In this document: positions 1 through 64,000 of the stretch, in pieces | Numbering within the stretch: position 1 is the stretch's first letter | Layout of the letters: each line of letters begins with the position of its first letter | Source of the DNA: Candidatus Bathyarchaeia archaeon | GTDB lineage: Archaea; Thermoproteota; Bathyarchaeia; 40CM-2-53-6 | Assembly: GCA_050013255.1 (NCBI GenBank) | Contig: JBEKFP010000001.1 | Coordinates: 1,216,001 to 1,280,000, forward strand | Direction of reading: 5' to 3' | Length of the DNA: 64,000 nucleotides | Translations under genes and position numbers: made by a program | Notes under the pieces: generated by a model | Database searches by the model: none | What the model was told of the DNA's origin: nothing | The model's input: only the letters and a program-made list of their open reading frames with translations

Positions 1-2
1 TT

Positions 3-383
3 GATTTCATTTTCAGCAGTGGAGATGGGGTTGACGTCGGAGTCAGACAAGCGGCTGCAGAAAGGAACATCATGATGACTGGCGTGTACGCCGACGCAGC
101 ACACTTGGATCCGACCCACATTATGCAAAGCATCGTCGTTCACTGGGACATTGCGTACCTTACAGCTCTCGCTGACTACGTCAGAGGCGATTACAAGAAC
201 ATCTGGCTACAAGCAGACTTGTTCTCCGGCATGGTTTCCCTAGGCGAATTTGGGTCTCTTGTGCCTGCGAACTATCAGGCTGCTCTTCTACAAGCACAAT
301 TCAACATACGATTGAACAGTCTTCCATACACGCTGGACCCGACGTGCTTCGACAACGGAAACCAACCGCAGTGCAAACCATAG
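3..383 (+). CDS. BMP-family ABC transporter substrate-binding protein, C-terminal part (5' truncated by window)
   Basis: Frame is open from base 3 (DFIFSSGDGVDVGVRQAAAERNIMMTGV...SIVVHWD); resembles the BMP/PnrA C-terminus and precedes two ABC permeases. Confidence 0.7.
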   Translation, partial: DFIFSSGDGVDVGVRQAAAERNIMMTGVYADAAHLDPTHIMQSIVVHWDIAYLTALADYVRGDYKNIWLQADLFSGMVSLGEFGSLVPANYQAALLQAQFNIRLNSLPYTLDPTCFDNGNQPQCKP

Positions 384-1399
384 ACCGGCTTCGGGGCGTG
401 GGCTACAATGCCTTCGCACTCGCAGTCGGTATAGTCTTGGGGCTCGCTATAGTCGTCGCCATTGGGGGCGACATTAGAGCAGCCTCAACCTCTCTTTTGT
501 TAAGTCCGATAAGTTCCGTCTATTCCTTTAGTGAGATTTTCGTTCGAGTGACCATACTTCTGATTATGGGTTTGGGAATTGCCCTTGGTCTCAGGGCCGG
601 GGTCTGGAATGTTGGTGCTGAAGGCCAATACATTGTCGGTAGCGTCATGGCGATGTACGTTGCCTTCCACGTCACATCGGTTCCTCCGTCAATAGTGATC
701 GTTCTAATGATTTTGGCAGGTGCCGCGGGAGGTCTCCTCTGGATGGTTGTTCCTGCGCTCCTTAAGGCCAAGTTTGGAGCCAATGAAATTGTAGTTACTC
801 TTCTGCTGAACCTTGTTGCCTCCAACTTCCTACTGTATGCCCTCGACGGGCCCATCCGCGGGAAAGCTTCTTTCGGCTATCTAATCTCAGATATGTTACC
901 TACTGATCTGAGAATTCCGAAACTGATTCCAGCAACAAGACTCGGGTTTGGGATTGTAATCGCTATTGTCTTGGTCGTTGCCTTCTACTTGCTGAGCGAA
1001 AGGACTTCTTTCGGACTTCAAGTTAGGACTGTGGGAAAGAATCTGGAAGCCGCAAAATACGCGGGCATTAGCGTCCCTAGAGTCTACATTGTCACTTTGC
1101 TGCTAGCGGGTGCAATGGCTGGCCTCGCTGGAGCAATTCACGTGAGCGGTGTCATTTACACCCTAGACCCCGGTTACCCCTCAGGTTATGGGTATATCGC
1201 AATAATCGTCGCGATGCTAGGTGGGACGTCTGTGATAGGCACCGCAGTCGCTTCGGTAGTCATTAGCTACTTCGTCGTTGGCGCCGAAAATATGCAAAGC
1301 GCTGCACAGGTTCCTTTCGCATTGGTCTACACAATCGAAGGAATTATCCTCTTCAGCCTAGCTGCCGGTCAGTATTTAATGGGACGGAAAAAGTCGTGA
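371..1399 (+). CDS. ABC transporter permease (nucleoside/sugar, BPD_transp_2)
   Basis: WNVGAEGQ and NEIVVTLLLN motifs, multiple TM helices; GTG start at 371 is likely (ORF track starts at 344). Confidence 0.9.
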   Translation: MQTIDRLRGVGYNAFALAVGIVLGLAIVVAIGGDIRAASTSLLLSPISSVYSFSEIFVRVTILLIMGLGIALGLRAGVWNVGAEGQYIVGSVMAMYVAFHVTSVPPSIVIVLMILAGAAGGLLWMVVPALLKAKFGANEIVVTLLLNLVASNFLLYALDGPIRGKASFGYLISDMLPTDLRIPKLIPATRLGFGIVIAIVLVVAFYLLSERTSFGLQVRTVGKNLEAAKYAGISVPRVYIVTLLLAGAMAGLAGAIHVSGVIYTLDPGYPSGYGYIAIIVAMLGGTSVIGTAVASVVISYFVVGAENMQSAAQVPFALVYTIEGIILFSLAAGQYLMGRKKS

Positions 1400-1406
1400 G
1401 TTCCAC

Positions 1407-2420
1407 TTGTTAAGTAAGTTAAGTAAGTTTTCGCTCAAGACTTGGATTTTGGCCGCCATCATAGGCGTTGCAGTTATGTTGGTGGTTTACGAGCAGTTCG
1501 GCATGTTATTCTTGGAAGCAATTCTTTACCAGACCCTCAAACTAGTTCCTGCACTCTTGCTAGCCGCTCTTGGCGAGTTAATCGCGGAAAAATCAGGTGT
1601 TCTAAACTTAGGAGTGGAAGGGCTCATGCTAATGGGTGCCTTCACGGCCTTCGGCGTAACCTACGTTACTGGAGATCCCGTGATAGGAGTGCTTGCCGCA
1701 ATGGGATTTACTGTTCTTCTCGGTCTAGCCTTCTCCTTCTTCGCGATTAGTCTGCGTACCAATCAGGTCGTAATTGGGCTCGGCCTCTGGCTCTTTGGAC
1801 TGGGGTTATCAGACACCTTGAACCGAGCTTTCTTTACGTCTGGAGCTCCGAGCACTATTCCCATAATCGGAGACATGCATATCCCGGTACTCTCAACGCT
1901 GCCATTGATTGGGAGGTTCATCTTTCAACAGAACCCCATCGTCTACATTTCCATTGCCCTCATACCTGTAGTCGACATTTTCTTGAATAGGACCAGCCTT
2001 GGCGTGAAGATTCGGGCAGTAGGTGAAAACCCGCGTGCAGCTGAAACGATGGGTGTTGACGTTTACAAGATCCGATACGTAGCCGTGCTCATAGGTGCCG
2101 CATTTGCCGGCGCGGGAGGAGCATACTACACGACAACTCTCCTGGGAACTTTCATTCTAAACATCACATTTAGCCGCGGATTCATCGCACTCGCGCTCAT
2201 CTACTTTGGTAAGTGGAAACCTTACAAAGTCTTATTGCCGTTGATTGTTTTCAGTTTTGTTGATTCTTTCCAGCTCGGTCTGCAGGGCGCAGGGGTCCCG
2301 ATCAAATACTTCTTTCTGAATATGCTCCCCTACATCACTATCGTTGCATTGATTCCAATTCTCGGTAGAAAGGCCATTGCTCCGGCTGCTCTGATGCAAC
2401 CCTACAAGAAGGGCGGGTAG
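1407..2420 (+). CDS. ABC transporter permease (nucleoside/sugar)
   Basis: EKSGVLNLGVEG, AVGENPRAA and GFIALA motifs. Confidence 0.9.
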   Translation: MLSKLSKFSLKTWILAAIIGVAVMLVVYEQFGMLFLEAILYQTLKLVPALLLAALGELIAEKSGVLNLGVEGLMLMGAFTAFGVTYVTGDPVIGVLAAMGFTVLLGLAFSFFAISLRTNQVVIGLGLWLFGLGLSDTLNRAFFTSGAPSTIPIIGDMHIPVLSTLPLIGRFIFQQNPIVYISIALIPVVDIFLNRTSLGVKIRAVGENPRAAETMGVDVYKIRYVAVLIGAAFAGAGGAYYTTTLLGTFILNITFSRGFIALALIYFGKWKPYKVLLPLIVFSFVDSFQLGLQGAGVPIKYFFLNMLPYITIVALIPILGRKAIAPAALMQPYKKGG

Positions 2421-2444
2421 GGGAGAAGGCTACTCCATCTACTA

Positions 2445-3995
2445 TTAGCTAGACTTACTCTGCGTCATCAGTTTAGCTATCTCTTCAATTTTGACGGCAC
2501 CAATAGGAAATGTTCCTGAAATTTTGCCGTTGGATATGACCGCGATTCTATCGCTCATGTCCAATAATTCATCAAGTTCAGTGGAGATAAGTAGGATTGC
2601 TTTTCCCCTTTCTTTCTCTCTCATCAGGAGCTTACGTGTATACTCCGTTGCGGCTACGTCTAAGCCCTTCGTGGGGTTGTGGGCTACTATTATCTTCGGA
2701 TCCCAGAAGAGTTCTCTCGAAAGGAGAAACTTCTGCTTATTCCCCCCTGACAGAGTCCATACAGGAACTGTTTGAGACTGGGCGCGGACGTCATACTCAG
2801 ACATGAGTTTGGTTAGTTGAATGCCAATTGATCGTAAGTCGAGCAATCCAACCTTAGTGAACATTCTAGCCACGTGCGGCTCGATTACCAAATTATCAGA
2901 TAGCGGGAAGTCGAATACCAAACCTGTCTTCTGGTCTTCAGGAATGTGCGCTACGCCGAGTTGTCTGATTTCATCAGGAACCCATCCCGTCACATCCTTA
3001 CCCATGGCAGAAATCTTCCCAGCAGTAGGTTTCCGAATGCACGTCGCTACCTCGACAAGTTCCTTCTGGCCATTCCCAGCAATACCTGCTATCCCTAGTA
3101 TCTCTCCGCCCTTGACGGAAATTGAGATCCCGTCCAAGGCGGTGAGTCCCAAGTTATTCACCGCCGATATGCTACTTAACTCAAGGAGCGGGGTAGTTGT
3201 CTCAGAGGTCAGCCTCTCCGTTCGGAACAGGACCTCACGGCCCACAATCATCTTCGCAAGTTCGGGTCCAGTCACTTTTTTCGTGCTTTCGGTGGCCACA
3301 ACTTTGCCTTGCTTCAGAACGGTAACGTTGTCGGTCACTGCTAAGATCTCATCGATCTTGTGTGAGACAAATACAATAGACTTCCCCGCCTTCGCCATTT
3401 GACGCAGAGCAGAGAAAAGTTCACGCGTTTCTAAGGGCGTGAGAACGGAGGTCGGTTCATCCAGAATCAGGACGTTTGCGCCTTTGAGAAGAGCCTTCAT
3501 AATCTCGACCGACTGCCTCTGCCCAGCAGATAGTTCACGAACCGTTGCATTCGGGTCAACGGCTAGCCCGTTTCGTTTCGAAACATCGTTGATTTCTTTT
3601 TCCAGTCTCTCGCGTTTTACGAGGGGATGCCTCAAGCTCTCGTCCTGCATTACAGCAACGTTCTCAACCACTGTCATTGAATTGATGAGCATGAACTCTT
3701 GGTGAACCATGGCGATTTTCGCGGCCATTGCGTCGCGGGGCGAGTGAAAGTGAGTTTCTTTTCCATATACTAGGATTCTTCCAGAGTCAGGTCGCAGAAG
3801 ACCATAGAGCATGTTGCACAGAGTCGTCTTTCCTGCACCATTCTCTCCAAGAAGCGCGTGGACTTCGCCTTGCTTGACGCTGAAGTTGACGTTGTCATTC
3901 GCAACGAGCGTCCCGAATCGTTTTGTTATGCCCTCAGCCACGAGTGCGTAATCATTTTCAAGTGACGTGTTTGGATTCGTCATCCCGAGTTCCAC
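2445..3995 (-). CDS. ABC transporter ATP-binding protein with two NBDs (CUT2/nucleoside type)
   Basis: Walker A GENGAGKT, LDEPT, LSGGNKQK, PTKGLDV. Confidence 0.95.
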   Translation of the reverse strand: MELGMTNPNTSLENDYALVAEGITKRFGTLVANDNVNFSVKQGEVHALLGENGAGKTTLCNMLYGLLRPDSGRILVYGKETHFHSPRDAMAAKIAMVHQEFMLINSMTVVENVAVMQDESLRHPLVKRERLEKEINDVSKRNGLAVDPNATVRELSAGQRQSVEIMKALLKGANVLILDEPTSVLTPLETRELFSALRQMAKAGKSIVFVSHKIDEILAVTDNVTVLKQGKVVATESTKKVTGPELAKMIVGREVLFRTERLTSETTTPLLELSSISAVNNLGLTALDGISISVKGGEILGIAGIAGNGQKELVEVATCIRKPTAGKISAMGKDVTGWVPDEIRQLGVAHIPEDQKTGLVFDFPLSDNLVIEPHVARMFTKVGLLDLRSIGIQLTKLMSEYDVRAQSQTVPVWTLSGGNKQKFLLSRELFWDPKIIVAHNPTKGLDVAATEYTRKLLMREKERGKAILLISTELDELLDMSDRIAVISNGKISGTFPIGAVKIEEIAKLMTQSKSS

Positions 3996-4053
3996 TGTGT
4001 TGGAGAGAATGATTGGGCTAAAGAGTGTTGTGGCAATTCTGAAATGATTATAC

Positions 4054-5013
4054 TTGGAGAAATTACTCTATGTGCTTCATTATCTGCTTGGACGCCGGCA
4101 ACGCGTATTAGCGCATGCCCGCAGAGTAGACGGAATCACGACATGGGGATGGGTAGTAGTGAAGCTAGGCAGTCCAAAATTCGTCAAAGGGCTCCTACTT
4201 GCATCTCTGATGATTCTCGTACTTTGTATTTCTTCGCCACCGATGGCATCATACGCGCTTCAAGACGCGAAAATAGAACTAACCTTTAGCAATGATAGAC
4301 CCTTGCGGGGGGATGTCATAACAATTGCTGGACGCCTCTCAACGACAGTAGACAATCGTCCAATCCCTTTAGCCTCAGTTAGTTTGGAATACACTAGGGT
4401 GGGAGATACAAGCCCAACCCGCGAGGTATCCATGATTACCTCGAACCCCAGCGGTCTCTTTCAGGACATTGTGAACACAACATATCTCCTACGAATCGGT
4501 CCATGGATAGTCAATGCATCATTTCCAAGCCAGGTAGGTTACCAAGCGACATCAACCACGAAAACATTCACGGTAGTCGTCCAGCCAAGCCTCTCACTTT
4601 ACCTCTCCATGAATCACGTCAGCCTCGGTCGCGAAGTTGAGTTCAACGGGCTCCTGTTTGCTTGCATTCCATGCCTTCATGACCAAGTCGTTGTAAAACT
4701 GTTCCGCCCAGATAATACATCAATTATGCTAACCCTCGACCTCAATGCTATAGGCGGGCCCTACCCAGCAGGGTTCTATGAAGGCAGTTACGTACCTGAT
4801 ACGCCGGGCCAATGGCATATTCAAGCCATCTGGGAAGGAGATAACGTGAGTCTACCTGCATACTCGGAGGTCCATACGCTGGATGTCGAATCACAGTCGA
4901 ATCTTGCAGGACTCCCTGTAATGCAGTTCTACGAAGTCCTTGCTATCATAGCGGGAGCAATTGCACTAGCGGTCTTTCTCATACGAAGGCGCGTCAGCAA
5001 ACGGCCTCAGTAA
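4054..5013 (+). CDS. Secreted/membrane-anchored Ig-like domain protein
   Basis: Signal-like hydrophobic segment, beta-rich repeats, C-terminal TM followed by RRR; true start probably ~4150. Confidence 0.65.
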   Translation: MEKLLYVLHYLLGRRQRVLAHARRVDGITTWGWVVVKLGSPKFVKGLLLASLMILVLCISSPPMASYALQDAKIELTFSNDRPLRGDVITIAGRLSTTVDNRPIPLASVSLEYTRVGDTSPTREVSMITSNPSGLFQDIVNTTYLLRIGPWIVNASFPSQVGYQATSTTKTFTVVVQPSLSLYLSMNHVSLGREVEFNGLLFACIPCLHDQVVVKLFRPDNTSIMLTLDLNAIGGPYPAGFYEGSYVPDTPGQWHIQAIWEGDNVSLPAYSEVHTLDVESQSNLAGLPVMQFYEVLAIIAGAIALAVFLIRRRVSKRPQ

Positions 5014-5029
5014 GATGACCGTGACTGGG

Positions 5030-5767
5030 TTAGACGTCTGCTTTCTCTGGAATCCTGAATTTTTGCGACTTGGCTAGCAGGTCCTTTGGTACCGGTTTCT
5101 CACCAAGGTAGCGGGCGTACTTCAATTTCACGAAGTTCTCCCAGTCTTCCTTCGCAGTGTAGAAGATCCGTGAGCCACCGAGTTCGTGCTGCATCTCGGG
5201 GAAGGGTTTCTGCTTGGGAGCCCATTCAGTTCCCATGATCCTCAGGCCGATGTAGCTTTCGAAGGTTGCCCACCATTCCCTCGCTCCCAAATGGTCAAAG
5301 GCGTGCTCCATCTTCGCGAAGTAGAGGGCGGGCCCCACATCAATACCACGTTTGAATGACATTGTGTGAAGGCTGATCGCGATATTCTGATCCCACATTC
5401 TTGCGTTGACGATTCCTACTAGTTTGTCGTCTTGAATTCCCAGTAGCAGGTAGTGGTCCTTAATTCTGTACATCTTCCAGGCCAAGATTTCTGCGTACGT
5501 CCGCCACGCGACGATATCGTAGAAGTCTTTGTTGACATCGACGTAGAGTCTAACTGCCTTGAGAACCTCTGGTGCTTCGGCTCGACTGGCTTGCCGAACA
5601 ACAATTTTGCTTCCATCCTTCATACCCACAAGCTTGGGAGGGTAAACGGCTTTTTCCAAGTAGGGAGCGTCAACAGCCCTGAGAATCGCCTCCATATCCT
5701 GAACTCGCAACTTATGTTCCGTCATAGAGACTTCTGTTGGCGGTTCATAGTAAGTCATAGAATTCAC
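5030..5767 (-). CDS. Conserved hypothetical protein, GNAT-like fold
   Basis: KIVVRQA...LVGIVNAR...KRGIDVG pattern resembles GNAT. Confidence 0.5.
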   Translation of the reverse strand: MNSMTYYEPPTEVSMTEHKLRVQDMEAILRAVDAPYLEKAVYPPKLVGMKDGSKIVVRQASRAEAPEVLKAVRLYVDVNKDFYDIVAWRTYAEILAWKMYRIKDHYLLLGIQDDKLVGIVNARMWDQNIAISLHTMSFKRGIDVGPALYFAKMEHAFDHLGAREWWATFESYIGLRIMGTEWAPKQKPFPEMQHELGGSRIFYTAKEDWENFVKLKYARYLGEKPVPKDLLAKSQKFRIPEKADV

Positions 5768-5953
5768 TTGGAGGGCTGAAGTGAATTTGTTCCAATATGA
5801 GTGTTATTCTTCGTTTCCAGCATGTCTAGTAACGCTACAACCTCTATTCGAAAGTTGGGGAATTTTCATTTGATTCATTCCGTTATTGTCGCATGTAGTA
5901 AATGCCCAAAAGACTTGTCAAGCGGGCAACTCGAACTTGATTTTGAGCGAGCC

Positions 5954-6802
5954 TTGAAGTTTCTTGACTTAACTATCCCACTCGGAATTGCTACACCACC
6001 GTGGCCGACGTACGAACCGCTTCAGCTGAAATACTTCAAACGGTTGGCTCCCAACGGAGCGAACGGCCAAGTCCTAACGCACTCGAACCATGTCGGAACC
6101 CATTTGGACGGTGAGATCCATTTCTTCACCCCTGGAAAGGATATGGCGAGTTTGACGATGGACTTCCTGGTTGGACCGGGCGCTGTTGTCGACCTTTCCG
6201 ATGTTGCCGGTGATTACGATGTATACACTTCGAAGATGATTGAAGATAGAGTCAAAGTTGGAGAAGGCGACATACTCCTCATCCATACTGGCTACCACAG
6301 GTATGGTTGGGATCAACCGACGGCGGACGAGATTCGGTATATGGTGAAGCACCCAGGCCCAGACAGGGAGTTTGCCGAATGGGCGAAGCGGAAGAAGATC
6401 AAATGGATTGGCGTCGACTGCGGCAGCGCCGACCATCCAATGAACACGATTATTCGTGATTGGATGCCCAGACAGGCAAAAGAGGCTGACGCGCACTTTC
6501 AGAAGAAGTTCGGCATGAAATTGAACGAGTACTTCACGGACGATAAGTACCAACTCATGCATATCGAAATGTTTCCTTATGGAATCATTCACGCCGAATG
6601 CGTTGGCGGCGACATAGACCTACTCCTCAACAAACGCACAACCATCGGCTTCTTCCCGTGGCGCTTCGTAGACGGCGAGGCAAGCATTGGACGGTGTGTA
6701 GCCGTCATGGATGATACCGAATACGAACAAGCGATGAAAAAGAAAGCCGCGCTACCGAAAACCCGCTTTGGGGATTCGATCGGATGCAAAGGTTTCAAGT
6801 GA
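5954..6802 (+). CDS. Cyclase family metallohydrolase (kynurenine formamidase-like)
   Basis: HxGTHxD (HVGTHLD), GDILLIHTG, IGVDCGSAD; TTG start giving MKFLDLT. Confidence 0.9.
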   Translation: MKFLDLTIPLGIATPPWPTYEPLQLKYFKRLAPNGANGQVLTHSNHVGTHLDGEIHFFTPGKDMASLTMDFLVGPGAVVDLSDVAGDYDVYTSKMIEDRVKVGEGDILLIHTGYHRYGWDQPTADEIRYMVKHPGPDREFAEWAKRKKIKWIGVDCGSADHPMNTIIRDWMPRQAKEADAHFQKKFGMKLNEYFTDDKYQLMHIEMFPYGIIHAECVGGDIDLLLNKRTTIGFFPWRFVDGEASIGRCVAVMDDTEYEQAMKKKAALPKTRFGDSIGCKGFK

Positions 6803-6857
6803 ATTAAGGACCCCTTCCATTTTACACTCAGCTTGAGGCCAGAATAGACAGCTGTGC

Positions 6858-7133
6858 TTACCGCTTTCTGGCAGTCGCATGTATCGCAAACATAGAAACT
6901 ACTAGGGCGATAAGGACCCAGATCGCTAGGTCTGCCATGAACATGTCCCAAAGAATATGGTCGCCCATCGGGATCACTCGTATGACCCATGGAAACGGTG
7001 CCCCCTTTTGGACCACGTCAACACCCATCCTGGTGAAGGGCGTCATGAATAGGCCCGAAATGGCCGTAACAACCGCCCCAACTATCGCAGAGGTTACCAT
7101 ACCAATTGCAAACTTGGATTTCAACCCAGACAC
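6858..7133 (-). CDS. Small membrane protein
   Basis: Two TM helices and a GAPFPW loop. Confidence 0.55.
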   Translation of the reverse strand: MSGLKSKFAIGMVTSAIVGAVVTAISGLFMTPFTRMGVDVVQKGAPFPWVIRVIPMGDHILWDMFMADLAIWVLIALVVSMFAIHATARKR

Positions 7134-7242
7134 TTCCGCATCGAATTAGACAGTCCGCCTCCCGCGTAATCAATCAATAATTTCGAACGCGTGTTCGGCA
7201 TGTTCGAACAAATCACTTCACACTTGCTTACACGAATAATCA

Positions 7243-7265
7243 GGAAGAAAAAAGGTAAAGAAAAA
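7243..7265 (-). terminator. Oligo-T tract downstream of alba
   Basis: Plus-strand A-rich GGAAGAAAAAAGGTAAAGAAAAA reads as a U-rich tract on the alba strand. Confidence 0.5.
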
Positions 7266-7302
7266 TGGTGATGAGGTTCATCCACGAACCGTCGAGTTTA
7301 GG

Positions 7303-7650
7303 CTACTTCTTCGTTAGCTTAATCTCGATCGTGGAAACATTTCTCGTTTGGCCCTCTTCACCTAGCACTTCGGTTCCTATGTTCACGTCCTTTATCTCCA
7401 ACTTTCCTTCGAAGAAGCGTCTTCGGCAAACTTCGACTACGTCGACTGCCTTAGATATGACGCGGCCTCGTGCCTTAACGGAAAGTTCCTTAGAACCACT
7501 GTTGATTTGCATAACGATAGCGGTTGCGTAGGCCATCAACGGTTTCTGGCCGATTAGGACTGTATTCATTGGAATGTTGCCTCTGGTGGAAGGGGCTCTT
7601 TGCGCAACTGGCGCAACTGGCGTTACTGGCGTAACTGGTTTTTCTGTCAA
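7303..7650 (-). CDS. albA: DNA/RNA-binding protein Alba
   Basis: VLIGQKPLMAY...KARGRVISKAVDVVE...NVSTIEI; GGAGGTGA Shine-Dalgarno before the TTG at 7650. Confidence 0.95.
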   Translation of the reverse strand: MTEKPVTPVTPVAPVAQRAPSTRGNIPMNTVLIGQKPLMAYATAIVMQINSGSKELSVKARGRVISKAVDVVEVCRRRFFEGKLEIKDVNIGTEVLGEEGQTRNVSTIEIKLTKK

Positions 7651-7886
7651 GCGTTGTTCACCTCCGTGATGAAAGTATGCTGGAAGTGTTGTAGCATCGG
7701 CGACACCACTTCCAACGAATAAAAGCCTTCCTGCGTGAACCGACTGATTCAAACCTGGAACACGTGAGTGATTTTTCAATTCTCGCAGTTCGTAAGGACT
7801 GTAAGAAGCCATAGTTTTGGAAGAACGAATGTGCAGTCGAGGCGCATTAAATAGGATGTTAATGCATTCCCAAACCTAGAGCACAT

Positions 7887-8210
7887 ATGGCGGAGAGCAG
7901 CCCCGAGAAGAAGAGCCCGTCAAAATTGGAAATTGACAGGGCGAATGATTTCAAATTCCATATCGCTTACGGCGTTTATTCCCGAACGTGGGATGAGAAT
8001 TCTTCAGACGCGACTCGATTGAAACTTAACGAATTGATTTCGTCTCTTGCAAGCAATGAGGACGGGTATCAGGATTTCTACGGCCAAATTCAGGAATTCC
8101 GGAGGGATCAGCCAGCCTTCCGATCCGGTCGGACAAGAATTGAGACTCAAAGGAAGAGAGACTGGCAGCGGGCTGATACGAGGGATGGGAGAAACCGCCG
8201 CCACAAATAA
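7887..8210 (+). CDS. Hypothetical protein with basic C-terminus
   Basis: ATG ORF with protein-like composition and an upstream TATA-like TTAAATA. Confidence 0.6.
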   Translation: MAESSPEKKSPSKLEIDRANDFKFHIAYGVYSRTWDENSSDATRLKLNELISSLASNEDGYQDFYGQIQEFRRDQPAFRSGRTRIETQRKRDWQRADTRDGRNRRHK

Positions 8211-8385
8211 GATCGCTGTCGAACTGAATTTCCGGTTTTTGAGGTAGCGTTATTAGGCGCTGAGGAGGCTATGGGAGCAAGCTATGTGTACGGGCTGAAG
8301 CCGACCGTCTTATACGTAACCAATCGTTCCGACGCGCGAGTTTTCTCCCGACGAACTAGCTGAACGAAAAGTCGAGGTGAAACGC

Positions 8386-8592
8386 ATGAGCTTTGAACGT
8401 TCCTTCAACAAGCCAGTCGAGGAAGGGAAGGAATACGAAGTTGAGATCAAAGAGACTAGCCGTCGCGGTGACGGAGTTGCTAGGATCGAAGGTTTCGTAG
8501 TCTTTGTCCCACAAACCAAACCTGGCGATAAGGTGAAGGTAAAGATCAACACTGTTGGTCCACGTTTCGCAACTGGTGAAGTCGTCAAGTAA
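8386..8592 (+). CDS. TRAM domain protein (archaeal cold-shock RNA chaperone)
   Basis: KPVEEGKEYEVEI...RRGDGVARIEGFVVFV; GAGGTGA Shine-Dalgarno before ATG at 8386. Confidence 0.93.
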   Translation: MSFERSFNKPVEEGKEYEVEIKETSRRGDGVARIEGFVVFVPQTKPGDKVKVKINTVGPRFATGEVVK

Positions 8593-8619
8593 TCTCTTGG
8601 CGTCTAAACCCGCGAAACC

Positions 8620-8646
8620 CTTTCCTTTCTTCTTATTTCTTTTTTC
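8620..8646 (+). terminator. Oligo-T terminator after the TRAM gene
   Basis: TTTCCTTTCTTCTTATTTCTTTTTTC. Confidence 0.55.
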
Positions 8647-8664
8647 ATCAAACCCTAACTAATT

Positions 8665-9801
8665 CTAGTGTGTGCCTGGCGGGAAAATTACCTGCCTTCC
8701 ACGCCAGTAAGCCGGTGTCGAATATCTCAACAGGTCAGGGTTGAACCCCCGCGCCACGCTCGAATAGTAGGCAAAGAGGTAGAGCGGAATAATGTTGGTG
8801 AACGGCGATAGGTACTCGTCTACGGCGGGGAGTTGAACGGCCTCATCGCAGAGAGAACGTAGCTCACTGTCCCCATCATCAATCAAACCGATGACGGGTG
8901 TCCCGAATTCCTTTGCTGCCTTCACTAGGGCTACATTGCGCCCGTGACACATGCCATTCGGGGCCAAGACTACGAGGGTGCTCCTATCGTCCATTGACAC
9001 CCAAGGGCCGTGCAGCAATTGTTCAGTTTCAAACCCTTGTGCAGGAATGAAACTTGTTTCCATAATCTTCAGGGCGGCCTCAAGCGTGTTAGGAACGTTA
9101 GGCCCTGTCCCTGCGAAGTAACAACTATTAGAGCTGCGCCATCCTTCCGCCAACCGCTTGCAAAGCCCATCTACAGACTTCAGCACACGCGCCGCAATCT
9201 CGGGCAGTTGATTCAGGCCTGCCTCAAGCCTATGCAAGCGATCTGGTTCGCGACCTTCGGAATGTTTCAGTAATTCAATCCCAATTCGCATACATGCTAC
9301 GGCGGACGCCACGTAGCACTTCGTGTGGCATCGTGATATGTCGGGTCCGTTTCCTACAACCAGTGTCTCGTCCGAGGCGCCTGAGATGGGTCTGCCTTCG
9401 AAATGTGTCACGCCGATAGTGAGCGCTCCCTTTCCCCTTGCATGCTTCAATGCATCGACGGTTGTCCTCGTGATACCGCTATGAGAGAGCCCGACTACGG
9501 CACATGTGTTGTCGATTGGATAGCCGTAGCTTTGAAGCTCGAGCGCGGGGACCGCTGCGCATCGGACGCTTACCTCTCTTGACGGCGAGAGGATCTGTGA
9601 ACCGAGCATTGAAGCGAAGAAGGCAGTTCCGCATCCCGTGAAATAGATGCGGCTCCTATCCTCGAGCTTTCTCGCGATAGGCTCAACTTTCTTTTCCATC
9701 GTCTGGAGTGTCTGTTTGATGGCTTGCGGTATTTCGAAGATCATGTCGTAAGTGTGAAATGGGTGAGTTGCGCGGTCGGGTTTCGGAGGTGGCTCTGACA
9801 T
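8665..9801 (-). CDS. SIS-domain sugar-phosphate isomerase/deaminase (GlmS C-terminal-like)
   Basis: TGCGTA, SHSGIT, EAALKIME, HGP and GFNPD motifs. Confidence 0.85.
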   Translation of the reverse strand: MSEPPPKPDRATHPFHTYDMIFEIPQAIKQTLQTMEKKVEPIARKLEDRSRIYFTGCGTAFFASMLGSQILSPSREVSVRCAAVPALELQSYGYPIDNTCAVVGLSHSGITRTTVDALKHARGKGALTIGVTHFEGRPISGASDETLVVGNGPDISRCHTKCYVASAVACMRIGIELLKHSEGREPDRLHRLEAGLNQLPEIAARVLKSVDGLCKRLAEGWRSSNSCYFAGTGPNVPNTLEAALKIMETSFIPAQGFETEQLLHGPWVSMDDRSTLVVLAPNGMCHGRNVALVKAAKEFGTPVIGLIDDGDSELRSLCDEAVQLPAVDEYLSPFTNIIPLYLFAYYSSVARGFNPDLLRYSTPAYWRGRQVIFPPGTH

Positions 9802-9845
9802 TAAATCTCGTCGCCATGAAAACTTGTTCTAAAGCGCTTTCCGTT

Positions 9846-10544
9846 TCATGGGATGGTGAAGTAGAGCCTTCTGTTGCTTTTGCCTTTGTTTTCGAATTTC
9901 GACGGGTCTATCCTGGTTATTTCCCCAAGCTCTTTCACGTGGACACCGCCGTCGGCTTGGATATCGTATCCTTCGATTTCTACGATGCGGAGTTCCTTAA
10001 CGTCGGGTGGGGCAGCGGCTGCGAGTTTTATGATACCCGGAATCTTCATTGCCTCTTCCTTTTGCATGAAATATGTTTTGACCTTCGGGTTCTTGGCAAT
10101 AGCTTCGTTAGCCTGCTTGCAGTGGAGAAGCATTTTCTCTCTATCGAAGTTCTCTAGGCTGAAATCTATCCTTGACTTGTCGGGTTCTATTTGGTTCCCT
10201 GTGATCAGGGCGCCGGTTTCCTTGTTGAATATGGAGCTGAGAAGGTGCGCGGAGGTGTGCATCCTCATTATCCTATGCCGCCTGTCCCAGTCAAGGTTTC
10301 CATGCACACTACTTCCTGAACTCAAAGCAGCAGCCGATTCGACTACGTGTACGATGGAATCGTTGGCTCCTTTTATTGTGTCAAGGACCTTCACATTACC
10401 CAAGGTCCCAATATCTCCAACCAGTCCCCCTCCACGAGGATTAAACGCGGTCTGGTCGAGCACCACTTGATTGCCATCAACAGACAGGATTTTTGCGTCA
10501 AATTCCTTGATGTATGCATCATCCCAGAAGAGCTTCTTGGTCAT
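9846..10544 (-). CDS. alaX: Alanyl-tRNA editing protein AlaX-M
   Basis: LDQTAFNPRGGG, MRMHTSAH, DGGVH, ENKGKSNRR. Confidence 0.92.
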   Translation of the reverse strand: MTKKLFWDDAYIKEFDAKILSVDGNQVVLDQTAFNPRGGGLVGDIGTLGNVKVLDTIKGANDSIVHVVESAAALSSGSSVHGNLDWDRRHRIMRMHTSAHLLSSIFNKETGALITGNQIEPDKSRIDFSLENFDREKMLLHCKQANEAIAKNPKVKTYFMQKEEAMKIPGIIKLAAAAPPDVKELRIVEIEGYDIQADGGVHVKELGEITRIDPSKFENKGKSNRRLYFTIP

Positions 10545-10627
10545 TGGTTAGGGCCGAGGGTAGGCAGTTCACTGGCCGGAAAAAGGTTTGCGGGACCTTA
10601 AATCCAATCCAAGCATACTGACAACCT

Positions 10628-11104
10628 ATGACTCGCCCGAGTTGGGACGAATACTTCCTAAAAATCGTGGATACCGTCTCTGAACGGTCAACGTGTGACA
10701 GGGGGAAAGCCGGTGCATTAGTCGTGAAAGATCGGAGAATTCTGTCGACTGGCTATGCTGGGTCTCCCCCAGGCCAACCGCACTGTGACGAAGCGGGGCA
10801 TATGATGAGAAGAGTCGTTGATGAAGACGATAACATTAGCCAACACTGCGTCAGAACCATACACGCCGAAGCCAATGCCCTAATCCAAGCCGCAAAATTC
10901 GGAACACCCGTAGAGGGGGCAACGCTATACTCGAAATTCGAACCTTGCTATGCATGCGCCATGATCACTGTAGGCGCCGGAATCAGAAGAGTAGTTGCAA
11001 GAAAGAGATACCACGCCGCCGAAGAGACTAGAAAGCTCTTTGAGAATGCAGGTGTCGAAATGGTTGTGATCGAAGACAACGTCATGAGTTACGAAAATCA
11101 ATAG
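10628..11104 (+). CDS. dCMP deaminase family protein
   Basis: RPSWDEYF, RSTC, HAE...PCxxC. Confidence 0.9.
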   Translation: MTRPSWDEYFLKIVDTVSERSTCDRGKAGALVVKDRRILSTGYAGSPPGQPHCDEAGHMMRRVVDEDDNISQHCVRTIHAEANALIQAAKFGTPVEGATLYSKFEPCYACAMITVGAGIRRVVARKRYHAAEETRKLFENAGVEMVVIEDNVMSYENQ

Positions 11105-11156
11105 CTCCTAGACATACAACCGAATTCATGTGTTAACGCCCGGTGTGGGTCAGATA

Positions 11157-12533
11157 ATGGATAAAATTCTCATAGAAGAGTTCGAGAGGATCGTAGGGAA
11201 GCCTAACGTAGTAACTAACATCGAACAAATGCAAAATTACCTAGTCGATGAAACCCCTCCCTCAGTCAGGCCGAAGCCAGCTAACGATCTTGCTTTGATA
11301 AGGCCGGCCGATACTCAACAGGTCTCCTCGGTGCTACGACTTGCGAGCAAGAGTCGGCTGCCGGTTTTCCCTAGAGGAGGCGGCACGGGCCTTGTGGGCG
11401 GTGCCGTCCCGACGAGGGGCGGGATAATCCTCTCAATGGAGAGGATGAACGGAATCGAGATAGACGAAGCCAATCTCCTAGCGATCGCAGATGCCGGGGT
11501 CACGCTCGGAGGGCTTGTGAACGCAGCGGAAGAGGTCGGCTTATCTTTTCCACCCCATCCGGGCGATGAACATGCCCAGGTGGGCGGGCTCGTGGCGACG
11601 AATGCTGGAGGGTCCCGAGCAGTGAGACACGGGGTGATGAGAAATCAGGTTAGGGGAATGGAAGCCGTGCTTCCGACTGGAGAAATATTGAAGCTTGGAG
11701 GGCGGCTCCATAAGAACAACGTAGGGTACGACCTTATGCAGCTCATTATAGGTAGCGAAGGAACGCTTGCAGTAATAACCAAAGTGATCCTCCGACTCTA
11801 CCCCAAGCCTGGAGCAACGATGACCCTCATCGTGCCCTACGACAACCGACACGATGCACTATCAAGCGTCCCAAAGATACTGCATTCAAGCACCCCGCTC
11901 GCCGTAGAGTATGTCGAGAGAGACCTACTGGAGAGAACCGCAAAACGCCTAAACGCAAATTGGCCGGTAAAGACGGGAAGAAGCCATCTAATCGTAATGA
12001 TGTCCGAACCCAACAGAGATCAAGTTCTTTCAGAAAGCCTCAAAGTAGCGGAAATATGCCGAGAGAACACGAATTACGAAACGTTTGTTGCGGAATCAAA
12101 GAGTGACCAAGATAATATTCTCAGAATAAGAAGCGACATTTACTTCGCCTTGAAGAGCGAAACGATGGACCTCTTGGACATAACTGTGCCCACTGCTGAG
12201 TTAGAGAAAGTGATGGGAGAGATAGAGAACGTCGCGACGAGACGGGCCGCCTTGCTCGAAGTCTTTGGGCATGCAGCGGATGGGAACCTTCACGTCCACA
12301 TAATGAAAAAAGAAGGCGAGGGCGCAAAATACGTGGAGGACCTGAGGAACGAGATCTATGAGATTGCGACGAGGGCTGGGGGCGTAATTACGGGGGAGCA
12401 CGGAATCGGGAAGATAAGGACGAAGAAGCTCGAATCGCTCATGACGAGGAAAGAGTTCGAACTGATGAAGAGCGTTAAGAGGATGTTCGATCCGGACGGG
12501 ATACTGAACCCTGGAACCAAGATACCTGCCTAA
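11157..12533 (+). CDS. FAD-binding oxidoreductase (GlcD/D-lactate dehydrogenase family)
   Basis: PRGGGTGLVGG, GSEGTLA, GHAADGNLH, GEHGIG, DPDGILNPG. Confidence 0.92.
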   Translation: MDKILIEEFERIVGKPNVVTNIEQMQNYLVDETPPSVRPKPANDLALIRPADTQQVSSVLRLASKSRLPVFPRGGGTGLVGGAVPTRGGIILSMERMNGIEIDEANLLAIADAGVTLGGLVNAAEEVGLSFPPHPGDEHAQVGGLVATNAGGSRAVRHGVMRNQVRGMEAVLPTGEILKLGGRLHKNNVGYDLMQLIIGSEGTLAVITKVILRLYPKPGATMTLIVPYDNRHDALSSVPKILHSSTPLAVEYVERDLLERTAKRLNANWPVKTGRSHLIVMMSEPNRDQVLSESLKVAEICRENTNYETFVAESKSDQDNILRIRSDIYFALKSETMDLLDITVPTAELEKVMGEIENVATRRAALLEVFGHAADGNLHVHIMKKEGEGAKYVEDLRNEIYEIATRAGGVITGEHGIGKIRTKKLESLMTRKEFELMKSVKRMFDPDGILNPGTKIPA

Positions 12534-12748
12534 GGCTCGTTGAGCCGGGCCTGTAGACCGGTTCGTATGAGGGGATCGAGGCGTAAAATGAGGCGAGGGT
12601 TGCCTTCGTTTGGCACCGTTTGGCACCACCCCAAGATGGGTGGATCCACCCTCTTCCTTGCGAAAGGTTGTGGCGAAGCTACGGGATTTTGGCCATCATG
12701 GGAGCAGGGTTGTGCGCGCACGCTTGACAGGGGGGGTAGGGGGGGTGG

Positions 12749-12802
12749 GGTTCTGGTAACTTTTGAAGGGGGCTTTTCTCAGTGGTAACTGGGTAGGGGG
12801 GC
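12749..12802 (-). repeat. Bipartite GCCCCC..GTTACCA..AGAACC site, copy L (inverted relative to M and R)
   Basis: Reverse complement reads GCCCCCCTACCCAGTTACCACTGAGAAAAGCCCCCTTCAAAAGTTACCAGAACC. Confidence 0.65.
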
Positions 12803-12838
12803 GTTTTAAATGGCTATCATCACCTATGAAAGATAGCC

Positions 12839-13566
12839 ATGTATCAGAAACTCGGCCATTCCCTAGTGAAGTTCGTAAAGGCCATCTTCGGACTTGCCTT
12901 CATGCTCATAGTTACGGTTGGATTAGCGGTTGCGGCAGTCTACCTGATTCAACTCGTACTCATCCCAGCGGCCCAAGGGTTCGTATCGAATCTAGCCGTT
13001 ATCGTTGGCATAACGGAAGTTATCATAGCGATAGCCATAGGCGCAGAGGCTTTTGTTGGAGTTTCCACTTTTTTATGGAACGACGAGATAGGCACTATCA
13101 CTACTTGAATGAGCAAGTTTTCAAGCCTCTTTCAGAACTCCGAGTAGAACGGAAGTCCACTCCAACTAGAACAGAAATCCACCTATTGTCGATACGAGTT
13201 CCGAAAGATGCCTATCTGTGGGAGTCTGCGGTAAAGCACATGATGAAAGGCGATGAACTTAGACGGGGTATGCCTGAGTTTATCAAGAAAGTTGAGAAGA
13301 AGATTGAGGTTCACAATCAACAAGCCGCTTCTTTCAGTGGACCAGAGTTGGAAAATGCCGTAGAAGATTTGATGCGTGCTCAAAGAGGAAGGGGAGAGGT
13401 TAGACTCACTGACCTAGAACGTAGCACAAGCGAGATTGATGCCGATGTAGAGGCCATACGAGGCGCATTTTCCTCTATATCTAAGGCCATTGAAGTTGAC
13501 CAGTATAGCGTAAAGGCGGATTGCTGTCCGACAATTAGAACCATACTAAGGCAATATTGGTTCTAG
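12839..13566 (+). CDS. Membrane-anchored hypothetical protein interrupted by a -1 frameshift at ~13075
   Basis: TM-rich ORF 12839-13108 continues in the -1 frame as ERRDRHYHYLNEQVFKPL... to 13566. Confidence 0.6.
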
Positions 13567-13737
13567 TCCTCGTTCTTCGCTAGATCGAAGGGCAACGAAT
13601 CTACTACGACTACCTACGCCCACACACAGCCCTCGATGGCAAGACACCAGCGCAAGCGGCTGGAATCGAACTTGGCTTGACAGGGAACAAGTGGGAATCC
13701 ATAATAAGAAAGTCTGCAAAGAATTGCTCTGATAGAC

Positions 13738-13932
13738 ATGCCAACAATATTCAAGACCAAACGTAGCATTGATACGCGTATTGTGAGTAATGCAATCCGA
13801 AACGCTGGCTTCAAAGACATTTCAATGGTTGTATCTTCAGATGACAACAACAATACCACTATCGTTAGGGTCGATTCGCCGCTAAGCCCAGAAGACGAAA
13901 CGAAGATCAGGAAAATAGTCGACGGTCTCTAG
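13738..13932 (+). CDS. Small hypothetical protein (64 aa)
   Basis: ATG ORF with alpha/beta pattern; stop codon abuts repeat site M. Confidence 0.55.
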   Translation: MPTIFKTKRSIDTRIVSNAIRNAGFKDISMVVSSDDNNNTTIVRVDSPLSPEDETKIRKIVDGL

Positions 13933-13935
13933 GCT

Positions 13936-13986
13936 GCCCCCAGAAGTTACCAGACCAACAAACCACCCACCTAAGTTACTAGAACC
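13936..13986 (+). repeat. Bipartite site, copy M
   Basis: GCCCCCAGAAGTTACCAGACCAACAAACCACCCACCTAAGTTACTAGAACC. Confidence 0.65.
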
Positions 13987-14017
13987 TACAACGCTGTACC
14001 CCCTACAAGTTGAAGGA

Positions 14018-14344
14018 ATGCAAATGGGCGACAAAACCGTCTTCCTAAAAGATGTAACCATTGCTTTTCTATCTACGAGTGCGCTGCTTCTTACATTGGT
14101 CTTGGCATTCATTTCACCGTCACTTCCAAAATTGGCGGTCACGAAATACCTAGTTTTGTTTGCAACAGTAGGGTTCTTCTTTACCGGTTTTATGAGCGCA
14201 TATACCTTAGTTGCTTTAGGAGGCGTTGTTGGAGGTGACGATAGAGCACTAGGAGTGCGAAGCCTGTTACTCTTCCAATTCTTTCCTTTCTTTCTAGGAC
14301 TGCTCTTTCTCTTGGTAGCCGTCGTGCTTGAACTCCAGCTCTAA
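14018..14344 (+). CDS. Small 3-TM membrane protein
   Basis: Three hydrophobic helices; stop codon abuts repeat site R. Confidence 0.6.
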   Translation: MQMGDKTVFLKDVTIAFLSTSALLLTLVLAFISPSLPKLAVTKYLVLFATVGFFFTGFMSAYTLVALGGVVGGDDRALGVRSLLLFQFFPFFLGLLFLLVAVVLELQL

Positions 14345-14346
14345 GT

Positions 14347-14407
14347 GCCCCCCAGTTGTTAGCACCAACAAAATCTAGACGTGCCCCCCATCCAACTTAG
14401 CAGAACC
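14347..14407 (+). repeat. Bipartite site, copy R
   Basis: GCCCCCCAGTTGTTAGCACCAACAAAATCTAGACGTGCCCCCCATCCAACTTAGCAGAACC. Confidence 0.6.
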
Positions 14408-14607
14408 GGGGGTGGTGCATTTTTTGGAGTCAGACGGGGTTGATTTTGGGCCGTTTTGGTTGGAGAGCAACATCAGGCTTGGGATGTTTTGGTTATCATG
14501 TACCTCTTCCCTGGCGAATATGGTCCTCTTCATGTGCGAATGTATTGGCCAGCATACATATCCAATGATTGGGTGTCATACACCCGGACGCCCCTTGGCC
14601 TCTTATC

Positions 14608-14751
14608 TTAGAGTCTGGGCAGGTATTCGCGCATTAGAAGACCGCACTTTGCGCATCTTACGAGTTTGAGGAGCCTTCCGTCCTTGTCGAAGTCTTCCCC
14701 AATCTCGTGCACGCGCGTGTGTTGGCAGTCTTCAAGGATTAGTGACTGCAT
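14608..14751 (-). CDS. Small zinc-finger protein (47 aa, not in ORF track)
   Basis: MQSLILEDCQHTRVHEIGEDFDKDGRLLKLVRCAKCGLLMREYLPRL, with CxH...CxxC. Confidence 0.6.
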   Translation of the reverse strand: MQSLILEDCQHTRVHEIGEDFDKDGRLLKLVRCAKCGLLMREYLPRL

Positions 14752-14819
14752 TCTCTCGCCTCTATGCCATACGGAATAATATTTCGTGTTCTTAAGCCAA
14801 TCCTCTGACTGTCAAAAGC

Positions 14820-15137
14820 CTACGGGCTGGGTGGCTTGGACTTACGTAGGCATAGACCGAGCCAGACTATTCCGATGATGGCGATGACCACAGCTACGAG
14901 CATCACGCTACCCACGATGCCCCCATACGGGTTGACGTTTCCGAACTGGCGAACCCTCGTAAAGTTCCCAAACTGATTTCCCGTGAAGTTTCCTGGATTG
15001 AAGGAAGGGCGGGATCGAAACATTTGGCTGAACATGTACGAACGAACAGCATTGTACGCCGTGGTTACAGCCGCAAGAACCACGCCAACCAAAGCCACTA
15101 AGTACGCATATATTGTCTGCTTATCATTACCGACCAA
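14820..15137 (-). CDS. Small 2-TM membrane protein with GNF-rich loop
   Basis: Two TM helices around FNPGNFTGNQFGNFT. Confidence 0.6.
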   Translation of the reverse strand: MVGNDKQTIYAYLVALVGVVLAAVTTAYNAVRSYMFSQMFRSRPSFNPGNFTGNQFGNFTRVRQFGNVNPYGGIVGSVMLVAVVIAIIGIVWLGLCLRKSKPPSP

Positions 15138-15426
15138 TTAACTACACACCGTAGTTAGCCCTCTACCCAGCCCACTATATAACCCGCATGGATGAATCAT
15201 CCACCGAACCTCGTAATATGTCGAGAACCCACCTAAGACAGGCTCCCCAAGGCCGTCTTCGTTTGGCGGCTCGTGTTGTCAAAAACTGTTTTTACAGCCC
15301 CGGACACCAAACACGAACTTGTCAGCAGTTCTTCAGAGATTGGACTGTCACCTTGACACTGTTCTATTTGTGATCAACTTGCAGCAACTCATAAACGTAA
15401 ACGAGGCAACTTCCAAGTGGGATTAA

Positions 15427-15918
15427 ATGCAGTCAACTACACGCTGCCCCCGCTGCGGATATGTGCTGACCTACAGCGGGTCCGCGTATTATTGCAACTT
15501 CTGCGGTTATCCTCGAACGCAAGATACACTTACCCCAGCACTTCATTCCCTTAAGAAGAAGGTTAGCGATAGAATCCAACGATTTCTCGCCGAACTCAAA
15601 CCCAAGATACCGCCTCAACCAAGCTACTATCCGGTTAATGTCATCATGCAGCCTTGCATCAACTGCAGCTTTAGCTTTCCAAAAATGGCCCAAATCTGCC
15701 CTTCCTGCGGCACACAGCGCGCAATTGTTTCCCAAAACACTACGGAAATTTCGACTACTGGAACTCATGACCTTGACCGCAGAGTTTTCGATTATATTTC
15801 CGCCCATGGAGGAACTATCTCTCTCTCACAAGCTGCGCAGGATCTCGCTATCACCCAGGCGACCTTGCTCACATCCATCGAGCGACTGAAAAACGGAGGA
15901 TTCCTGAGTCAGTCTTGA
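15427..15918 (+). CDS. Zinc-ribbon protein with C-terminal winged-helix
   Basis: Four CxxC pairs; VFDYISAHGGTISLSQAAQDL. Confidence 0.7.
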   Translation: MQSTTRCPRCGYVLTYSGSAYYCNFCGYPRTQDTLTPALHSLKKKVSDRIQRFLAELKPKIPPQPSYYPVNVIMQPCINCSFSFPKMAQICPSCGTQRAIVSQNTTEISTTGTHDLDRRVFDYISAHGGTISLSQAAQDLAITQATLLTSIERLKNGGFLSQS

Positions 15919-16074
15919 AATGCAAGCGAGACCGAAATTTCGTCCTTTGGTTGACAGGCGACGATAGGATAGGCCGCTTGGAAACTCAAGTTAGATTGGT
16001 AGCCGGCTTAGTTGTGGACTAGTTTCCTCAAACACTCCTAACGCGTCCGCTTTGTCTGCGTTTGGCTCGTGGTT

Positions 16075-16233
16075 TCAGAAACTGTTTGGTGCAGTTCCAG
16101 GGTGAATTTGATAGAGTGTAACCTTCGCTAAGCCGAATATCCTCCGAATCAATGACCGAAGTTTGCGAAATGCCCGCTTTGCGTAAAAGAGAATAAGTGC
16201 CCAGACGCTTACGAGTACTGCAATTATCTCCAT
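16075..16233 (-). CDS. Putative small membrane peptide (52 aa)
   Basis: MEIIAVLVSVWALILFYAKRAFRKLRSLIRRIFG: TM plus basic amphipathic helix. Confidence 0.35.
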   Translation of the reverse strand: MEIIAVLVSVWALILFYAKRAFRKLRSLIRRIFGLAKVTLYQIHPGTAPNSF

Positions 16234-16464
16234 ATGAAGCATAGGATCCAAATCAAATACCCAGCAAACGCGACCAGAACCTCTTCTTATCTCTTATCCA
16301 GCCCTTTCAAATGGGAATTTACAGGCCAAGACACCAACAAGGACTTGACGGCACACGTAGTCAGGAGGCTCGCAAAAGTCCCGAATAGTATATGGAAATC
16401 GTTCTAAGGAGATATAGCGCGGGTCAAATGATGTGGAAGGCCAGAGAACCAGTAGTTGTAGTAG

Positions 16465-17427
16465 TTGTTAGAGCAATACAGCGCTCTAAACGAGCACGGG
16501 CATCGTGAGAATAGTATCGAACAGACTGCTGGAACGATTTTTGATATAGTAAAATTCTCCACCCACGACGGCCCAGGAATCCGAACGGCCGTCTTCTTCA
16601 AAGGGTGTCCCCTTCATTGCTGGTGGTGCCACAACCCTGAGGGGCAGTTTTCAGTAGCGCAACTCGTTTACCGGGAAGAGAGATGCATCCGATGCTTCAG
16701 TTGCGTAGAAGCGTGCCCGAATCGTGCCATCAAGATCGTAGACGGTACTCCAACTATTCTGAGAGATGCCTGTAGGCTTTCTGGCCTGTGCGTTCGGGTG
16801 TGCCAGACGAAAGCTAGAGAAATGGCGGGGAAGCGGGTCAGGGTCTCCGATGTTATGGAAGAGGTGGAGAAGGACAATATCTTCTATGACGAATCTGGGG
16901 GCGGGGCCACCTTCTCAGGCGGCGAACCCTTCATGCAACCCACCTTTCTTCAAAACCTACTTGAAGCCTGTAAGGAGAGAAGGATCCACACCGCCGTGGA
17001 GACTTGCGGGTTCGTAAACGCCGAGACTCTGATGGCCAGCTGCCCGTACGTGGATTTGTATTTGTACGATTTGAAGGTCATAGATAACGAAACGCATCGT
17101 AGGTTCACCGGCGTGTCGAATGAATTAATACTGAAGAACTTGCGGCAACTATCCCGCTCCCACGAACATGTGATTGTTCGCTTTCCCATTATCCCAGGCG
17201 TGAATGACGATGACGAGAACGTCCTTCGACTGGGCGAATTCGTGTCATCGTTGGGAAGCGTGAAAGAAATTGATGTTCTTCCCTACCACGAACTTGGCGT
17301 TGAAAAGTACAAGCGACTTGGAATGATGAATAGAATGCCGGAAGTCGAGCTGCCTTCCTCCGTGAGAGTGAGTGGGATAGTGGAGAAATTGGAAGGTTTT
17401 GGCTTATTGGTTAAGGTAGGAGGTTGA
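16465..17427 (+). CDS. Glycyl-radical enzyme activating enzyme (radical SAM with ferredoxin insert)
   Basis: HDGPGIRTAVFFKGCPLHCWWCHNPE, CxxCxxCxxxC insert, SGGEP, LPYH. Confidence 0.95.
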   Translation: MLEQYSALNEHGHRENSIEQTAGTIFDIVKFSTHDGPGIRTAVFFKGCPLHCWWCHNPEGQFSVAQLVYREERCIRCFSCVEACPNRAIKIVDGTPTILRDACRLSGLCVRVCQTKAREMAGKRVRVSDVMEEVEKDNIFYDESGGGATFSGGEPFMQPTFLQNLLEACKERRIHTAVETCGFVNAETLMASCPYVDLYLYDLKVIDNETHRRFTGVSNELILKNLRQLSRSHEHVIVRFPIIPGVNDDDENVLRLGEFVSSLGSVKEIDVLPYHELGVEKYKRLGMMNRMPEVELPSSVRVSGIVEKLEGFGLLVKVGG

Positions 17428-17431
17428 CGAG

Positions 17432-19789
17432 ATGAATGAAAGAGTGAAGAAGCTTAGGCAACAAAGCTTGGATACGAAACCGGGGATCTCAAGTGAAAGA
17501 GCCGAATTAATGACAGAATTCTACGAGCACTCCTCAGAATCTAGCGCCCCTATCAGAAGAGCTCTCGCATTCAAGCACTTAATGGAAAGCAAGACGATCT
17601 GCATAGGTGACGAAGAGTTAATCGTGGGTGAAAGGGGCCCCGCCCCGAAGGCTACTCCCACATACCCGGAGCTGTGCTGCCACAGCCTCGAGGACCTTCA
17701 AATTCTCAATGACCGAAAGAAGATTCCCTTTGCAGTCGACGATCAGACGCGAAAGCTCTACCAAGATAGGATTATTCCGTTCTGGCGAGGCCGAACCATC
17801 CGTGACATCCTCTTTTCAGAGATGTCGGAGGAGTGGAAAGCAGCATACGAGGCCGGCATCTACACCGAATTCATGGAGCAACGCGCCCCAGGCCATACCG
17901 TTTTGGACGATAAGATCTACCGCAAGGGATTCCTAGACTTCAAAGCAGACATCGAGAATGCGAAGCAAAAGCTCGATTACCATAACGACCCAGACGCTTA
18001 CAGGAAACAGAAAGAACTCGAAGCTATGACCATTTGCTGTGATGCCATCATCAGGTTTGCTGAACGCCACGCTGAGAAAGCGCGCGAGATGGCTCAGCAT
18101 GAAACCAACCCTCAACGAAGAGAGGAACTGGAAAGAATTGCTGACGTTTGCTCATATGTTCCCGCGCATGCACCACGCGACTTCTGGGAGGCACTGCAGG
18201 CTTACTGGTTCGTTCACTTAGGCGTAATCACGGAACTCAACACGTGGGATTCCTTCTGCCCCGGCCACCTTGACCAGCACCTGTTCCCGTTCTACAAGAA
18301 AGGGCTCGGGGACGGAACTCTAACAAGGGACACGGCGAGGGAACTCTTGGAATGCTTCTGGGTCAAGTTCAACAATCAACCCGCGCCGCCGAAAGTCGGT
18401 GTAACGGCGGAGGAGAGTGCCACGTACACGGACTTCGCAAACATCAACGTTGGCGGCCTAAGGCCGGACGGTTCCGATGGAGTCAACGAACTCAGTTACT
18501 TGATCTTAGATGTAATTGATGAGATGAGGCTCGTGCAACCCTCTTCGAACATTCAACTCAGCAAGAAAAGTCCCGACCGTTTTCTAAAGAGGGGATGCGA
18601 GATTATTAGAAAGGGATGGGGGCAACCCTCGATATTCAACGTTGACCTAATTGTCGACGAACTGGTCCGCCAAGGAAAAGCCGTTGAAGACGCGCGGTCA
18701 GGGGGGATAAGCGGCTGCGTTGAGACGGGCTGCTTTGGCAAGGAAGCCTACATACTCACAGGGTACCTGAACTTACCAAAGATACTGGAAATTGCCCTAC
18801 ACAAGGGAGTGGACCCGCGCACGGGCAAGAAGATAGGATCCACCACAGGCGACCCTACTGAGTTCAACTCTTTCGACGAAGTCTTTGATGCCTTCACTAA
18901 ACAATTGAAGCATTTCGTTGATATCAAGGTTAAAGGTAGCAATATTATCGAAAGACTATTCGCCACGCAAATGCCCGCCCCATTTCTATCAACGATAATC
19001 GATGATTGCATCAAGAACGGCAGAGACTACAACGACGGCGGCCCACGCTACAATACAACCTACATAATGCCCGTTGGAATTGGCACGTTAACGGACAGCC
19101 TAACCGCGATCAAACATCATGTTTTCGATGAGAAGCATTTGAGCATGGAGCAGATGCTGAAGACGCTCGAGGACAATTTTGAAGGACACGAAGTAATCCG
19201 GCAAATGCTCTGGAATAAGACGCCGAAGTACGGAAACGACGACGACTACGCCGACGCCCTATTGAGGGCCTCATTCGATTCATTGTACCACATAATTAGC
19301 GGCCGAAAGAACACGAAGGGAGGATTCTACGCAGTCAACTACCTTTCCACAACCTGCCACATCTACTTCGGCTCAGTTGTGGGTGCAACTCCCGACGGAA
19401 GACACGCGCATGAGCCATTATCCGAAGGTGTCTCGCCCGTGCAAGGAGCGGATACACATGGGCCTACAGCCGTGATAAAGTCCGTTGCCAAAATGGACCA
19501 GGTTCGCGCGGGTGGAACGCTACTAAACCAGAAATTCTCCCCATCACTCCTAGAGGGCGAATTGGGGATTGACAACCTGGCACACCTGGTGCGGTCTTAT
19601 TTCAAGTTGGATGGCCACCACGTCCAAATGAATGTCGTGACTGCGGAAACTCTACGTGCAGCACAAGCAAACCCAGAGAAATACCGGGACTTGATCGTTC
19701 GAGTAGCAGGTTACAGCGACTACTTCTGCGACCTCGGCAAGACACTGCAAGACGAGATTATTGCTCGGACAGAACACAAGTCCTTCTAG
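17432..19789 (+). CDS. hypD: Glycyl radical enzyme, trans-4-hydroxy-L-proline dehydratase type
   Basis: SGCVETGCFGKEAYILTGY Cys loop, VRVAGYS Gly loop, plus EQRAPGH, NTWD, SxTYTDF and TTCH motifs characteristic of HypD. Confidence 0.85.
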   Translation: MNERVKKLRQQSLDTKPGISSERAELMTEFYEHSSESSAPIRRALAFKHLMESKTICIGDEELIVGERGPAPKATPTYPELCCHSLEDLQILNDRKKIPFAVDDQTRKLYQDRIIPFWRGRTIRDILFSEMSEEWKAAYEAGIYTEFMEQRAPGHTVLDDKIYRKGFLDFKADIENAKQKLDYHNDPDAYRKQKELEAMTICCDAIIRFAERHAEKAREMAQHETNPQRREELERIADVCSYVPAHAPRDFWEALQAYWFVHLGVITELNTWDSFCPGHLDQHLFPFYKKGLGDGTLTRDTARELLECFWVKFNNQPAPPKVGVTAEESATYTDFANINVGGLRPDGSDGVNELSYLILDVIDEMRLVQPSSNIQLSKKSPDRFLKRGCEIIRKGWGQPSIFNVDLIVDELVRQGKAVEDARSGGISGCVETGCFGKEAYILTGYLNLPKILEIALHKGVDPRTGKKIGSTTGDPTEFNSFDEVFDAFTKQLKHFVDIKVKGSNIIERLFATQMPAPFLSTIIDDCIKNGRDYNDGGPRYNTTYIMPVGIGTLTDSLTAIKHHVFDEKHLSMEQMLKTLEDNFEGHEVIRQMLWNKTPKYGNDDDYADALLRASFDSLYHIISGRKNTKGGFYAVNYLSTTCHIYFGSVVGATPDGRHAHEPLSEGVSPVQGADTHGPTAVIKSVAKMDQVRAGGTLLNQKFSPSLLEGELGIDNLAHLVRSYFKLDGHHVQMNVVTAETLRAAQANPEKYRDLIVRVAGYSDYFCDLGKTLQDEIIARTEHKSF

Positions 19790-19931
19790 TAGACTCCCAC
19801 ACGAAACGCTCAGAGGCCTCGAACTTATCTTGATTCCATCGTAGCATTATCGCCCGGTGCAGATGTGAGGAGCCTCCTACACTTTCTGATGAACCGAGTA
19901 CACCCATTTCCACTGATCTATAGTGGGATGC

Positions 19932-20795
19932 TTAGCCGCTTACGAGCGAGCGGGCTAGGAGGAATATGTTGCTTTTATGTTCGCGAATTCGCCGTACCGA
20001 GTAGGCCCACCAGCCTTTCCCGTATGGTATGTATTCGCTCACTCGATATCCGCGTTGGGCGAGTTCAATCTTCTTCTTGTCCCTAATCCCCATCAGCATT
20101 TCAAACTCGAAATCTACCTGCCGACTCCTGCTTAGTTCCACTGCTTCCTCAATCAATTTCTCATGATGGGTAGCGATGGCGAATCCTTGTCCCCGCTCAA
20201 ACATCATTCGCATTAGCTTTGAGAAGTTCTCGTTGATCTGCTTCTTGCTTTTGAAAGCGATCGCGGGTTTCTCGTTGTAGGCACCTTTGACTAACCTTAT
20301 CATTCCTTTTGAGTCAAGGATTCGGTTCACGTCTTCCTCGCTTCTCTTCAAGTATGACTGGATCGCAACCCCAACATTGTCCAATTTCTTCCGGAATTCT
20401 AGGTATGAATCGATCGTATCCGTTGTGTATGGGGATCCTTCCATGTCGATCCATACGAAGTTCCCGAATAATTTTGCGGTGCTTAGAATGCTGTTCAAAT
20501 TGTCTTCGAAGAGTTTCTTGTCGATACTCAGGCCGAGTTGGGTTGGCTTGATGGATATGCAGCTTCGGATCTTACGTGCGTCGATTGCTTTCAGGATCTC
20601 CAGATACTCTGTCGTGGCAGCAGCAGTTTCATCCTGTGCGGCGACATCCTCTCCAAGAAGGTTTATGATTCCCAGCATTTTGTTAGCGTTCGATTGCTCA
20701 GCGCGTTCCATCGCCGCCTCGTAGGTCTCGCCAGCTATCCAATGTTTAGCAATTTGGAAGAGCAGACCATTCCACAGACTAGCCGACTCAGACAC
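19932..20795 (-). CDS. putB: Proline dehydrogenase (monofunctional)
   Basis: ISIKPTQLG, VWIDME, RLVKGAY, IATH, YIPYG...RRIRE. Confidence 0.92.
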   Translation of the reverse strand: MSESASLWNGLLFQIAKHWIAGETYEAAMERAEQSNANKMLGIINLLGEDVAAQDETAAATTEYLEILKAIDARKIRSCISIKPTQLGLSIDKKLFEDNLNSILSTAKLFGNFVWIDMEGSPYTTDTIDSYLEFRKKLDNVGVAIQSYLKRSEEDVNRILDSKGMIRLVKGAYNEKPAIAFKSKKQINENFSKLMRMMFERGQGFAIATHHEKLIEEAVELSRSRQVDFEFEMLMGIRDKKKIELAQRGYRVSEYIPYGKGWWAYSVRRIREHKSNIFLLARSLVSG

Positions 20796-20952
20796 CGCTC
20801 ACCCACATGCACGGTGCCGAATAAAGTTGATTGGTATTTCTAGCCCTACGCAACTTCGATTCTAAATTCGCTCGTAGGTTTAGAAAAGAGACTCCGACGT
20901 TATGGAAGCGTCAAGTTTGCGCTTCAACATGAACTGCCGGTGTGTGTACTCC

Positions 20953-21044
20953 TGGAGCGAGCAACAGAATTTGAACCGTCGTCGTTAAGCGTTGGAAAGT
21001 GTGTGTGTGGGTCTAGTGGTGCGGGAGGCCGAATTTGAACTGAC
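20953..21044 (-). repeat. Two tandem degenerate tRNA 3'-end relics (T-loop to CCA)
   Basis: GTTCAAAT-TCGGC-CTCCCGC-A-CCA (21017-21044) and GTTCAAAT-TCTGT-TGCTCGC-T-CCA (20953-20980), 64 bp apart. Confidence 0.55.
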
Positions 21045-21182
21045 CTCTCGCGTAACCTCCTAGCTGAATTATGCGGGCTTGTGCCCATTAGGAAATCTCG
21101 TGGCACCGAAAAATCAACTGGTCCAAATCCGAACCATTCGGGCAGGAAACGGCCAAGAATCTGGAAAACGGTTGCTTTATGT

Positions 21183-21298
21183 TGGAGCCTCGGGCGGGGT
21201 TTGAACCCGCGACCTGCCGCTTTCTTGAAAAGCGGTTACGAGGCGGCCGCTCTCCAGTCCCCGCGGTGCGGGAATCTGCCAGGCTGAGCCACCGAGGC
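21183..21298 (-). tRNA. tRNA-Thr(CGT) with two introns (22/23: 21252-21275; 37/38: 21222-21236), CCA encoded
   Basis: Spliced sequence GCCTCGG TG GCTC AGCCTGGCA GAGC G GCCGC CT CGT AA GCGGC AGGTC GCGGG TTCAAAC CCCGC CCGAGGC T CCA folds into a cloverleaf. Confidence 0.92.
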
Positions 21299-21435
21299 AT
21301 CCGTCCTTAGCCAGACAGTTTCGAGTCTTAAAGTGTATTCATCCTTCAGTTTCATCCGAAACCTCATGTCCTTCACCTAGGAATCTTGTTCGTTCGTGGG
21401 CGGCCCAGATAGCCTTCGGCGAACCATATCGTCTT

Positions 21436-22731
21436 CTAAATGACGAATTCTTCTTTAGGGACAGCCCGGTTTGTCAGGCCAAGTCGCAGTGTGCTAATTC
21501 TCTGGTCGCCGAAGAGCTTAGCCTCCTGCTTCCCTTCGGTGATCGCGGCCGCCATACGTCCCACGGCGTCCGCCTTCATGATTCCGCTCCCACTCATACC
21601 CGTCGCTAGAACACAATTACTGATTCTCGCCACGATGGGCGTGGAGTCTACGGAGTTAACGTCGTAGAAACCTGCCCACGAATTGACAGGCCGCAAGTTT
21701 GCGAAGCAAGGAAAATACTCGCTCAAGATAGGGTAAATGTTGTACGTGTAATTGTTTTCGTCTGCGATTGGTTCTTCTTCAAGCTTGAAGGGTTGCCCGA
21801 TTCCAGCGGTTGACGATAACCAGAAACTTCGTTCGCCTGGATTGGGGCGGAAGTAGGCTTCGCCCCTAGGAAGAATTGTGAACGGAACCGTGCCTTGCGG
21901 GTTGAAGCCCTTGGTCTTAAGCAATCTTTGAATGTTTTCGCCGCGAACTTGGTAGACTTGGTTCTTTTGGGGTTTAGTTAGGCAATCAACCCCCAAGGGG
22001 TCAAGAAGTGTCGCGGTTCTGATCCCGGTGGCTAGCACAATTGTGTCAGCGAGGATTGTTCCGTGGTTCGTTTCAACTTCCTTGAAGACCTTATCCTGCC
22101 ACGCGAAAGGTTCCCCTGGAAGCTCCAAAGGTTTCCCGGCACCTAAATGAAGGGACTTGGCGTCTGTGCCGAATTGAAGCTCTCCGCCGAGTTTCTTGAA
22201 CTCATTCTCGTAGAATTTCACGATTAATTCAGGCGCAACTATGCCACAGTCCAACCCAAAGACTGCTTTGTGAATGCTTTCCAGTCCTAGTATCTTGCTC
22301 TGTTCAGACGCAGGGTCCAAGACTAGGTCGGGCATCAAGGAGGCTAGCTCGTCGCGTTCAACCACCTTCAGCCGAATCCCTTGCGCAAGCATCTGGTTCG
22401 CGATGCTTTCGTAAGCGATGAACTGCTTCTCGGTCAGCAGCCAAAGGTAACCAACCATATCGAGGTTGAGGTTGAACCCAACCTCGGTTTGAACATGTTT
22501 GTAAAAATCAATCGTGCTTCTAGCTAGAAGCCGGTTAACGTCTGAGGTGAAAGTGTCCCGCAATGCCGCCATACTCTTGGCGGTGTCCCCTTGACCTGTT
22601 GCGGGGTAACGGTCTATCACCAAAACTGAGAGCTGAGGATTGTTTTCCTTGATGTGGTAAGCTGTGGATAGGCCAATGACGCCCGCGCCTATCACAAGCA
22701 CGTCCCAGTGTCGTCCGCTGCCTGCAGTCAA
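21436..22731 (-). CDS. FAD-dependent oxidoreductase, DAO/sarcosine oxidase beta family
   Basis: GAGVIG Rossmann motif, SWAGFYD...DSTP, GMSGSGIMKA. Confidence 0.88.
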   Translation of the reverse strand: MTAGSGRHWDVLVIGAGVIGLSTAYHIKENNPQLSVLVIDRYPATGQGDTAKSMAALRDTFTSDVNRLLARSTIDFYKHVQTEVGFNLNLDMVGYLWLLTEKQFIAYESIANQMLAQGIRLKVVERDELASLMPDLVLDPASEQSKILGLESIHKAVFGLDCGIVAPELIVKFYENEFKKLGGELQFGTDAKSLHLGAGKPLELPGEPFAWQDKVFKEVETNHGTILADTIVLATGIRTATLLDPLGVDCLTKPQKNQVYQVRGENIQRLLKTKGFNPQGTVPFTILPRGEAYFRPNPGERSFWLSSTAGIGQPFKLEEEPIADENNYTYNIYPILSEYFPCFANLRPVNSWAGFYDVNSVDSTPIVARISNCVLATGMSGSGIMKADAVGRMAAAITEGKQEAKLFGDQRISTLRLGLTNRAVPKEEFVI

Positions 22732-22946
22732 AGCGCCAACCCCCTGATGCTAAGCGGTGAGTCACTGATCTTTGCACTATTAATTCTACGCACACAACGC
22801 ATTTGTGGTCACGAGGCCACTCAGTCGCCGACCCCCATGTCCCGGTGTCATGTGCGCCGCGTCTGAACCTAGTTTTTCCCCAGCCCCGATAGCTCAGCGA
22901 AAGGCATACCTATCCGGCAACACGTCAACTACCTAGGCTTTGTTGC

Positions 22947-23420
22947 ATGAGAATGAGGTACGACAAGAAGACCGATCAGCTGCAACTACTCATTCGCGAG
23001 GACAAGGATACTACGCCCAGGGTTTTGGATGAGGATGTGACGGTGGCCTACACTAAAGATGGGGAAGTAGCCAAGATCAGTGTCAAGAACGCGCTTACCC
23101 GAATCTTCGACGGCCTTGGAGTAAAACTGCCCTCTGAACGGCACGCACCAGCCGAAGAACGGGAGGGCGGAATAAAGGTCGAAGTCGAAGCGGACAAATG
23201 CCTCGGCTTCGGCAGCTGCGTCATAGTCTCACCCGACGTTTTCCGACTCGACGAGCGCCCTGGCCAAGGAGTATTCCGTAGCCGTGCTAAGCTGGATGTC
23301 TTGGACGAGGCTGGGGGAAAAGACTACGAAAATCTCCTAATCGCCGCGCAATCATGCCCAACTCAGGCAATCACAATAATCGACAGAAAGACCGGAAAAA
23401 GAGTTTACCCACCCGAGTAG
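22947..23420 (+). CDS. DUF2283-like domain fused to a [3Fe-4S]-type ferredoxin
   Basis: N-terminal MRYDKKTDQLQL...VAYTKDGEVAKISV; C-terminal CLGFGSC...SPDVF...AAQSCPTQAI. Confidence 0.75.
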   Translation: MRMRYDKKTDQLQLLIREDKDTTPRVLDEDVTVAYTKDGEVAKISVKNALTRIFDGLGVKLPSERHAPAEEREGGIKVEVEADKCLGFGSCVIVSPDVFRLDERPGQGVFRSRAKLDVLDEAGGKDYENLLIAAQSCPTQAITIIDRKTGKRVYPPE

Positions 23421-23539
23421 GCTCCTCCGTGCTGTGCTTGAAAAGCAGTTGAGGGCCAAATGGCCGACGCATAACCCTTCAACATTTAACGCCCGCGCCG
23501 CAGAACAATCGCCTCATTGAAAGAAGGGCTCGGGTTCCA

Positions 23540-24751
23540 CTGACCTCTATCTACACAATTTCTCGTGAAGACCTCTACGACTACCGAAGGTGCCCGAAGA
23601 TCGTAGCCATCAAAGCTTACAGGGCACTCAGGGCCGTACGAGAAAACCGGCGCAGCGAGCCGCGCGTACTGGAACCCGTAACAATTGGCATGATTGGGGA
23701 AGCGGCCGTAAAGCTTGGATTCCAAGGCCTACCCAGAGCCGTCGCGATGGGGCAGATCGCCCAAGCTATTCCTCAAGTGAATTTCAATGAGTACCTCGAA
23801 GAGATCGCATCCCAGTCCCTGAAGGGCGTCGAGGAGGTTCGGGCAAAACTCGCTAGGGAGTATGGGGATCTAACAATAATTGGGAAGGGTGAAGGGCGCC
23901 ACCCCGACCTTCCCGGGAAGGTGCGCCCTGATTTCATTGCCTTCAAAGAGCGAAACCAAAATCCAATCATCATCGAGACTAAAGACACTACGAGAATGAA
24001 TCCAACGGATAACTTCCAAGCCGCGCTCTACAACGGCATAGCTGAACGGTACGGTGTCTATCTCATTGAGGAGAGGGTCGAGGGCGGCGTGCGCACGTTT
24101 TCTCCGTTTACGATACAAGGCAATGCCGAGGCTATTCTGATTTATCCAAGGCTCGCCGAATACTCCATCGTTAAGGACCGATTTGTTCCAGGAAGCGAAT
24201 TGATAAGGGAAATTTGGAAGGCAAAGCAACTTGGGTTCAAAGGCTTAACCCCTGAGACAGATTGCGGAAAGAAATGCGCACACAACAGGTTGAAGGTAAA
24301 ACTGGAGGAGGGGAACATGGAGCCAGCGCCACCGCTCCCCCTCATATTTTCCAACGCCGTTCTGGAAAGCGGCTTCAGTTATGACATAGGCTACCAAGTA
24401 AGCTACGGTTGGAATCTCCTCCCGCTTAGGGTCAAGGTCGCCATCACCTTGTCAGAGCGAAGGGCTGGCATGGCTGGTGTAAAGGAATGGTTGACGAGGA
24501 CGGTGGGGCTCGAAGAAGAAGCCGCTCAGATCGTTGTAAATTCGGAGAGGCGAGAGGCGTTTCTTCATTCTAGGTCAGATGCGGAAAGTTTGCTGAAATC
24601 CGCGGACAGCGAACTTGAACCGTGGAAAAGCATCCTCAAAGGGAGGCTTACTGCTGGGGCGCCCAGCATCTTGGCCATAGCCACAGCCATCTACTCTCTA
24701 CCAAAGAAAAGTTCCAGGTTTGTCCGTGAAGCATGGGATAGGTGGCGATAG
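23540..24751 (+). CDS. Solo Cas4-like PD-(D/E)XK nuclease
   Basis: In-frame upstream ISREDLYDYRRCPK, then RPD...IIETK, QAALY and CGKKCAH; start is uncertain (CTG at 23540; first ATG at 23690). Confidence 0.75.
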   Translation: MTSIYTISREDLYDYRRCPKIVAIKAYRALRAVRENRRSEPRVLEPVTIGMIGEAAVKLGFQGLPRAVAMGQIAQAIPQVNFNEYLEEIASQSLKGVEEVRAKLAREYGDLTIIGKGEGRHPDLPGKVRPDFIAFKERNQNPIIIETKDTTRMNPTDNFQAALYNGIAERYGVYLIEERVEGGVRTFSPFTIQGNAEAILIYPRLAEYSIVKDRFVPGSELIREIWKAKQLGFKGLTPETDCGKKCAHNRLKVKLEEGNMEPAPPLPLIFSNAVLESGFSYDIGYQVSYGWNLLPLRVKVAITLSERRAGMAGVKEWLTRTVGLEEEAAQIVVNSERREAFLHSRSDAESLLKSADSELEPWKSILKGRLTAGAPSILAIATAIYSLPKKSSRFVREAWDRWR

Positions 24752-24870
24752 GAGTAAATGGTACCCGGAGCGTGTGCCTCGTCCCTTGAAATTGATGTCT
24801 AGCATATGTTATACAACGTAAGAGAAGTGAAGTCTGCCTACCCTGCATGGGGTGTCCCCACGCTACTAAG

Positions 24871-25875
24871 TTAGTCGCCTTGGGGTGATGCTACGCTGAT
24901 GTACTCAAGCTTTTGCGGGGGTGATTCGGGCAGTGGGCGGGAGGCTACGCGCATTAGTATGATCCTGTTTCTGGTTCCGGGTACGCTTCCTTTCAAGGTC
25001 ACGTAGTCCGAGTTGATTATGCCGTAACGTAGGAAGCCGCCTTTCGGCGTGATTTCGGTGCCGTCATTGCCCACTTTCATAACAAGTTTGTTGTATTCGG
25101 TTCGTTGGTGGAAACCCATTTGGCCAGCCCTGGGGACGGAGTACATGACGTAGTGCGGTGTCCATGCGCCGATCGAACCGACTTGGCGAACGGTTTTTCG
25201 GGCTTTGTGGAACTTCCTTCGAATTCCCCACCGCTTAACCGGCCCCTGTATCCCCTTGCCCTTTGTAATGCCAATCGTGTCAACCACTTGCCCTTCCTTG
25301 ATGAAGTCGGCGGCCTTCACCTCTTGCCCGAGTATCTTCTTGCAATACTCAAACTGGTCCTTGATGGAGCCTCCTCCGACTTTCACTTCGATGATTTCCG
25401 GCGCCTTCTTGCCGTGTTTTGCGAGGCGAGGTTGAGTGGCCATGAGCATGCGCAAATCGGCAATCTTATCCAAGTTACCCTCAATCTTCTTCAGCCCGGC
25501 TTCTGTGGGAAATTTCTCTGGAACCGAAATAACGCGGCCGAAATCCTTTGGCACTGTTTCCATCCATGCCTCGCCAAAGGTTCTCAGCCCTTCGTAGGGC
25601 TTGGTGTAGGCACGCAAGGCGGTGGCCAACATTGGTGGTGCCTCCAAAGTGGTTAATGGAATTACAATTTCCTTCCCGAACATAAGCGAGCCCTCGCGGT
25701 TGTCTACGGCTAAGGCGTAGGTCATGCCAGCCTTGAAGCCGGCAAAAGCGAGTAGCCGCGGGCCCTCATCAACTTCGGGCCAATACCTTATTCTGCCAAC
25801 CCAACGTGAAGCGCGCCCCCTTGGCAAATAGGCGAGGGAGCCTCGCTTTGGGGCGTGAACTTTCCTGTGACCCAT
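24871..25875 (-). CDS. rpl3: 50S ribosomal protein L3 (uL3)
   Basis: APKRGSLAYLPR, GFKAGMT, ITKGKGIQGPVKRWG, RAGQMGFHQRTEYNK. Confidence 0.97.
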   Translation of the reverse strand: MGHRKVHAPKRGSLAYLPRGRASRWVGRIRYWPEVDEGPRLLAFAGFKAGMTYALAVDNREGSLMFGKEIVIPLTTLEAPPMLATALRAYTKPYEGLRTFGEAWMETVPKDFGRVISVPEKFPTEAGLKKIEGNLDKIADLRMLMATQPRLAKHGKKAPEIIEVKVGGGSIKDQFEYCKKILGQEVKAADFIKEGQVVDTIGITKGKGIQGPVKRWGIRRKFHKARKTVRQVGSIGAWTPHYVMYSVPRAGQMGFHQRTEYNKLVMKVGNDGTEITPKGGFLRYGIINSDYVTLKGSVPGTRNRIILMRVASRPLPESPPQKLEYISVASPQGD

Positions 25876-26006
25876 TTATTCCACCAATCTGGGTTGGCTG
25901 TTTCTTGGGTGTTCCATTCAAGCTCTAAAATACTTTACCATGAACCTCGGCCCAAGAGGGCATAGACCTTTTTTAAGGTGAAATTAGAGCAGGGGGGATT
26001 CTATTT

Positions 26007-26445
26007 CTAGCGGCGTGAAATTTCGAGTAGGCGTTTCTCCCAGCCTTTGCTGTTGAAGAAGGTTGTACCATCTTCGAAGTCAGACATTCCGAGGAAATCT
26101 CTTTCCGCCTGTCGAGACGTGCTTATCGAGATCTTGCAATCAAAAGGAGGTTCGACTGGGTTAGGAGGCAGGTCTGGCAAATCCACTATTGCGAATGCAT
26201 GGTCTGTCCTCTCGTTGATCCTCAAGAAAAGCAACACGTATCGTTTCTTAAGCCATTCCTGAATGGCGACAGAATCGCATTTTCCCATAATCAATCCACA
26301 GGGGGGTCTTCGTCAACTGGCGATAATAAGGTCTAACGGAGAAGTCCAGTTCGTGACGATTAGCTAATTTGGGCGTTCCTAGCGTGTGTATACAATCGTA
26401 CGGGTGAGGCAATTTGAACTGCGATTTGTGGCGGCGGTAATTCAT
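26007..26445 (-). pseudogene. Possible frameshifted hypothetical gene (two overlapping ORFs)
   Basis: ORFs 26248-26445 and 26007-26294 would join if one A were removed near 26283; no family recognised. Confidence 0.25.
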
Positions 26446-26579
26446 CTTGTCGGCTGGGACATAGAATTGTGAGACTAGGTTTCCTCAGAAGCTGGTATGG
26501 TTCTTTGGCAGGTCTCACCGAAGTAAGGAAGGCTTAAGGGTGTCTCTGGCTGCATGGCGCAATTCGGTCGTCATCTAGA

Positions 26580-26903
26580 ATGCAGTTCTGCCCGAAATGC
26601 AGTCTCGCGCTTATTCCAACGAAGAAGGAAAAGTTTGTTGTGCTAGCATGCCCTAAATGCGGGCAAGAAACGAGGCGCTCGGATCCTATGATACAGAAAT
26701 TCGGAAAGGCCAAGGAATCCGTCGTGGTAATCGGTAAGGAGGAGAGGAGCATACAGACTCTCCCGACCATGAAAGTTAGCTGCCAAAAATGCGGGCATGG
26801 AGAAGCTTTCTATTGGATGGTGCAAACGCGCGGGGGGGATGAAGCCTCGACTCAATTCTTCAGGTGCGCCAAATGCGGAGCAACATGGCGCGAATATTCA
26901 TAA
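26580..26903 (+). CDS. tfs: Transcription factor S (TFS/RpoM)
   Basis: MQFCPKC...CPKCG; QTRGGDE catalytic acidic motif; FFRCAKCGATWREY. Confidence 0.95.
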   Translation: MQFCPKCSLALIPTKKEKFVVLACPKCGQETRRSDPMIQKFGKAKESVVVIGKEERSIQTLPTMKVSCQKCGHGEAFYWMVQTRGGDEASTQFFRCAKCGATWREYS

Positions 26904-26909
26904 TTCTTC

Positions 26910-27173
26910 CTAAGTCTGCTTCGCGTTAGTGCCGTCTCTTGCTTCCTTGATCTCCGTCTTGATCCTTTCCCGCGTTAGTCCCGCTGACAGAGCGCTCCTG
27001 AAAATTCCTTTTCTCAACTCTTTGCAGGAATCCCTCAATGCAAGATAGCGCAGCGATTTGTCGCCGTTGCCACTCTTAATCTCTTCGAACAGGCCGTCAC
27101 ACTCGTTTTCCCGTTCAGCCAGGTCATGGATTCTCTCGTCGAATTCATCGAAACCTGTCGTCATCACAATCAC
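26910..27173 (-). CDS. Hypothetical protein
   Basis: Helical, charged ORF. Confidence 0.5.
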   Translation of the reverse strand: MIVMTTGFDEFDERIHDLAERENECDGLFEEIKSGNGDKSLRYLALRDSCKELRKGIFRSALSAGLTRERIKTEIKEARDGTNAKQT

Positions 27174-27616
27174 AGCCTCATTGTTCTGGTTGGTATAAAG
27201 TACTTAGGCCAACTAGAATCGCATAAACAGGTGAATAATTGTTTCAGGTTGCCGTCAAAGTTGCAAATACGTCATTGTGAGTGTATACGGTAACTTGAAC
27301 GCGACGTGGATTAAAGGTTACCCGACTCTGCCGCTTGCGCCTGGAGAAGCCATGCGGATTAACATGAACACACTAGCAACCCTTGTGCCAGAGTAGAAGG
27401 TTAGGGTTGCGTCAGCAAGCGGGCAAACCGACTTGACAAATTCGTGGTCGAAGCTTAAAACCGCGCCCCAGGCATAGACTTCGAAACGCGGCAACAAATC
27501 CCAACGTCATCCACCAACCGTGGACACTGCGCGGTTTCTAAAACAGCTTAACCTCACACGCCCACAGAACGCAACGAAAACACAACCCCACAATACTTTG
27601 TGGGGTGCTCTTCCTA

Positions 27617-27904
27617 TTACTCTTCGTCGTTGTCCTTGTCAGAATCTTCTTCTTCCTCGCCTGCCGTGGCTGCCACTTTTTCTGAAGTTTCAACCTTCTC
27701 GAAAGATTGCAAGGCTTCTTGAAGCTCTTCTTCGGTTATTTTACCCGCGACGAAAAGTATGTCGTTGATCCATTCAGACACGAGGGCTTCGATGTTTGCT
27801 GCGGGGACCAACGGATGCTTCTGGAGGGCGGCTTGAAGCTCGGTGAAGAGCTGGTCTAGCTCGACGCCGTCAACCTGCTGTTTTTTTCCGTAAACGAACT
27901 TCAA
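27617..27904 (-). CDS. Hypothetical protein with acidic tail
   Basis: Protein-like composition, EEEEDSDKDNDEE C-terminus. Confidence 0.6.
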   Translation of the reverse strand: MKFVYGKKQQVDGVELDQLFTELQAALQKHPLVPAANIEALVSEWINDILFVAGKITEEELQEALQSFEKVETSEKVAATAGEEEEDSDKDNDEE

Positions 27905-28029
27905 TTAGGCCACTAGCTCGCCCTGTCTCATCTAGGCTGGGCTCAATGATGGTTGACTAGATAATCTTTAAGACTTGCCACACGCGCTGTCGACGCGGAC
28001 CCTTACGGGTGAACTTGTTTGGCCTGGAG

Positions 28030-28171
28030 GCGGGGGTAAGGTTCAGCATGAATCTCCCTAGAGCCAAGCCAGGTCTAAGGCGCAGGACTGAACACTCCTA
28101 AACGTTTCGAGTGTGTCCAGAGGCTCCTGTCCCGCAGGGGTTCCGGGGTTCGAATCCCCGCCCCCGCACCA
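28030..28171 (+). tRNA. tRNA-Leu(GAG) with two non-canonical introns (8/9: 28038-28061; 34/35: 28091-28120), CCA encoded
   Basis: Spliced sequence GCGGGGG TA GCC AAGCCAGGTCTAA GGC G CAGGA CT GAG GC TCCTG TCCCGCAGGGGTTC CGGGG TTCGAAT CCCCG CCCCCGC A CCA; both introns form BHB motifs. Confidence 0.92.
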
Positions 28172-28321
28172 AACCCACATGGCTATTCGCGCCGAGTATG
28201 CGCAGATTTTGCGCAACAGGGGCGAGTTCTAAACGCGGTTTCCTGCACTGGTTTTCTAAAGAGCGTTTGAACCCGCAGTTCATACGCAGAATGTGAGACA
28301 CTCAGATAACCTCTGACCGTT

Positions 28322-29398
28322 TCAGAGCATTTTCCCTCTAGCGGCCACAGACCAAGTAGCAATGACCACATTGCCTCTAACCGCGTGGATCTGTTCGAAC
28401 ATGTTTGTGGCCGTGCATGCATGGTAAGGCACGAACTGAACGTGATCTCCTACGTGAAAGCCTGAATCCTTTGCCTCAAGTGTCAGGTGTTCCTCGTGGA
28501 TCTCAATGGCTTTCATGCTTTCGGTATCGAGGGGTTCTGGAAACCTTCCTTGGTCATGTGCGAAGGCTTTGTTGCCTGCATCAACGACCACTCTTCCGGC
28601 GACGGGGGTGCTGATGACTGTTGTGAGAACACGTTGGGCACAATCCCGCAATTTCGCGGAACCGAGCTCTGTCTGCATTACGTCGTAGAAGACGTAGTTA
28701 CCCGGCTGCAGTTCTGTGACGCCGTCGACTTCAGCAACTGCCTTAGCCGTTGGTGTCGACCCACAACTGAGTACTGGAATTTCTATGCCGGATTTGCGAA
28801 TTCGTTTTGCAGTCTCAATAAACCGCCCTATCGTTCGCTTCGCAAGTAAGTCCCTACGCTTAACGTTCGGGATTTCATAGAACTGTCCTTCGTACGTCAT
28901 CAATCCGTCTAGCCGCAATCCAGCGACCTTGGATACTTCTCGTGTCAAGTTGGCAACTGCGGGGCCCAACGGGACGCCGCAACGTCTCATCCCACAATCA
29001 ACATCGATGAGGACGGGGACCGTTTGACCGTTTGCTGCTGCCACCTTTCCTATTGCTTCAGCAACTTTCAGCGAGTCAACGGCAACTTTCACGCTGGCTT
29101 TCTGTTGAAGTCTCACTAGGCGTTCTATCTTTGTTGGTTGCACTATCTCGTTCGTGATGAATACGTCTTTGATTCCGGCGTCAACCATGACTTCTGCTTC
29201 GCTTAGCCTTTGAGCGCATATGCCCGACGCACCTTCGGCCAGTTCTATCTTGGCAATTTCAGGGCATTTGTGGGTCTTCAAGTGTGGTCTCAACGCGACG
29301 CCGTTGCGGGAGGCGGTTGCCTGCATGTCCTTGATGTTTCGAAGCATTTTGCCATAATCTACGAGCAATGCTGGGGTTTCCAAATCAGAAATGTTCAC
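28322..29398 (-). CDS. PLP fold-III enzyme, D-threonine aldolase / D-serine dehydratase (DSD1) family
   Basis: LETPAL, LRPHLKTHK, GSTPT, PGNYVFYD, EEH, PYHAC. Confidence 0.9.
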   Translation of the reverse strand: MNISDLETPALLVDYGKMLRNIKDMQATASRNGVALRPHLKTHKCPEIAKIELAEGASGICAQRLSEAEVMVDAGIKDVFITNEIVQPTKIERLVRLQQKASVKVAVDSLKVAEAIGKVAAANGQTVPVLIDVDCGMRRCGVPLGPAVANLTREVSKVAGLRLDGLMTYEGQFYEIPNVKRRDLLAKRTIGRFIETAKRIRKSGIEIPVLSCGSTPTAKAVAEVDGVTELQPGNYVFYDVMQTELGSAKLRDCAQRVLTTVISTPVAGRVVVDAGNKAFAHDQGRFPEPLDTESMKAIEIHEEHLTLEAKDSGFHVGDHVQFVPYHACTATNMFEQIHAVRGNVVIATWSVAARGKML

Positions 29399-29517
29399 AG
29401 CCCGTCACTTTAGCACAGTCTGACTTATGATGCTACTAAGATTTTTGGGCAACAGCACAACAGGGCGCCTACTTCATATGTGAAACACATCGCCCAATCT
29501 GCTGGAGGAAAGGTTCG

Positions 29518-29931
29518 ATGCGACTGATAATTCGAAACGGGGTAATCGTCGACGGCACCCGTGCCCCACGTTTTTGAGGCGATGTGGCTGTGGAACATGG
29601 CAGAATCGATTCAGTCTCACGGAACGGTGGCCTGCAAGGCGACGAGCGTATCGACGCGAATGGCCTGATCGTTGCCCCAGGCTTCATTAATATTCACACT
29701 CACTCAGTTTTCCCGCTGTTGATGAATCTGAAGGCGGACAGCTATGTTCGGCAGGGAGTAACTACCTTTGTTCTCGGGGCTTGCGGACGTTCCTGCGCGC
29801 CGGTTAACGACGCCACGAGAGATTTGCTGCTCAAGGACATAATCGGCTATGATTCTCGGCTACCGATCAGGAAACTGGGAGCAAAACGCGACCTAGAGAA
29901 AGCAGAAGCCAAACTAGCAGCCCGCACATGA
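29518..29931 (+). pseudogene. D-aminoacylase (N-acyl-D-amino-acid deacylase) pseudogene
   Basis: MRLIIRNGVIVDGT...F*GDVAV (TGA at 29575), APGFINIHTHS, QGVTT; truncated after ~117 codons. Confidence 0.85.
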
Positions 29932-30281
29932 CCGGCACACACAGGCAGTAAATTGGGGTCAGAATCCCCTGCCTCAACTCTGAGGGTATCGCCGCTACTT
30001 GCGGATTATGAGGGTTCAAACGTGGGTGTAAAGCTAAAACCCCGCACCATGGTACACACACAGATTCGGGACAGGGCCTACATCGAAGGCTATTCTCTTT
30101 ACAGTCAGGTGCTTTAGGATCGGGTTATGGGTAGTGAAGCCGAAACACATGAGGAGAGTCGGCGAGGGCACCCTAATGGTAACGTGTTTTGTTCCCTAAA
30201 CGAAGTCCCCGAAGAACAAAGTCAAAATCACCGATACGAAAGCAGCAGAATACATAACGCTATCTGCATTGCCGGCGTATT

Positions 30282-31247
30282 TTGGGAACTCGCATACTAG
30301 CAGCGACGGTGTTCACAGTGGACGGCTCTGCTTGGATCCTGGAATCTCTGGTGATTGTTGTCGGTTTGAGTATCTTCGAAGTCGTGAACAGTGTGGACAA
30401 CGCCATCATCAACTCCGAGGTCCTCTCCACAATGCCCGCGAAATCACGGAAGTGGTTCCTCACATGGGGAATCATCATCGCCGTCTTTCTCGTCAGGGGC
30501 CTCCTCCCAATTCTCATCCTGTGGGGCAGCAATCCGAACCTCAGCTTTCTCGAGGTCGTAACGGCAATGGTCAGCTCCAACCCGGCGTTGGTCGAAGCCG
30601 TCGAGACATCCGCCCCAGTCTTGTTGATTGGCGGTGGAACTTTCTTGGTGTTCCTTTTCTTTTCCTGGTTGTTTCTTGAGCCGAAACACTATGGCTTGAG
30701 GGGGGAAGCCGTGATTCAGAAGCATGGAGTATGGTTCTACGCGGCAGTCTCGATTTTTCTCGCTATCGTGGTATGGTTTAGCATTTGGGATAATCCCGCG
30801 ATGGCCTTCGGAGCCGTCGTTGGTTCTACTGGGTTCTTCATAACTCACGGGTTCAAGGAGAACGCGGCTCAAATGGAGAACAGGGTACTCAGCGGATCGA
30901 CCCACATGTCCGCAATAAGCAAGCTGCTCTATCTGGAAGTGATAGATTCAACATTCTCCATCGACGGCGTGCTAGGCGCCTTCGCCTTCACCCTCGCAGT
31001 TCCCCTGATACTCATTGGAAATGGCATCGGGGCAATAGTTGTTAGGCAGCTCACACTGAGCAACATCGAGAAAGTGAAGAAGTATAAGTACCTGAAGAAC
31101 GGCGCGATGTACTCCGTCTTCGCGCTCGGGATAATAATGATTCTTGACAGCTTCAATGTTCACATCCCAACTTGGTTTTCGCCCGTGGTCACATTCTTGA
31201 TAATCGGCTATTTCTTCCACAAGTCAAGACGCGCTTATCACCTCTGA
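30282..31247 (+). CDS. TerC/DUF475 family membrane protein
   Basis: EVVNSVDNAIINS, LYLEVIDSTFSIDGVLGAFA, YLKNGAMYS. Confidence 0.88.
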   Translation: MGTRILAATVFTVDGSAWILESLVIVVGLSIFEVVNSVDNAIINSEVLSTMPAKSRKWFLTWGIIIAVFLVRGLLPILILWGSNPNLSFLEVVTAMVSSNPALVEAVETSAPVLLIGGGTFLVFLFFSWLFLEPKHYGLRGEAVIQKHGVWFYAAVSIFLAIVVWFSIWDNPAMAFGAVVGSTGFFITHGFKENAAQMENRVLSGSTHMSAISKLLYLEVIDSTFSIDGVLGAFAFTLAVPLILIGNGIGAIVVRQLTLSNIEKVKKYKYLKNGAMYSVFALGIIMILDSFNVHIPTWFSPVVTFLIIGYFFHKSRRAYHL

Positions 31248-31403
31248 AGAATTCAAGTTGCTAACGTTCTGCCCGAAATGCGGGAACACACTCGCCTAGC
31301 CGAAACTGGCAAAGTGGGGTCAAAATCCCATGCCCCATCTTTTCTTTGGGAGATTGTCTATTTATCCGGTTAAACCTACTAGAAGCAACCGAGTTTGTCG
31401 ATT

Positions 31404-31664
31404 ATGAAGGGAGTCATTGGGAAGAAGTTCTTCGTAGATTCAGTTGCTTCAGCAATCTTCTGGACATTAGTATACATCCCTGTCTTTGCCTACACATCAA
31501 AGTCCGTAGAGCTAGCTCTAGTGGGTCTCGGCTCGGCAGCTTTGATTGAGATATTGTTTGGTGGAGCTTATGGAAGATTCCTTGATTGGTTCAGAAGGGC
31601 GTTCGGCATCAAAAACACCCAATCTGAAACACCCTCACGTAGTCTTGTGGGCAACAGAACTTGA
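31404..31664 (+). CDS. Small membrane protein, AlaE (alanine exporter)-like
   Basis: FFVDSVASAIF...GAYGRFLDWFRR resembles an AlaE half-domain. Confidence 0.5.
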   Translation: MKGVIGKKFFVDSVASAIFWTLVYIPVFAYTSKSVELALVGLGSAALIEILFGGAYGRFLDWFRRAFGIKNTQSETPSRSLVGNRT

Positions 31665-31789
31665 TTACACTAGAATGTGGTCGAACACGAGATTTTTGTC
31701 GGCGTTCTCTATGGTGATTGGTGTTTCAAGGATCGTTTGAATACCATATGTAGGAGGCTTGATGAGTCGTCCCCAAATCAATTCGAGCG

Positions 31790-32554
31790 GTGGAGGAAAG
31801 AGGCGCATTGCATGAGGGAGCGTGGTACGCGAAGAGCGGCGGCAAGATTCGCGAACTGTATACCATCATGCATTTGCCATACACGTCGATGGTTCTCTCT
31901 TACGTTTTGATCGGCGCAGCCGTTTCGCCCTCGATGCACCCGTCCCGACTAATCCTAACACTATTAGCCTATTTCCTGGGGCTGGGGCTTTCGGCTCACG
32001 CGTTGAATGAACTTCATGCGAGGCATTGGGGTGAAAATTTGACCCGCCACGAATTGGAAGTCTTATTCCTTGTGCCATTAATAGCCGCGGTCTCAATTGG
32101 AGCATACGGCATGCTCATCCTATACGACGCGTCCCGTTCCCTGATTGTCCCTCTGATGCTCTTGGTTTTCATTTCCATGGAAACTTTCTTTTTGGTCGCC
32201 TATAACTCGGACATTGCGAAAGGAAGGTTCCACAGCACGGCTTCATTCGCCTTCTCATGGGCGGCTCTGCCCGTCATAATTAGCTTCTACGTGAACGCTC
32301 TAACCATAACGCTCTCCGCTGTCCTCGTAGCCTCCGCGATGGCCGCAACCGCCGCCATAGAAATTACCCTCTCCCGGTGGTGCAAAGATTTCAGGCGAAA
32401 GAACCCCACTGTCGAGTTGCAGTTTGCAGACAGAACCAAACAAAATTTGAACGCACCCGAACTTATCGCCAGCCCTGAGAAGGCTCTGAAACTAATCGTA
32501 GTTGCCGTCGACCTCCTCAGCATAGGCTTGATTGTTCATAAATTGCTAACTTGA
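31790..32554 (+). CDS. UbiA-like integral membrane protein
   Basis: HLPYT...AHALNELH, multiple TM helices. Confidence 0.55.
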   Translation: MEERGALHEGAWYAKSGGKIRELYTIMHLPYTSMVLSYVLIGAAVSPSMHPSRLILTLLAYFLGLGLSAHALNELHARHWGENLTRHELEVLFLVPLIAAVSIGAYGMLILYDASRSLIVPLMLLVFISMETFFLVAYNSDIAKGRFHSTASFAFSWAALPVIISFYVNALTITLSAVLVASAMAATAAIEITLSRWCKDFRRKNPTVELQFADRTKQNLNAPELIASPEKALKLIVVAVDLLSIGLIVHKLLT

Positions 32555-32748
32555 ACCGCAGACTTACGCAGCGAAAGCGTTCCAGCAGATTCCGACTGGA
32601 TTCGTGGAAAAGGCTAGGTAACTTAGTCGTTTTGGTGGGAGTAGTATTTCCATTCGGTTTTCTTAGACAAGCATTATAATCCTGGGGGAAGCCCCGTTTG
32701 CGCAGGGTTTCGAGAAGGGGCTCGTTCGGTTTGCTAAAGAGCACACCG

Positions 32749-34698
32749 ATGAAACGATTCTACTTGGCCCTGCCTACGAAGTATGAGGACCAGGTAATCG
32801 AAACCCTCGGCGGACTCGGGACCGTCCAGTTAATCACGGATTATACGATCAACGGCTTCAAGAGAGTCGACACCGTTGAGAAATGTGAAAAATATGTGAA
32901 ACTTCAACAGAGGATTAGATCCATCTTATCGACCCTCCCGCCTGAGAAAGTTACGAAGAAAAGCCTCTTGCACTTCCTGAAGAAAAGCGCCGCCAGCCCG
33001 ATACAGAAAGGAACCGGCTCTTCAAACGCTAGCTTAGAGCAGATTGAATCACGAGTCCTCGAGACAGAAACGCAGCTAGACACCTCAGTCGGAAAATTAG
33101 AGGCGCTACGCTCCAACCTGAAAGAACTCAAAACCCTAGATGAGACCCTCCTAATTCTCAAAAAACACGAACTCAGGGCAGACGCACTCGGTGGCTTCGA
33201 AAACATCTTCGTTAAGGCCGGTTTCATAAATAGAGCATTTTCAGAGAAACTCGAGAAGTATGTCGAAGGAACCGAGGTGAAATTTGTAAAGTGGCCTGAC
33301 AAACGCGAGGAGGATTTTGTTTTTGTTCTAGGCCTCAACCGTGATAAGCAGTACATGGAAGAGACTCTAACACGACTCAACTTTGCGGAATTAACAATCC
33401 CCAAAGGAGTCTCACCCGATCCTGTAGAAGCCCTAGATAAGAATCGGGCATCTATGGTCAAGCTCCAGCGGGAGATTGGTGATGTTGAGAAAGACGTGAG
33501 AAGTATTTGTGAAGAGTTTCAGAACAAGGCGGCGGGATTCGAGCCAGTGGTCCGTAGGGCCCTTGCAGTTGAGGGCGCCAGGTCGGCTTTCGGGCGAACC
33601 GAGACGTTAAGCTTGGTTCATGGCTGGGTTCCCGCGGAACAGGAAGCGCCCCTTAGCGAGACAGTTGTAGCGTCATCGAATGGCGCCGCCGTTCTTAGAT
33701 TCAGTGACCCAGCACCTGGCGACAAGCCCCCTGTTCGAATTAACCATAGGGGGATCGCGGGGTCTTTTGAACTGTTTACGAAATTAAGGGGAACACCTGC
33801 ATACAATGAAATTGATCCCACTCTGATAGTCACCGTTCTCTTTACGATCATGTACGGAATGATGTTCGGGGACATCGGGCAAGGTGCCCTGCTCTTGGTA
33901 ATGGGCTTGGTCTTCAGCCGACTTCAACGGAGCTTCTTGGGAATTCCTGCCGGGGCAATGAGGAAGTTGGGAGGTATCCTAGCGACATGTGGCATATCTG
34001 CTATGTTCTTCGGGTCGCTTTACGGTGAGTTCTTCTTATCCGAGGCTTTCCGCCCCATCTTTGTGAATCCAATCCAGGGCCAGGCCACTATGATCATAGT
34101 GGCGCTCTTGTTCGGAGTCGTACAATTATCCCTAGGACTGGTTCTCAAAATTGTGAACCTGGTTAGGGCAAGGGCGATGATCGAAGCTGCTTTCGGAGGG
34201 GTTAGGCTCGTTTACTACGTAAGTGGCGTAGCGCTAGCTGTAAAGTACGCAACGAGCATGTCACTAGCAGTTTTCGCCGAAAACCTATGGCTTACAACTC
34301 TTGCACTTACCTGTCTCCTAATTGTCTTCCTCTCCCCCACAATTGAGGGCGTTATGAAACACGAGTTCAGGTTTGGTGAAGGTATAATGAAGGGCGCTTC
34401 GGAGTTCATCGAGACGTTCCTCTCATACTTGACCAATTCGATTTCTTACGTGCGGTTGGCCGCGTTCGCGATAGCTCATTCAGCTCTCGGCATATCAGCG
34501 GTCATAATGGCAACGACAATCGGTGTCATACCCGGCTTTCTTGTAATGAATTTCCTGGGAATGACAATCGAGGCGCTCGGGGTTTTCATACAATGCATGA
34601 GGTTAACATACTACGAATTCTTCACCAAGTTTTATTCTGGGAACGGAGTCCCATATCGTCCGTTCTCGCTCCCGAAAATCCTCGGAACCGTTAAATAA
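32749..34698 (+). CDS. atpI: A/V-type ATP synthase subunit I (a)
   Basis: EIDPT...YGMMFGDIGQG, SYVRLAA, RLTYYEFFTKFY. Confidence 0.95.
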   Translation: MKRFYLALPTKYEDQVIETLGGLGTVQLITDYTINGFKRVDTVEKCEKYVKLQQRIRSILSTLPPEKVTKKSLLHFLKKSAASPIQKGTGSSNASLEQIESRVLETETQLDTSVGKLEALRSNLKELKTLDETLLILKKHELRADALGGFENIFVKAGFINRAFSEKLEKYVEGTEVKFVKWPDKREEDFVFVLGLNRDKQYMEETLTRLNFAELTIPKGVSPDPVEALDKNRASMVKLQREIGDVEKDVRSICEEFQNKAAGFEPVVRRALAVEGARSAFGRTETLSLVHGWVPAEQEAPLSETVVASSNGAAVLRFSDPAPGDKPPVRINHRGIAGSFELFTKLRGTPAYNEIDPTLIVTVLFTIMYGMMFGDIGQGALLLVMGLVFSRLQRSFLGIPAGAMRKLGGILATCGISAMFFGSLYGEFFLSEAFRPIFVNPIQGQATMIIVALLFGVVQLSLGLVLKIVNLVRARAMIEAAFGGVRLVYYVSGVALAVKYATSMSLAVFAENLWLTTLALTCLLIVFLSPTIEGVMKHEFRFGEGIMKGASEFIETFLSYLTNSISYVRLAAFAIAHSALGISAVIMATTIGVIPGFLVMNFLGMTIEALGVFIQCMRLTYYEFFTKFYSGNGVPYRPFSLPKILGTVK

Positions 34699-34713
34699 TG
34701 AGGCCCAACGCCA

Positions 34714-35070
34714 ATGGCCACGATCTTGTTGAACCCTCAAAGAAGTTCGCACTGGAAGAGAAACCTGCTACTATTGTCGCCCTTTCTCGTGGCCCTGTTC
34801 TTGTTCACGTTTTCTGTTGCAACCACATTCGCTCAGCAAACAGCCACACCACAGACGACGGGGAGTTACGATATTCTAGGCGCTGGCTTAGCAGTCGGTC
34901 TTTGCGGCATTGGCGCGGGCTTGGCGATTTATGGGTCTACTTCAGCCGGTCTAGCAGCTATGGTCGAAAGGCCTGAGCTCACCACATGGGTTCTTGTTTT
35001 TGCTGGTTTAGGCGAAGGGATCGCTATCTACGGGTTAGTCGTTGCTATCCTAATTCTAGGTAGACACTAA
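34714..35070 (+). CDS. atpK: A/V-type ATP synthase subunit K (c) with N-terminal leader
   Basis: GAGLAVGLCGIGAG...ERPE...GLGEGIAIYG; lacks the Gln/Ser-Thr Na+ ligands, so probably H+-type. Confidence 0.93.
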   Translation: MATILLNPQRSSHWKRNLLLLSPFLVALFLFTFSVATTFAQQTATPQTTGSYDILGAGLAVGLCGIGAGLAIYGSTSAGLAAMVERPELTTWVLVFAGLGEGIAIYGLVVAILILGRH

Positions 35071-35084
35071 AGTTAATAGACCTA

Positions 35085-36116
35085 TCAGTCCTGGACTCCG
35101 AACAAATCTTTCGGGATAACTTCCTCGCCCAAGTTCAATTGTCTGCCTGTTACGATTGAAATCAGGTTCTTCGCCTCACACTCACACAGGAGAAGGTATG
35201 CGATTATGTATCCAACCTGAAGCGGGTGCGTTGTCAAAACTGCTGAAGCGTCGCCGTAGAGCTGCTTGAAGAAAACCCGTTCGAGGAGCAATGAAGAGCC
35301 CTTCTTGAGCAAGTTTGCGGCTTCTGAGGCGAGCTTAGAATAGTCTGTCCTCAGTAGGTTCGGGGCCTCCTGTAGTTGGCTTTGGAGCAAGGCTCGCAGC
35401 GTTGTCTTCGGAAGGGCATAGGATACCGGGATTGTGGATTCTTCTATGAGCTTTGCAGAGACGTCTCTCGTCTTTAAGGAAAACACAGTGAGCAAGTTCC
35501 TCAGGTCTATTTCTTCTCCTATTAGATTCCTGGCTCCCTGCATCTTTCCTGCCAGCTCCCAGACTCTGCTGAAGTAGATCTTATCGAGAGCTGCCTCAAG
35601 GATCATGGTTGTTCCGCTCTCTTCGTATGCTTGAAGCTTCGCCAGAATTGGGCGATACTGGCTATCGCGGAGAAGCGATGCTACCTCGTCCACGTCTTTC
35701 GCTTTGAGGAGCGCAGGAAAGTTCACGAGCGTGTACTCTCTTTGTAGAGGAATGAGGTTCAGTTCTTCCGCGTTTTGGCCGCCGTGTTTCGCCCTGATGA
35801 TCCTCTTTATGTTCTCTACTTCGAATCTAGCGGAGTATCTGGTGAGCAGATCCTGCATCTTCCCTTGGGCGGAACGACGTACGAAAAAGAACCTCTCCAC
35901 GAGTTTCTTGAGAATGATGTTTTCTAATGTTGTTGCGTCCTGTTCTTGCGTGGGTAGTTGACCGATCTCAACGGCGTAGTCTGTCTTGAGCAGGTTATCG
36001 TAAACGTCTCTCAGGGTTTTTGCCTTGGCTAGAATTTGCATGTCACGCGGGGTTATGAGATGGGTTCGTAATCCATGTGTTCGGGTGACGAGGTAAACGC
36101 TCGCTCCTCGTCGCAT
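35085..36116 (-). CDS. atpC: A/V-type ATP synthase subunit C (d/AC39)
   Basis: EVENIKRIIRAK, EIDLRNL, YLLLCECEAKNL. Confidence 0.88.
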   Translation of the reverse strand: MRRGASVYLVTRTHGLRTHLITPRDMQILAKAKTLRDVYDNLLKTDYAVEIGQLPTQEQDATTLENIILKKLVERFFFVRRSAQGKMQDLLTRYSARFEVENIKRIIRAKHGGQNAEELNLIPLQREYTLVNFPALLKAKDVDEVASLLRDSQYRPILAKLQAYEESGTTMILEAALDKIYFSRVWELAGKMQGARNLIGEEIDLRNLLTVFSLKTRDVSAKLIEESTIPVSYALPKTTLRALLQSQLQEAPNLLRTDYSKLASEAANLLKKGSSLLLERVFFKQLYGDASAVLTTHPLQVGYIIAYLLLCECEAKNLISIVTGRQLNLGEEVIPKDLFGVQD

Positions 36117-36725
36117 CTATTTTGTTCCTCTGATTAACGCTTTTACACGTTTGGCTCTGAAGAATTCTTCGAGCGTTTCCTCTTCAAGTCTCCCCTCAAT
36201 GTATCGGAGGGTTTCAATTATGTTTGGTAGGATGACTCTTTCTAGGGCGTTTACTTTGCGGTTTGTTAACATGAGTTCTTGGGCGATGCTTTCTATCCTT
36301 GCCTCGGCTTCGGCTATGCTCAGCAACTCTCCCATCGAGCTTGTCAGTTGTTCTGCAGCGGCGTAGGCTGAAGGGTCTGTGATTGAATTAATTGCTGGCT
36401 TCTGTCCCTGCACAATCTCAGGCACCAAGACGCCCATAACGCTGCGTAGTCTTACTTTGGCCTCTAGAGGTTTGACGGTGAAGGCTTGCGATTGAAGCCG
36501 CGAGTAACCGAGCGTCACGTAGGCTGCTCTCAATGAACCATAAGCTTCCATGAGCCGTTGTTCAAACTCATGTCGAACCTTGATTTTGGCGAGGAGCCTA
36601 TTCGTCTCCGCGGCTAAGTTGTCTCGTTTCATCTCGAGAAGTTCTTTGCCGCGTTTTGTGAAGTCTAGTTGCTCGCGTAGTCTGAGCAGAACTCCTCTTG
36701 TAACGGCGACTCTTCCAAGGCTCAT
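36117..36725 (-). CDS. atpD: A/V-type ATP synthase subunit D
   Basis: [20 protein letters not shown]. Confidence 0.93.
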
Positions 36726-38149
36726 TGTGGCTTAGGCGCCTGTTCTTTGTTTGCTACGTGTTTGGGGTGATACTTCTGAATGTATTCTTCATGAATTCGA
36801 GTCAAGGCATCTTCTGGCAGTATCCCTAGCAATGACCACGCTATGCCAAGGCTCTGTTCTATCGACCTATTCTCGAACTCGCCTTGTCTTACCAGCCGTG
36901 ACTCGAAATCGTCAGCGAATTTAAGGTAAAGCCGCTCTTCCTCACTCAAACCGACGTTCCCAACTATCCTCGCAAGGTCGCGAGCCTGTCGTCCCCTTGC
37001 GTAGGCCCCGTACAGTTGGTCGGCCACATCTCCGTGATCCTCTCTCGTCTTGCCTTTCCCTATGCCCTTCCTCATCAGTCTACTTAGGCATGGTAGGACG
37101 TTGATCGGCGGATAAATTCCCCTCATGAATAGTTCCCGGTCCAGGAAAATTTGGCCTTCCGTTATGTACCCAGTCAAGTCAGGGATCGGATGTTGAAGGT
37201 CTCCCCCGGGCATTGTCAATATGGGCATCTGAGTCAAGGAGCCGCGTGAACCTTCGATGACTCCTGCCCTCTCGTATATGGAGGCCAAATCACTGTAAAG
37301 ATATCCCGGGTACCCTTTTCGACTCGGGACTTCCTCCCTCGCAGCGCTCAATTCCCGAAGGACCTCCGCGTAGTTCGTCATATCGCTTAGGATTACCAGA
37401 ACGTGCATACCAAGGTCATAAGCCATGTACTCCGCAACAGTCAGCGCTATTCGGGGAGTGAATAGCCTCTCGATTGCTGGGTCATCTGCCAGGTTTAGAA
37501 CGACTACAGATCGTTCCAGCGCCCCAGAGGTTCTGAATTCATCTATGAAATATTCTGCTTCGTCATGGCGCAAACCCATTGCCGCGAATACCAGCGCGAA
37601 CTCTTCTTTTTCCCCGAGGACGGTTGCTTGTCGAGAGATTTGTGCGATCAGTTTGTTGTGGGGTAAGCCGCTCTCCGAGAAGATTGGGAGTTTCTGGCCT
37701 CTCACTAGGGAGAGCATTCCATCGATGGCCGAGATTCCGGTTTGGATGAAGTTGTTCGGGTACACTCGAGCTTTGGGATTGATTGGAGCTCCATTAATGT
37801 CCCGTGATTCGTCGGAGACGATTGCAGGTAGGCGGTCCACGGGTTCGAATACTCCGTTGAATACTCTTCCAAGAAGTTCGTTGGACAAAGGTATCTTGAA
37901 GGCCGATCCCGAGAAGCTCAGGATTGAGTTGGATTCAAGTCCCATCACTCCGCCGAAGACTTGGATAACGGCTTTGCCCCTTCCAACCTCCATGACTCTG
38001 CCCATTCTGTCGATTCCGTCTGGGGCACGAACCTTGACTAGCTCGTCATATCCGACGTTCTCCACATTGTCAACCATTACTAGGGATCCTTTGATTTCGC
38101 TGAGTCCCTTGTGGATTAATCCATACGTCTTTCCTAGCATCGTTTCCAC
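36722..38149 (-). CDS. atpB: A/V-type ATP synthase subunit B
   Basis: [43 protein letters not shown]. Confidence 0.97.
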
Positions 38150-38155
38150 AAACTC

Positions 38156-39988
38156 CTAGGTTTCGAGGTCATACTCCCGTCCGATTTTGACGAGTGCGTC
38201 TTGGACTTCTGCTGTGAGCTTGGCGATTCCTTCCACGCCGCTCTTTTCTTCTTTGGCTCTCTCCATTCTCTTGATGTAGGGTAGTTCCTTTATTTTCTCG
38301 GCGGGAACTCCGTTCCGCACGAGAATGCTGGATCTTTCATAGAAGTCTATGAGCATCTGGAGCAAAGCTAGTTGTTTCTCCATATCGCAGAAGGCGTCGA
38401 CTTCGTGGTAGGCGAACTGCCTGAGAAAGGCCTCTTTTATCAGCTCGGCTGAGAGGAGCATTAGTCTTTGGTCGTCGGGTAGGGCGCGTTCGCCCATAAT
38501 CCTTGCTATGGATTCGATCTCTGAGGATTCGCTTAGAATTCTGAGGGCTTTAGTCCGCAATTCTTCGAAATTGCCACTGAGCTTTCCTTTCCAGTAAGCC
38601 GCGATTTTTTCTGAGTAGTCACTGAAGCTCTCGGCCCAAGCACCCGAAAGCCTGTCCACGTATAGGCTGTAGCTCTTCAACCAATGTATGGCTGGAAAGT
38701 GTCTGCTGTAGGCAAGGTCGCGGTCTAGAGCCCAGAATACTCCAGTGAATCTCAATGTGTGGATAGTGACTGGTTCATTGAAATCTCCGCCAGGAGGCGA
38801 TACGGCTCCAATGATCGATACTGAGCCCGTTCTTTTCGGTTCTCCCAGCGCTACTACCTTCCCCGCCCTCTCGTAGAACTCAGCTATTCTATCCGGGAGG
38901 TATGCGGGGTACCCGCCTTCGGCAGGCATCTCCTCCAATCGGCCCGAAATTTCACGCAGAGCTTCGGCCCACCTAGAAGTCGAGTCAGCCATTATTGCGA
39001 CGTCGTACCCTTGGTCACGGTAGTACTCGGCCATGGTTACGCCTAGGTATATGCTGGCCTCTCTAGCAGCTACTGGCATGTTACTCGTGTTCGCGATGAG
39101 TATCGTTCTCTCCATGAGGGGTCTACCGGTCCTCGGATCGGTCAGTTCTGGAAAGTCCGTGAGTACTTCGCAGATCTCATTTCCTCTTTCCCCGCATCCG
39201 ATGTACACGATGACTTTGGAATCACTCCATTTTGCGAGGGAATGCAACATCACGGTCTTTCCTGTTCCAAATCCTCCCGGGATGCTGGCCGTTCCACCTT
39301 TGGGGAGGGGGAAGAACGTGTCTATCACCCTCTGCCCCGTCACAAGTGGTTCCTCCAGAGGGATTCTTTCGCCAGGCCTAAATGGCCTCGGAATTCTGAT
39401 GGGCCACTCTTGCATTAATCTAAGGTCTATTTGGACTCCATCGGGAGTTTCAAGTCGCCCAATCGGTTCGTCCACCGTGTAGTCGCCCTCATTTATCGAG
39501 AGCACCTTGCCCTTGCTGCCTGGAGGAAGCATTATTCTATGAACGACCGCAGGCGTCTCCTGAACAAGGCCAAGAACAGTTCCTCCCTCGATCTTGTCAC
39601 CCGTTTTCACTTCGGGTTTGAAGTGCCACTTCTTTTCCCTGGACAGTGTGTTTACCCGAACGCCTCTGCCAATGAAGGGCCCCATCAACTTCCTAATGGT
39701 TTCCAGCGGCCTTCCTATTCCATCGAGGATGCTGTCAAGAAGTCCTGGGCCAAGTTCTGCCACAAGTCGCTTACCTGTTGCATTCACCATTTCTCCGGGG
39801 CGAAGTCCGGTCGTCACTTCGTAGACTTGAATTGTGAATTCTCCGGCGCCAACTCCTATGACCTCTCCAGCTAAGTGTTCGTTTCCCACTTCAACTATCT
39901 CGCCCATTTCAATGTCTGAGATTCCGGTTGCGATGATGACGGCGCCACTAATCCACCTGATCTGGCCCTTCCTGCTTGACTTACTCAT
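38156..39988 (-). CDS. atpA: A/V-type ATP synthase subunit A
   Basis: GGFGTGKT, GCGERGNE, ADSTSRWAEA; no intein. Confidence 0.97.
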   Translation of the reverse strand: MSKSSRKGQIRWISGAVIIATGISDIEMGEIVEVGNEHLAGEVIGVGAGEFTIQVYEVTTGLRPGEMVNATGKRLVAELGPGLLDSILDGIGRPLETIRKLMGPFIGRGVRVNTLSREKKWHFKPEVKTGDKIEGGTVLGLVQETPAVVHRIMLPPGSKGKVLSINEGDYTVDEPIGRLETPDGVQIDLRLMQEWPIRIPRPFRPGERIPLEEPLVTGQRVIDTFFPLPKGGTASIPGGFGTGKTVMLHSLAKWSDSKVIVYIGCGERGNEICEVLTDFPELTDPRTGRPLMERTILIANTSNMPVAAREASIYLGVTMAEYYRDQGYDVAIMADSTSRWAEALREISGRLEEMPAEGGYPAYLPDRIAEFYERAGKVVALGEPKRTGSVSIIGAVSPPGGDFNEPVTIHTLRFTGVFWALDRDLAYSRHFPAIHWLKSYSLYVDRLSGAWAESFSDYSEKIAAYWKGKLSGNFEELRTKALRILSESSEIESIARIMGERALPDDQRLMLLSAELIKEAFLRQFAYHEVDAFCDMEKQLALLQMLIDFYERSSILVRNGVPAEKIKELPYIKRMERAKEEKSGVEGIAKLTAEVQDALVKIGREYDLET

Positions 39989-40619
39989 TCGCGTCACCAG
40001 GTCCAAAGAGGATTTGGCGAATCGTTCCCTCCAGCTTCTGCGATGCGGCGGCTAGTCGCGCTTCCAAAGTGTTGTTGAAGTATTGAACCTGGTCTTCTGT
40101 GGAAACTACTGCTCCGCCTAAGGTTTTTGTCTGCAGCGTCTCGAGGTGAAGAGTGACCTTGTCATTCTTGAGCTTGCTAGCTCTTTCCGTGATAGTTCCT
40201 AGAAGGTTGCTAATCGCTTCCTTGTCTCGCAAGCTCGTTTCGATAATGAATTTGCTTCCGTTCATCTTGCTGATTCCTTCAAGGGTGAGGTTGGCAAGAA
40301 GTTCATTGTATTCCCGTCCACCATTCTCCGCCATTTTCGTGATTCTCTTCTCAACCTCTTCGAACACTCGGTTCGTCCATCCGGATTTGACTCGGAGGAG
40401 GTCTCCCTTTCGGTCCATTCTAGCGATGGCTAGCTCCGCCTTCTCTTGGGCGTCTATTTTCCTACGTAACGCCTTCGTTCTTTCATCTCTAAGGTTCGCA
40501 GTTTTTGCGTTAGCTTCAGCAACTATTTTCTCGGCTTCCGCTCTGGCGGTTTCAAGAATGTTGGAAGCTTCTTCCTGAGCCTTTCTCTCGATCTCAGACT
40601 GCAGTGCTTGTAGGCTCAA
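39981..40619 (-). CDS. atpE: A/V-type ATP synthase subunit E
   Basis: N-terminal coiled coil, LGGAVV...FNNTLEARL. Confidence 0.88.
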   Translation of the reverse strand: MSLQALQSEIERKAQEEASNILETARAEAEKIVAEANAKTANLRDERTKALRRKIDAQEKAELAIARMDRKGDLLRVKSGWTNRVFEEVEKRITKMAENGGREYNELLANLTLEGISKMNGSKFIIETSLRDKEAISNLLGTITERASKLKNDKVTLHLETLQTKTLGGAVVSTEDQVQYFNNTLEARLAAASQKLEGTIRQILFGPGDANE

Positions 40620-40936
40620 AGTTTTCCTCTCAATGTCTCTTCATATAGGCGTGCAATGGCTTTCTCTAGGTTCTGCTGTGCGATCTTCTCTAGGGAAGAG
40701 CTGTTTCGCTTGTACTCTTCTCGTATCTCTGCCTTCTTGCGTGCAATCTCATCGTTTCTTGCTTGTTTCAGTTTTTCCCAAGCGGGATCGGACTCGATTG
40801 CCCCTAAGGCAACTTCTGCTTTCTCGCGGGCCTGCTTCAGAATGACCTGCGCTTCTTCCTTGGCCTTTCTGACTTTTTCCTCAGCATTTTTCTCTCTAGC
40901 GATTAGGTCTTGAAGCTCCTTAATGTCGGTCGACAA
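40616..40936 (-). CDS. atpH: A/V-type ATP synthase subunit H/G
   Basis: EKNAEEKVRKAKEEA coiled coil, operon position. Confidence 0.75.
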   Translation of the reverse strand: MSTDIKELQDLIAREKNAEEKVRKAKEEAQVILKQAREKAEVALGAIESDPAWEKLKQARNDEIARKKAEIREEYKRNSSSLEKIAQQNLEKAIARLYEETLRGKL

Positions 40937-40945
40937 GTGTCCGAT

Positions 40946-41284
40946 TCAACTCTCGAACTTTAGTTCTGCTCCAACCGACTGTGTGACTAGCGCGCGAAGT
41001 TCACGGAGTCTGTCTCCCGTTGGTCCGCCAAAATCGGGGATTACCGCTATCACCGGCCGTTGCCTCTCTCTTGCTAGGAGTGCCTCCCTTTGCTTTTTTA
41101 GAGAGCTGGATAGATTCTCAGTAATGATTATGACATCATACTTGTCCTCTTCAAGAATTCTATCAAGGGCCGCAGCCGCTTCTGCGGCATCTCGAACCGG
41201 AAACGCAATGACCCCCGCCATCCTGAATCCGAGTGCAAGATACTTGTCAGCAATTATGGCTACTCGATCTTCATTTTGGCCCAT
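40946..41284 (-). CDS. atpF: A/V-type ATP synthase subunit F
   Basis: VAIIAD...GFRMAGV, VIPD, SVGA. Confidence 0.9.
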   Translation of the reverse strand: MGQNEDRVAIIADKYLALGFRMAGVIAFPVRDAAEAAAALDRILEEDKYDVIIITENLSSSLKKQREALLARERQRPVIAVIPDFGGPTGDRLRELRALVTQSVGAELKFES

Positions 41285-41380
41285 CTTCTTCTCTCCCGTC
41301 CCGCCATTAAGTCTCGTTTCACGTATTGGCATCCTTAGTGGCCAGAGGCGTGTTCGACCCGTCACTCTGGCTACGTAAAG

Positions 41381-41590
41381 TTACCGACCTGAAACGCCAT
41401 GTGAAAGAACGGAACCCCAGTACGCCAATATGGCAATCCCAGCGAGGATTAGCAATACGGCTAAGAGCCAAACCTCGAATGGGGCAACGTAGGGTACCGC
41501 GGCCGAGTACACAAAGTAAAGCACTGTACTCGTGATAATCAGCCCCAGAATCCATAGAAGTATTCCAGCAACACGTGAGATGTATCCCAC
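41381..41590 (-). CDS. Small 2-TM protein upstream of atpF
   Basis: Two hydrophobic helices. Confidence 0.5.
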   Translation of the reverse strand: MGYISRVAGILLWILGLIITSTVLYFVYSAAVPYVAPFEVWLLAVLLILAGIAILAYWGSVLSHGVSGR

Positions 41591-41720
41591 TATAATGGTC
41601 TCCTGAATAGGCTGCTAAACTTCCTGCTGAAGCGTGTCAGTTCGGTAGTTAGAAGGATACTTCCGCTAAATAACGTCAATGTTGTCCGAAGAAAACGCTC
41701 TTTGTTAGCGGGGCCCTCTG

Positions 41721-42614
41721 CTAGGCTCCACCTAGGGTGACTACTAGGTCTGTTATGAATCCCGCAGTTAACCCGACAAAGATGCCGAGCATTAGAATGT
41801 CGTACGTGACTTGCCTTCTTCCCGAATTGTACATCAACATGGTGACGTAGATCAATGCGCCCCCAGCTAGGCTGAGGAAGAAGATGTAGGCGAAAGGCGA
41901 GGTCCAGAAGCTGCCCAGCAAAGTTCCAATGAAAGTAGGCCCACCCCCAATCAACCCGGCTAACAGAATGAACCTGTTACTCGGTCTCTTCGAAAGCCCA
42001 GTTAGGGGGGCGGCTATTCCGAATCCTTCAGTCGCATTGTGGGCTGCGAATCCAATGATCAGCATCATAGCTAGCCCTAAAGATCCTGACGCATACGACT
42101 GGCCTATTGCGAGTCCTTCACTCAAATTGTGTGCTCCAATGCCGATGGCTATCATCATTGAAAGCCTGTAGCTGCTCACTTGCTGCAACAATTGCAACTC
42201 GTGCTTCTGATTACCGCCACTCGAACCCCTAACCCTGCTTCCAGCTGGGGTCGGTTGCGGGGTGTCCCTCATGTAGCGGCATCCGTACCGAGTCAATCCC
42301 AACAGACCGAGGGCAAGTCCTCCGAACAATGCGAGAAGGTCAAGCACCCCGTCACTCACGGGCGATTTTCCAACGAAGGCACTGAAGGTCGTGTCTAGGG
42401 TTGATTGCCACGCGTGGCTGAACACATCAATAATCAGAAAGACCAGAATCCCAATCGCAAATGCGTTGAAGAATCCCTTCGCCTTTGAGCTCAATCCCTG
42501 AAGAACTGCGATTGGCAGCCCAAGAAAGATGGTTAGGCCAGCAAAGGCGCCGAGGATGAGGAGTTGAGGATAGTTGACCAATCTACTTGGAACCTGCCAC
42601 GCACGATATGACAT
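41721..42614 (-). CDS. ZIP family metal transporter
   Basis: HNLSEGLAIG, HNATEG. Confidence 0.9.
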   Translation of the reverse strand: MSYRAWQVPSRLVNYPQLLILGAFAGLTIFLGLPIAVLQGLSSKAKGFFNAFAIGILVFLIIDVFSHAWQSTLDTTFSAFVGKSPVSDGVLDLLALFGGLALGLLGLTRYGCRYMRDTPQPTPAGSRVRGSSGGNQKHELQLLQQVSSYRLSMMIAIGIGAHNLSEGLAIGQSYASGSLGLAMMLIIGFAAHNATEGFGIAAPLTGLSKRPSNRFILLAGLIGGGPTFIGTLLGSFWTSPFAYIFFLSLAGGALIYVTMLMYNSGRRQVTYDILMLGIFVGLTAGFITDLVVTLGGA

Positions 42615-42642
42615 ATGGCATACTTAATGTTGACTCAACTCA

Positions 42643-43032
42643 CTAAAGCCCGTTTTCCTGCCCATTGGGCCGCTGGCTCTTGTCTAATGACAATATCCGC
42701 TTGACTTCAGATTCTTGGATTTGCAATTGCGAGGACAGTAGCTCAGTGGAAACTGTCGGGTTGTGGTTTCTTATTTCTGAAAGCACTTCTTTGAGATACT
42801 GGTCGTACGCCGTGGCCTCGTCCCATCTGCTCTGGAATTGGCGTAGGAATACTTGGGCAAGTCCCTCCGAGGGGATTACGTAGCCTTCCCGGGTGGGTTG
42901 ATTCTCACCAGCGCTGCTCGGTAATCCTAACACTGTGTAATCGTTGGCTATCACAGTATACCTCAAATCACTAACGAGTATACCCGGATGAAATCTTATT
43001 TCTGCCCCAACCTCCCGGTACCTATTTGCCAC
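42643..43032 (-). pseudogene. Possibly 5'-truncated regulator-like fragment (TrmB/PLD-like C-terminal region plus helical tail)
   Basis: Starts mid-domain (GAEIRF...LRYTVI...FQSRWDEA) with an in-frame stop just upstream. Confidence 0.35.
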
Positions 43033-43142
43033 AACAACTTTGTCAGGTGTTCTCGGTAAGGGGGTTCACTATCAAGGAATCAAGTAGGGCTGAGGGAGTT
43101 GAAGTAATGCTTAATGCCGATTGCGATAAGCCTAGAACATGA

Positions 43143-44069
43143 TTGGGCGAACGTGATAATATGCGATCAACAGGCCACGGCGGTCTCTTTCTCCACACCC
43201 TTTCTGATTACTTCAGCATGACCAAGCCTGCTATCGCGTCGTTGAATGTGTTCGTCGGTCTAGCAACAATGCTTCTGGCCGTAGGACTTCATGTTGTTAC
43301 CGCGAACTCACTGCTCTTGCTTGGCGTGGCTGGGTTTCTGTCAGCCGCCGGCGCAGGGGCCCTGAACTGCTTTATTGAAAGACGCATTGATTTTCAAATG
43401 AACCGGACTCGGCACAGGCCGCTCCCATCCGGGCGAGTATCCGCCAACGCCGCATTTTCATTCGGCCTAGTGCTTTCGGTTAGCGGCGTAGGGTTAGCGG
43501 CATTCTTCTTGAACGCTTTAACCGCCTCATTCATCGCGTTGGGCGTATTCTGGTACGTTTTTGTTTACACGTTATGGCTGAAACCTAGGACGAAGTGGAA
43601 TATTGTCATAGGCGGAGCCGCCGGCTCCTTCTCTGCACTCGCGGGATGGGCTGCTGTTACGGGATCAATCAGCCTGGTGGCGCTTCTCGTCGCGTTTCTG
43701 ATCTTCCTTTGGACACCGGGCCATTTCTGGGGGTTGGCGATAGCTAAAGCGAAAGAGTACGCGAAGGTTCAGGTCCCAATGCTCCCCGTCGTTGACGGCG
43801 TGCAGAAAAGTGCCGTTTACGCAGCCGTTTCAAATATAGCTCTCTTCCCGTTCACCGTCGGACTCTTCGTCTTGACCGCTTATCAGGGCAATATTTGGGC
43901 ATTCATTCTCCTTGGGGGTATCCTAATCGCGTACAACGTGAGGTTTCTGGCCGCGAATCTTAGAATGATAAAACATCCAGCGCCAATGAGCGCGTGGCGC
44001 GTGTTCAAGATGTCGATCGTCTATTTGTTCGTGGTTCTCTTGCTCATCGTTGCGGCTCATCTAGTGTAA
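43143..44069 (+). CDS. cyoE: Protoheme IX farnesyltransferase (heme O synthase)
   Basis: TKP, DFQMNRTRHRPLPSG, YTLWLKPRT, WTPGHFW, PMLP. Confidence 0.93.
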   Translation: MGERDNMRSTGHGGLFLHTLSDYFSMTKPAIASLNVFVGLATMLLAVGLHVVTANSLLLLGVAGFLSAAGAGALNCFIERRIDFQMNRTRHRPLPSGRVSANAAFSFGLVLSVSGVGLAAFFLNALTASFIALGVFWYVFVYTLWLKPRTKWNIVIGGAAGSFSALAGWAAVTGSISLVALLVAFLIFLWTPGHFWGLAIAKAKEYAKVQVPMLPVVDGVQKSAVYAAVSNIALFPFTVGLFVLTAYQGNIWAFILLGGILIAYNVRFLAANLRMIKHPAPMSAWRVFKMSIVYLFVVLLLIVAAHLV

Positions 44070-44200
44070 TGTCGTTTTCCTCGTCATGCTGTGACCTGCA
44101 GCGTCACGTAAGTGCCAGGATACGGCACACCACGAGATTCCTTCCAACCTTGGGGACCTAATCACGTTACAAAATCGAACCTAATCGAATCCAGACACTG

Positions 44201-44695
44201 TTATACAGCAACAATGAGCAGCGCACTTAACATGTAAGGGTGAACCGGGCAGAATATGTTACAGTACATGGTGAAGTTCCCCGTCTGATCTGCTGTGAAG
44301 GAGACGCGGAAAGTTTCATGCGGCATCAGGGCCACGCCAGTGTCTAGGTAATGTTCGATGGCGAACCCGTGAGGCGAGTAATCATCAGTATTACAGACCA
44401 TAATGTTCACCCTGTCGCCCTTATGGACCCTGACGACAGGCCACGGCTCGTTGGGGGACTTCTGTAGGTGGGTGACACTGTCATTGAAACCGCCTAGGTT
44501 GGCAATGATGAGAAAGTAACCCGGAGGCTTCACGCAATCTGTCGCTCTTTGAGTTACTGGCGGCTGATTCGCGGGAGAGCTCAATGAAGGCCAGTAAAGG
44601 CTTGCCACTGAACCTACTACTACGGCTGCTAAAATGCCGACTACGAGGAACTTGTTCAGCAGACCTCGGCCTCTCGACGCCTTCGTCACTAACAC
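44201..44695 (-). CDS. Membrane-anchored cupredoxin domain protein with a CuA-like motif
   Basis: N-terminal TM, PHGF, YCNIFCPVHPYM. Confidence 0.8.
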   Translation of the reverse strand: MLVTKASRGRGLLNKFLVVGILAAVVVGSVASLYWPSLSSPANQPPVTQRATDCVKPPGYFLIIANLGGFNDSVTHLQKSPNEPWPVVRVHKGDRVNIMVCNTDDYSPHGFAIEHYLDTGVALMPHETFRVSFTADQTGNFTMYCNIFCPVHPYMLSALLIVAV

Positions 44696-44798
44696 TATAT
44701 TTCCTTATTGACTGAGAGAATGGACCGAGACTCACAGGTTTTCTAACCGAATCCCTGAACTGTGAGTGATCTTGCTGAGTGAGGCACGTGGCCTTCCT

Positions 44799-45179
44799 TC
44801 ACTTATGCCCCTTACAGGTCGGCGAGGTCGAATAATGCGTTTTACGTGCGTCTTCTAACGCCTCGGCATCAAACCCCTTGTCAGGTCTATAGATAACCGT
44901 GTGACATGTTCCGCATTCGATGCCATTAGACTCCTCAACCCTCGCTTGCTTTCCCGGGTTAGCTAGAAGGAGCCCTCTAGGAGCAATCTGTTTCAGTGGG
45001 CCTGAGAGCTCCGTCAAATCCTTCTTGGGGACGGGTTTCCAAATCAAGTTCCCACAGTTCGGGCACTTCTGCCGATTCGTTCTTGCTTTCCAACCGCAAG
45101 ACGCGCAATGCCAATTCATTGTAGACTCATCACGTCCCTCGGTGCGAAACTTGGATTCCATTCCTGCGTAACCTATCAA
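44799..45179 (-). CDS. Zinc-finger hypothetical protein
   Basis: CxxC...CxxC and CxxC...HxxxxxxC. Confidence 0.55.
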   Translation of the reverse strand: MIGYAGMESKFRTEGRDESTMNWHCASCGWKARTNRQKCPNCGNLIWKPVPKKDLTELSGPLKQIAPRGLLLANPGKQARVEESNGIECGTCHTVIYRPDKGFDAEALEDARKTHYSTSPTCKGHK

Positions 45180-45671
45180 TCATGAGGTACGTCATAATCT
45201 CTGACAGAGAACGAGAGTGATCGTTTGTTGTGGGGATTTCACGTTTGCTTTAACGTTGGGCTTTATCCCCGACCCCGATTCAAATCCGGTTGTCTTGTAT
45301 CACGCCTTTCTATTCTGCGCTTGTGGAAGATAAACAGCTCGTCGCGGCATTATGGTATCGTCCACCCGTTCCCCTGCCGCGCACGCTGGCTAGGCTACAG
45401 TGATTTCTACTAGGTAGAAGAACCGTTACGAAAGTAGGGGCGTGGGACACGCAGTTAAGCGGCTGGAAACCGCGTTCACAAATCGCGTGAAGAACGGGGA
45501 AAGGAGGTGTCGATGTAATTGAGGAAGCAAAGAGTTTGGGTGCCCAGCTACGTCTACGCCTGCGACCCTTGGTACGGATATTACCCCGCACTGGAATGGC
45601 AGGAATACGAACTAGACTACTGAGCTGGAGACCGTCGTCAAGAATTTCCTTTTCCGGGGTTTCTCAACTTC

Positions 45672-46499
45672 TCAAGGAAGAACTATGAGTTTGCCCGACT
45701 GAGAATCGTGGATTCGTTGAAGTATTTTGACTTCAGCCTTCCTCATTCCAAGGTACATGCCGAGGGAGAAGTGGAGGCTGAACCCGAGGAGTGAAAGGAT
45801 GCCAAAATGGTATGGCAGAGGTGCTCTGTTCAGCCATAAAGAACGGTAGAACAGACCGAGTAATGTGAGGAGAACTCCGAGCCCCGCCAACGCACCGACT
45901 GAGGAATAAAGCAGGGATGTGTGAAACTGCCCCGCGTTAACCCCTGTTATCTTGAATTTATCAAAGTATGGGAGCACGAGGGCAGGAACGAAACCTGCAA
46001 GAACTGTGACTATGAGTAGAGCAGGGATCAAGTCACGTGAGAAGAGTATAGGCCCTACGCCAGAAGCGGGCCTAGAGAAGACATCGAGCCGATGGAGAAT
46101 GGGCTGGAACATACCCGCCTCAGGGCCATCCCCATTGTGAACGTCCCAGGCCAGCCCAACCGCGGAGATGAAAACCAGTCCGGGCATATACAACCAGTGC
46201 ACACGATCAAGCAACTTCGAGGTCCTGCTCGATATGGTCGGGGTCTTCGACAGCTCAATGACTTGCTTCGAGTGTGTAACACGGGAAATGAAACTCGCTA
46301 AGCCCAGCGAGAACGATCCACCCAGAATCAGAATCATGACGTAGCCAAGAGCAACCGCCCAAAGGCCTACGAGGGAGGTGGCCCCGATCATGAACAGGGG
46401 GCCGAATGTTGGCCCCAAGGTTGAGCGTTCCCAGAGTGTCCGGCCGAAGGTTGTGAGGATGGCGGTGGCGTAGAAAATGATTCCAACGATTACATACAC
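45672..46499 (-). CDS. Hypothetical membrane protein
   Basis: About six TM helices. Confidence 0.65.
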   Translation of the reverse strand: MYVIVGIIFYATAILTTFGRTLWERSTLGPTFGPLFMIGATSLVGLWAVALGYVMILILGGSFSLGLASFISRVTHSKQVIELSKTPTISSRTSKLLDRVHWLYMPGLVFISAVGLAWDVHNGDGPEAGMFQPILHRLDVFSRPASGVGPILFSRDLIPALLIVTVLAGFVPALVLPYFDKFKITGVNAGQFHTSLLYSSVGALAGLGVLLTLLGLFYRSLWLNRAPLPYHFGILSLLGFSLHFSLGMYLGMRKAEVKILQRIHDSQSGKLIVLP

Positions 46500-46680
46500 A
46501 ATAACCGCGTAGTCTATCTTAACCAGATTGGAGCACCTTTCGAATTCGAAGATTTTCTCATACTAATGTAACTATCGATTGGTACGTTGTTTTCTCAAGT
46601 GAAGCGCAGCCAGCATAGTTCTTTAGTGGTCAAAGTCTCCCTGCAGCAGCGCTAGATCAATTGTGGGATAAGCGGTCGGT

Positions 46681-47868
46681 TTGAGGCGTGTACTTAATCG
46701 CGGCGCGGTTGTTTCTCTCATTCTCTCTAGAACAGCATACGCGATTAATTGGTATAATATTGCTGCAGTATTTGCATTCATAGCCATTGATTTTGGACAA
46801 AATGTTTCGGGCCTTGGCGTATTGACTGCAAGTTTCTACATCGGGCTTGGATTGTTTCAAATCCCGGGAGGAATCGTGGCGGCAAAGTTCGGGCCGAGGA
46901 AAACTGCCATCTACGGAATGCTACTATCCTCTGCCGCTGCAGCTCTTACGGCTTTCACCTTTCAATTCTACCAATTGGTTTTGCTAAGATTCCTAGTGGG
47001 AGTGGGAATGGGTCTATTCTTTGGGCCTGGGGTTACGTTAATCGCCAAAGCATTTCGAGGGGAATCACAGGGGCTCGGGGTGGGAGTCTTCAACGGCGCC
47101 TTCTATGTTGGGTCAGCTTTAGGCCTCTTTGGATGGTCGGTTCTCGCCGAGTTAACCGGTTGGCGACTGAGCATAGCCGCAAGTGGTGGGTTGGGAATTC
47201 TTGGGAGCCTACTTCTTTTGGCTTATCTGCCAAAGGACGAGTTGCGGAAAGAGTTCACTGTTAAGTTGGCAGACCTACGGCGGGTTCTTTCAAGCCGATG
47301 GCTACTCTTGCTCTCGCTCGAACTACTCGGAATTGGTAGCGGCCTAATTCTCGTGAACACCTTCATGATCTACTACCTTGAACAGTCCCTCAAGCTTGGG
47401 CCCACCCCTGCCGGAATAATTGGAGCTCTTAGCCCGCTTTGCGCAGTTTTCGCTTGCCCACTTTTCGGCATCTTATATGATAAGACGAAGAGAACCCGCC
47501 TCCTTCTGTTCATTCTTGGAGCGGTGTTGGCTATCGCCGTCGCAGTAGTCTCAATAGGAACCGTTTACTCTGCAATTGGCGCAAGCCTGATCGCGGGTTC
47601 GAGCAGCGGCGCCTTTACGATAACTTATTTGGCTGCCCGGAAAGTTCGGGCGGCTTCGGCTGAGTACGAGACGCTCGCCGTGAGTTGGGTCAATACCATG
47701 CAGATGTTTGCCGGCTTCTGGTCACCTGTCGTATTTTCCCTGCTCGTCATATCGTTCGGCTACGGGACATCGTGGATGGTTGGGGCGCTGTATACCTTTC
47801 TCTTGATTTCAGTCATTCTAGTGGCCAAGGAGCCGCGGAGTGGCGTGGCTGGTTCTAAGGGTGACTGA
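46681..47868 (+). CDS. MFS transporter
   Basis: GIVAAKFGPRK motif A, LLRFLVGVG, 12 TM helices. Confidence 0.9.
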   Translation: MRRVLNRGAVVSLILSRTAYAINWYNIAAVFAFIAIDFGQNVSGLGVLTASFYIGLGLFQIPGGIVAAKFGPRKTAIYGMLLSSAAAALTAFTFQFYQLVLLRFLVGVGMGLFFGPGVTLIAKAFRGESQGLGVGVFNGAFYVGSALGLFGWSVLAELTGWRLSIAASGGLGILGSLLLLAYLPKDELRKEFTVKLADLRRVLSSRWLLLLSLELLGIGSGLILVNTFMIYYLEQSLKLGPTPAGIIGALSPLCAVFACPLFGILYDKTKRTRLLLFILGAVLAIAVAVVSIGTVYSAIGASLIAGSSSGAFTITYLAARKVRAASAEYETLAVSWVNTMQMFAGFWSPVVFSLLVISFGYGTSWMVGALYTFLLISVILVAKEPRSGVAGSKGD

Positions 47869-47917
47869 CGTACTAAGCTAAGCTCGTAAGAAAGCTAGTT
47901 CGGGGGATTCCTCCAAG

Positions 47918-48718
47918 CTACCCTGTCATTTGTGATGATGCCTGACCCCTTCGCAACGAGTAGAGCAGCAGGCCTTGCAGAGTCAACGCCACAACTACTC
48001 CTAAAGCAAATGTTTGGAATGTGCCCATTGTTACTACGAACGATGCAATTAGGGAAAAGAAAACGGCGGTTGTGAAACACCCGACGATCACGCCGCGAAG
48101 GAATTGCGCACTTGCATCTGGGCCTTCGAATTTGTGAATGAACACCGCCAATATGGTTGCGTAAACTGGGAACGGGGTGAGGAGGCCACTGAAGTGAGGT
48201 CCTAGGAATGTCGCAGTCTCAGTGATGAGGAAGACCATAGCGGTTGCTGAAACTATTCGAGCTGGGATCTCCCATGCCGGAGGCTTGCGAGAACTCCTTC
48301 CAGCCGCGCCTGGGGGCATAACTCTCCAGACAAATGCTAGGAATGCGAGAACACTAACTAAGGACAAGACGAGTGGGGCTGATACAAAATACAAGAACAC
48401 CGACGCAGCGAAGTAGGCTGTGCAGCACCCAACGAAACTAATCCGCCATCTGAACCTGAAAGAAAGCAAACTGTACGCTAGGCAGGAACTTGATAGTGAG
48501 ATCAAGCCCATCAATGTTCCCTGCGCGGCTACCGACGCAAAGTTACTTCCCTGCTCCAATGCCAAGAAGAACAGGACTGGGCCGGAGGTCAGCGGAAGGC
48601 CGATTATCAACCCACCGACGGACGCGCCCCATCGGCGAGTCACGATACTCACCGCGGAAATGAAAATCGGAACACTAACCAGTTTCAGCCCGAGAAACGC
48701 CCACGTGCTCATCAGCAT
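47918..48718 (-). CDS. Hypothetical membrane protein
   Basis: RRWG...GLPLTSGP and GLLTPFP repeated half-domains. Confidence 0.7.
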   Translation of the reverse strand: MLMSTWAFLGLKLVSVPIFISAVSIVTRRWGASVGGLIIGLPLTSGPVLFFLALEQGSNFASVAAQGTLMGLISLSSSCLAYSLLSFRFRWRISFVGCCTAYFAASVFLYFVSAPLVLSLVSVLAFLAFVWRVMPPGAAGRSSRKPPAWEIPARIVSATAMVFLITETATFLGPHFSGLLTPFPVYATILAVFIHKFEGPDASAQFLRGVIVGCFTTAVFFSLIASFVVTMGTFQTFALGVVVALTLQGLLLYSLRRGQASSQMTG

Positions 48719-48842
48719 AGTTTCTTTTCAAAACATGGGGATAGATATTGTTGGGGTTAGATTGCCGCGGGAGCGTTTCCTTAGTCTAAACTGAACCAAG
48801 CAGAGATGAATTATGACGTCCCCTGATATTTGGGGACTAGTA

Positions 48843-49334
48843 ATGTTTGAGATTTCTGAACTCTACGCCTACGCGTCCCGTGTCCGGCGAAGGTTTGCGG
48901 ACAAGCTTGCCGAATTACCTTGGGCAGAGGTTGAGAAGAACAGGGAGGCGAGCTTCTACAGCATGAAGAATATTCTGCTCCATATGGCGGACAATGAGGA
49001 TTGGGTCGTTAACTGGGTTATCCCAGGGCGGGGTGGAGAGTACGTGCGGAGGAAGTGGGCTGAGTATACGAGCATGGGTATGGTGCTCATGCATTTGGAA
49101 GAGGTTGAGGGGAGAACTCGGGCTTGGCTCCCGGGCTTGGATGAGAAAGCTTTGAAGCGGAAGGTGAACTTCACGCTCTCCTCGGGAGCAACCTTCGACC
49201 TCACGGTTGAAGAATGCCTCATCCAATCTTTCACCGAGCAAATGTATCATATGGGCGAATTGATCGCGTTAATGTGGCAGGACAATGTTGAACCGCCTCA
49301 GATGCAATGGTTCTGGAATAACCCTAGAACCTAG
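48843..49334 (+). CDS. DinB/YfiT family protein
   Basis: SMKNILLH...EQMYHMGEL. Confidence 0.8.
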   Translation: MFEISELYAYASRVRRRFADKLAELPWAEVEKNREASFYSMKNILLHMADNEDWVVNWVIPGRGGEYVRRKWAEYTSMGMVLMHLEEVEGRTRAWLPGLDEKALKRKVNFTLSSGATFDLTVEECLIQSFTEQMYHMGELIALMWQDNVEPPQMQWFWNNPRT

Positions 49335-49370
49335 GAATATGACACTGAATGGTAGTGGGGGTAGGCTCCT

Positions 49371-49500
49371 TTGGCTCAAACTACTTCGAAACTTTTGGTT
49401 TTCCTCGCAGATGAGTAATGGCAGGCGTTCTTGTCCGATGAGCCGGTCTTCGCGATTGCCCTTGGCGACCGGCGGTACGACGACAAGCTCCCAGACATAA
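49371..49500 (+). pseudogene. DUF885 family N-terminal relic
   Basis: LADE*WQAFLSDEPVFAIALGDRRYDDKLPD, with TAA at 49416. Confidence 0.6.
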
Positions 49501-49503
49501 GGT

Positions 49504-50568
49504 CTAGATTCGAGAGTATATGTTCGAGGTTCCTGTACCTCTACTTTGGATTTCTTGCTCGATCTGTCTCAGCAGGAGTATTCTTTTGAATGTTGGCGGG
49601 TGTGTGGCGAAGGCTTCGTTGATGGAACGCCAATGGGACTTTGCCTCTTCCTCCATCGCCAATTCAAGTTCATGTTCATCAAGCACGCCATTGTGATCTA
49701 GATCGTACTTGCTCTTTTGTTGTATAATCCCAGCAACTTCCTGTTTAGCTAACGCAGGGTCCGCGATGAAGAGCGCACGGGCGCCGTGGGTATCCTGCGG
49801 GGCTATGGACAGGCCGTACGTTATCCTCGTAAGCGCACTCTCTAGGTTCCTAGGCGATTCCGTCAGGTAAGCTGAGAAGACGTCCGCGAAACTCTCCCGA
49901 AGTCGGCTAAGGCGAAGGACCAGGAGTTGGGAAATGAAATAGACCGCCAAAGCAACAATCCCAGCCAGAAGAATGTATGCAAACCCATTTTCGCGTTCGC
50001 CCCTCCGGCCGCTTCCACCGTATACTTGGAAGCCAAAAGCCGCCCGAACCACAACATAGGCGATCAACGGGATCGCAGACATGAATGTCATCACGATCGA
50101 ATCCTTATGCCGCACGTGGCCGAGCTCATGCGCAATCACCCCTCGAATCTCATCTTCGCTCAGCTGCGATAGCAGGCCCTGGTGCACGGCCAAAGTCATA
50201 TTCGAGGATGAGTTGCCGAAGACGAAAGCGTTGGGCGTCTGGTCGGGAACAATCGCCAAGCGCGGTTGCTTCACGCCCGCTTCCTGGGCCAGCTTCCCTA
50301 CGGTCTGTTCCAACCAAGCATTCTCGCCAGGCCGCAAATATCGCAGCCGAGTCGTTAACCGAACAATAGACGGGCTAATGGCGAATTGGATCAACATGAA
50401 AATCAAAGCCAAAACAAGAGCCCCCGAAAGTATTCCTACCGGCGAGAAATCCACGCCCACCGCAGCGCTAATGAAGACTGAGACTACGGCGATAAAGGCG
50501 ACAAAGATGAAGAGCGTAATGATTACGGTCGAATACATGGTGCCTTTGAGTTGTCCTAAATTCGCCAA
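49504..50568 (-). CDS. htpX: HtpX family M48 zinc metalloprotease
   Basis: PNAFV, AHELGH, SRLRESFAD, THPP. Confidence 0.93.
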   Translation of the reverse strand: MANLGQLKGTMYSTVIITLFIFVAFIAVVSVFISAAVGVDFSPVGILSGALVLALIFMLIQFAISPSIVRLTTRLRYLRPGENAWLEQTVGKLAQEAGVKQPRLAIVPDQTPNAFVFGNSSSNMTLAVHQGLLSQLSEDEIRGVIAHELGHVRHKDSIVMTFMSAIPLIAYVVVRAAFGFQVYGGSGRRGERENGFAYILLAGIVALAVYFISQLLVLRLSRLRESFADVFSAYLTESPRNLESALTRITYGLSIAPQDTHGARALFIADPALAKQEVAGIIQQKSKYDLDHNGVLDEHELELAMEEEAKSHWRSINEAFATHPPTFKRILLLRQIEQEIQSRGTGTSNIYSRI

Positions 50569-50653
50569 TGCCTATCAGGCCTCTAGTTTCCGCTTGCGAG
50601 GAGAAATAGAGACCATTAAACATTAGCTCTCACAAACCACGGAAGGATTAGGC

Positions 50654-51409
50654 TTGGTTGCGATCACGAAGGAAGTAGCCTGCCCTCACTGTGCAGCACC
50701 TCTACAGGTCCAGCCTGGAGAGATTATCGTAACCTGCAAGTATTGCGGGTTCACAAGCTTCATTGAGACCGGCAAGGCCTTCGAGTTCGAGCACTCTCTT
50801 ATCCTCAACTCAATTCAGGCACCTCAGGTTTTCAAACTGGTTCAAAGCTGGATGACCAACAGCTTCATTGCCTCAAAGGACCTACAGAAGAAATCCGCAC
50901 TCGCAGAACAGAATTTGACCTACCTCCCTATCTGGGTCGTCAGCGCCGAGGCCCAAACACACTACAAAGGCATCATAGAACGAATCGCACCGCCCGCGCA
51001 GCAAGAAGGCGACATCTCTGACCGATACGACTGGCTGGTGTTGGCTAGGAGGCAGAGCAACTTCCCAATCCGCTCCTACCACCTTTCCCTAGCTGGAAAG
51101 ATTCCTTTCGATGCGGCCAGAATAGAAAGCGGTGCGAAAATCCTAAACAGCGAGATGGATTCCGACGAGGCAGTTGCGCAGGCACGGGACGAAATTGAGC
51201 ATCTGCACGAATACCTTGCCAAAGAGAAAATCGACCGGATCGAAGACACTAAGACCTCGTTCAACGTAGCAAGTAGCTTCTACCTACACGCTCCCGTTTG
51301 GTTCGTGACCTACGTCTACAAGAATTCCCGATACCAAGTCCTGCTTGACGGTTCCTCATCGGAAGTAATCACGGGAGACTTGCCCAGCACAGATTTCAAA
51401 ATGCTCTAA
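50654..51409 (+). CDS. Zinc-ribbon protein (YdjG-like)
   Basis: CPHC..CKYC, YLPIW, HAPVWFVTY...LLDG. Confidence 0.7.
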   Translation: MVAITKEVACPHCAAPLQVQPGEIIVTCKYCGFTSFIETGKAFEFEHSLILNSIQAPQVFKLVQSWMTNSFIASKDLQKKSALAEQNLTYLPIWVVSAEAQTHYKGIIERIAPPAQQEGDISDRYDWLVLARRQSNFPIRSYHLSLAGKIPFDAARIESGAKILNSEMDSDEAVAQARDEIEHLHEYLAKEKIDRIEDTKTSFNVASSFYLHAPVWFVTYVYKNSRYQVLLDGSSSEVITGDLPSTDFKML

Positions 51410-51470
51410 TTCTATTCAAAGATGATGAATCCTTAAAAGCCAAGCCAGACGTGAGTTGAGGAGAATTTCC

Positions 51471-52007
51471 ATGGCCGCAAAAACGCCACTCGAACGAGTA
51501 CAGGAAAGCGACAGGCCCCTAGAACGTATAATGCTGCAGCTCCCTGGCTTCCGTGGATACAAGGTTAGGGAGGAAAGAAGGGAAGCGGACAGAATCGTAA
51601 GGGACTACACCTACCGTGCCCTCAAAGGCGCACGAGACGACCTCATGGGCTGCTTCCAGTTGCTCAGTAACGCCGGGACGCCGGAGTTAATGGAGCCCAC
51701 AAACCAGCTCATCGCAAAGTTGGACCGAGTTGCGGAGAAGGTAAACCGCGCCTCATACGGGTACAGCGGGTTCTTTGACTCCGTACGCATCGAAGCCCCT
51801 CAGCTAGATCAAATGGTGGCCTACGACACGCAGATGATTGAGGCTGCGCGAAAATTGGCTGATTCAATTTCAAGCTTCAAAATGCAACTTAGTCAGGGAA
51901 AATTCGAAGATACTCGGAACGTGGAAAGTGGTCTGGGGACTTCAATCTTGCAACTTGAAGCCACGTTTGACAAACGTAAGCAGGTAATCGAAGGGGTGGC
52001 CGTCTAA
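51471..52007 (+). CDS. Conserved all-helical hypothetical protein
   Basis: LPGFRGY..REERREAD, YGYSGFFD; stop overlaps the SPFH start (TAATG). Confidence 0.7.
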   Translation: MAAKTPLERVQESDRPLERIMLQLPGFRGYKVREERREADRIVRDYTYRALKGARDDLMGCFQLLSNAGTPELMEPTNQLIAKLDRVAEKVNRASYGYSGFFDSVRIEAPQLDQMVAYDTQMIEAARKLADSISSFKMQLSQGKFEDTRNVESGLGTSILQLEATFDKRKQVIEGVAV

Positions 52008-52990
52008 TGCCTCAAGTTTTAGAATGGGTCAACGCGGGTCCCGACGATATTGTGTACCGTTACCCGGACGAGAACATTATGTGGGGGGCGCAACTGGTCG
52101 TTCACGAGTACGAGTACGCTGTTTTCTTCCGCGACGGCAAAAGCTACGACACCTTCGGCCCGGGGAGGCACACGCTAACAACACTCAACCTGCCTCTCAT
52201 TACGAAAGTTTTGTCCAGGATCGCGGGTTTTCAACAGACACCCTTCAAGGCGAACGTTATCTTCGTCTCCAACAAGCAGTTCGTAGGAAAATTCGGCAAC
52301 AGAGCCCAAACAACCGAACTTGCCCCGCTTATGACCTTCGGTTCTTTCTGGTTCAGGGTTGAAGACGCATCCATTTTCGTTAACGAGGTTGTGGGTGGGC
52401 AGAATGCGTATACCACAGCGGATGTCAACAATTTCCTGCGCGGATTCGTCAACGAAAAAATGATCGACGCACTCTCCAAGTACGACCTTCAGACCGTATT
52501 CACTAAGCTTGACGAGACGTCAAATGAGGTGAAAGCCAACCTTGTCGACTACTTCAAACGAATAGGGGTTCAGATGATCGACCTCAAGTTTGAAGGAATC
52601 GACACTACGCCCGAATTCCGGGACAGGTTGTTCTGGTTGAAAACAGGCCGCGTGTCACCTGACGAGGTCATTAGGATGGAGACCGTAAAGGACGCTGCCG
52701 CGTCTTTAGGTAAATCTACGGGCGGGGGTGCAGCCTTCGGCGCCGGCATGGTCCTCGTCCCACCACTATTCCAAACATCAGGCGGAACAGCCCCTGCCAT
52801 TGCATTAGTCGTTTGCCCCAACTGTCAAGCACACATTCCCTCAACGTCGAAGTTCTGTCCCAACTGCGGCACAAGCATTAGTTCCGAAACGCAGCCCACC
52901 GCCGCTCCAGGAAAGAAATGTCCCAAGTGCAACAGCGTGGCCGCCGCAGGCGCAACCTTCTGCCAAAACTGCGGAGCCAAACTTCCCTAA
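52007..52990 (+). CDS. SPFH/band-7 domain protein with double zinc ribbon (YdjI-like)
   Basis: AVFFRDGK...FGPGRHTLTTLNLP; four C-terminal CxxC pairs. Confidence 0.88.
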   Translation: MPQVLEWVNAGPDDIVYRYPDENIMWGAQLVVHEYEYAVFFRDGKSYDTFGPGRHTLTTLNLPLITKVLSRIAGFQQTPFKANVIFVSNKQFVGKFGNRAQTTELAPLMTFGSFWFRVEDASIFVNEVVGGQNAYTTADVNNFLRGFVNEKMIDALSKYDLQTVFTKLDETSNEVKANLVDYFKRIGVQMIDLKFEGIDTTPEFRDRLFWLKTGRVSPDEVIRMETVKDAAASLGKSTGGGAAFGAGMVLVPPLFQTSGGTAPAIALVVCPNCQAHIPSTSKFCPNCGTSISSETQPTAAPGKKCPKCNSVAAAGATFCQNCGAKLP

Positions 52991-53018
52991 AGGACCATAA
53001 CAAGGGAAAAGTGTCGAT

Positions 53019-53465
53019 TCAGCCGCGGATATGAATTAAGCGTCCTAACTCCCAACGTTTCCTCTCCGCATCGTCACCTCGAGCGATCTGGGGTTCCGTT
53101 GGGTTGGCAATGTCTCGAATCGCCTTGGCCTTAATTATTTCCCAATGATCAGAAAGCTGGTAGCCTCGAACGTCGACAAATTCCCAGCCGAGTTTCTTGT
53201 ACATGGTCTTTGCAATCGCCCTGCCAACTGCTTCACTTCCCACACCGATGGCCTCGTACAAGACCCTGAGGAACTCGCCGAGGCGGTCAGGAATCTCCGT
53301 TCTCCCCATGTGGTATTGTCGTTCTAGATGATCATAGAGCGCCTCTCTGACACGAGTTCCGAGAATGTCACTTAGACTATCATCGATGGATTCGAGCAGC
53401 AACGCCGTAGGGTAGCCTTTGAGGACCGGACTGAAAACGGCTTCCTCGCGCTCTTCGAGTGACAA
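53019..53465 (-). CDS. Hypothetical protein (DUF3227-like)
   Basis: LLESIDDSL..LG..VREALYDHLE...IP...F...L. Confidence 0.6.
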   Translation of the reverse strand: MSLEEREEAVFSPVLKGYPTALLLESIDDSLSDILGTRVREALYDHLERQYHMGRTEIPDRLGEFLRVLYEAIGVGSEAVGRAIAKTMYKKLGWEFVDVRGYQLSDHWEIIKAKAIRDIANPTEPQIARGDDAERKRWELGRLIHIRG

Positions 53466-53839
53466 AGTGAACTCTATAATCAGACCTGTGAACTAATCAT
53501 TGAATATAGCGTCACTGCAGACAATTGGGTGCAGTGACATCGCCATGAAATAGCCCAACTTCCTCTATCTACGCTTGACTATACCTAGATTACCTTACAG
53601 TTTGGCGAGGCGGGCTCGTACTGGGCAATGCGCTCTAGGTTGTAGGCACACCTCCCGCACACATTGTGCCCGCACTTCTGGCTAAGGCTAGAATGCAAAG
53701 GCTGCAAGGAAACTCAATTACGACTCAGATGGTCTGGCTAAATGTACTTCTTGCGGGCTCGAGGCTAAGCAGCTTTTTTGCTGACACTTCCGAATGCAAT
53801 TCTGTAGATTTGAGCTAGCGCGAAGTAGAGTCCTAACCT

Positions 53840-54115
53840 TTGAACAGTGTCAACAAGGCCCGGCAGTCGGGTAGAAAATCTCAGGTTCAGATAAGATTCG
53901 AAATTCTCGAATTCCTATTCTACAATGCAGGTTCCCATTCTAGGACTTCTCTTTGGCGGCGGGCGACTCAATTATCATACGACGATTTCCAAAAATATTT
54001 GGAATATCTGAAACAGAAGGGATTCGTCGAAGAAACAGGTGATGGGATTCGCCTAGCCACATCAGGAAAGGACGTTTACCTGAAACTGAGGGAAACACTG
54101 CCCTCGATACTCTAG
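53840..54115 (+). CDS. Winged-helix transcriptional regulator (HTH_45-like)
   Basis: RKSQVQIRFEILE...LSYDDFQKYLEYLKQKG. Confidence 0.8.
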   Translation: MNSVNKARQSGRKSQVQIRFEILEFLFYNAGSHSRTSLWRRATQLSYDDFQKYLEYLKQKGFVEETGDGIRLATSGKDVYLKLRETLPSIL

Positions 54116-54122
54116 AGCGGGT

Positions 54123-54584
54123 ATGTGCACCAATGGTGAGCTATTCCTATACCACGAACCAGGCAAATTACCGGGGAAGTTGACTATGACAGAGAAGCGA
54201 GACGAATACCCCGTTACGACTTTGCATCGGTTCCTGGAGGAAGCTTCGAAAGAGTTCAAACGATTCCGTTTCCAAGCCAAAGTGAACCTCATAGGGTCGA
54301 TCATCTTACTGGTCCTCGTTTCACGTTTCCTCCTCTTCGCTTTCATAAGTTTCGGGCCACCACCGTTTAACGAGGAACGTACCTTCAACCCCGGTCGTCC
54401 ACCTTCAATGATGCACTTTTTCCTGCCAGATTGGCTACTTCTGTTCGCGTCTCTCGCTGCGGTCCTCTGGTCGCTCGACGTTTGGATCAGTCAGCGCAAA
54501 TTCGTTTCCCGGTGGGGTGGGAGATTCGAGAAACTCGAGGCGTTGGAAAGGCGGTTCCTTCACGACGACACGCCCCAGAGTTAA
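54123..54584 (+). CDS. Hypothetical 2-TM protein
   Basis: Two TM helices, WGGRFEKL tail; start may be ~54186. Confidence 0.6.
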   Translation: MCTNGELFLYHEPGKLPGKLTMTEKRDEYPVTTLHRFLEEASKEFKRFRFQAKVNLIGSIILLVLVSRFLLFAFISFGPPPFNEERTFNPGRPPSMMHFFLPDWLLLFASLAAVLWSLDVWISQRKFVSRWGGRFEKLEALERRFLHDDTPQS

Positions 54585-54996
54585 TGCAATTGGAATCACA
54601 GTGATGCCTGGGCTCGGTTCACTTTTTGTTTCCTCAACTTCCTTGAAAGTCCGGTATGGCCTCTTGGTGTAAGTTGCAATAATGCCGCTTCAGCCGTAGC
54701 TTTGTGCTAAACCTTCTTTCACACAGAACGCATGTGTAGACTCCAATGATTGGCCTGAAACATGCGGCACGATGCCTTTGTTGCTGGTACATCTCGGTCA
54801 ATTCTTGCACTGAAATCTGACGAGTGACGTGGCTGGCTTATAATTGGGATTCATCTCCGGTGTGCACCAAGAATTTTCCTTGGGCATCGTCTAACGGTTT
54901 CCACTGTTAACCTCTGGTGCATACCAGAAGTGCCGCCTGTTTAAATCGCGAAGTCGCGGGGTTACGCAGTGTCGGTATGAGAGGTGATTAGCAGAA

Positions 54997-55206
54997 ATGA
55001 ATTTCGCAGAAACCATTTTGCAGGCAGCGTCGCATGGCCAATTCCCAATGCAGAGAGGGCCCCTTCCCATGCAAAATCCGTGGTTCGGTGCCTTCGGAGT
55101 AATCGCATTCGCTCAGCTACTGCTAGCCTTTGCAGCAGTCGCGGCACTTGTCTTCGTTGCTTGGAAGGTTGGCGGCTACTACGATGCCTTGAGGAAAAAA
55201 CTCTAA
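54997..55206 (+). CDS. Small membrane protein
   Basis: GAGGTGA Shine-Dalgarno upstream; one long TM. Confidence 0.55.
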   Translation: MNFAETILQAASHGQFPMQRGPLPMQNPWFGAFGVIAFAQLLLAFAAVAALVFVAWKVGGYYDALRKKL

Positions 55207-55390
55207 ATGGCAAGCGCTCGTGCTTGAGAGATAAATTCCTCTTTCCCTCTTTTCATTGTGGGTACTTATGCTCAGCTTCCGCGTGTTAATCACATTCGAT
55301 GGCATCTGCATACGATGCAGGTGAGTGAAAAAAGGAGAGCTGATGAACCAGGGTGCTCCAGGTTCATCGAGTTGGATCCGGAGGCTTCGT

Positions 55391-55810
55391 TTACTTGAAC
55401 TTCTTGAGGTTCGCGTTATCCTCGTTGAAGACCATTTCAAACATGCCCAAGACTGCTTTCTTGGTTGAAGCCTCATCCATGCCTTGCGCTACGAATTCGC
55501 CTTCAACTTCGACCTTAGTCTTTTCGCCCATTGGGGTGTAGGTGTGCGTATGCTTTGAGCCTTTCATTGGCCCAGAGAGCACTTCAGTTGACATTGATTT
55601 GGGGGGGCTCATGGTGATCTTCCATGATTCCGTGTGCTTAGATCCGTCTGGGTTTTTGACTTCAAGGTCGAGTGTCAATCCGTTCGCTGATTGGTCTCGC
55701 ATGCCTGCTACTTTGACCGCGCTGTGGGAATGTGCGTGCTCGTCGTTGATGTATCTCCAGATTTTTTCAACAGGGGCGTCGAAAACGCCATCGTCTTTTA
55801 TGTGAACCAT
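55391..55810 (-). CDS. SRPBCC (START-like) family protein
   Basis: FDAPVEKIW, SGPMKGS, C-terminal helix. Confidence 0.8.
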   Translation of the reverse strand: MVHIKDDGVFDAPVEKIWRYINDEHAHSHSAVKVAGMRDQSANGLTLDLEVKNPDGSKHTESWKITMSPPKSMSTEVLSGPMKGSKHTHTYTPMGEKTKVEVEGEFVAQGMDEASTKKAVLGMFEMVFNEDNANLKKFK

Positions 55811-56066
55811 TTTCGTTCATCAGTACATTACATATGACATGAATTTAACCATTGTAAAGGCTTCAAGCTCTTTCCATATGACCAACCATGCACGGGAATA
55901 GTCGTTCGTTCTGTCTATGACTCGCGCCGCTTTGCCTTCGATATGGATGCCGAAAGCAAGCAAGGTTCTATTGAAGATTGAGTCGGAGACATGACAGATT
56001 TTCCTCTTCTCACTCTATGCGGAAGCGAATTATGTGGCTTGAAGGTAGTCTAGTTTTCGTGTTCAA

Positions 56067-56720
56067 ATGGGCGACGAGAAGTTCGAAATCGACCTCGGGA
56101 ATCTTCTCACAAGACTCATCCCTGACAAGAACGGCTCGGCATTCACCAAGCTGGACGCTATCAAGGCGAAGCTGGTTAGGATGCACGATCAGAATCTGGT
56201 GAAAATCAACCACTCGGCTATGGAGATCATCTGTGCTAAGGATTTGATTATGAGGGGATATGATGTCGATGTTGAACATCGCTTGGAAGAATCCCTTGTC
56301 TGCGATCTGCTGGGGATCAAGGGTGACGGTAGGGCTATAGTTGAAATTGAGACGGGGTTCGTACCCCCAGAGCATGCATTGGACCCTACAGCATTTTGTT
56401 CGGCCAAGATTGCCAGCAAGATAGCTAGGTACAGCAAATTCGCTGACAAATTTACCCTAGCTTCGCCGCTCTACCAAATCCTGCCCATCCCCCTAACCTT
56501 CCTGAAACCCCCAAGAGTGAGAGAGCCCGAGGAGGTGAGGGAGACGAAGAGGCTATGCGACCGCTACTACGACAATCCACCCATACCCCTGAACGAGATA
56601 ACCACAGGCAGACTTCACTCGCTCTCCTTCATTGACGTGGACGCAGGAACAGTAAGGGAGGTCGACCCTGAAACCTACGCGGAATCGCTGCTCGGCATGT
56701 GGGATAAGATAAGGCAGTAA
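56067..56720 (+). CDS. Conserved archaeal protein with a PD-(D/E)XK-like motif
   Basis: VEH...VCD...IVEIETG. Confidence 0.65.
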   Translation: MGDEKFEIDLGNLLTRLIPDKNGSAFTKLDAIKAKLVRMHDQNLVKINHSAMEIICAKDLIMRGYDVDVEHRLEESLVCDLLGIKGDGRAIVEIETGFVPPEHALDPTAFCSAKIASKIARYSKFADKFTLASPLYQILPIPLTFLKPPRVREPEEVRETKRLCDRYYDNPPIPLNEITTGRLHSLSFIDVDAGTVREVDPETYAESLLGMWDKIRQ

Positions 56721-56953
56721 GTTGCCGCCCAACTTTCGAGGCAGATGTGGCTTTCCCTTCGCGAGGGACTTTCGACCCTCCCCTCGTCCAACGCCTTGGT
56801 TTTCCCTCACTCGGGCCTCACGGAGTTTCTGCGGTTTCCCGCTAGCGTCGTGACGCTACACCCGAGCGCTCATCGATCCACGTAACGACCCAAGGCAAAC
56901 CCTGGGACGGAAGCCGACCGACGAATCTACCCCTGTCTCGGTTGGGCAGCACC
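56721..56953 (-). ncRNA. Unassigned highly structured ncRNA candidate (~233 nt)
   Basis: Six nested long-range helices plus hairpins with GNRA loops; G-U pairs and GAAA/GUGA loops occur only on the minus strand. Confidence 0.7.
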
Positions 56954-57095
56954 ATAACATTGTCATCGCAGAGATAAGGGGGTTGCGGCTGGATTCCACA
57001 CGTCAAATGCGTTTTCCAGTGGAACATAGCAAGGTCGGGCTGCTCGCTACCTTCAAAAGGCCAAAACGCCACGACTCGATCAGGGTGCATGAACC

Positions 57096-57335
57096 ATGTC
57101 TAACCCAAACACTCACCATTGCACCAAAAGCTCTCTCACGATGGAATTTTCCTGGGCAAGGTTGCAATGGCTGGGGTTCAAGAGATCCTACCTCATAGGC
57201 GTTGGGAAGGTTTCCTGCGAGAAATGCGGACGGATATTTCCGATCGAGGAAGGCGCTGTTCAAAAGGCCTTGGCGAAAAGGGCGATTGAGTTCAAAGACG
57301 ACCTTCGAAAAATCGCGCTCGAAAACGGAAGTTAG
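57096..57335 (+). CDS. Small hypothetical protein, possible Zn-binder
   Basis: HHC...CEKC. Confidence 0.5.
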   Translation: MSNPNTHHCTKSSLTMEFSWARLQWLGFKRSYLIGVGKVSCEKCGRIFPIEEGAVQKALAKRAIEFKDDLRKIALENGS

Positions 57336-57587
57336 CTTGATTGGGTCGATTAACTCCAGTACCTATGGCCGTTCTAATGTGCCCAAGCTCTCGTTAATGC
57401 TCCTTGCTGGGTCAACACTCAACGCAAGATCATGTGTTGGTAATTTTCATGAGCATGAAACCTTTCGATTATCAACCAGCTGTCTTGCGGTTTTTCGGTT
57501 CAGCAGAACCATGAGCAGGTCTTTGTGAATCTTAATAGTTGAGTTCGCAGTGAGTTAGAGAGTCGCTTTACTTTGGATTGATGATTA

Positions 57588-58058
57588 ATGGCTGAAGATA
57601 AGATTGGCCAAATAATGAGTAAACCTGTCCGAACAGTGAAGCCCGACGAGAAGCTCACCGCGGCAGTCGCAGCAATGGACAACAACAGTATCGGTAGCGT
57701 CGTTGTTCTTGATGGCGAGACCGCTATCGGAATCATTACCGAGGGTGACGTAGTCGAGCAAATCTCGAAAGGAGCTCAAATCCTTCTTGAACCAGTAAAG
57801 CAAGTTATGTCAAAACCGCTCATCACAGGGACACCTGATATGGCCGTTCAGGACGCCGTGAACCTGATGCTCGAGAAAAGGATTCGTCAACTTCCCATCG
57901 TTGAAGGAAGCAAATTAGTTGGCATAGTTACCGATCGAGATTTGATGCGGTCGGTTCTCCGCGCCTCATACGAGAAGCTAAGCAAACCTAAGCTGCGGGA
58001 ATTAGAGCTTGAAGCGGCCAGGATAGCAGCCCAGATAGTTACACTGCTGAATCTCTAA
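57588..58058 (+). CDS. CBS domain pair protein
   Basis: IMSKPV, GIITEGD, GIVTDRD. Confidence 0.92.
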   Translation: MAEDKIGQIMSKPVRTVKPDEKLTAAVAAMDNNSIGSVVVLDGETAIGIITEGDVVEQISKGAQILLEPVKQVMSKPLITGTPDMAVQDAVNLMLEKRIRQLPIVEGSKLVGIVTDRDLMRSVLRASYEKLSKPKLRELELEAARIAAQIVTLLNL

Positions 58059-58076
58059 GCACTCTGATTCAACGTT

Positions 58077-59414
58077 TCATCGTCGCCGCGACAGAACGAC
58101 TGCGGCTACAATTGCAATGGCTGCCACTAATCCCGCAATTAGTACGAGCCCCGAGGGTTTGTCGGTTAAGGAAACTGTCGTTGCGGTAGGTTGCGTAGCT
58201 GCCGCGGTTGTTGTCGTCAATCCATTTCCTGCAAGCTGTCCGTAAAATGTGCCTGTGGGGGAGAACTGGTTGTTCAGAATATTCTGGGACGCAACCCTAC
58301 CTAGCGCTGTTGCGAGGTCCTGATAGGATAAGCCCGCAGTACTCGAGGTGTAATCGACGTATCCAAAGAATTGCATGCTCCAGAAGGGCGAGATGTAACC
58401 AATCCCCTCAACCTTCGCCGCCGTAACCATCACCGCCAAGAACTCTTGGTCCAACGGTACCCAGAAGCTGAACGCATCATTGCGAAAAACGTCGACGTTT
58501 GAGACTATGCTCGAGGCCTGCAGCGTCCCAACCTTATACAACCAAGCCTCATCCAACACCACGCGCTTCCCGTATTGTTTGGCGATGTCAGAGAACGTGA
58601 GGAGCCGCTGAAGAGTTGGGCCGACGACCGGGTAAACGTGTAACGAGATAAAATCTAGGCTGGTGTTCACCCCAAGGCTCTGCACATACGTGTTGCTAAG
58701 CCATGTCCCACTTCCAGCTCCGAGCTTAGTGTGGCCTCGATTCAAATCTTCCAGAATGTGGTTTACATACGTCGTGTAGGAGTTGGGGGAATTGAACTCA
58801 GTGAAACCGGTCAGCTTATACTGCGTGTCAGGCTCCGCGCCCAAATCCAAGTAGTCCGGTTGCAGGTCTTGAATGAACGCCGAAACCATTTCCTTCCTCT
58901 CCGCTTCGAACTGCTGCGGAGTCAACTTCGAGTAATCGAAGGTTATCGGTGAAAATGCCGTATTCGCGAACAGTATAGAGGATTCAATTTCAACCATCCC
59001 GCGCTTCCTAACCTCTTGTACAACCTGCTTGTAGAACTGCACGTAGGCCGAATAGTCGGGAAAGCTAGGTGTGTATAAGGGGAAACCAATTGGGAAGGTG
59101 ACGCCGCCTATGCCCAGTTCCTTAAGCCGGTCCAAGTACAGGATCACGGCCTGCATCGTATTCGGCGCGAGCAACGCATCCTCCCGATTCGAGTTCGCAG
59201 GTAACAGCTCTGCACCGAAAATTGGCGAACCTGTCCCAGGGCCCATGGTGGCTAGGGTGGCGTTGAAATCGTCCAGACTCGATTTGAGCGTTGAATAGAG
59301 CTGCTGGTACTCCGGCGGAACTTGAGCAGTCTGAGCCGCTCCAGAGAACGCAGAAGCAGTTGGAACTGCGAGCAAACCAAGCAGAAACAGGACACTAACC
59401 TGATAGGCGTTCAA
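58077..59414 (-). CDS. Secreted, C-terminally anchored TIM-barrel glycoside hydrolase-like protein
   Basis: Signal peptide, GAEPD and VLDEAW clan GH-A-like glutamates, LDFISLHVYP, Thr-rich linker, TM plus RRR. Confidence 0.65.
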   Translation of the reverse strand: MNAYQVSVLFLLGLLAVPTASAFSGAAQTAQVPPEYQQLYSTLKSSLDDFNATLATMGPGTGSPIFGAELLPANSNREDALLAPNTMQAVILYLDRLKELGIGGVTFPIGFPLYTPSFPDYSAYVQFYKQVVQEVRKRGMVEIESSILFANTAFSPITFDYSKLTPQQFEAERKEMVSAFIQDLQPDYLDLGAEPDTQYKLTGFTEFNSPNSYTTYVNHILEDLNRGHTKLGAGSGTWLSNTYVQSLGVNTSLDFISLHVYPVVGPTLQRLLTFSDIAKQYGKRVVLDEAWLYKVGTLQASSIVSNVDVFRNDAFSFWVPLDQEFLAVMVTAAKVEGIGYISPFWSMQFFGYVDYTSSTAGLSYQDLATALGRVASQNILNNQFSPTGTFYGQLAGNGLTTTTAAATQPTATTVSLTDKPSGLVLIAGLVAAIAIVAAVVLSRRR

Positions 59415-59484
59415 GTAGACTCGACCGCGAGAGGTCAGCTGGAGATTTTCAATATTAGGGGTTGTGAACGAATCGTCCTCAATT

Positions 59485-59850
59485 CTACGAGGTTTCAATT
59501 GCGATGAGCGTGGACAGTGAGAACCAGTCGTCGATGATTTCTTTCGTTGCCTTCTCGTAGTATTTTTCGTAAAGTGCAACTTTGCACCGCCATGCTTCAT
59601 CCGGGTCTTCGTTGATGTAGTGGCCTTTTCCCGTGAAATTTTCTCCACCTATCTCGAATGAGACCTCGCAGTTCTGCTTGATGTTCTTCATCCAATCCGT
59701 CTCCTTCCCCTCGTGGCTGAGGAAGACCTTACCATCACTGGCTGCAAACCACAACTCTACACTGTGCGGTCGCCCCGTCTTTCGTCCCTTCGTCGTGAGG
59801 TGAATGAGTTTCTGAGATCTGACTTTCATCAAGTTGTCTGCATAGGCCAT
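59485..59850 (-). CDS. Deazaflavin-dependent nitroreductase-like (split barrel) protein
   Basis: LTTKGRKTGRPH...WF...DWMKNI. Confidence 0.8.
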   Translation of the reverse strand: MAYADNLMKVRSQKLIHLTTKGRKTGRPHSVELWFAASDGKVFLSHEGKETDWMKNIKQNCEVSFEIGGENFTGKGHYINEDPDEAWRCKVALYEKYYEKATKEIIDDWFSLSTLIAIETS

Positions 59851-60100
59851 CTGCTTTCACATTCGAGGTGCTCTACAACGTATCCGTATTAATTCTGCGC
59901 GGACACACTCCAGCGGTGCCGATTGCACCACGGGAGACAAGGCGAGGTCAGTCGGTTTCTTGGAAAGTCTCCCTACAAGATGTTCTTACGAGTTCCTCTA
60001 GGCGTGTTTCTTATTGTCCTACCTTATACAACGAGAGCATTGACACAATAAAAATCCACTTACTTGATTCGCAAAAAAAGAGGGAAAAGGTCGTAGTCTT

Positions 60101-61435
60101 CTATGCCTTTTCATGATCCAGATCTTTGAGCGTTTTCTGGTATTCTTCGCGTGAAATTTCTCCGGAGGCGTAGCGTTTTCTCAGGATTTGCGTCGGTGTT
60201 TCCTCAGTTCGTTGTGGTTTCAGTTTCAGTTTGGTTTTGGTGAGCGTCGTGCCCATGTTTGTCCCTATGCCTCTTCTTCTTGCCAAGACGGCGGCAGCGA
60301 TCAAAGCCAGCAAGAGCAGAATAATGACAACGGTTGGGGTGGTCATATCTTCTCTAAAGATGGCTGCGACTGTCTTAGGTGAGTCAACGGTGATGGATGC
60401 AGGATTCGAAGTAGCCCCGACACTCCAATGGTCGAAAACCAGCTTCGCCCCCAATGCCTGCCAGGCATCGTGTGTTGGACCTTCGCTTTCTACTTGAACA
60501 GTGGCTTTCGAGCCTTCGTCATACCACCCTGTTCCAGTGGGATTTCCGTAGTCTGACTTGACTTCTACGTAGTATTGTTTATGGTAAACGGCGGCGGCCG
60601 TGTAGGACTGGTCCATTGTGATCGTAGTTTGCGGAGAATTCACATCCGCACCATTCAGGTTCCACGCAACGAACATATCTCTAGTGTCTGACGTAACCTG
60701 TACCATCGGGTCTGTGCTTAGACTCACGGATGAGCCTTTGGCATACCACCCCGAGGGAGAGCTGGTTCCACCCTGAGCATTTTGGACAGTCAGTTGATAT
60801 TGGTTTTCGTAGGTGAATGTGTAGCTTTGGTCGAAGGGTTGGGTTACTGTCTGTGTGGTTGGAACATAGTACGGATAGTAGTAGTACCAAGAGTAGTCTG
60901 GATAGGAGTAGTACCACCAGTCGTAGTAAGGCGAGTAGTACTCTGTGTAACTTGTTACGGATACGTCCTTTCCTTTCTCGCTCGTCCACGAAGTTCCCTT
61001 GGCGTAGAACCTCTCACCACTCTTTCCGCTAACGTAGGAATCGACTTGGTACGTGTGGATGTCGTCGCCTTTGATCTGGAATTTTGCTGTGCCTCCACCT
61101 GCGATTGATGCTACACTCTTTCCGTCGGCCAGAAGGGTAGTCGAGTAATCAGACGGGAATCCTTGGATGGATATTGTAATTGTCGCCGTTGTGACTTTCA
61201 CGGTCTGCCCTTGGTAATTCTCAGACCAGTAAGAAGGAAACGGCCCGGCCCATGGGATGTAAGTTCCAGACGTGTTATAGCCAAAGTAGCATGGCGAACT
61301 TGAACTGCAAGTTGTGCCGTCCGCCCTGACAGGGATTGGGGCAAAGGCGAAAAGCACTAAGATAACTGCGACGATCACGGGAGAACTAAATAGCGTACGC
61401 AAAGTATATCGCGATTTTGTTCTGACCTCAGGCAC
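60101..61435 (-). CDS. Cell-surface protein with beta repeats, Tyr-rich insert, TM and SHOCT domain
   Basis: Signal peptide, GWY..G repeats, ILRKRYASGEISREEY SHOCT motif. Confidence 0.8.
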   Translation of the reverse strand: MPEVRTKSRYTLRTLFSSPVIVAVILVLFAFAPIPVRADGTTCSSSSPCYFGYNTSGTYIPWAGPFPSYWSENYQGQTVKVTTATITISIQGFPSDYSTTLLADGKSVASIAGGGTAKFQIKGDDIHTYQVDSYVSGKSGERFYAKGTSWTSEKGKDVSVTSYTEYYSPYYDWWYYSYPDYSWYYYYPYYVPTTQTVTQPFDQSYTFTYENQYQLTVQNAQGGTSSPSGWYAKGSSVSLSTDPMVQVTSDTRDMFVAWNLNGADVNSPQTTITMDQSYTAAAVYHKQYYVEVKSDYGNPTGTGWYDEGSKATVQVESEGPTHDAWQALGAKLVFDHWSVGATSNPASITVDSPKTVAAIFREDMTTPTVVIILLLLALIAAAVLARRRGIGTNMGTTLTKTKLKLKPQRTEETPTQILRKRYASGEISREEYQKTLKDLDHEKA

Positions 61436-61587
61436 TTAGAAATTGTGTTAATAGAGTACACTTTCATGACTCCTGATATTTACTATTCCGACGGCATATA
61501 CACAAATGGGTCGACGAATCTAGCGGGTCGAGCAGGGTGTGATGCCAACACCTGTCTCTTGCTAATGGAATTTCGTGTGAATGTGGG

Positions 61588-62115
61588 CTAGTCGGTTTGT
61601 GGGAAGTCTCCTTGAAAGATTTCCTCAATGGCCCTTCTAGGCGAAGCTTCGGGTTGTTCCGCCGCGTAACCTACTGAGAACATTGCGACTGGGCGAGCCG
61701 ACTTTAACCCTAAGACTTGCTGCACCTTCTTCTCGTCAAAGTCTCCCACCCAGACTGTTGCCAAGCCGAGGTCCACGGCGGCAAGCATGGCGAAGGCTCC
61801 AGCGATCGTCGCGTCCTGCACGCTGTAAAGTTCCGTACCTCTCTTCCCATATTTTGCGGCTGAGCGGTCAGGGTCTGCGCAGAAGACCAAGCAAACGGGG
61901 GCCTGGGCGATGAAACCTTGACCATGCGCCGCTTTCGCCAGAGCATCCTTCTTCGCCTGGTCGCGAACCACCTGTACCTTGTACGCTTGCAGGTTCCCCG
62001 CCGAAGGCGCCATGTTCGCTGCCTCGAATAGTCGTTTCAGTTTACTCTCCTCAACTGGCTGAGGTTTGTACGCGCGCACCGAACGCCTTTGAGCTAGAAC
62101 TTCAACGAACTCCAA
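61588..62115 (-). CDS. Nitroreductase family protein
   Basis: RRSVRAY, APSAGNLQ, GLATVWVG. Confidence 0.93.
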   Translation of the reverse strand: MEFVEVLAQRRSVRAYKPQPVEESKLKRLFEAANMAPSAGNLQAYKVQVVRDQAKKDALAKAAHGQGFIAQAPVCLVFCADPDRSAAKYGKRGTELYSVQDATIAGAFAMLAAVDLGLATVWVGDFDEKKVQQVLGLKSARPVAMFSVGYAAEQPEASPRRAIEEIFQGDFPQTD

Positions 62116-62232
62116 CTGGAATCATTCTGGGGTTGGCGGCGGGCGGATTAAAGGGGAATTCTTGGCACCCAGAATTGCAACCCAGCGAACCATCGAATTT
62201 ACCATCAGACCTCTAGCTCAGCAGGATTTGCC

Positions 62233-63279
62233 ATGCCGATTCGTTTCGAGTCAGTTACGAGAGAAGCACGCCTCCTTAGCCCTCTCCAGAACTTTGAGCC
62301 GGTGAGCCAAGTAATCGAGCACAGGCGGGATCCGCTAACTGGCCGAAGAGTAATTGTGCTCAAAGGCCGGTTGGATTATGTTAAGCGGTTCATCGAGTCG
62401 GATGAGACCGCCATTGACGATCTAGCAAATTCAACCCTTGAGGGATGTCCCTTCTGTCCCAGTTCGTTGGAGACTAAGGCGCCAAAGTTCATTCCGGAAA
62501 TCTCACGTAAAGGCCGAATTCGCGTGGGTGAAGCGGTGTGCTTTCCAAGCCTCTTCGCCCATGAGGATCATAACGCGATCGTGGTCCCAACACGCTCGCA
62601 CCGTGTCCCGTTAAATCAAATCCAACCGGCCATGCTTGCTGACGCATTCAATGCATGTGTAGAGTATTTTCGCCGACTTAACACCTGGCAACCCGCGGTG
62701 AAGTACAATGCGATTATCGTGAACTTCTACCCGCCCGCGGGTTCAACCGTCGCCCACCCACACGTGCAGGCCCTCGCGAGCGACCTGCCTCTGCAAGGAA
62801 CAGAGGAGCTCACAGACGCGAGCCGCGCGTACTTCCAGAAGCATGGTGCTCCATATTGGACTGAGTTGGTTGAGGAGGAGAGGCGTATCGGGATCAGATA
62901 TCTTGGGGCGACGGGGAGGGTGCATTGGTTAACCCCGTATGCACCGTTTGGTTTGAATGAGGCCCAGGCAGTTGTATCTCATGCTTCAAGCCTAAGTTCA
63001 CTTTCTGATGAGGACTTTCGTGGCCTCTCTGAGGGCCTCGTCAAAGTTCTCAAGTACTATTACGATGTCGGTATCAGGAGCTACAATATCGCGATTTATT
63101 CAGGGCCGTTTAGTGAAAACCTTGACTACTTCGACGTTGGCCTTCGTGTTGTCTCCCGGTATGGGTACAAGCCCAAGTTTGTGAGCGACGTTTGGGCGTT
63201 TCAGTATCTGCTCGGCGGACAGGAGGTTTACGAGGCGCCTGAGGAGACTTGCAGCAAGCTTAGGAAGTACTTCGAATAG
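62233..63279 (+). CDS. galT: Galactose-1-phosphate uridylyltransferase family protein
   Basis: RRDPLTG, CPFC, AGSTVAHPHVQ. Confidence 0.85.
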   Translation: MPIRFESVTREARLLSPLQNFEPVSQVIEHRRDPLTGRRVIVLKGRLDYVKRFIESDETAIDDLANSTLEGCPFCPSSLETKAPKFIPEISRKGRIRVGEAVCFPSLFAHEDHNAIVVPTRSHRVPLNQIQPAMLADAFNACVEYFRRLNTWQPAVKYNAIIVNFYPPAGSTVAHPHVQALASDLPLQGTEELTDASRAYFQKHGAPYWTELVEEERRIGIRYLGATGRVHWLTPYAPFGLNEAQAVVSHASSLSSLSDEDFRGLSEGLVKVLKYYYDVGIRSYNIAIYSGPFSENLDYFDVGLRVVSRYGYKPKFVSDVWAFQYLLGGQEVYEAPEETCSKLRKYFE

Positions 63280-63394
63280 CCCAGGCCAAACTCCATGAGC
63301 CATCAACACATCGAGTTCACCTCACCCAAAGAAGCTCACAACATAATAGTGATTCTAATCTAGGAGACGGCAATACTAGTTCTGTCAGGTCTCT

Positions 63395-63646
63395 GTGATG
63401 ATTTATTGCAAGTATTGCCTCTCTCGCTTGGAAGATTCAGCAACTGAATGCCGGGTTTGTAGGAACGCAACTAGTTACGGCTCGTATCTCGCGTACTATT
63501 ATCCATACGTTCCCTGGGACTTCCCTACTCCAGCTGTTTTTCAGCAAGGACAACAAACGACTGCCTTCAGATCATGCCATTCCTGTTGGCGTCAAGTCGA
63601 CCCCAACGATCGTTTCTGCCGTTATTGCAGAACCTATCTAGGTTAG
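63395..63646 (+). CDS. Double zinc-ribbon small protein
   Basis: Four CxxC pairs. Confidence 0.6.
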   Translation: MMIYCKYCLSRLEDSATECRVCRNATSYGSYLAYYYPYVPWDFPTPAVFQQGQQTTAFRSCHSCWRQVDPNDRFCRYCRTYLG

Positions 63647-63764
63647 GTGCCAACAAAAAACCTTAGACGTGTTTTCAGATCAAACGGAGATACTGCAAAG
63701 TTTCCCTCGGTATCTAGAAGAGTGGGACGGATACGTGAAACGCTTGCGTGGATGAAAGCGCAGC

Positions 63765-64000
63765 ATGACTAGCGTTCTGGTTACTTTCCGCGCTGAGAGC
63801 GAGCATAGGGAGACGCTCACCAAAGCTCTGGGCAAAGCTTCGCGGATAGTCTTTCTCTCCGACGTTTCGCCGCAGAACCGTGCAAAAGAACTCGCCAACG
63901 CCGACGTGCTAATCTCTTGGAGTGTGGAGGAGGAACTGCGGCCTGAGGAATTCAAGTTGCTCGACCACGCTAAGATGTTGCAATTGGTCTCCGCGGGCGT
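63765..64000 (+). CDS. D-2-hydroxyacid dehydrogenase family, N-terminus (3' truncated by window)
   Basis: ELANADVLISW...AKMLQLVSAG. Confidence 0.7.
   Translation, partial: MTSVLVTFRAESEHRETLTKALGKASRIVFLSDVSPQNRAKELANADVLISWSVEEELRPEEFKLLDHAKMLQLVSAG

Follow-up and report, generated by a model that had tools for sequence, protein, structure and literature searches.

The window analysed here, a stretch of 64,000 nucleotides from the genome of a Bathyarchaeia archaeon, contains an islet of small open reading frames interspersed with three bipartite sites (denoted L, M and R) and flanked on both sides by dispersed-repeat DNA of the host. From left to right, the locus is composed of the following features.

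12545-12748, plus strand: host dispersed-repeat DNA to the left of the insertion, with many copies in the same genome
12609-12652: TTGGCACC-tandem/hairpin module of the left host repeat
12711-12748: GCGCGCACGCTTG..G7-TA-G7 module of the left host repeat
12741-12748: target-site duplication GGGGGTGG, left copy, 8 bp
12749-12808, plus strand: L, outer end at the left tip, made of two half-sites (R1 model, 50 bits, E 1e-15)
12839-13108, plus strand: ORF89, cargo, predicted membrane protein of 89 aa, no Pfam family
13105-13566, plus strand: 153-aa cargo ORF, soluble, whose TTG start overlaps the ORF89 stop (TTGA)
13584-13733, plus strand: transposase remnant, covering ~46-50 residues at the C-terminus of a DDE transposase (87% identical to that of G014; weak rve_3 match)
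13738-13932, plus strand: ORF64, located, like a small ORF of relatives, after the transposase gene and ahead of the end
13932-13986, minus strand: M, internal bipartite end in the same orientation as R (R1 model, 52 bits)
14018-14344, plus strand: ORF108, membrane protein, cargo between M and R (gene call P0001, 106 aa, start at 14024)
14342-14407, minus strand: R, outer terminal end, bipartite, with a long (~38-nt) half-site spacing (R1 model, 42.9 bits)
14408-14415: target-site duplication GGGGGTGG, right copy, 8 bp
14408-14600, plus strand: host dispersed-repeat DNA to the right of the insertion, with the modules GGTGGTGCATTTTTTGG.GTCA..GGGGTTGATTTTG and 14537-14592

The islet at 12749-14407 is a dead jumping gene of 1.66 kb (1,659 bp) in a peat archaeon, which landed in a copy of the host dispersed repeat, directly past a G-run. 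Both tips of the element are bordered by the 8-bp direct repeat GGGGGTGG, a feature overlooked in the original prediction for this locus. The corresponding empty site is seen in three unbroken paralogous copies of the host repeat in the same genome (C1:978, C2:425 and C2:594), which argue against GGGGGTGG being part of the repeat consensus, and the in silico deletion of 12749-14415 rejoins approximately 70 nt with about 90% identity to the paralogous copies.

The three bipartite sites are found where the original prediction had placed them, at 12749-12802 (L, minus sense), 13936-13986 (M) and 14347-14407 (R), and the latter two do follow stop codons, M starting 3 nt past the TAG at 13930-13932 and R 2 nt past the TAA at 14342-14344. 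The pattern GCCCCC..AGTTAC occurs three times in the window, versus 0.05 expected, with zero further occurrences across the 2.46-Mb genome. Among 105 genomes of the order, 18 (counting G000) contain ends of this kind. Each end, of 55-65 bp, is made of two direct copies of a module of about 20 nt (TG-N-TAAC, 4-6 nt and a G-run), with a half-site spacing of 29 or ~38 nt depending on the end. Alignment of 35 ends revealed two blocks of strong conservation, with a variable spacer of two size classes between them, and a nearly invariant tip, GGTTCTG, which starts with GG and carries a G at position 7. The presence of two modules in each end suggests two transposase-binding sites. In L, the outer half-site is GGTTCTGGTAAC..GGGGG and the inner one, 29 nt inward, is TGGTAAC..GGGGGG; this end shares 82% identity with its L-type counterpart in the related genome G014. 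The M end is 88% identical to the M-type end of G011 and 82% identical to that of G014, both of which are outer ends with the target duplication alongside, and R-type relatives are present in G014, G011 and G018. The ends match the family consensus, and L and R are the terminal inverted repeats of the element, their outer half-sites forming the previously proposed inverted repeat (25 nt, 72%). Because internal ends do not score consistently lower than outer ends with the R1 model, there is no support for a defective end simply being skipped.

The repeat of the 11-mer GCTTGACAGGG, which had also been pointed out, is attributable to chance, since 19% of interval shuffles yield an exact 11-mer repeat; one of its copies belongs to the host repeat and the other to a conserved part of the transposase coding sequence. 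Scans for sigma-70 promoters and terminators performed no better than on shuffled sequences. Searches of the window for tRNAs and Rfam families gave zero matches, and therefore the sites are neither tRNA-derived att sites nor a known RNA.

The family to which the element belongs can be deduced from the small part of its transposase gene that persists. Positions 13584-13721 align to residues 332-377 of a 379-aa protein encoded by G014, a related Bathyarchaeia genome, with 87% identity, while everything upstream of the remnant has been deleted or replaced. The statement that the window contained no recombinase was, hence, half right: the C-terminal remnant of a DDE transposase persists at 13584-13733. 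The intact G014 protein combines a SWIM domain (also matched in the searches), a Zn-ribbon and an IS6-type DDE transposase, scoring 134.7 bits against the NCBIfam model NF033587 ('IS6 family transposase', cut-off 125) and 59.9 bits against PF13610. This relative is the one that qualifies as an IS6-type DDE transposase; as the window copy, reduced to the remnant, contains no intact transposase, its family assignment rests on these 46 residues and on the ends that it has in common with relatives. Among plasmid sequences, the best matches of the transposases of intact relatives are clostridial IS6 transposases, with approximately 30% identity. The cognate autonomous partners are those of G014 and G017, and intact transposases are encoded in two related genomes at loci L013 and L021, the G014 gene occupying 4534-5673 of L013 on the minus strand. 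A search for a cognate transposase in the own genome gave none, the nearest protein being 37% identical, so the element is stranded. Two full-length SWIM-IS6 elements do exist in this genome (L001 and L002), and they are unlikely mobilisers because their ends are unlike L, M and R and the identity of their transposases is just 37%; the ends of L002 are also bipartite, with a different half-site. With its intact ends, its target duplication and a transposase gene reduced to the last ~46 codons, the islet has the make-up of a non-autonomous derivative. The second option of the original prediction, in which the sites are the multiple ends of a non-autonomous element that is mobilised in trans, was thus essentially right, the element being a transposase-less IS6-like derivative.

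The description of the cargo genes as ORFans applies to part of them. It does not hold for the 153-aa ORF, which has homologues (P0003 and P0004) that are 50-52% identical; the start MNEQVF is common to P0004 and the own-genome gene call P0002. Neither does it hold for ORF108, for which weak homologues (32-37% identical) that lack neighbouring ends are found in G019 and G008, and whose gene call P0001 is present on 29 contigs. It does hold for ORF64, with no homologue found within the genus. Next to the L end, the window and G014 carry cargo that is not conserved.

Of the 22 other genomes in the genus, 10 carry ends of this group, which is present in about one copy per genome. The units of relatives measure 2.3-4.9 kb, passenger genes included, and that of G014, bounded by L-, M- and R-type ends, is 4.9 kb long and has its own 8-bp duplication. 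Such duplications were verified in five cases, namely the window (GGGGGTGG), G014 (CGCTTGGA), G011 (ATGCACCC), G018 (CACGACAC) and G066 (CGTAACCC), and a target duplication is absent at the G017 and G068 units; four of the five verified insertions fall in one host repeat family. Units with extra co-oriented ends, totalling three or four ends, occur in six genomes (that of the window, G014, G011, G007, G068 and G067). In G014 and G011 the duplication adjoins the outermost ends, as it does in the window, G068 presents three co-oriented extra ends in a row, and the tandem ends of G011 and G007 are 9-11 nt apart with no cargo between them. In all four cases that could be oriented, the extra ends are located on the 3' side of the transposase gene. 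A metagenome scan with the outer 18-mer of M returned nine chance matches and zero full ends, and thus no strain variants of the locus.

A second trait of the group concerns its choice of target. A GGGGG run lies within 20 nt of the tip in 8 of 28 outer flanks (at 3-12 nt), compared with a background of 0.8% (binomial P 4e-11), a figure in which the background is that of the own genome only and the relatives counted are not independent. Whether the G-run keeps a constant polarity with respect to the transposase gene gave a mixed picture (about two cases for and two or three against). No T/A-rich box at a fixed distance from the insertion sites, as expected from promoter or TATA targeting, was consistent across the subfamily.

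All these observations could be integrated by considering 12749-14407, with high confidence, as a decayed non-autonomous IS6-like transposon in which L and R are the terminal ends and M is a third end trapped inside, probably by the nesting of elements and the pairing of the outermost ends. M is regarded as an internal end of a composite because multi-ended units recur and insertions favour G-runs; being a fully formed third end trapped inside, it makes the mobile unit a three-ended composite, and because the duplication pairs L with R, this composite moved as one unit. Nesting followed by outermost-end pairing is the most likely route to it. Briefly, the group would preferentially insert a few bp away from a G-run and, as G-runs are found in every end, its elements would tend to nest in one another. 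The transposase would subsequently pair the outermost ends, that is, the L of the inner element with the R of the outer one, and the inner element, ORF108 and R would have moved as a single unit, with the near-total loss of the transposase gene as a later event. The group presumably employs IS6-type replicative chemistry. A donor or a nested precursor state was not found because there is about one copy of the group per genome. A more speculative extension, which we consider possible and rather doubtful, is that the DNA-binding module that would read the G-runs of the ends also reads the target, so that repeated nesting and outermost pairing would generate co-oriented 'cargo + end' arrays (three in G068, one in the window). 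If true, this would amount to a look-alike of integron-style gene accretion carried out by a DDE transposase.

A different origin for the extra ends would be the accretion of cassettes, in which circular modules made of an ORF and one end (here ORF64-M and ORF108-R) join a resident end by a 'targeted conservative' reaction like that of IS26. The fact that small cargo precedes each co-oriented extra end, which recurs in G068 (three times), the window, G014 and G067, would fit this proposal, as would the position of the extra ends on the transposase 3' side, and accretion would likewise keep the original target duplication around the outermost ends. However, no circular or single-end module was observed, the homologues of ORF108 occur elsewhere without an end, and the described IS26 reaction uses whole IS copies, not solo ends. 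Moreover, the cargo-free tandem ends of G011 and G007 are better explained by nesting, and accretion appears improbable. Somewhat less probable still is that two independent elements became stacked side by side on one target and that the left part of the second was later deleted. The clustering of four of the five duplication-verified insertions in copies of one host repeat family would favour such stacking, but M is followed by TACAACGC, with no 8-bp copy of the target there, whereas GGGGGTGG flanks the whole unit. In addition, no left end or relic of it is found between M and R, save for a weak half-site-like G-run 12 nt from M, and the three-ended pattern of G014, G011 and G068 would demand repeated identical deletions.

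The two remaining explanations had been put forward in the original prediction, and we give them next to no credence. An integron-like cassette array, with the sites acting as attC-like targets of an IntI- or XerA-like tyrosine recombinase, would account for the location of two sites 2-3 nt past the stop codons of small ORFs. Nevertheless, the single-strand folds of all three sites, on either strand, were no better than those of shuffles (z -1.5 to +0.75), which leaves no attC hairpin; the half-sites are direct repeats and not imperfect palindromes; and Phage_integrase (PF00589) matches are found on contigs C2 and C3 only, with none on C1, where the islet lies. The target duplication, the terminal inverted repeats and the DDE transposase remnant are, on the contrary, hallmarks of a transposon. 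Hardly any weight can be given either to the notion that the sites are ORB boxes of a replication origin, bound by Orc1/Cdc6. It stemmed from an apparent, loose resemblance of the inner half-site of L (CAGTGGTAAC..GGGGGG) to ORB sequences, and this resemblance turned out to be confined to L-type inner half-sites, the family consensus being TG-N-TAAC. The sites are the tips of an insertion that is missing from the empty paralogous sites, and the identical end type is mobile at unrelated loci in other genomes. Furthermore, the orc1/cdc6 genes (Cdc6_C matches) map at C1:694 kb and C3:196 kb, that is, more than 530 kb from the locus (C1:1,229 kb) or on another contig, and coding sequence of 46-52% GC fills the interval between the sites, with no AT-rich unwinding region there. 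The cumulative GC skew shows no turning point at the locus, although skew is too weak in this genome for this check to be informative. The islet being a stranded transposon relic, it therefore offers no clue to an integron or a replication origin in archaea.

For transposon biology, the islet and its relatives define by sequence a concrete subfamily among the IS6-like elements of archaea, which have been little studied. The distinguishing traits of this subfamily are two modules per end that resemble binding sites, passenger genes, a strong bias towards G-runs and one host repeat, and the frequency of extra-ended units; the transposases of loci L013 and L021 represent direct material for biochemistry. 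If the route of nesting and re-pairing is true, it would explain how small genes are picked up and shuffled in uncultured archaea.

The IS6 family is recognised by its 8-bp duplication and by tips that begin with GG and have a G at position 7, and its classical members have terminal repeats of 14-20 bp, a size of ~0.7-0.9 kb and the transposase as their sole gene, ISDsp3 being the only passenger-carrying member described in reviews (PMC6807381, PMC7986276). With IS6/IS26, including the long zinc-finger, ISCpe7-like clostridial clades and the archaeal group, the present elements have in common the 8-bp duplication (GGGGGTGG and four more in relatives) and ends that start with GG, contain a CTG core and carry a G at position 7, and the transposase of intact relatives passes both the NCBIfam IS6 model and PF13610. 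In contrast, they depart from the classical short ends, size and single gene: the window copy, with its 3-4 cargo ORFs, spans 1.66 kb and its relatives are up to 4.9 kb long, compared with the ~0.8 kb of IS6; bipartite ends of 55-65 bp take the place of ends of 14-20 bp; in intact relatives the transposase additionally contains a SWIM domain; and insertion is G-run-biased, with three- or four-ended units. Bipartite ends, SWIM domain, G-run bias and multi-ended units are all absent from the IS6 reviews (PMC7986276, PMC6807381), in which the word 'subterminal' has 0 occurrences. Harmer and Hall question the very membership of archaeal and long forms in IS6. The SWIM-IS6 paralogues of the same genome differ from the group, which has its own half-site (TGGTAAC..GGGGGG) and no intact copy there. 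Integron attC cassettes are comparable in that a site lies close behind each small ORF and in the co-oriented arrays (as in G068), and they differ in their hairpin palindrome and IntI, in place of which a DDE remnant, terminal inverted repeats and a target duplication are found here. A further parallel may be offered by ISEcp1-type units, organised as IRL - tnp - IRR - captured gene - alternative IRR. By analogy with these, the islet would comprise an internal proximal right end, captured DNA and a second right end, with the duplication around the whole, and the capture of flanking genes by such units resembles the route proposed for ORF108 and R. Unlike them, the distal end is here complete, bipartite and of the same family, not a weak look-alike, and the transposase belongs to another family.

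All three bipartite sites of the original prediction were located in the window, with M starting 3 nt after the stop codon of ORF64 and R 2 nt after that of ORF108. The features of the islet are the following.

12749-12808, site L, inverted with respect to M and R
12839-13108, ORF89, predicted membrane protein
13105-13566, ORF of 153 aa
13584-13733, frame 3, transposase remnant
13738-13932, ORF64
13932-13986, site M
14018-14344, ORF108
14342-14407, site R

The core of these sites (GCCCCC, 0-8 nt, AGTTAC) has three matches in the window versus 0.05 expected and none elsewhere in the 2.46-Mb genome, and a genome scan with a model of related ends returned only the same three sites. The inverted repeat formed by L and R in their outer portions was also recovered (25 nt, 72%); the repeated 11-mer GCTTGACAGGG is not meaningful, since shuffling the interval produces such a repeat in 19% of cases.

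The DNA on either side of the islet is part of a multi-copy host repeat, and the left flank continues directly into the right flank in three uninterrupted copies of the same genome (C1:978 kb, C2:425 kb and C2:594 kb). When 12749-14415 is removed in silico, the joined flanks align to these empty copies over ~70 nt with roughly 90% identity. The inserted segment, 12749-14407 (1,659 bp), starts with GGTTCTG, ends with CAGAACC and is bordered on both sides by the 8-bp direct repeat GGGGGTGG, all hallmarks of a DDE transposon; 8 bp is the duplication length of the IS6 family (PMC7986276, PMC6807381). The nearby intergenic DNA (12545-12673, 12711-12748 plus 14408-14448, and 14537-14592) is a mosaic of dispersed repeats of the host, which may be MITEs, regulatory sites or small RNAs: a TTGGCACC tandem with a GGTGGATCCACC hairpin (about 15 copies), a module made of GCGCGCACGCTTG, a C6/G6 palindrome (or G7-TA-G7) and GGTGCATTTTTTGG..GGGGTTGATTTTG (8 copies, some in tandem and several preceding RHH/VapBC-like genes), and a third module with at least 5 copies.

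The earlier notion that the window contains no recombinase is only partly correct and overlooked the segment 13584-13733, which encodes IEGQRIYYDYLRPHTALDGKTPAQAAGIE..NKW, the C-terminus of a DDE transposase of the rve/IS240 type. At locus L013 of G014, a genome of the same genus, all three end types (the L-type and the M-type each 82% identical to their counterparts, together with an R-type) enclose an intact gene for a 379-aa protein, the C-terminus of which is 87% identical to the remnant. This protein combines a SWIM motif, a Zn ribbon and a DDE domain, matches PF13610, and scores 134.7 bits against the NCBIfam curated IS6 model, above its cut-off of 125; its closest plasmid-borne relatives are long clostridial IS6 transposases (~30% identity). 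A second intact transposase, 79% identical, is found in G017. According to the sequence records of its relatives, the organism of the window is a Bathyarchaeia MAG lineage of peat and soil. Since the transposase paralogues of the own genome are only 37% identical and their elements have different ends, the window element is non-autonomous and orphaned at present. One paralogous 3.7-kb SWIM-IS6 element (L002, G000:C2:558000-563000; ends at 1197-1272 and 4834-4920) has bipartite ends with the layout of those in the window and a different half-site, TGTTAC-N6-GGTTGA. The ends of another locus, L001 (GGTTCTGTCAAAAG..), are close to the bacterial IS6 consensus.

The proposal of gene cassettes or mobile ends was partly right, in its version of a non-autonomous element with multi-site ends. 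Its integron version was rejected: the sites show no single-strand folding, the two halves of each site repeat one another directly, and the contig that carries the window has no tyrosine recombinase gene. The replication origin reading is contradicted by the insertion nature of the islet, the mobility of the same ends in other genomes, the distant position of the orc1/cdc6 genes and the coding character of the DNA between the sites. The three sites are real, and the locus itself is a relic.

A sequence-only model (R1), built from 11 well-aligned ends, detects ends in 10 of 22 further genomes belonging to the genus and, across the order, in 18 of 105 genomes (own genome included), corresponding to 6 of 25 genera. 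Alignment of 35 ends revealed strong conservation in two blocks, with GGTTCTG-N-TAACTT-N4-GGG-N-GG at the tip and TG-N-TAACT-N4-GGGGG inside, separated by a variable spacer of two size classes that sets the repeat distance at 29 nt or roughly 38 nt. An end therefore consists of two direct copies of a single module, from which we infer two putative transposase-binding sites per end. The 8-bp duplication was verified in five independent cases (window, G014, G011, G018 and G066). In a 2.2-kb element of G099 (L032, contig C140; ends at 2004 and 4238) the inverted 45-nt flanks are near-identical (2 mismatches). This would reflect either a true inverted repeat of much greater length or an inverted duplication of the flank. 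Locus L016 (G019:C1:23000-32000, 1032-4718) presents an L-type end followed by ORFs of 82 and 1,089 aa, with no second end found within 9 kb; it could represent either a large cargo element or a solo end.

Of the five verified insertions, four fall in copies of one host repeat, at positions no more than about 25 bp apart. A run of at least 5 G within 20 nt of the tip (3-12 nt away) was observed in 8 of 28 outer flanks (19 insertion events) against a background of 0.8% per flank in the own genome (binomial P 4e-11, which overstates the evidence because relatives are not independent). The same geometry occurs at the internal junctions of G011, G007 and G067, the run being in the first two the inner G-run of another end, and beyond M, where GGGGG lies 12 nt from the tip.

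Site M forms a complete end inside the unit, co-oriented with R, and such internal ends are not peculiar to the window. G014 shows the order L, R-type, M-type, and the duplication CGCTTGGA borders the outermost pair. The outermost pair is likewise bordered by the duplication in G011, where two co-oriented ends lie at a distance of 71 nt; in G007 the distance between two ends is 60 nt, and G067 carries two co-oriented ends. In G068 (L031, G068:C5:120500-130500, 2299-8026), one end faces three co-oriented ones (6451, 7282 and 8026), each with one or two ORFs for small membrane proteins ahead of it; a search for a target duplication there found none. This locus also includes the remnant of a transposase and encodes a secreted repeat protein of 759 aa. 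Extra ends fall on the 3' side of the transposase gene or remnant in all four orientable cases.

A preference for G-run neighbours would make the ends themselves attractive targets, so that elements would nest; the end of an inner element could then pair with the far end of the outer one, and a three-ended unit would move. In the window, the L..M element may have been taken in by a small element composed of a left end, ORF108 and R, after which L and R would have transposed jointly into the host repeat; the transposase gene would later have been reduced to its last ~46 codons. Simple stacking of elements was discarded, because M is followed by the next segment with no target copy in between, and because it is L and R that share the duplication. 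A conservative, IS26-like reaction that integrates single-end modules end to end accounts for the same duplication pattern and is considered improbable. The precursor state foreseen by nesting was found in none of the genomes, since members of the group number about one per genome, and a metagenome scan gave chance matches only.

Regarding the cargo, ORF89 and the 153-aa ORF overlap by TTGA. P0004, a homologue of the 153-aa protein, starts at MNEQVF, and so does P0002, the gene call of the own genome. In the homologue P0003 the long open frame upstream persists as an R/S/H-rich extension. This argues for two coupled genes and against a -1 frameshift fusion. ORF108 has weak homologues with no ends nearby and would fit a captured host-type membrane gene. 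No homologue of ORF64 was found in the genus.

Harmer and Hall doubt that archaeal and long forms belong to IS6 proper (PMC6807381). Bipartite ends, G-run targeting and multi-ended units were not found described in PMC6807381, PMC7986276 or the literature searched. The window element shares with the IS6 family the transposase type (through its relative), the 8-bp duplication and the GG..G7 tips, but departs from its small size, single gene and short repeats; it adds a distinct subfamily of IS6-like elements, together with the multi-end and G-run observations.

Follow-up and report, generated by a model that had tools for sequence, protein, structure and literature searches.

The minus strand of the window, by which we mean the whole 64,000-nt stretch of bathyarchaeal DNA analysed here, carries at 56953-56721 a genuine structured RNA gene of about 230 nt that is absent from the catalogues. 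It belongs to a new family of structured RNAs that spans Bathyarchaeia and ammonia-oxidising archaea (AOA), and to judge from its sequence and predicted folds the RNA is probably circularised by way of a bulge-helix-bulge (BHB) end stem. A joint reading, in which the separately transcribed RNA of this new family is processed at the BHB to a 200-nt circle and the mature RNA works with p217, the product of the adjoining gene, stands for us evenly between acceptance and doubt. The larger proposal, that the RNA founds a novel class of circular non-coding RNAs in archaea, excised and closed by the tRNA-splicing machinery into a circle with a four-way junction, serving as the dedicated partner (cofactor, regulator or substrate) of a new PD-(D/E)xK nuclease family and paired with it since before the split between Bathyarchaeia and Nitrososphaeria, is offered tentatively, and for now we would lean against it.

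Bathyarchaeia and ammonia-oxidising Nitrososphaeria are major, ecologically dominant and mostly uncultured groups, and the RNA is conserved across both. To our knowledge, archaea have only a handful of known structured RNA classes apart from those that are universal. If the proposed processing is true, a stand-alone gene that encodes neither rRNA nor tRNA would have a product that is circular by design; the role of the splicing endonuclease would be widened, and a clean model for the function of circular RNA in archaea would be at hand. The prediction is exact to the base (junction 56735/56934, forming GAAA), and the putative partnership with p217 is a testable lead for both orphans. A literature search found no description of the RNA or of p217, an absence that is in itself no proof.

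A structured RNA gene conserved in two archaeal classes

An RNA of this position and strand had been proposed in the first-pass annotation, and both held: covariance model R1 matches 56725-56953 (-), and the folding z-score is -4.5 on the minus strand and -2.2 on the plus strand. The orientation also follows from the G-U pairs and from the way the promoter faces. The upstream "TTATC box" pointed out earlier is TATA-like, and searching upstream of the homologues revealed TATA boxes 19-21 nt before the model start in 28 of the 28 regions inspected, with boxes stronger than the CTTATC of the source copy in all lineages; those of AOA read TTTATATC or CTTAAAT. Each copy thus having a TATA box of its own, the RNA is, by prediction, a separately transcribed gene. 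A T-rich stretch lies 3' of P1 in most AOA copies and in one bathyarchaeal copy. Coding potential was ruled out, as close relatives differ by 1-nt indels and compensated stem changes. A riboswitch or cis-acting leader was rejected as well, the downstream genes being convergent or unrelated and P1 being followed by the T-rich stretch in most AOA copies.

One copy is present in the 2.46 Mb of the source genome. The repeated mobile element (MITE) that the first-pass annotation had named as an alternative was checked and discarded on the grounds of this single copy and of the empty site in a relative, G004, where no target-site duplication was found. No tandem repeats were found within the element, and comparison of the cassette across genomic contexts gave no terminal repeats or conserved ends.

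Homologues (n = 32) with a common fold are found in Bathyarchaeia, Nitrosocaldales, Nitrososphaera and other Nitrososphaeria. The covariation figures given here refer to an alignment of 25 homologues, and the bulge and junction checks to 25 + 7 = 32 sequences. The distribution in the source order is patchy (8 of 105 genomes). Among Nitrososphaeria 6 of 151 genomes carry the RNA; the class-wide survey probably under-counts because the model on which it ran, R2, is sequence-only. Between copies of 92–95% identity the only differences are changes scattered along the RNA, most of them compensated (alignment A2).

The fold runs from P1 through P2 to a four-way junction from which three arms extend, P3/P3a, P4/P4a/P4b (which has a GNRA loop) and P5 (Table 1). 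Over the whole fold, 94.3% of the cells are paired and 57 of 63 pairs have changed on both sides; its covariation score is 0.764, against about 0.10 with slid partners. A MAFFT-only alignment, A5, is an independent check of P3 and P3a and gives 88% pairing there, as against 29–46% in slid controls; of the 19 pairs, 17 show changes on both sides. The stem of the P4b GNRA hairpin also covaries. Three junction strands are near-invariant, namely CGArAnA, GGGnnAAC and GAAAGCCACAU; within J4/5, G63, G65, A68 and C70 are invariant, and G64 and A69 are conserved in at least 90% of the sequences (alignment A6). An all-against-all scan of column covariation for tertiary pairs was swamped by clade structure. 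The GAAAGCCACAU strand shows a 9-nt complementarity to the p217 promoter region (56032-56040), which we take to be chance because it occurs in the closest relatives only. Readings of the loops as K-turn, sarcin-ricin or cobalamin-core motifs, a weak comparison made by eye with remembered motifs, misfit the consensus.

Table 1 Features of the RNA, its neighbour p217 and the cassette, in window coordinates
Feature	Position	Strand	Remarks
Two-gene cassette, p217 + RNA	55987..57031	.	about 1 kb; missing from G004 at an otherwise collinear site
p217, 217-aa PD-(D/E)xK-fold protein (predicted)	56067..56720	+	convergent with the RNA; stop codon 2 nt from the last P1 base
Predicted primary transcript	56721..56953	-	about 230 nt, precursor closed by P1; R1 match, fold z-score, homologues
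TATA-like promoter box CTTATC	56973..56978	-	about 20 nt ahead of the first model position; conserved spacing
P1, 5' strand	56941..56951	-	outer helix h of the BHB-like motif, putative processing stem; 99.6% paired, 9/9 pairs changed on both sides
P1, 3' strand	56723..56733	-	same helix evidence as the 5' strand
H, 5' strand CGAG	56937..56940	-	central 4-bp helix of the BHB-like motif; 100% paired (25/25), 3/4 pairs changed on both sides
H, 3' strand CUCG	56737..56740	-	its first three bases have a second partner, 56933-56931, in P2
5' bulge ACA	56934..56936	-	3 nt in every homologue; predicted cut 56935/56934; third base A invariant
3' bulge AAA	56734..56736	-	3 nt in every homologue; predicted cut 56735/56734; first base A, second a purine in all
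Predicted 200-nt circle	56735..56934	-	junction G-A-A/A as GNRA loop on P2, predicted from circular folds
P2, 5' strand GGGGUAGAU	56925..56933	-	96.7% paired; transversion covariation at inner pairs
P2, 3' strand AUCUGCCUC	56738..56746	-	pairs with 56933-25
P3 (56924-16 with 56878-70) around hairpin P3a (56909-00 with 56895-86)	56870..56924	-	covariation
P4 (56868-61 with 56815-08), P4a, internal loop and P4b hairpin	56808..56868	-	GNRA loop at 56838-35; covariation
J4/5 junction strand AGGGAAAACC	56798..56807	-	consensus GGGnnAAC; alignment A6
P5 hairpin (56794-86 with 56769-61)	56761..56794	-	9/9 pairs changed on both sides
J5/2 junction strand GGGAAAGCCAC(AU)	56747..56757	-	best-conserved single-stranded motif; alignment

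About half of the helices drawn in the first-pass annotation are wrong. Its P1 is borne out by covariation among the homologues, and so are its P6, which is P4 of the present model, and its hairpin GCGG-GAAA-CCGC, our P4b. Half of its P2 survives: the first four pairs, CGAG/CUCG, are those of helix H. The proposed P3 (GGCUUCC/GGAAAGCC, ~62% paired) and P5 (GCCUUGG/CCAAGGC, 65%) have next to no compensatory change, P4 (CGUCC/GGACG) is 43% paired, and the small hairpins TAGCGT/ACGCTA (39%), GAGGG/CCCTC (42%) and CC-GUGA-GG (weak) fare no better. Pooled, the helices proposed there alone are 58.8% paired vs 55.9% after shuffling. The conserved P2 (56933-25/56746-38), P3, P3a, P4a and P5 had been missed. 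The core of the discarded P3, GGCUU/AAGCC, would form a pseudoknot; it is complementary in ~15 of 25 homologues with no compensation, is broken in Nitrosocaldus and Nitrososphaera, and appears to be lineage-specific at best.

A bulge-helix-bulge-like end stem and a predicted circle

A BHB motif is defined by a 4-bp helix between two 3-nt bulges, one per strand and each located 3' of the helix strand to which it belongs (PMC4090602). This core of 4 bp and two bulges of exactly 3 nt, in the canonical orientation, is present at the base of the RNA in all 32 sequences (25 + 7). The outer helix h corresponds to P1 and has 9–11 bp. The inner helix h', in strict register, has at least 2 bp in Nitrososphaeria, and 1 bp followed by a mismatch in the bathyarchaeal copies. 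Helix H lies outside the model that made the alignment; since transition-type "covariation" is frequent between unrelated columns of this small, clade-structured alignment, the case for H rests mainly on its contiguity and complete pairing.

In the processing that we propose, the base of the RNA, with P1, the 4-bp helix and both bulges, would serve as the BHB motif, and the archaeal splicing endonuclease EndA would cut past the second base of each bulge. RtcB would then ligate the ends into a circular RNA of 200 nt (56934..56735). Within the circle, three bases freed from CGAG would re-pair with GGG and so complete P2, and the junction G-A-R/A would become a GNRA tetraloop. The source genome encodes two EndA paralogues (tRNA_int_endo genes) and RtcB; EndA of the alpha2beta2 type is lenient (PMC4090602).

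Several features of the homologues are consistent with this scheme. In 25 of 25 sequences, alignment bases 300-302 show complementarity to each of two distinct 5' segments. The bulge bases that the predicted circle would retain are conserved (A20, A304, R305); among those that would be discarded, columns 19 and 306 vary freely and column 18 is A in all but two sequences. At the predicted ligation junction all 32 sequences have either GAAA or GAGA, and in circular minimum-energy folds the 4-nt junction loop caps P2 in each of the 11 homologues folded. A GNRA tetraloop likewise caps the ligation site of the BHB-excised circular 23S rRNA (PMC12918454); no LSU rRNA was found in the assembly that could serve as a within-genome control for the 23S BHB.

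The RNA could instead be a stable linear molecule that keeps P1 when mature and undergoes neither EndA processing nor circularisation, whether or not it works with p217. The internal loop of 7 by 4 nt that separates P1 from P2 (CGArAnA opposite GArN) would then be a tertiary or protein-binding motif. Energetics speak for this: minimum-energy folds of the linear precursor pick P2 plus the internal loop, and by nearest-neighbour energies the P2 register is favoured over the BHB register by 3–4.5 kcal/mol. P1 is long and strongly covarying, the strict inner helix is weak in Bathyarchaeia, and the GNRA junction needs just two more conserved bases, which may be kept for other reasons. A linear RNA, however, leaves unexplained the dual complementarity of bases 300-302, the exact 3-nt unpaired stretches beside a 4-bp helix, and a bulge conservation that tracks the predicted cut sites. 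We regard it as a possible but rather unlikely account.

p217 and the two-gene cassette

No sequence match to p217 was found in Pfam, NCBIfam, PADLOC or the PDB. Its AF2 model (pLDDT 97) matches the folds of PD-(D/E)xK proteins at Z 9.4-6.8, including 9.4 to 3dnx, 9.1 to XisH and 8.3 to AF1548, and H49, E70, D80, E93 and K118 are invariant (E70, D80, E93 and K118 across 48 sequences). By its modelled fold and its putative active-site residues, p217 is placed in the PD-(D/E)xK nuclease superfamily. With its closest relatives, XisH, SPO1766 (3dnx), AF1548 and NucS/EndoMS, it has in common the core fold and the order Glu, Asp, Glu-x-Glu followed by a Lys on the next helix; unlike them, it has an additional helical hairpin at the N terminus and a subdomain at the C terminus. 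The protein is mildly acidic. It is encoded in 25 of 105 genomes of the source order and in 68 of 151 Nitrososphaeria (~45%). At other loci its neighbours are often XPB, Hjc and DNA ligase, which point to work on DNA rather than RNA.

The RNA was found only in genomes that carry p217, both in the source order (8 of 8 RNA-bearing genomes by tblastn, with p217 adjacent to the RNA) and in Nitrososphaeria (6 of 6). It usually adjoins p217, in three different arrangements, and the p217 tree has RNA-linked genes in each of its two major branches. One genome holds three RNA copies that lie apart from p217, which is itself far more widespread than the RNA. With filters off, no RNA was found within 3 kb of 33 further p217 loci (17 from Bathyarchaeia, 16 from Nitrososphaeria) or at 4 metagenomic p217 loci, and a GC-rich gap beside one RNA-less p217 gene was not significantly structured. 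Within Bathyarchaeia, p217 and the RNA are present or absent as a unit: G004 has 12 bases in place of the cassette, and in other genomic contexts the cassette homology covers 56031-56988 only. The mature RNA might act with p217 as a bound partner, a regulator or a substrate of the nuclease, which is the weaker step of our scheme. Lacking any variable segment, the RNA is no programmable guide.

By analogy with RNA-antitoxin systems, the pair could be a selfish or defence cassette that is gained and lost as a unit; p217 would be a nuclease with a toxic or defensive action, which the RNA would neutralise or regulate. Close relatives do differ by the clean presence or absence of exactly these two genes, the cassette sits in differing contexts and few genomes of the order have it, and the p217 of G029 and G037, which belong to another family, is as similar to the source copy as that of a congener. 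Against this stand the lack of a PADLOC match, of terminal repeats, of a target duplication and of a tandem-repeat RNA; a scan of viral contigs with peptide patterns of one p217 protein gave no close relative. In Nitrososphaeria, moreover, p217 is single-copy and lies in a conserved housekeeping synteny (3HCDH-p217-XPB), and its tree broadly follows the organisms. We therefore consider a selfish cassette improbable.

Comparison with known RNAs

Searching the whole window with Rfam 15 at gathering thresholds gave no match. At E<=10 the RNA region gave three noise matches only (<=17 bits), and the homologous loci were empty at E<=5 (eight loci) and at gathering thresholds (17 loci). The suggestion of a structured archaeal RNA that could not be assigned and was possibly undescribed, for which an Rfam search had been proposed as a check, is upheld by this lack of family matches and by covarying homologues in two archaeal classes. 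The source genome has canonical RNase P and SRP RNAs elsewhere: RF00373 matches a different locus (175 bits) and the archaeal SRP model RF01857 matches contig 2 (162 bits). The element is therefore neither of these, as the first-pass annotation had held. The type T RNase P model RF02357 found nothing in the genome and was silent in the control genomes too. Searches for tRNA and tmRNA gave none, and ARAGORN called no tRNA at 28030-28171, where a multi-intron tRNA had been proposed.

The RNA could still belong to a known family (RNase P, SRP or a cobalamin-like riboswitch aptamer) in a divergent or circularly permuted form missed by the Rfam models. We take GAAAGCC and GGCUU to bear a faint resemblance to the P4 strands of RNase P in swapped order, and GCCAC and GGGAA, presumably, a faint one to the cobalamin core. 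A circularised RNA could have a permuted order, as in the SRP RNA of Thermoproteus (PMC4731332). Compared with RNase P RNA (RF00373, RF02357), the element is of similar size, its several helices are nested in like manner and its conserved junction strands are rich in purines; it differs in matching neither model and in its swapped P4-like strands, GGCUU preceding GAAAGCC, which is not the CR-I/CR-V order of RNase P, with a pairing that is ~62% kept. The empty searches, the full-scoring RNase P and SRP RNAs in the same genome, the loss of the GGCUU/AAGCC pairing outside some lineages, and the T-rich stretch after P1 in most AOA copies with no regulated gene downstream all count against a hidden known family, a reading that is already largely refuted and that we hold to be very improbable. 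Least credible of all is a cis-acting part of the p217 mRNA (structured 3' UTR, terminator or antisense regulator), as suggested by the 3' ends that abut 2 nt apart in the window and, in several Nitrososphaeria, by an RNA that follows p217 on the same strand, ~90 nt downstream. Against it, every lineage has a TATA box for the RNA at a constant distance; in the window the RNA lies on the strand opposite p217, a strand fixed by the G-U pairs and by the direction of the promoter; in Nitrososphaera it is 1.3 kb from p217, with another gene in between; and unlinked copies exist as well.

A new RNA gene beside a nuclease-type gene invites comparison with the omega RNAs of TnpB/IscB (HEARO), for which circular isoforms have been described in archaea (PMC12558985). 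As in those systems, a structured RNA of ~200 nt is kept beside a nuclease-type gene in many genomes. The differences are that the partner's fold is PD-(D/E)xK instead of RuvC or HNH, that transposon ends and an Rfam match are lacking, that close relatives show no guide segment that varies between them (alignment A2), and that the RNA has its own promoter and can lie on either strand. A transposon or CRISPR guide RNA (omega RNA, tracrRNA/crRNA) was rejected on the PD-(D/E)xK partner and the lack of repeats and conserved ends, and a type III toxin-antitoxin RNA on the lack of tandem repeats, the variable gene order and the lack of a PADLOC match.

The closest parallels to the proposed circle are the BHB-excised archaeal circles, namely circular 23S rRNA, pre-rRNA intermediates, circles of tRNA introns and the SRP RNA of Thermoproteus with its permuted order (PMC12918454, PMC7714728, PMC4731332). 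Unlike these, the RNA described here comes from a stand-alone gene of 230 nt with its own promoter and is not an rRNA, tRNA or SRP RNA; the inner helix of its motif is non-canonical in Bathyarchaeia, and its circle is a prediction. What it shares with them is the long terminal stem with a 4-bp helix between 3-nt bulges, the presence of EndA and RtcB genes in the source genome and, with circular 23S rRNA in particular, a predicted junction that forms a GNRA tetraloop on the closing helix.

The RNA gene and its conserved fold

On the minus strand, 56953–56721 folds to -112.3 kcal/mol (z = -4.5; none of 200 shuffles folded as well); the plus-strand fold is weaker (z = -2.2). The first-pass annotation had described a structured RNA here that it could not assign, possibly undescribed, and scans of Rfam 15 agree. 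At gathering thresholds no family matched the window, at E up to 10 the 700-base region around it gave three noise matches only (≤17 bits), and at E up to 5 eight homologous loci gave no match. Since the same genome has archaeal RNase P RNA (175 bits) and SRP RNA (162 bits) elsewhere, both full-scoring, the RNA is neither of these. A protein-coding role was also rejected, because close relatives show single-base indels and compensated stem changes. The RNA is present once in the 2.46-Mb assembly, and a search for tandem repeats within it found none.

BLAST and R1, a covariance model built on seven close copies, identified the RNA in eight of 105 genomes of the source order; these include four congeners, a pair from a different family and a single genome from a third. 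Relatives of p217, the 217-aa ORF next door, served to fetch loci from 185,579 species genomes; these came from Bathyarchaeia and many Nitrososphaeria. Among them, R1 located the RNA in Nitrosocaldus, Nitrosomirales, Nitrososphaera and other lineages, and whole-genome searches added further copies. The two resulting alignments, A3 and A7, hold 32 sequences in total from about five clades.

Eight helices are supported in 25 sequences, with 94.3% of cells paired and both sides changed in 57 of 63 pairs. The covariation score of 0.764 (about 0.10 with 3' partners slid one to three columns; reached by 0 of 500 shuffles) comes from an alignment of few independent clades, in which transition-type co-variation is frequent between unrelated columns. 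As A3 was fitted to R1, helices P3 and P3a were rechecked on a MAFFT-only alignment, where 88% of cells were paired, compared with 29–46% in slid controls, and both sides had changed in 17 of 19 pairs. In this fold P1 leads to P2, and P2 closes a four-way junction from which three arms extend: P3 and P3a; P4, P4a and the GNRA-capped P4b; and P5. The junction strands, CGArAnA, GGGnnAAC and GAAAGCCACAU, are almost invariant. These covarying homologues, which the first-pass annotation had named as a check, uphold its own P1, P6 and GNRA hairpin. Its other helices, pooled, are 58.8% paired versus 55.9% after shuffling; its P3, P4, P5 and the hairpins TAGCGT/ACGCTA and GAGGG/CCCTC are lineage-specific or chance pairings. 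We consider it very likely that this is a real RNA gene, of an old family that is absent from Rfam 15 and conserved in structure.

A TATA-type box lies 19–21 nt upstream of the first model position in every copy, and reads TTTATATC or CTTAAAT in ammonia-oxidising archaea (AOA). Downstream of P1, almost every AOA copy inspected has a T-rich stretch, as does one Bathyarchaeia copy; close Bathyarchaeia copies have only a pyrimidine-rich region there, the antisense of the p217 coding end. Box, T-rich stretches and G-U pairs together fix the strand as minus, as proposed at first reading. The arrangement argues for an independent primary transcript, which would have both its ends at P1.

Features of the locus and of p217-associated loci in other genomes (L-numbers, fetched loci)
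Feature	Position	Strand	Remark
RNA	56953-56721	minus	
TATA-type box of the RNA, CTTATC	56978-56973	minus	
p217, 217-aa ORF	56067-56720	plus	RNA abuts 3' end
Zinc-ribbon-like ORF, 79 aa	57096-57335	plus	weak Trm112-like match; divergent from RNA
Large predicted secreted/membrane-anchored protein, 523 aa	58077-59648	minus	no Pfam matches
Large predicted secreted/membrane-anchored protein, 444 aa	60101-61435	minus	
DNA-repair gene beside p217 homologue	L103 3643-4962	minus	
DNA-repair gene beside p217 homologue	L180 1805-2353		
DNA-repair gene beside p217 homologue	L182 432-2111		
JAB/MPN-domain gene, 129 aa	L052 2556-2945	plus	plus seven related loci

Association with the p217 gene

Searches of p217 against Pfam, NCBIfam, PADLOC and PDB sequences gave no match, and all of its 2,815 relatives are annotated as hypothetical proteins. 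Its AlphaFold model is confident (pLDDT 97) and predicts a PD-(D/E)xK fold for residues 46–201, with fold matches to 3dnx (Z 9.4), XisH (9.1), AF1548 (8.3), and NucS and Can2 (6.8). Residues H49, E70, D80, E93 and K118 do not vary across 48 diverse members.

The RNA abuts the p217 3' end in each of the order's eight carrier genomes, whose p217 proteins are 55–82% identical. The two genes converge in Bathyarchaeia. Nitrosocaldales and several other Nitrososphaeria have the RNA on the same strand as p217, about 90 nt downstream of it, and Nitrososphaera has it 1.3 kb upstream, beyond a 3-hydroxyacyl-CoA dehydrogenase (3HCDH) gene divergent from p217. One Nitrososphaeraceae genome has three RNA copies (L128, L129 and L130), all away from p217; a 60-nt promoter region, near-identical in two of them, marks these two as a recent duplication, promoter included.

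Within the order, p217 occurs in 25 of the 105 genomes, including every RNA carrier. An even sample of 151 Nitrososphaeria has p217 in 68, always single-copy, and the RNA in six, all with p217; here the RNA is probably under-counted, since the model was sequence-only and the filters strict. Because the genomes are kin, these counts are descriptive rather than a statistical test. p217 is far commoner than the RNA, which was absent within 3 kb of 33 further p217 loci. RNA-linked genes occur in both the Bathyarchaeia and the Nitrososphaeria branch of the p217 tree and require at least three to five changes of linkage, so the pairing is old and has often been lost or relocated. Gene neighbourhood and co-occurrence thus make it likely that the RNA is somehow coupled to p217, an unclassified protein of predicted PD-(D/E)xK nuclease fold.

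Conserved p217 neighbours in Nitrososphaeria are 3HCDH (46 loci) and an XPB-type helicase (26 loci); the latter, XPB/Rad25-type, is convergent with p217 in Nitrososphaeraceae. Elsewhere p217 adjoins Hjc resolvase or ATP-dependent DNA ligase. DNA-repair genes are frequent neighbours of p217 homologues, a hint that it acts in DNA repair. In Nitrosocaldus and relatives, the JAB/MPN-domain gene lies directly upstream.

The congener G004, with flanks 92% identical, has 12 bases in place of exactly 55987–57031, that is, p217 plus the RNA; in other genomes homology is limited to 56031–56988 and the surroundings differ. No terminal repeats or target duplication were found at the cassette ends, and a scan of viral contigs with peptide patterns of this one p217 protein found no close relative. 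The neighbourhood is an indel hot spot (53800–58100 set against G004 contig 25 and G014 contig 12): the intervals between the same conserved genes are longer in G004, by about 1.7 kb and 1.5 kb, and in G018, by 1.8 kb, and about 3.2 kb shorter in G014. The 79-aa ORF is 92% identical in G004 and G014, relatives without the cassette, and therefore lies outside the p217–RNA module. In the p217 promoter region, ATGTGGCTT (56032–56040, plus strand) is complementary over all 9 nt to the conserved RNA strand AAGCCACAU; it is probably a chance match, because full complementarity is confined to this genome (the two closest relatives keep 8 nt).

Putative excision and circularisation of the RNA

Four bases lying between P1 and P2 are, in every sequence, perfectly complementary to four on the 3' side (CGAG/CUCG, CGAA/UUCG, CAGG/CCUG or CGGG/CCCG). 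Exactly three unpaired bases follow the 5' strand of this helix, and its 3' strand is followed by a 3-nt stretch and then by P1. Although absent from the model that made the alignment, the helix is paired throughout (25/25 sequences), with both sides changed in three of its four pairs. The layout is P1, the 4-bp helix and two 3-nt bulges, each 3' of its own helix strand. A bulge-helix-bulge (BHB) is by definition a helix of 4 bp with a 3-nt bulge at each end; anticodon positions 34–35 fall within the helix (PMC4090602), so the cut comes after the second bulge base. By its sequence, the base of the RNA is a putative BHB motif that the archaeal splicing endonuclease, EndA, would recognise.

In every sequence, 3'-strand bases 300–302 (A3 numbering) can pair with the three bases that open P2 as well. 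Having two partners would be understandable if the 4-bp helix were the pairing of the precursor and P2 that of the product. The BHB register is 3–4.5 kcal/mol less stable than the P2 register in the linear precursor, and Bathyarchaeia copies have a weak inner helix h' in the strict reading.

In the proposed pathway, a P1-based transcript would pair through the 4-bp helix, EndA would cut after the second base of both bulges, and the joined ends would form a 200-nt circle (56934..56735) in which bases 300–302 re-pair with the start of P2. The predicted junction, G-A-R|A, reads GAAA or GAGA in 32 of 32 sequences and would be a GNRA tetraloop closing P2; circular minimum-energy folds place this loop on P2 in all 11 homologues tested. 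Bulge bases retained in the predicted circle are invariant or purine-only. Among those leaving it, columns 19 and 306 vary freely and position 1 of the 5' bulge departs from A in just two sequences; bulge conservation tracks the predicted cut sites. The genome encodes RtcB, which would join the cut ends, and two paralogues of EndA, pointing to its lenient alpha2beta2 type. We infer expression, ends and circularity alike, and give maturation by BHB excision and circularisation an even chance.

The RtcB match (contig 1, 110968–113778, outside the window) is split into profile positions 1–60 and 49–426, about 1.4 kb apart within one 1039-aa open frame, and looks like a gene carrying an intein or other insertion. 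LSU rRNA (RF02540) was absent from all three contigs of the assembly, whose stated marker completeness is 100%, and may be unassembled or withheld. ARAGORN found no tRNA at 28030–28171 of the window, although an archaeal tRNA with several introns is one that this program would be expected to miss.

EndA has other non-tRNA substrates (PMC7714728; PMC4731332). Archaeal 23S rRNA, excised at a BHB, is circular, with a GNRA tetraloop cap at the ligation point (PMC12918454). The present RNA would resemble it in both BHB excision and a GNRA loop at the junction.
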